DNA of 20,000 nt from Xylographa opegraphella. Its lineage: Eukaryota. Where the stretch lies: positions 363,088 to 383,087 of the forward strand of contig JALDZX010000019.1 of the NCBI GenBank assembly GCA_022813865.1, read 5' to 3'. A program made the translations under genes and the position numbers. Below the pieces are notes generated by a model that was given only the letters and a program-made list of their open reading frames with translations, was not told the origin of the DNA and searched no databases. Of this stretch, positions 1 to 20,000 are shown piece by piece; position 1 is the stretch's first letter, and every line of letters starts with the position of its first letter.

Positions 1-61
1 AAAACATCTTATCCATTATCCATTCCCAAGCCATGCCACTCTACTCCACTCCACCGCCAAA

Positions 62-2331
62 TCAGGACGAGCAAGTATTTTCCTCTCCTGAACCGCCTGT
101 TTGTCCCGGCCCGGCCTCATCCGTACCACTCGGCCTCACCATCGTCGTGAATCCAGATGGCGTGGCGGTATACCCCGGAATAAGTTGCGTAGTTTCACCG
201 GTTGGTGCAGGAGCAAAGGAGTAGATCTCGGTCGTAGAAGCCGCTGTATCAACCGAGACGGTGGTTGTAGAGGGTGTGACTGATGATTCAGCCGCGTATA
301 GATTCGCTGATGTCGAAGTACTGATTGTGGTCGGAGCCGGGACGTAGCTGTACTCGAAGGTTGTGGATGCGAAGACACTGATGGAGGCTGGGGTGGAGGT
401 GGAGTAGAGCGCAGGGCCGGAGTCAGAGCTGGAGGCTGGAGTGTACGCATACGCGTAGGCTGTCGATGTCGACGAAGTAGGGAGATCACCGGAACCAGAT
501 GTTGGGCTTAGGGTGCAGGCGCATGTAGTGGATACAGCTGAATCAGAATATGTAATCGCAGCAGCGCTAAACGAGTATGGAAAGGACGTCGTCGAGACGG
601 AGCTTGTAGAGATCGTGGATACGGCTGAATCAAATGTAACCGCAGCAGCGCTAAACGAGTAGGGAAAGGATGTCGTCGAGACGGAGCTTGTAGAGATCGT
701 GGATACGGCTGAATCAGATGTCACCGCTGCGGCGCTAAATGAATATGGAAAAGACGTCGTCGAGACCGAGCTCGAGGAGATCGTGGATACAGGGAAGCCA
801 GGATATGTGACTGCAGCGGCGCTAAATGAATACGGAAAAGACGTCGTCGAGACCGAGCTCGAGGAGATCGTGGATACAGGGGAACCAGGATATGTGACTG
901 CAGCGGCGCTAAATGAATATGGAAAAGACGTCGTCATCGGGACGGAGCTTGTAGAACCTGTAGAGTATAGGGGAACACTATCGACGGTTGATGACATAGA
1001 GGTTGTCGTAGCTTGTGTTGCTATGGTCTCGAGACTCCTGGTCGCTGAAGAATCAGTGGCACTCGTGGTTGTCGCTAGGCTAGTCGCAGTAGTTGAAGCC
1101 GGAACTGTAGTGGTGGAATTAGACCCAGTAGCACCCCTAGCGAAACATTGAGAAACGAGCTCTTGATCTGTCCAACCCCCCGCAGCGTTGCCAGAAGGAG
1201 TCATTGACAGGACGTAATCTGTTGCAAATGACCCGGCGGCCCAGCCGGTGTAGCCCAGGTAAACGTCGGAATTGGCGTCAAGGTAACTGAGTGCCTGACA
1301 GACCGCAACTAAGCAGTCGGCATTGGAGCTTCCTCCGCCAGTCTCAGAGAGAAGCGCTTGACGGTTGTTGGCACGGAGATAGTCCGCCAGAGGACTGAAT
1401 GATGTATCAATCTGATTGGAGACACAGTCTGCGCTGGTGCCAGAGCCATCCGAGTCGAAATACTTGTGGACGTCGAAGACAAGGTTCGTCTTGGAGCCGT
1501 CTGGATTAGTAACGTCACAAAGTGCTGCTGCGGAACCTCCAGAAACGAAAGACTCGGCAGATGTATAGTCGTTCCCTGGAAGTAGGATAATCTGTGAGGT
1601 GGCGCCAGCAGTTCGAATGGCAGTTACTGCCGCTTGCACGGAAGCTGCCCACAGATGGATATCAGGCACTGGTCATGTTATTTAGTATGGTCAAAGTCGA
1701 TCGGAGAAACAACGGCTTACAATCATGAGGCTCGTTCATGAGTCCAAACAAGACCTTACTCTCTGAAGCATACTTAGTAGCCAGCTGACTCCAGAGACTG
1801 GCAAATTGATCATTTGTTGGCCCGCCCTGGCCAATGATTGCTCCATTCCAGCGAGCATAGTTATGAATGTCAATCAGACAATGACTCCCTGTCGCCAGAC
1901 AAGCCTGAACGATCATATCGTAATTCTCAGAATATGTCGAATCCAGGGGTCCACCGAGGACGTTGTTGACCAGGTATTGCCATGCGACCGGCAGACGGTA
2001 CAGGTTAAAGTTGTTAGCATTGGTGAAGTGAAGCATCTGGCCAGCCCCATCTGGCCCATTAAGTTCACGCAGAGCGCCATAAACATTGGTGGTAATGCAT
2101 GTTCCCTGGGAGGGTTTTAGCATTCGGATCAAGCAGCGACTTGAGAGTTGAATAGCTAACACACATCTGTGGAGCATCCAAAATCGAACCTAGGCTTGAT
2201 TAGCAAGACCAAATGCACTCGAGTACTCGTATATCATACCCGGCAATGTTCACGCCCTTGAATTGAACAGCAGCAAGAACACTACTTAGGTTCACGACTA
2301 TAATGGACCCCAAAAGAAAGTGGAACAACAT
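62..2331 (-). CDS. Secreted GH5 (Cel5A/EGII-like, probably GH5_5) endo-beta-1,4-glucanase with long Ser/Thr-rich C-terminal tail
   Basis: Signal peptide-like start MLFHFLLGSIIVVNLSSVLA. Introns 2190-2239, 2106-2164 and 1669-1720 rebuild GVNIAGFDFGCSTDGTC (25-nt exon 2) and the acid/base motif GLMNEPHDLPD. Other motifs: RLPVAWQYL, IDIHNYARWNG, FDVHKYFDSDGSGT, nucleophile LSETGGG, WAAGSF. No CBM1 seen. Confidence 0.93.
526..936 (-). repeat. Intragenic tandem repeat, 5 copies of an 84-87 nt unit (TTSFPYSFSAAAVT...VSTISxSSVS)
   Basis: Anchor GCGCTAAA recurs at 564, 648, 732, 819 and 906 (periods 84, 84, 87, 87 nt), all preserving frame. Confidence 0.95.
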
Positions 2332-3432
2332 AGCTAGAACGAATGTGTGGTAGAAATCAAAGCTGTAAAGAATGTTAGTGATCTTCACAAATTCACAATA
2401 AAACCAGTCAAGCAAAACAAGAGGGACAAGAACGACGAGCGCGTATGCAGATGAAACGAACGGAGCATGGCATACTCTTGTATCCCTTAGCTTGTCAGAA
2501 CACAATCATTTCCCCGGACATAGAGTCGTTCAAATATCCGCTATTGGTCGGCAGCAGCTTCAAGCAAGAGCGGGATGCCTCGTACGCTCCGCAGCCATGG
2601 GGGGGCGCTTGTCGCAACACAACTTACATTTCCGCGTCCATTAAGAGCGAGATTGGATGAAGCCATAGGAAGCGTTGTAATAGCAGCTGGGGAGCATGCT
2701 GAGCTCGGCACGGATATCCTATGCTTGCCACACGGCATCAAGCTTGAGCTTAGGCTCGTCCCCTTCATCACTCGGAGGGGGGATCTCGGATGATGGATTC
2801 AAAGCCATAAGCAGCAGACTGGCCGAGACACAATTCGGCCGTCTGACGAAATTGGGGGCATTCGGGGCGAGGAGGAGAAGCTGGAGGGGAGGACTGGCGG
2901 CGTTTCATGTAGCGATCCAAGCAATTCGACCGCGGCAGAAACAACGTTCTTATCCCACCCGTGTGCTTGTTTCATCAAACTTGGGAACAATCGGCCAGCT
3001 CTACAGGCCGTGAAGTCAGCGTAGACCTCGGACCAATTATGATGCGATCATCTATCCCGGTCAACGCCCTGCCTCCTTTTGTATCACGTTGCGTCAATCA
3101 TGTCGCCAAGTCATATGCATGGCTCTTTGGGGGCACTAATGTCAAAAATTGTTTGTCATACAGAATCTCCAGCTCGCCGAGCAACTCAAGCAAGCGCCGG
3201 CAGTAAAAGGTGAATACATATTGGTATGAAATTACGGGTCTTTTTGGCCCAGCTACAATTTAGTTACATGATTCACCCTCATCCACACGCCAAGAAGCCA
3301 CCACAACGTCCTGTTGCAAGACTTTCCAGTCACGGTGCTTCTCGCTTTCTAGTGATTCTCATGCCCTTTCGGACGATATCCGAAGCCGTCTGAAGACAAA
3401 TCCCACGCACGGAGTGAGAGGACAGTTCAGTG

Positions 3433-5649
3433 TTAAGCTCCCGGTGGTGGGGGAGGCGGCAAATCGCTTGGAGGCTATCAACTGTTAGTGACTATTGATC
3501 GTTCTGGTTGGGTGTAAGACTTACCGGAGGGGGAGGAGCATCCCCAGGCGGCGGAGGAGGTGGAGGATTTCCCGCAGAGCCGTTGCCATTGTACTGGAAC
3601 AGTGCATTGAGCCCGGGTGGAGCACCAAGACCCACCGCGGCCAGTCCAGGAGGAGCACCCATACCTCCAGCGTATCCATTACCGTTACCATAGCCTGGGT
3701 AGGCCCCGTAACCACCCGGAGGCGGAGGAGGAGGCGCAGCTTGCTGTTGCCAGGGAGCAGCGCCGCTGTTCTGCTGCCCATGGCCATAGCTGTCCCCACC
3801 ACGCCCAGCAGCGGCCCACGGCGGAGCAGATCCACCATCTGGAGCACCATAATCATCACGATGACTACGATCGTCTCCCCCGCGTTGCCAAGGCGCTGCT
3901 GCGCCTGTGGGTCCACGTTGCCACGGCTTAAGATCACCTCGATCACCTTCACCGTATCCATCTTGATTGTCATAGCCTCCAGGCCCTGCTTCGATGCGCT
4001 GAGGAGCTTGCCCATTGGCGGCAGGGGCACCACCAGAAAGTTCTTGCATGAGTTGCTGTGGAATGTTAGGATGTGATATTTACCCAGAAAGGTTTGACTG
4101 ACCTCATATTCCCGATCAACAGCATCACCACCACCAATACGTCCTGCGGGCGCACGATCAGGACCACCAATAGGCGGGCCGTTACGCCAGTCAGCTCCAC
4201 GCTGCCTATCAGGACAGTCTCGAGCCATATGTCCTGCGTTGCCACACACTCTGCAAATGATGTTGGCCGTGAAATTGCGCTGTTCAGGACAATCGTATTT
4301 GCGGTGACCGATTTGGCCACCTATGAGTATTAGAAGCTGTCGAAGATTTCAACTGGTATTGCAATCTGTACTTACAGTTTTGACAAGCTTGATTCTCGTC
4401 ATCGCGCAATGTTCCGTTGAGAGCTGCAAGCTCTCGAAGCTGGTTTCGTTTGAGCTCATTCTGTCCCTCGGGGATCGAGGCAGCCTTCGTAGCGTTAGCA
4501 GGTCACGAGTTGCTAGCGTTCCGCTGAACTTACTGTTTCAATGACATTGTGGATCAACTTCTTTGCTTTGTTAACTTTTTCTTCGGTATCGGCCATTATC
4601 AAACAATGCAAATCTTCTTCCTGGTTACTGGTGTGAGCAGCATCAGATCGACCTTTTCCTTCTTTGACTGATCCTTTCCCACGAATGGCAATCTTGGCTT
4701 GCGACTCAGTCTCCATCTTTTTAAGTGTATTGCCTCGAGGCCCGATAAGTAAGCCGACTTCAGTACACGAACGCAAGCTAAGTGTTAGTCTATGTAGGTC
4801 AATACGTATAGCAATGTGTATGTAATATGAGCAGGGTTAGTGGTAACATATGCTGCTTCCTTCGTGAAAAGCGGCAAGCATCGACAAAAAGCATGATGAG
4901 AAAATAAGAAAAGAGGTTAGGAGTTAGAGGGTTAGTTATCATACTGAAGTTAATCTCTGGGTAGTCATTGACAGGTACATAGACTTTCTCCTGTGTCTTA
5001 GTAGGACGTCTGTAGTCCGAGGGCGGATGATAGTTAGGAATAATCTTCATGGCTTTCTCAATCTGCCTGTGGCGCTCATCTTCAAGACGCTTGCGATACC
5101 GGTATTCGCGTGTGTTCACGCGACGACCAAAGTTATCATACTGAGGTGGAGGAGACGGAGACCTATATCCATCCATGAGTTCTTGTTCTAGCTTACGGGG
5201 AAAGGGTACGAACCTATCACCATCTGCAGGAACAACATCATCTATTCTTAGCTTCTCGCTAATCTCTTGAATCCGTAGATGCAACGTGTAAGCCTCAAGC
5301 TGTTCGTTAGTCATATTCGCCTTGATCATAGTAGGCAATCCCATCAAGCCAGCAGCTTTATTTTCAGATGCATCTCCCCATCGATTTCTCTTCTTGCGTC
5401 GCCTCTCACCCGCATCAACAGGATCGGCTTCGCAGCAGTTAGTTGTATGGTTCCTCCTAAGAGAGCCAAAGACCTACGACGCTCTGGACTACGGCCACGC
5501 TTATAGCCATCGGACAAGCCAGTCGGAGGCTGAGCTGCACTGTAGCCACCACCATCGTCACCAGGTGTAGAGTCGCCTCCAAAGCGACGGCGATTGCCTA
5601 GAGGAATGTTATTCGAGCCGGTGATTCCCTGACCTCTCTGCCACGCCAT
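3433..5649 (-). CDS. MSL5: Branchpoint-bridging protein / splicing factor 1 (SF1/BBP)
   Basis: Introns 5428-5477, 5163-5213, 4758-4944, 4485-4533, 4321-4375, 4056-4102 and 3475-3524 give one continuous frame. It contains the ULM KKRNRWG, RSPSPPP, the KH domain [22 protein letters not shown]...[16 protein letters not shown]2 [12 protein letters not shown], two CCHC knuckles ([28 protein letters not shown]) and a Pro/Gly-rich tail. Confidence 0.97.
4758..4944 (-). promoter_or_regulatory. SF1 intron 3 with clustered branchpoint-like motifs and competing 3' splice sites (candidate autoregulatory element)
   Basis: 187-nt intron with GTATGA donor. CTAAC motifs at 4931-4936, 4923-4928, 4916-4921, 4836-4842 and 4784-4790. 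Pyrimidine tract at about 4898-4915. TAG acceptors at 4790-4792 and 4778-4780 are out of frame; AAG at 4758-4760 is in frame. The intron is certain, its regulatory role is inferred. Confidence 0.7.
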
Positions 5650-6158
5650 GATAGAGGTAGTGGCGCTTGCGTAATCTTGAGGGTTTGAAGTTGTAGAGGA
5701 GAGCCGATGAAAGGTGAAGTTGTGTCTTAGGCGCGTTATTTCATTCTAAGACAAATGGGGTTTGGCGCAAAGGTAATGGCCCCCTTCCCGTCCGCCCTCG
5801 GCCGTATCCTTGGCCCCTTTTCAACTGCAAGTCGTGCAACACGATTCACTACCACTTTTCTAAGAATATGATTACTTGATCGTAAGACCTGAAACCGTGA
5901 GTTTATTATTAATGGGCTAGTCCAATAATTCCTGGATCCAAAATATCGCAAATCAGATGCCTAGCTTGGCTAGAATACCCAACGTAACCATTCCCACAAT
6001 TTCTATCTTGCATAGAGGTGAATCTGGAAAAAACATCACCACCATCAAGCGTTCTAGCCAGCCAGGAGCTGCAGAGCCGACCTTACCGAAATAATGTTCA
6101 TGTGGATTAAGTCCCTTTCTCATTATTCTTATACTTCCGTGTTTCCTTTAGGACTGCT

Positions 6159-7178
6159 TCAAGCAGCATCAACGAGTCTCGCTCCCTCATCACGTCCGTT
6201 CGCTGTACGGTTACCAGAATTCGTTCGTTCTGGCTCATCGAGGAACCTACCACCTCCCGTTCCCTCTTCGTCATCTCTTTCCTCACCTATTATTCTTCCT
6301 CCGTTTAGCCTCCCAAATTCGCCCTGCCCCCTTTCGCCACGAAACCATTCGGGTCTGATTCTCACAGCCAATAAGAACATAATCTAGCGAATAGTATGTC
6401 AGCTGCGTTGAACTCTCTCAAGGTCTCTTGTGTGTGGCAACAACTGATTGATACAGAGACCCCCAAAGGATTGTTTCGCTGACCTGCATCACCAGAACAC
6501 CTACGCCCACACCGACTACCATCCCAAGTATGGACCTCCCCTCCGCCGTCCAAATTGCTTCGCAGGATTCATTTCGCCCGAACCTTTGTATGCATGCCTC
6601 TGCAACCACTCCTTTGGCAGGGAAAGGCCATGCCATGTGCTTAACGGTACTGAACCCGCAGCACTCCAACGAATCCTGGATTGCTTTCACCGCGCTCTCG
6701 TTCTTTTCTTGAAACATTTGCTTCCATCGAGACTCCAGTCCACATGTGAGAGTCGGTTCTGACAGCGCCGTTGAAGCGAGCGTGATGAGGAGAGTGTCAA
6801 GCATAAAGAGCACAGTTATAGCTATCTCGCGGGATGGGACAATAAAGCGAGTACATGATGCGGAAAAAGCTTTACCACCGGTCAATCGAAGCATGGGACG
6901 AGGTGGACCTCTTGCAACCGCAAAGAGGATAGCATTGGTAAGGAAAGGGAGGATAATAGCTAGAACTTCGGTCGTAATAGAGGCTGGGAGGAAGAATGTA
7001 CGGGCACGAATAGAGGCAACAACGGCGAGAATCGTAAGCGCGAGAGACGGCTACACAATAAATCTCGTTAGTAGACATTTTGGCCGAGACCTCCATCATG
7101 ACGAAATTGTTGCAAGCCGATGGAAGGAGTGCGCTCACGTACTAGAAATGTAACGGCAAAAGTAATGAAGCTGTGCAT
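6159..7178 (-). CDS. Fungal tetraspanin, Tsp3-like
   Basis: Introns 7051-7142 (GTACGT..TACTAAC..TAG) and 6384-6483 join four hydrophobic segments. The large loop has TCGLESRW...IQDSLECCGF...AWPFP...C...C (CCG motif), followed by a charged C-terminal tail. Confidence 0.8.
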
Positions 7179-7505
7179 ATTGCTGACGAGTACCTTAACA
7201 ATCAGTTATAGGTTCTGGGAAGCAGGTTGGAGGAGTTGCAATACTCCTCAAGGAAAGTGGGGTAAAGATAGAACATGTGCATGGCTGATGAATTCGTGTA
7301 ACATTCACAGTCGGGCCGATGCAAACTACGAAATAGGCAAGAGAAGAACAAACCGGGGACGATGGTTGGCCGACGAGAACAACGGATCGATTGGAGATTT
7401 GATAACGAAGAAGCTCCAAATATCAGGAATTTGGATATCATTTCGTCTTCTATTATGTAGACTACTCTAACTATGGCACGGCCGATCGGAATTCTCATTC
7501 GAAGA

Positions 7506-9662
7506 CTACTTCATTGCTGAACCATCCAGCGGGTGAACCCAGTCGTTCTGGAGATCCAAATCAAGCATGGATGCCCAATCTGTGCCAACGTCCAAATATG
7601 AATAGTCAGAAATTGGAAAGCTATAATTGTTGAATGATACGAACGGATCTGCGTCCAGCTCCACTCCTTCACTGGCTGATTCTCCTAGTGTCAGGAGTTG
7701 ACTGCCGAGACTTGTCGTCGAAGGCGATGGCGTGGTCATCCGCGGCTTGCCAATGCGAATTCTTCCGAAGTACGGTATGGTCACTTGGTACGCCTCAGGG
7801 GTATTATACTCATTGCACCCGTAACGGGCGTCACCGAATTGACGAAGGACCTGAGCGGCTTGGATAGCCACGGGAGAAATCCTTTCCACGCCAATAGTCT
7901 CGAAATCTTCCCTGATGCTATTCACAAGATCCCAGTCGCTGTCTTCTTGGATAAGATCCCTACGCCCACGATTGTTGGCATGCTGATTGAGAAGATCGAG
8001 AACAAGTACCATCGAAGCCGTAAAGGCTTCGAAATCGATGAGATTGCACACTAGGAGAGCGCCGTTCGCCCGTAGAATCTGGTAGCATTTGATCATTTCT
8101 CTTGAAGATTCGAGCCCACTGATTCTGCTCATCTCGTAACGGCGATCGGTGAACGACTTCAACAGATACGGAAGGTGAAGTAGCTTCCGGTCATTGTGAT
8201 ACAAAAATTTAGCGACAAACATATCACGAACGACATTAGCGGCCATACCAGGTATCGGCAGAGCTTCCCACCATCCGGGTGGCATGGAATTCCGAGCCTC
8301 TTCCAGTTCTTGGTCGATTTTGAGGGTGTCAATCAGGGACGCATTGTTGAGGTCGCTGTTTCGATGTATTATATGTCCTGCAATCACACTCAACTTGGAT
8401 AGAAGGCCATCTCCGTACCGCCCAGCTTGCTCTTCATCTGCAAAGTTCTTACGATTGAAGTCATTGTCCAGTGTCGAGTAAGGAAGGCCCAAAATGAGGG
8501 AGAGATGTCGGTCGCCTAGCGACATCTGAAACCAAAGGTCCGCTTTCCGCTTCGCCAGGGGATCAGTCGTGCTTCGGACTGGTCGATGAATACCCACGAA
8601 GTACGCGAGCCCAGTGGCCCTCCGTCCCAGTAGCCAGGCCTTTCGAGGTTTTCCTTCGTCGACATAGAAACGAATCTGCAGCACCATGCACTCCAATCCA
8701 TCAAGGGTAGAAGCTAGGCCTTCCTCTGAAGCAAGCAGGGTTTCCACGAAAGCCATGTAGCGTTTCTGAAGCACGTCTGGTTTTGTGGGTAAATTCCATT
8801 GACCATGGCCAAATCGTCCAGATAATTGCTGAAAACAGACGGCCATACAAATCAGAATCTTCGCAGTATCGCCGACATTGCCCGAATCTAGACACTGTCG
8901 TATATGATTCCTCAGACGGGTGATCTGATCGGTCTCGGTCTCATAAGTCCTGGGCACTAGCATATTGGGAAAATACTTCTGCCAATTCTGCCAACAGCAA
9001 AGACAGAGGCGAATGATCTGTGTCAAGTCATCGTCATTTGGCACGAGAGCTTTCACGGCCATCGGAATCCGAGATCCTGTATCAAAAAATGGCTGGAACG
9101 TCCTGCTTCCTGCATCGAGCGAGCTGTTTTCAGTCTCGTTACGAGCATCAACCATCGTGTCGGCTTCCTGTCGTATGACCGCATTGTCAAAGAGGCTAAG
9201 CAAAGGCGCGCTGTCGAAAGAATGAGGCGGGATCGAGGTCACTGTTTCTCCTTGCAAGTGGGCGATGCCACCCTCGGGACTCTGGCTTCGTTCGTCGCTG
9301 GCACCGCTTGGAGAAGGGGATATGCCCAGCTGGAGTGTTTCGAGAGCTTCGGCGGCGCTCATATCCGGATACCCAGTCCGCACGACATATTTGGCGGTGT
9401 CTAATCTTTGGAGTATCTGGGTCACCATTTTTTCCAGCTTGTCTGCCCTGTCACGCACCGTCCGTGGCCGACCGGCGGGGCGTGATTTAGCATCCGAATA
9501 TTCTTGCGGAACACAGCGCGTTCCTCTTGTAGTACAGCCGGCGCATACACGAGTATTGGAATCGGAAATACATTTTATCTTTCGCCGACGACATTCCACG
9601 CAGCTATGTGTGCCTTTCCGCACTTTGGAAAGAGAATCAAGCCTAACCTTAGTTTTGTGCAT
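7506..9662 (-). CDS. Zn(II)2Cys6 fungal transcription factor with middle homology region
   Basis: Intronless ORF with KVRKGTHSCVECRRRKIKC-x7-CAGCTTRGTRC and an MHR-like segment (GKPRKAWLLGRRA...DRHLSLILGLPY). Start at 9662 is preferred; the frame stays open to an ATG at 9839. Confidence 0.92.
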   Translation of the reverse strand: MHKTKVRLDSLSKVRKGTHSCVECRRRKIKCISDSNTRVCAGCTTRGTRCVPQEYSDAKSRPAGRPRTVRDRADKLEKMVTQILQRLDTAKYVVRTGYPDMSAAEALETLQLGISPSPSGASDERSQSPEGGIAHLQGETVTSIPPHSFDSAPLLSLFDNAVIRQEADTMVDARNETENSSLDAGSRTFQPFFDTGSRIPMAVKALVPNDDDLTQIIRLCLCCWQNWQKYFPNMLVPRTYETETDQITRLRNHIRQCLDSGNVGDTAKILICMAVCFQQLSGRFGHGQWNLPTKPDVLQKRYMAFVETLLASEEGLASTLDGLECMVLQIRFYVDEGKPRKAWLLGRRATGLAYFVGIHRPVRSTTDPLAKRKADLWFQMSLGDRHLSLILGLPYSTLDNDFNRKNFADEEQAGRYGDGLLSKLSVIAGHIIHRNSDLNNASLIDTLKIDQELEEARNSMPPGWWEALPIPGMAANVVRDMFVAKFLYHNDRKLLHLPYLLKSFTDRRYEMSRISGLESSREMIKCYQILRANGALLVCNLIDFEAFTASMVLVLDLLNQHANNRGRRDLIQEDSDWDLVNSIREDFETIGVERISPVAIQAAQVLRQFGDARYGCNEYNTPEAYQVTIPYFGRIRIGKPRMTTPSPSTTSLGSQLLTLGESASEGVELDADPFVSFNNYSFPISDYSYLDVGTDWASMLDLDLQNDWVHPLDGSAMK

Positions 9663-9801
9663 GGTATTGATGTCGCGAGAAGCTATGTATAACAAATTAA
9701 CGGAGGCTGGAGGCAGGAAACGGGAGAAGCTCTGGAGAAGTCCGTCCGAGATAGGCTCGTAGTGTTGCAGGTAATGCACAGTAGTTTGATGCCTGGGTAC
9801 A

Positions 9802-9833
9802 TTCGTCGGCGTCTTTCGTCCGTTTTTCGTCCG
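9802..9833 (-). promoter_or_regulatory. CGG-N8-CGG direct repeat (CGGACGAA x2 plus CCGACGAA), candidate Zn2Cys6 site upstream of the TF
   Basis: Plus strand has TTCGTCCG at 9815-9822 and 9826-9833, and TTCGTCGG at 9802-9809. Confidence 0.5.
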
Positions 9834-10212
9834 CGACATTGGTAAGCGATAAGTAGGGGGCTTCGGGGGTTTATTGACCGATTATTCATGCTTACAAGTA
9901 AGATACGTCGTAGGTTCACGAACTTTGCCATAGTCTCTTAAGTCAAACTTTCGCTGCATTGTTACTGTTCATTCCGAGATACCAGACCGAGTTCCTGAAT
10001 GACCTCTGGAGTACAACCGTTGAAGGCGAGTCCCAGGACTATCCCAGGGCTAAAAATTCTGAGCGGCGGTTGGTTGTCATCTAAGAATAGATTTGAATCC
10101 CCGCTGTCTGACACTTGAACTCCTCATACACGTAAAGTACCGAAGGTGCGGTATGTAAAGTAGACTGGGGAGTTCGTGGTGATCACCGCCAGTCTCCCGG
10201 TTTGATATCGTC

Positions 10213-10244
10213 GGAGATACCGAATGCTGGTGTTCCGTATCTCC
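10213..10244. repeat. 12-bp inverted repeat (11/12 match, 8-nt spacer) in the TF-MFS intergenic region
   Basis: GGAGATACCGAA-TGCTGGTG-TTCCGTATCTCC. Confidence 0.7.
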
Positions 10245-10322
10245 AGTAACTCCATCGGATTAGACCACTGGTCACTTCAAGGAACTGCCTCACTACTGCT
10301 TACCTACCTAGCCTGAGCTCGA

Positions 10323-10329
10323 TGAGTCA
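10323..10329. promoter_or_regulatory. TGAGTCA, Gcn4/CpcA (AP-1-type) consensus upstream of the MFS gene
   Basis: Exact 7-mer match, single copy, could be chance. Confidence 0.25.
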
Positions 10330-10358
10330 ATCAAAGCTTGCTGACAGCCGTCTGCTCA

Positions 10359-10399
10359 CGGAAATAGTCGGACATCCTTCGGACCAAAATTCGGACGAA
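10359..10399 (+). promoter_or_regulatory. Array of four CGGA(C) direct repeats, candidate Zn2Cys6 sites upstream of the MFS gene
   Basis: CGGA starts at 10359, 10369, 10380 and 10392. TCGGAC occurs three times and the last copy reads CGGACGAA. Confidence 0.5.
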
Positions 10400-10725
10400 G
10401 AGAGAAAGAGTTGCGCAACTGGCAGCCTAATCCATGCAGAATGGTCGAAGGCAAGGCAGGTAATTACGATTGGCGCCTAGTCTCGCGTGCGCCCTTGATG
10501 TGCCGTTCGTGTCATGAAATGCATAGTCGAAGATCATGGTAAGCAGGGCCGACGAAGGATTTGGTTGACGAGGAGGAAGAAGTATATATTCATGCACTAC
10601 GAGCTCCATTTCCATTCTCTGCCAATCCGGCCCTCAGTCATCATCTGCTGCTTCTCTAGGGAATTCCTACCCTCTTCTCGTCGTTCGTTGCCCATTCTCT
10701 ATTCTTCACGTATCTCTCAGTCAAC

Positions 10726-12490
10726 ATGCTCGGCGACGTACTTAAAAAAGATAGCCGTGCCAAGCTAGAGCCAGAGGACAAAGCCTCAACTCGAGCACCC
10801 TCGCTCTACAATGTATCGAAGCCATCCAGCCCGCCTGTGTCACTCGCTTCGTCTGAAAAGCAAGCCGTTCAGCCGCCTTCATCACAAGATAGACCGAAAC
10901 CGGACACTTCCGAGTATCCCACAGGGTTCCGCCTTCTCGCCATCATCGTGGCTCTGGTCGCCTCCGTCTTCTTGATTGCCCTGGACATGACCATCATCGC
11001 CACAGCCATACCGAGGATAACGGATGAGTTCCACAGTCTCGATCAGGTGGGTTGGTATGGCTCAGCTTTCTTCCTCGCACTCGCCTCTTTCCAAAGTACT
11101 TGGGGAAAGGCCTACAAGTACTTTCCGCTCAAAACCTCGTTCATCGTCGCCATCTTGGTCTTCGAGGTCGGAAGCCTGATCTGTGGCGTGGCTCAAAACA
11201 GCATCACCCTTATTGTTGGAAGAGCTATTGCGGGTGTAGGGGGTGGAGGCATCGCGTCGGGGGCCTACACGATTGTAGCCTTCAGTGCTCCGCCGACCAA
11301 GCGACCTGCATACACGGGTATTCTCGGTGCTACCTGTAGGGCCCCTGCTTCTTGTTTAAAGACTTTTCTAAAGATTTTTTTCAGTTGGGGTGGCTAGTGT
11401 TATAGGCCCACTCCTCGGCGGTGTCTTTACGGATAATGCGACCTGGCGATGGTGCTTCTATATCAATCTCCCAATCAGAGGGGCCGCGGCCGCCATCATA
11501 TTTCTGACCTTCACCACTCCGACAGCTGCTAAACCTCTCGAAGTACCGCTGCTCGAGAAGCTCAAGCAGATGGACTTGCCTGGCTCCTTTACGATCATGG
11601 CCGCCGTCATTTGCTACCTGCTCGCTCTCGAATGGGGCGGCACCACGAAATCTTGGAGCGATTCAACCGTGATCGGGACACTGGTTGGGTTTGTCCTCCT
11701 TGTCGGCCTCTTCGCCGTCATTCAATGGCATCAAGGCGAACGGGCGCTTCTGCTGGGTCGACTTCTCAAGAGACGCATTATTCTAGTTGGAGTATTGTAT
11801 CAGATCTTCATCGCTGGCGGCTTCTTCGTATTGCTATATTACCTCCCGCTCTATTTCCAGGTGGTCAGTGGCGTTTCTCCATCTGAGAGTGGTATTCGCA
11901 ACTTAGGTCTGGTCATCAGCGTCTCGCTGTTCAGTATTGTATCAGGTGGCCTCATCACCGCCTTCGGCCACTACGTCCCACTCATGATCGTTTCCTCGGT
12001 CTTTGCAACCGTGGGAGGAGGCTTAATCTACACGTTGGGCGTCGGAACCCCCTCGTCAAAATGGATCGGATATCAAGTCGTCTCAGGTATCGGCCTCGGT
12101 CTCGGTCTCCAGATCCCCGTCATCGTCGCTCAAGCAAGCGTCGAAGCAAGCGACATCTCCACCGTTACCGCTATCATTCTCTTCTTCCAGAGTATTGGCG
12201 GCAGTTTCTTCGTTTCAGCCGCTCAATCCGCCTTCGCCAACACGCTGGTTAGCAATCTAATCAAGAAGCTTCCCACCCTTAATCCTCAAGTAGTAGTTGC
12301 CGCCGGTGCGGGAGCAATTCAGAGCTCTTTTCCTGCCGATGTGGTCCCGAGCATCGTCGATAGCTACCTGAGTGGTCTCCATGTCTCCTTTGCGCTGACG
12401 ATCGCATTGGCTGGCGTGTCGCTTCTCGTCGCGTTCTTTTCACCGTGGCAACGCATCAATGCCATGGCGGCATTGACCGGCGGTGCTTAG
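10726..12490 (+). CDS. MFS drug:H+ antiporter, DHA2 (14-TMS) family toxin efflux pump
   Basis: Motifs [52 protein letters not shown] and [10 protein letters not shown]. One 49-nt intron at 11336-11384 restores [12 protein letters not shown]. Confidence 0.95.
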
Positions 12491-13292
12491 ACGTCGCGGC
12501 ATACAAACTACTTCAGCAATAGGAATATTAGGTGATCCACCACTTCCGGAACGGACGGGTAAACGACTTTCCGACGAAAAGACATTGAGAACCTCTCGTA
12601 GTGCATTGTTTTCATTCATAGCGTAGATGTTTCGGATGGGGCTAGCTGATGCATTTTTGGGATGGGAGGGTATGAAATTTGAAAGACCAGATAGAGAGAG
12701 CGACAGAAACATATCTTCTCCACACTAAACAGGTCAACCAGGATATCCACAATTTAGAGAATACTATAGACTATGAAACCAATTTTATCACATGCTCTAA
12801 GCTAAGCAGCTCCCATCAAAAAATGCCGCTTATTTAATCCTTACAAGTTCAACGTCCGCCATCATTAAGATCAAGGTAGGACCGGATGATCAAGTTAACT
12901 CAAAAACTTTCGCCCATGTGGCACTTCACCATAATTAGGTTAGGGTTAGTAACAAAAGCATATTAGCATTATCTTATCAGCGGTGAATACTATAGCATCG
13001 AATACACAAACAGTCTATATATGTTTATACAGCTTAATGTAAGACCTTGGCGCTGTCTCGTTTGTTTCCAAATCTGTCCATAAACTCCATTGTATGCAGC
13101 CGGGTATCATCGAAGAAAGAAATCTATATCAGAACGTGAGGGGACGAAAATGGTAATCTTTTGTTGGTGGCTGTATTTGATGCCGATGAAACATGCCAGG
13201 TGGCTTCAGTCATACTATTCAAAAAATGCTTGGTATTCGAGATGAAGCCGAATAGAGGTAGAGTTATACGGCCTCGAGACGTTTCACGAGGG

Positions 13293-15708
13293 TCATTGAG
13301 GCTGAATCGGATTGTAGACTGCGTTGTGTGCTGCCAAAAGAGCCTCCTTTTCGCTCTCAGTCTTCTCCTTCTGAAAGGCCTCTTCGTCTGCTTGTGCTTG
13401 AACTTCGGATGTTAGTTGAGCTGTCTCTGTCGTTGGATCTTCCATGTCTTTGATCTGGTGGAGCATCATGGGCGGAAGGCAGAATGTTCCATGTTGTTTT
13501 TCCCACTACAATCATGTCAGTAAGAACGAACTCATTCAAGCGTGAGGTTGATTTACAGTTTCTCCGCCTATGCCTTCGACATCGTATCCAAGAAGTCGTT
13601 TGTACAACCTTGTGGCAAAGAAGGTTCGGTAGTACCAGGTAGAGATCTCAAAGTTGTGTTCACGGTCCATACCAAAGACACTCTCCCAGCCACCACTTCC
13701 TTCTCCAAGAGGGGCCATATCCTCGAAAGCTTTGATGACACGCTGTGCATCACCGTTGTTAAAAATGAAATTTGAAGCCTTTGCGGGCCAATATCGGTCC
13801 ATGTATAAGGAGTGAGGTGCATATACCGCCTTGAACCCATGGTGCAAAGCAACACTCTGGGGCCATTGCTCAGAGCTCATATGATGGCCTGGACTGCGGG
13901 TATTCTCCAAGTGCATAGTGCTCAATAGTCGATGAGAGATACGATAAAAAGTGATAATGGTCGCGCGCCGTGGTGGTCCGGCGGGGAGAAGGTTCATTGG
14001 ATAATTGAAATATCCTCCCCTAAGAACATAGTGGGTCGTATCAGGATTGAACATCGGAAGCAATGTAATCATGTCGGCGTCTTCGCCAACGCCCCAGGTG
14101 AAATTGTCATGAGCCGGAGTTGGGACTTCAAATGGAGGCAAGTCGTCCAAAGGGGTTATAGGTTGGCCTGCCGGTGGATGTGGTCCCCATATTGAAAGGT
14201 CTTCCCGTCTCTCGGGCGATCCGTCTTGGTATCTCGCTTGAATGAAGTCGGTGAATTCGGAGTAATCGCCGTGGAATTTGGGAACATAGAATCTAGAATT
14301 TCTTTCCCATAACCCTTTACGAGGCTGTGCTTTTGTCCAAGAATCAAGAGCCTCGAGGAGCTCATAATGATGACCGGTATACCGGACATCCATTTCCCAG
14401 TTCCAGTAATGGTCGAAGTTGGGATGTTTCTGAGCAAGGTATTGGACAGGAAGCCATTGGCTTGCATGCACGCTAGTTCATATAGTCAGCGTGGGTATAG
14501 GATGCATCGTAAAAACTGGACTTACTTCCTTGTAGACTCCGGGACTCTAGGATACAATTGACCCCAAAGAGCTGTATTCCACAGCACAGTCATATTCCAA
14601 AACTCCCGAGGCACAGAATCGTGTAGTACTTGATCATAGAGTGTTTGGTTATCAAATATCGGAAGTGTGACGTCTTTAACTTGAACGAGCAGAAACACCT
14701 CATGTTCTCCGCCTGAACCGAGACACAGCTCTGTGATCACAGATCGCATCACCCGTAGCATATCTGTGCTGTATTTGAAGCCATCATACGCGCGGAAAAC
14801 CACGGCCGAGCGAGATTTGGCCTTCCTGTCTCGCGTATGGGAATCCGGGGCTACTTTCTCGTAGTTGGAATCTCCTGGCATTGGTCGCGGCAACAGATTG
14901 AATCGGTCCGCGTTTTCTTCGACGCATTTCAGCTGTAATGATGCCCAATCCACTTGTTCCCAATTGACATCTGGCGGGAAGTCGACTGACTTCGTAGGCC
15001 GATGGCCTGATAGGGTTGACCCGTACGCTCCGTATCGACCGTGCCGTTCGAAGCAGACATTTTGGTCAAGACCGATTGCCTTGGAAGAGCCCAGGGACGC
15101 ATCAGGAAAACCTAAATAATTGGTGAGCCGATGTGTGTGGACGCCAATTCGAAATAGTATGCAAACTGTTCGGTATCCCACTGTATCCAAAAACAAAGTC
15201 CTCCGTACTTTGGTTCAGTCGCTTGCCTCGTGGACCAATACATGGAACGTATAATCCTTGGAATCGTCGCCTATATTCGTCGCTCTCGTAACGTGGGTAT
15301 GGGATGTACTGCTGTGCTTCTGGGTTCTTAAATTTGTTCGACGAGGTAGTTAGATTCCTAATCGAGCCTGAAAATTCATTTTCGAGTCTGCCACAACGTC
15401 AGTACAGCCGAGAACACGCGACGCTGGAAGTGGAATTGGGGGAAGTACCTTGTGAAGTTTGTCCAGACAGGATATACAGGATCCCAATTGGGCGGAGGTT
15501 GCCACTCATCTTCCACAGGAAATTTGACCCCTGGTCTTCCCAACTCTTCCACTTCCGTATTCAAGAACCGTAGCTTTTGTGGGGTACCCCGAGCCAAGAA
15601 AACGAATGAAAGCAAGGTAAAGACCGTGAAGATTATCAACATGCGCTTCTTCGTATATGTCCACGACCGAAGTCGGTCCTGCAACGGTGGGGACACGTGC
15701 ACGTTCAT
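13293..15708 (-). CDS. DUF3405-like protein, predicted type II membrane protein
   Basis: Introns 15388-15448, 15112-15166, 14473-14525 and 13506-13556 give a continuous frame. One N-terminal TM segment, then motifs recognised as DUF3405-type: PCIGPRG, VCFERHGRYGAYG, WNWEMDVRYTGH, QPRKGLWERNSRFYVP, ALHHGFKAVYAPH, CLPPMMLH. Confidence 0.85.
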
Positions 15709-17183
15709 CTATTGTGTCCACCATTAGCTATGACAAGCTCCAACTAGATGACCATGATTGGAACGTACTGTCGAGGAGCTATCCACGTCAGACAGTCGCA
15801 TAATGAAGCAATATGGTCAGGCGGAAGATCGAACCGTTCGAGTCAAATGACATCAAGACGACGTTGCAAGAGCTTTCCACACCCCGGTACATGGACAATC
15901 GCCGTGGCTCATGGCTTTATGCTCCGGAGTGGCATGGGAGTGTTGAAGCAGCAAATCGAGTGTGGGAGTCAGGCATGAGGCAGGCGCACGATGTGGGTAG
16001 CCAATGCCTCAGTGATGGGCGCAATCAATCAGGTAGGTTAGTTCTTGAAACATCTCCGCACGTATTGCGGCAACCATGGGAAATGTCAATTGAGCTATCT
16101 ACCTTACCCACCCCGAGCCCCTCGAGCGTGTACTAGTTGCTAGCCGTTATCACAGGCGGGACGCCATTATCCAAAACTGTACGAGTCAAGCCCGCCAGTC
16201 GGATATGAGAACTTGTACAAGGATCAGCAGGAAGGCGCAAAGATAAACGGGCCGGATGGTTGATCAAGTGGGGGCCAGCCCTTGTAGAGTACAGACTTTT
16301 CCACCAACGGCAACGATGTGAGAGGAAGGAGGGAGAACAAAAAGGCGAATAGACGAGGGGAAAAGCTTGAGCGAACACTAACACAGTACCTAGTTGAAAG
16401 ATCCAAAGATCTGACAGTTGTCCGCTCCACCAACCAGAGGTCGCAACTACCATTATCGTCTTTCCGGTGCCCGCTGCTATTGTCCTTGGTGTCCAGATAT
16501 GCGGAATACACTAAGCTCGTTTTGTTCGTCCATGCCATAACATCTAGCTCAGGATTCTTTGATCCTTTGTGGGGTGGAAACACTACAAGGAGCGAAAACA
16601 TCGCCACTTACTGTTTCGAGGCTAACAAAAAACCGTCCAAATGTGGACCATCCAAATTTAGATTGATTTCGTGAGGGATGAGGTCCATGCCCCACATTTC
16701 AACTGCCGTCAATACTGCTTCAGGACAACCTTCCATGGCGCGATGCTGCACTACCTTACCTTTTCCAGCAATGTTGTCGCGGATTCTGGTGGAATACAGA
16801 GCTGCGGTACGGGGTTCGATGGCACGCGTCTACAAGCACGGCATGGGAGGTCGTTGCGAATAAATCTGCTGTCGAATCTCTTGTGCCAAATGATGCGGTT
16901 TGTGGTGATATGCTTTGTCGTCAAAGTAGCAAAATTTTGGGTTCTTACAGGCCGCGGTTGGTTACAAAAACACAAAATTATATGAACTGCTCCTGATGCC
17001 CTATCCTGTCATCGGTGGCAGATGATGGTGACCCAAAGCCAAGCCCCAATTCCCAAATGCTGCAATCTCTGCCTCTCGCATAGTCAAGGGCTGCTCATCT
17101 TGGAAGCCACAGACAGCAATGCGAACTTGGGGTTATCACCGAAGACACTGTCGACCTACACTGTATCCTTGTCAATCTTGCAC

Positions 17184-17243
17184 CTGGGAATAAAGTTAAC
17201 ATAATCGGACAGAGTATCAAGCTTCCCAAGCACCTGCACATAC
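17184..17243 (-). other. Orphan consensus spliceosomal intron (60 nt) outside any long ORF
   Basis: GAG|GTATGT...TGTTAAC-TTTATTCCCAG|GTG. Size and signals match the other introns in this window. Confidence 0.5.
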
Positions 17244-17392
17244 CTCAGGCGGCTTGCCAACGGGTTGGATCATTTTCTAGCAACCTTTAAGCAGTTGCAC
17301 GTTTAATTTTTTCTGCGACTTCGGTATCATTTATTCTCACCTCGATCATCATTGCCCTGACCTTCTCCTTTGGCTCTCCCATCCCGAGGGCC

Positions 17393-18279
17393 ATGTACTC
17401 AAGTAGAGGCGGATGCCCAACGTACGACGCATACGAGTCCCGATGTATGTTTGAAGTCCATTCGAATTTTGTAGTATCTGCGTGCCCTGTTCCGACATAG
17501 CGCGCCTGAAGCTGCTCGAGCTGCTGCTGTGTACGGAGTTTGTCGGCCTGTTATGCAAATATCATCAGACGAAAAGCACTGATTCAAGCAGCTGTTCAGA
17601 GAGCCATACCATGAAGAGAATGTGAAGTCTTTTCGGCAGGGAGCTGATTCGACGACAATCTGAGACGGTACCTTAGACTACTCTATGCGTATTCAGAAAC
17701 TTGAACTCGCCGGGCTAGCCCCTGTAGTGCGTACCCCCAGTGGAAGCTTGGCAATCCAATCGCTGAAGATGAGCACGAAATCATTTCGCCAGATCTGACG
17801 ACACCCGTATTTCATATCATTGCGCAACATAAATGCATGCATGCTCAAGCTCAACAACCTGACAGCAGCCAACAGGTGTGTGGGAATTGCTCGGTATGGC
17901 CAACTTCCCAGATATCCCACTCGGTTCCCCGCTCCGAATCTATCCAAAGCGTGACCTACCGCAATCATTCGCGTCAACTTATGCATACGGCCACATATCC
18001 GGTCATGAACGATCCGCCGCAGCACAGCGTGCGTTCGATGCACGGAAGGCTACAATCCTACAGTCCATGACCGCGGAACAAGCAGAGACTGCTTATCAGG
18101 ATACAGTCAAGAAGATCATAGCAGTTCTGGAGGAGGATCGGAAAAAGAATGAGGAGGTAGACCGAGAGGTGGAGAAATTGACGAAACAACGGGAGATGGA
18201 GAGAATGATATTTCGAAAGATGAAAGAGAGAAGTGGGAAGGTGGACGGGCCGGCGGTCAAAGAGGAGAGCGAGGCATGA
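17393..18279 (+). CDS. Hypothetical protein with C-terminal coiled coil; 5' exon structure unresolved
   Basis: The last exon (about 17870-18279) is clearly protein-like (VWELLGMANFPDIP...EEDRKKNEEVDREVEKLTKQREMER). A probable upstream exon reads AYPQWKLGNPIAEDEHEIISPDLTTP. The ATG at 17393 is a guess. Confidence 0.55.
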
Positions 18280-18334
18280 GATCCTGAGATGGCAGAAACT
18301 TCCTTTTCAATGCCTTATCGCACTCTTCAATATG

Positions 18335-19698
18335 TCACAAGTCGAAGTTGTCTTCGACATTGGGGATCCATCCTACCAGCGCTGCCTCCGTCACCTGTTG
18401 CTTAACTTTTCTACGCTCCTCGAGAACACTTGCCTGTTTCAGATCCGCATACGTTAAGTTTCTAAGGCCCTCCACAACCATCGAAATGGCGAGAAGAGTC
18501 AATGTCTCCGAGACAAGTCTTGAGATTTTCAACCTACAAACCGCACTTCCCCCTTTCAGATCAGTTTGCTTGCGTCCCTGCAGCACACCGTTGATCAATG
18601 TCTCCTGCAATCTTTCGGTCCAGAGCACAGAAATATTTGAAGGTTTTGGATGTACTGGCTGGAGTTCAGCTCGATGCCTTGAGTGCTCAAATTTGCGTTT
18701 CGTCGTGCTTATATTGAACGGACGATACAAGTAGCCTCCAGACCATACATTGTTGGCCACCGGGCGCATTCTTCCTGCCGGACCGAATGCCCTATAACAT
18801 GCAGAGGCGACGAATTCAGATTCTGGAAGGATAAGGGTGTCAAGAAAGGCATTCTCGGGACAGATTAAGAGCGAGGCAGGCGAAGAAAGGATGGAGGTAC
18901 ACTGCTTCAGTGCCAACTTGTCCGAGCAAGACTTTGAAAGGGTAGGTTGGCTATCGGGCCGTGCTGGAGAATGTAAGCAGCATACCGACGTGATTGGGAC
19001 CGTCGGTGCATACATGGTTTCCTCCTCACGGTGCCAAGCTCCGAGAAGAAGCCACGACCATTGAGCGCAGGTATTGACTTCTTGCTGTCGTTGAGGACTA
19101 TCTGCTGCCACGGCGTGGCGTCAGGCTGAGCACTCATAGTGAGCTCCATACTGGCATCGCCACATGGTGCCTCGGTGCTAAACATGTACATCTTGAAGCC
19201 TTCACGGATAGTGAACGGTTGAAGCCCGCGATGGCTTGAGAGCTCACCCGTGTCCCTCCAGCGAACATAGCGAGAGTGGGATTTGGGGAATTGCGCAAGA
19301 TCATAGCATTCTTGGATCAGAAAGTGGTTGAGGCCTCGAAGAGCGAGAACTTCAGCATGCCAGTCGTGGAGGACAATACCATGAGCCTGCGGGATTTTAT
19401 TGGAAGAAAGACATTTCATCCCAGTGCTTACTAGTTAGTTGTTGAACTCTACGACAGATACCTTATCATAATCTCACGCTAGCGCTACACATTTCGCATT
19501 GCTGTTATTCTCTTGCATCAACATTAGCTGTAACGATCTGAATAACCTTCGTAAAGCAGTACCGTTGACAAATACTATGCCACTTAATGGCACCCAGCCT
19601 GAGACTCCGTTGATATCCACCACCGGTTTGCTCTTCGAGGGCAATGCATCGAATTTTGCAAAAACAGTTTCTGCAACTGTGTCTTCTGTGATTTCCAT
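18335..19698 (-). CDS. TAD1: tRNA-specific adenosine deaminase 1 (ADAT1)
   Basis: Introns 19512-19562, 19427-19477 and 18964-19013. Motifs WVPLSGIV, LATGMKCL, LHDWHAEVLALR (HAE), EAPCGDASM, VRRKPSRPD and SKSCSDKL. No dsRBD. Confidence 0.95.
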
Positions 19699-20000
19699 TG
19701 ATTTTAAAATATTCGATTCATTTGCCAAAACGATGGCTATATTGCGATGACTGCGACAGTACTATCATGAAAGAATTTAAGTTTCAGTTGATTTGAAATT
19801 GCAATAAATAATCAATTGTTACGATTATGAATCTTATTAAAATAATTGTATACGAAAAACGATTTTGTTATTACTACGGCTAAAAGCAGTGTAAATGTGA
19901 TGTGAAATGAAAGATTGATAATTTGTAAAGTCGAAAGTTGTTAATTGGTAGAAGCATCACTTGCTGGTAGGCATAAAGGAATACCTGAAGGCTAGTTCTA

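Follow-up and report, generated by a model that had tools for sequence, protein, structure and literature searches.

The window, the whole 20-kb stretch of DNA analysed here, contains on its minus strand a gene for the branchpoint-bridging protein SF1/BBP, the MSL5 orthologue, with a coding region at positions 3433..5649 delimited by the gene model, Pfam matches and identity with a public protein; all features described below lie on the same strand. The model runs from the start ATG at 5649 to the stop TAA at 3435-3433 and comprises 8 exons and 7 introns, all GT..AG, encoding 575 aa. The product of exon 3 matches Pfam SF1-HH (PF16275, E = 1.3e-23), the N-terminal helix-hairpin that binds U2AF65/Mud2, and the product of exon 4 matches KH-I_KHDC4-BBP (PF22675, E = 2.9e-20), a BBP-type KH domain of type I whose GxxG loop is visible in the translation as GPRG. 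The CCHC zinc knuckles, annotated as PF00098 on the public protein P0029, are seen in the window translation as two C-x2-C-x4-H-x4-C motifs, and a P-rich C-terminal end is present. P0029 ('Splicing factor 1 [Xylographa opegraphella]', 592 aa) is an exact match to the model with intron 2 left unspliced, has 17 residues more than the 575-aa product and removes intron 3 at identical borders. The two domain matches and the identity with P0029 confirm the assignment of the gene to SF1/BBP in the original prediction, which had been made from the sequence alone. Proteins of this family bind the branch-site core cooperatively with U2AF65 on an adjoining pyrimidine tract, a mode of branch-site binding by SF1/BBP and U2AF65 reportedly described by Berglund et al. 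in 1998.

The seven introns measure, in order, 50, 51, 187, 49, 55, 47 and 50 nt. Intron 3 (4758..4944, phase 1; gene model and orthologue comparison) splits the KH domain and, as predicted, stands out by its 187 nt from the other six, which span 47-55 nt. It begins GTATGATAACTAACCCTCTAACTCCTAACC, and its 5' splice site, GTATGA (4939..4944), carries a non-consensus A at +6 within a conserved GTA[TC]GA. Three CTAAC copies begin just behind the donor at +10, +18 and +25 (4935-4931, 4927-4923 and 4920-4916), where sequence and conservation delimit three putative decoy branch-site motifs: ACTAAC (4931..4936, branch A at +13), TCTAAC (4923..4928, branch A at +21) and CCTAAC (4916..4921, branch A at +28). 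A pyrimidine-rich tract, read directly from the sequence, occupies 4884..4915 on the 3' side of this cluster. Two further copies lie at 4840-4836 (+105) and 4788-4784 (+157). The former belongs to the middle branch-site motif CACTAAC (4836..4842; sequence and conservation), on the 5' side of which a consensus fold places a hairpin, ATGCT..GCTTTT/GGAAGC..AGCAT (4850..4881); the latter belongs to GACTAAC (4784..4790), which from its conservation is likely the genuine branch site, at a distance of 27 nt from the 3' splice site. A conserved TTGA lies at 4799..4802, and the distal motif is followed by ACTTAG (4778..4783), which places a conserved AG 7 nt past the branch A. This AG is unused in the productive mRNA, and its use as acceptor would add 20 nt and shift the frame. 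The 3' splice site itself, TACTGAAG (4758..4765), is recognizable by conservation as a variant of a branch-site-like motif, TACTAAAG / CACTAACAG, that abuts the AG.

The other six introns hold 1, 0, 1, 0, 1 and 1 copies of CTAAC, never more than the single copy that had been claimed for each. Over both strands of the window the motif occurs 26 times against 26.9 expected from shuffles, and about 0.12 copies are expected per 187 nt of one strand, whereas intron 3 has 5. By sequence match the array is self-referential, the repeated motif being the branch-site core bound by the encoded family.

Conservation of the donor-side cluster

The comparison set consisted of 58 distinct orthologous introns 3, from 57 metagenome loci and the window. 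They are 137-264 nt long, with a median of 185 nt among the 56 distinct genomic orthologues compared with 50-53 nt at the other intron positions. In a protein tree the loci with the cluster fall into well-supported clades with named Sordariomycetes, Dothideomycetes, Leotiomycetes, Eurotiomycetes and Lecanoromycetes, and public Aspergillus models with read-through tails carry the range to the Eurotiales, at the peptide level only.

The donor reads GTAYGA in 50 of the 58 introns 3 and in 1 of the 178 other introns of the gene. The first CTAAC starts at +9 or +10 in 54/58 and the second at +17 to +21 in 45/58, with [TC]CTAAC in all but one of those 45, while an additional copy starts at +22 to +41 in 32/58; at least two copies are found within the first 45 nt in 52 of the 58 introns and at least three in 22. 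Scored by motif match, CTAAC averages 4.5 copies per intron 3 versus 0.36-0.62 at the five other intron positions scored. Its presence in the first 32 nt is likewise confined almost entirely to intron 3 (55 of 56 genomic introns, versus 0-1 per other position, 2/203 in total). The pyrimidine tract behind the cluster is also general, with a mean C+T content of 0.75 at +31 to +60 against 0.59 in the middle part of the 58 introns, in agreement with the original prediction.

Pairwise identity among 49 of the sequences (1176 pairs) is 72% at +7 to +22, 42% at the fourfold sites of exons 3 and 4 and 31% at +41 to +70. Conservation of the 5' cluster beyond neutral sequence, which had been proposed as a check on the prediction, thus holds across five Pezizomycotina classes, and these identities indicate that purifying selection acts on the donor-side block of intron 3. 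In the alignment, the Pleosporales type differs by a 1-nt indel that shifts the reading frame and leaves the motifs in place, and because the frame changes while the motifs stay, the constraint on the block is non-coding. An alternative C-terminus as the cause of the conservation was ruled out on the same ground, together with the variable positions of the stop codons. We also considered a CCTAAC in exon 3, formed by Pro-Asn codons, as part of the device; it is present in 26 of 48 sequences encoding PNY against about 21% expected from codon use, and was set aside as too weak.

The presumed branch A is never closer than 25 nt to the donor in 142 other introns of this gene, where its median distance is 40 nt, whereas the A's of the cluster lie at +13, +21 and +28/30. 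The argument that the motifs are too close to the donor to serve as branch points is borne out by this comparison: because the cluster A's are nearer to the donor than the presumed branch A's of those introns, the tandem branch-site copies are probably unusable for branching and hence not used for splicing.

Elements in the middle of the intron and at the acceptor

The middle CTAAC is present in 55 of the 58 introns and reads CACTAAC in 38 of those 55, the Pleosporales form being CTAACCCTAACCC. The distal motif reads NACTAAC in every one of the 55 cases scored. Its distance to the productive AG is 20-29 nt (57 introns scored) versus a median of 11 nt in the 142 other introns, and together with the GTAYGA donor this spacing can be read as a hallmark of a regulated intron. 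An AG is found 5 to 7 nt past the distal branch site in 55 of 57 introns 3, most commonly in the form ACTAACAC(T)TAGCT; as an acceptor it would lengthen the mRNA by 13-22 nt, a length not divisible by three in 43 of 55 cases, and some public gene models take it where the frame stays open. At the acceptor, 40 of the 58 introns end in ACTAA[AC]?A?G. The acceptor motif of the window, TACTGAAG, deviates from this ACTAA consensus, and the junction after CACTAACAG is the one used in a spliced contig, L044, as judged against the genomic contig L054. In 42/58 introns a TTGA precedes the distal branch site by no more than 30 nt, usually by 10-13 nt, compared with 4/58 in a control stretch.

The hairpin before the middle motif is likely real and moderately supported. 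A consensus fold of 21 sequences shows compensatory changes in 5 of 8 pairs across two groups, and a two-tier stem in the Leotiomycete group has 91% pairing, compared with 16-66% at slid positions, with weak covariation within that group (double changes in five cells, and change on both sides in 2 pairs). Folding of the whole intron with its exon edges gave a structure no better than shuffles (z = -0.35). Inspection of the alignment by eye gave no sign of a nested intron (stwintron) or of recursive splicing, neither a conserved GT donor within the intron nor an AG|GT being seen. Base-pairing between the donor and the sequence preceding the distal branch site was likewise rejected by eye, as the complementary ATCATAC occurs in some Leotiomycete sequences and is not general.

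The weak GTAYGA donor, the hairpin, the AG 5-7 nt past the branch site and the motif overlapping the acceptor were not part of the original prediction, which had placed the action of the array at the donor. Because all four are present as well, the donor is just one among several places at which the device might act.

Retention of intron 3

Retention was assessed in contigs that resemble transcripts, which represent orthologous loci from organisms other than that of the window. Four of five cDNA-like contigs keep intron 3 and none of the five keeps any other intron. L003 is 99.6% identical to the genomic contig L007 over 523 nt spanning exon 3, intron 3 and exon 4, and lacks introns 1 and 2 while containing intron 3. 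L026, L027 and L061 have lost all five other introns and kept intron 3, with relatives only 77-83% identical, so that for these three a genomic loss of the other introns is a possible alternative to a cDNA-like origin. L044 is fully spliced and 99.5-100% identical to genomic L054. Specific retention of intron 3, which had been put forward as a check, was therefore found in transcript-like contigs from which every other covered intron is gone. L003 also carries an odd circular permutation. A back-splice was rejected as its origin, since the two ends are joined at non-canonical sites, one 3 nt inside intron 4 and the other in the middle of exon 1.

Retention of the intron in the window would add 48 residues and end at TGA 4801-4799, the first in-frame stop, which read-through places within the TTGA motif described above; the protein would be truncated before the KH GxxG loop, as predicted. 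Among the 58 orthologues, 57 acquire an in-frame stop upon retention and the remaining one shifts frame, and an unproductive isoform appears from the contig sequences to exist as RNA in relatives. Short database proteins that cover exons 1-3 continue into intron 3 in 114 of 118 cases and are spliced there in 4, a count that mixes real transcripts with gene-finder models made on genomic contigs and is biased by the length window of <325 aa. Truncated SF1 models ending in intron 3 are found in at least 11 named species, and of 45 full-length public SF1 models, 12 have a wrong junction at intron 3.

A candidate sensor of SF1 and its counterparts in known systems

We favour, with some confidence, the interpretation that intron 3 is an ancient, regulated and retention-prone ('detained') intron that acts as a sensor of the SF1 it encodes. 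Because branch-site copies that seem unusable sit in the one intron that is often unspliced, this intron probably lets SF1/BBP limit its own production. The original autoregulatory reading is in this respect partly supported: from the anatomy, conservation, retention and premature stop described above we infer that SF1 itself is the regulator, as we do the binding of SF1 to the array, the direction of the feedback and what becomes of the RNA.

In the mechanism that we propose, the decoy heptamers 7-30 nt past the weak GUAYGA donor, together with the pyrimidine tract, would mimic a 3' splice-site region that has no usable AG. The likely hairpin ends in another CACUAAC, the presumed real branch site is unusually distant from the acceptor (20-29 nt) and is followed after 5-7 nt by an AG that seems unusable, and one more UACUAA(A/C) overlies the acceptor AG. 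When free SF1, with U2AF65/Mud2, is scarce, only the distal ACUAAC, the best site, would be occupied, and intron 3 would be spliced to yield full-length SF1. With SF1 in excess, the weaker and misplaced sites would be occupied too: SF1 near the donor could form a dead-end bridge with U1 or block later steps at the donor, and SF1 at the acceptor could cover the AG, so that intron 3 would be retained. The retained RNA, with its stop before the KH GxxG loop, might be kept in the nucleus and degraded by way of the bound SF1-Mud2 or, if exported, be removed by NMD, and the net outcome would be negative feedback on the level of SF1. The available text of PMC2377449 treats the BBP-Mud2 pair in yeast and links BBP and Mud2 to nuclear retention of pre-mRNA, and that of PMC13322074 couples yeast Mud2-Bbp to the nuclear exosome via Thp3-Csn12. 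We give about even chances to the more specific proposition that a decoy branch-site intron, older than the divergence of the five Pezizomycotina classes, measures free SF1, traps dead-end complexes resembling commitment complexes and makes of the transcript an RNA that is kept in the nucleus and degraded.

Each motif of the array matches the consensus for pairing with U2 (the GUAGUA box) as well as it matches the SF1 site, and because the motifs are also perfect partners of U2 snRNA, the species sensed could be U2 snRNP, or general spliceosome capacity, with excess U2 locking dead-end A-like complexes and SF1 output being matched to U2. A precedent is found in the minor-spliceosome circuit, where, in the part of PMC5473595 available, tandem splice signals are read by an snRNP (U11 on the USSE). 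We nevertheless consider a U2 sensor unlikely: it leaves the location in the SF1 gene unexplained, and the pyrimidine tract behind the cluster suits the SF1-U2AF65 pair, which acts ahead of U2. The array could instead have a positive role, in which the extra sites gather SF1 so that a long and weak intron is spliced when SF1 is scarce, retention being the default that SF1 relieves. Additional SF1 sites could equally well aid splicing, the weak donor and distant branch site imply an intrinsically poor intron, and retention in 4/5 cDNA-like contigs suits one that is off by default. Positive feedback on an abundant essential factor would however be unstable, a motif over the acceptor AG (40/58) and motifs 7-30 nt from the donor should hinder splicing, and the self-regulating splicing factors covered by the accessible portions of PMC6547761, PMC3967051 and PMC10477243 use negative loops; a positive role is accordingly rated as quite unlikely.

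It is improbable that the intron works as an acceptor or branch-site switch, in which the middle CACUAAC or the proximal AG would give frameshifts or the cluster would serve as branch points for the donor of intron 2 and cause skipping of exon 3. Although the proximal AG is conserved (55/57), is mostly frame-shifting (43/55) and is used by some public gene models with an open frame, none of the transcript-like contigs has such a junction and the sole spliced contig uses the terminal AG; the first AG past the 5' cluster is 11 to 110 nt away, and therefore no conserved acceptor accompanies the cluster. Finally, the branch-site appearance would be incidental if the intron hosted a non-coding RNA, for instance a snoRNA, or an element acting at the DNA level, for instance a Myb site of the telomere-repeat type. 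The intron is long for a short-intron genome and has a conserved hairpin and TTGA, CTAACCC resembles the CCCTAA repeat, and the middle motif of the Pleosporales reads CTAACCCTAACCC. Against this, an Rfam search of intron 3 returned no credible known RNA family and nothing to mark it as a snoRNA (best E-values 2.8 and 9.8, far under gathering scores), the alignment holds no long invariant guide-like block outside the heptamers, the cluster is spaced by 8 and 7 nt rather than 6, and the motifs keep fixed distances from donor and acceptor on the RNA strand, which neither a hosted RNA nor a DNA element would need. We regard either as very improbable.

The SF1-sensing intron would, if correct, constitute the first autoregulatory circuit described for SF1/BBP, and would show splicing repressed in a new way, by a core 3' signal placed at the 5' end of the same intron. 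In the literature searched, which included few subscription journals, we found no account of autoregulation or retention for SF1/BBP/MSL5/bpb1 in fungi. Feedback is well described for SR proteins, hnRNPs and the minor spliceosome, and little is known of how the levels of core non-snRNA early factors are set. The intron would also provide a natural fungal reporter of free SF1 activity, compact at ~190 nt and amenable to genetics, and a natural experiment on the recruitment of SF1/U2AF or U2 beside a donor, with relevance to how short the donor-to-branch distance can be and to bridging across introns. It would further account for the widespread annotation error at this position, with 12/45 wrong junctions and at least 11 species with truncated models.

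A likeness exists with the C. elegans uaf-1 gene, in which MacMorris, Zorio and Blumenthal reportedly described in 1999 an alternative exon with repeated UUUUCAG/R and found that RNA containing the array stays nuclear. On that account, both are genes for a factor that binds a splice signal and both contain an array of that factor's own binding site; the uaf-1 array lies in an included exon of an animal gene for U2AF, whereas the SF1 array lies in an intron in fungi. Binding of UAF-1/UAF-2 to UUUUCAGR is given in the available part of PMC2762039.

The USSE of U11-48K (SNRNP48) and U11/U12-65K (RNPC3) is described in the accessible text of PMC5473595 as a highly conserved tandem splice signal, unused for splicing, that when bound leads to unproductive isoforms, nuclear retention and negative feedback. 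As far as that text goes, both systems have a tandem splice signal inside a gene whose product belongs to the machinery reading that signal, and the unused tandem signals have their counterpart in the two or more CTAAC copies within the first 45 nt in 52/58 introns 3, where non-use is suggested by distance. U11 snRNA reads the USSE, a U12-type 5' splice site, which through exon definition switches on a 3' splice site upstream, whereas the signal in intron 3 is a branch site, the motifs sit directly behind the donor and over the acceptor, and the outcome observed is retention of the whole intron. The lineages differ as well: the 65K 3'UTR region is conserved across 30 tetrapod species, and the SF1 element is found in filamentous ascomycetes.

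For intron 4 of SF3B1 in human erythroblasts, the portion of PMC6097662 at hand describes a nuclear isoform that retains the intron and makes up a large part of the transcripts, and a decoy-exon model in which intronic sequences resembling splice sites are proposed to engage the real sites non-productively. SF1 would likewise be a splicing-factor gene with one retained intron that holds sequences resembling splice signals. The SF3B1 decoys, to judge from that portion, are cryptic exons with both splice sites, whereas those of SF1 are bare heptamers matching the site of the encoded protein.

Autoregulatory unproductive splicing (AS-NMD, through poison exons or retained introns) is widespread among splicing regulators according to the accessible parts of PMC6547761, PMC3967051 and PMC10477243, and intron 3 has in common with it the enrichment of a self-motif (by motif match), a retained RNA, a premature stop and conservation above neutral. 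The cases in those parts are mostly SR proteins, hnRNPs, RBM39 and Rbfox, whereas the candidate here, SF1, is a fungal protein and a core factor of early recognition; and unlike in those cases its cis element, with a putative dependence on SF1, is a core splice signal in a non-functional position.

The SF1/BBP gene and its third intron

The SF1/BBP coding sequence lies on the minus strand of the window, running from the ATG at 5649 to the TAA at 3435–3433, and specifies a product of 575 residues. It is interrupted by seven introns of 50, 51, 187, 49, 55, 47 and 50 nt, all of them GT..AG, and domain searches placed the SF1 helix-hairpin domain on exon 3 (E = 1.3e-23) and the BBP-type KH domain on exon 4 (E = 2.9e-20). 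With intron 2 (51 nt, frame open) retained, the product is identical to the 592-residue public record P0029, "Splicing factor 1 [Xylographa opegraphella]", from this lichen-forming Lecanoromycete, and the intron 3 borders in that record are those of the original prediction. The two agree only when 5163–5213 of the minus strand, which is intron 2, is taken as coding for 17 extra residues. An intron is present at this position in 70 of 71 genomic orthologue loci and is absent from the cDNA-like contigs; most likely P0029 keeps intron 2 by mistake.

Intron 3 spans 4944–4758 on the minus strand and starts with GTATGATAACTAACCCTCTAACTCCTAACC. It carries the branch-site core CTAAC at +10, +18, +25, +105 and +157 from the donor, and the other six introns carry, in order, 1, 0, 1, 0, 1 and 1 copies. 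Since the window as a whole has 26 CTAAC against 26.9 predicted from shuffles, five in 187 nt of one strand represent a strong local excess. The retained form reads on for 48 codons to a TGA at 4801–4799. Gene model, motif count and read-through agree in every detail with the length, CTAAC copies and in-frame stop originally described. In exon 3, about 90 nt upstream of the intron 3 donor, Pro-Asn codons form a CCTAAC (5032–5037), kept in 26 of 48 orthologues with PNY there, where codon use in these exons predicts about 21%; it weakly suggests a further site.

Conserved architecture of intron 3

Searching metagenome contigs with the KH exon as query gave 411 relatives, of which the best 80 were analysed. 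The exon 3–exon 4 interval was obtained from 76 of these 80 loci and the window, leaving out three loci without exon 3 and one permuted locus (L003). The 60 distinct intervals include 58 long introns of 137–264 nt (57 from the loci, plus the window), on which the architecture counts are based. In this interval L071 has a 97-nt intron without CTAAC, and L044 and L077 have no intron.

The intron 3 donor is GTA[TC]G[ACG] in 58/58 distinct long introns and GTA[TC]GA in 50/58, the latter being found in 1 of 178 distinct introns elsewhere in these genes. The first CTAAC begins at +9 or +10 in 54/58 and another begins at +17 to +21 in 45/58; the first 45 nt hold at least two copies in 52/58 and at least three in 22/58. 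The pyrimidine tract originally noted behind this cluster is borne out by 75% C+T at +31 to +60 over the 58 introns. A middle CTAAC, preceded by a probable hairpin, is found in 55/58 and reads CACTAAC in 38 of those 55. The distal motif near the acceptor is NACTAAC in every case found (55 scored) and lies 20–29 nt from the acceptor (57 introns scored); in other introns the presumed branch A is usually 9–12 nt from it (median 11, n = 142). An AG follows the distal branch A by 5–7 nt in 55/57, and 40/58 introns close with ACTAA[AC]?A?G, for example TTACTAAAG or CACTAACAG. In the 30 nt before the distal motif, and mostly 10–13 nt from it, TTGA occurs in 42/58 introns versus 4/58 in a control stretch.

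This conserved TTGA (window 4797–4802), often TTTGATCA, provides the window's retained form with its first in-frame stop. In Pleosporales-type introns (L007, L012, L047 and L066) the middle element is CACTAACCCTAACC, which amounts to the telomere-type CCCTAA repeat twice over; it probably represents two adjacent branch-site motifs, the alternative being an element read at the DNA level.

Across the distinct genomic copies of intron 3 the median length is 185 nt and the mean number of CTAAC 4.5, and 55/56 have a copy inside the first 32 nt. The five other intron positions scored have median lengths of 50–53 nt and means of 0.36–0.62 CTAAC, and such early copies in 1/48, 0/53, 0/48, 0/25 and 1/29. 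Identity was compared over 1176 pairs of 49 sequences, intron positions being taken without alignment. It reaches 72% at +7 to +22, versus 42% at fourfold-degenerate sites of exons 3 and 4, which answers the question of conservation beyond neutral sequence raised with the original prediction; it is 38% at +23 to +40 and 31% at +41 to +70. The GTATGATNNCTAAC and GTACGGAACTAAC types differ by a 1-nt indel that alters the frame and keeps the motifs, and the first in-frame stops of the retained form fall at varying places, which places the constraint on RNA or DNA and rules out a peptide-level constraint on the 5' block.

Retention of intron 3 and its taxonomic breadth

Five of the best 80 loci look like cDNA. 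Contigs L026, L027 and L061 (1.9–2.3 kb) have intron 3 (207, 245 and 189 nt) but none of the other five, with untranslated ends present in L027 and L061; their relatives L079 and L070, 77–83% identical to them, have the other introns. Across 523 nt from exon 3 through intron 3 to exon 4, L003 matches genomic L007 at 99.6% identity; it keeps intron 3 but has neither intron 1 nor intron 2 of L007. L044, 99.5–100% identical to genomic L054, has lost every intron including the 194-nt intron 3, and its junction ..AACTTCA|TTGGT.. falls exactly after CACTAACAG. Retention is seen in four of the five contigs and affects intron 3 alone; with one spliced, both forms exist. The retained intron brings an in-frame stop in 57 of the 58 distinct introns, and the remaining one shifts the frame.

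Two of these contigs have further peculiarities. L003 (1–1068) is circularly permuted, its last ~118 nt repeating its first, in the order exon 3 tail, intron 3, exon 4, mid-exon 1, exon 2, exon 3. Compared with L007, it joins a point 3 nt into intron 4 to mid-exon 1, off canonical splice sites, and could be an RNA, circular or chimeric, or a product of faulty assembly. L044 (1–1092), set against L054 (685–2268), shows four more gaps of ~121, 61, 54 and 91 nt upstream of the SF1 start codon, reflecting either a long multi-intron 5' leader or an upstream gene joined in the contig.

The protein tree has 86 rows (59 locus rows, window included, and 27 named proteins), loci without exons 2–6 and duplicates being left out. 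Cluster-bearing loci fall in supported clades with Apiospora (Sordariomycetes), with Alternaria, Pyrenophora and Bipolaris (Dothideomycetes), with many Helotiales (Leotiomycetes), with Endocarpon and Pyrenula (Eurotiomycetes) and with Lecanoromycetes. The cluster is absent from the two outliers on long branches, L071 and L077, and as distant relatives without the device they could help to date its origin. The L071 intron is an ordinary GTAAGT intron at the same site; in L077, introns 1 and 2 are long (143 and 102 nt) and carry no CTAAC clusters.

A second protein search, for short proteins (<325 aa) covering exons 1–3, gave 1847 matches at E <= 1e-20, and 118 of the 120 listed were examined. 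At the peptide level, with transcripts mixed with gene-finder output and a bias from the length limit, 114 of the 118 read past ..EINF into intron 3, the other 4 being spliced at this point. The tail in 92/114 (e.g. STELTPLT) is what CTAAC at +10 and +18 would encode. Among the matches listed, truncated models come from three Aspergillus species, with tails as in the window, and from Bipolaris sorokiniana, Trematosphaeria, Lophiostoma, Westerdykella, Calycina, Clarireedia and two Xylariales. The feature is a genuine one, its conservation is ancient and its retention specific.

Public gene models err at intron 3. At least 11 named species have truncated SF1 models ending inside it (P0148–P0237), and 12 of 45 full-length proteins (at least 500 aa) have a junction other than ..INF[IV]GLLIGPRG.. 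(including P0025, P0041, P0049, P0051, P0069–P0072, P0074 and P0115), some using the AG just behind the branch site.

A candidate SF1 sensor and related systems

Branch-site binding by SF1/BBP was reportedly described by Berglund in 1998. It is established that SF1/BBP binds the branch-site heptamer with U2AF65/Mud2 on the neighbouring pyrimidine tract and bridges to U1 at the donor (PMC2377449; PMC13322074). The branch A's of the cluster lie at +13, +21 and +28/30; in other introns of these genes the presumed branch A is never less than 25 nt from the donor (median 40, n = 142). By this distance, at least the first two copies are probably unusable as branch points, in line with the original argument that they sit too close to the donor. 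For this reason we read the cluster and pyrimidine tract as a pseudo 3' region, which would draw SF1–U2AF next to a deliberately weak donor, while the ACTAA motif over the acceptor would form a second blocking site. With SF1 low, the best-placed ACUAAC would be used and intron 3 removed; with SF1 high, the extra sites would fill, leaving the intron in an unproductive RNA. Copy 2 of the 5' cluster reads [UC]CUAAC, without the A of ACUAAC, in all but one of the 45 introns that have it at +17 to +21. A motif without this A should have lower SF1 affinity, which would fit sites that fill only at high SF1. In yeast, nuclear retention of pre-mRNA is linked to BBP and Mud2 (PMC2377449) and the nuclear exosome is coupled to the Mud2–Bbp pair (PMC13322074). 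By analogy, the retained RNA may be held in the nucleus or passed to the exosome, and if exported, it should be an NMD target, its stop being early and followed by four introns.

We have little doubt that intron 3 is a conserved functional element built of branch-site motifs, and it is very probably a regulatory intron. That it is an SF1 sensor giving autoregulation by retention is the best reading and a probable one, if unproven. The same array could instead report on U2 snRNP rather than SF1, which is unlikely, and a small chance is left to extra sites that promote splicing. A switch of acceptor or branch choice is very improbable, and an intron serving as host of an RNA, or as a DNA site, is scarcely credible.

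For the SF1 sensor that we favour, no description of SF1/BBP/MSL5/bpb1 autoregulation or retention in fungi was found in the literature searched, most subscription journals lying outside its scope. One parallel to the array is offered by the uaf-1 exon of C. elegans, with its repeated U2AF sites. Nearest among known systems is the USSE, found in the U11-48K and U11/U12-65K genes, a conserved tandem splice-signal repeat, unused for splicing and read by machinery to which its gene contributes, leading to unproductive isoforms, nuclear retention and negative feedback (PMC5473595). A common logic is also found in the decoy exons of SF3B1 intron 4 (PMC6097662) and the AS-NMD loops of RNA-binding proteins. 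SF1 intron 3 differs from these systems in its signal, which is the branch site, in where that signal stands, behind the donor and over the acceptor of one intron, and in factor (SF1), lineage and outcome (retention).
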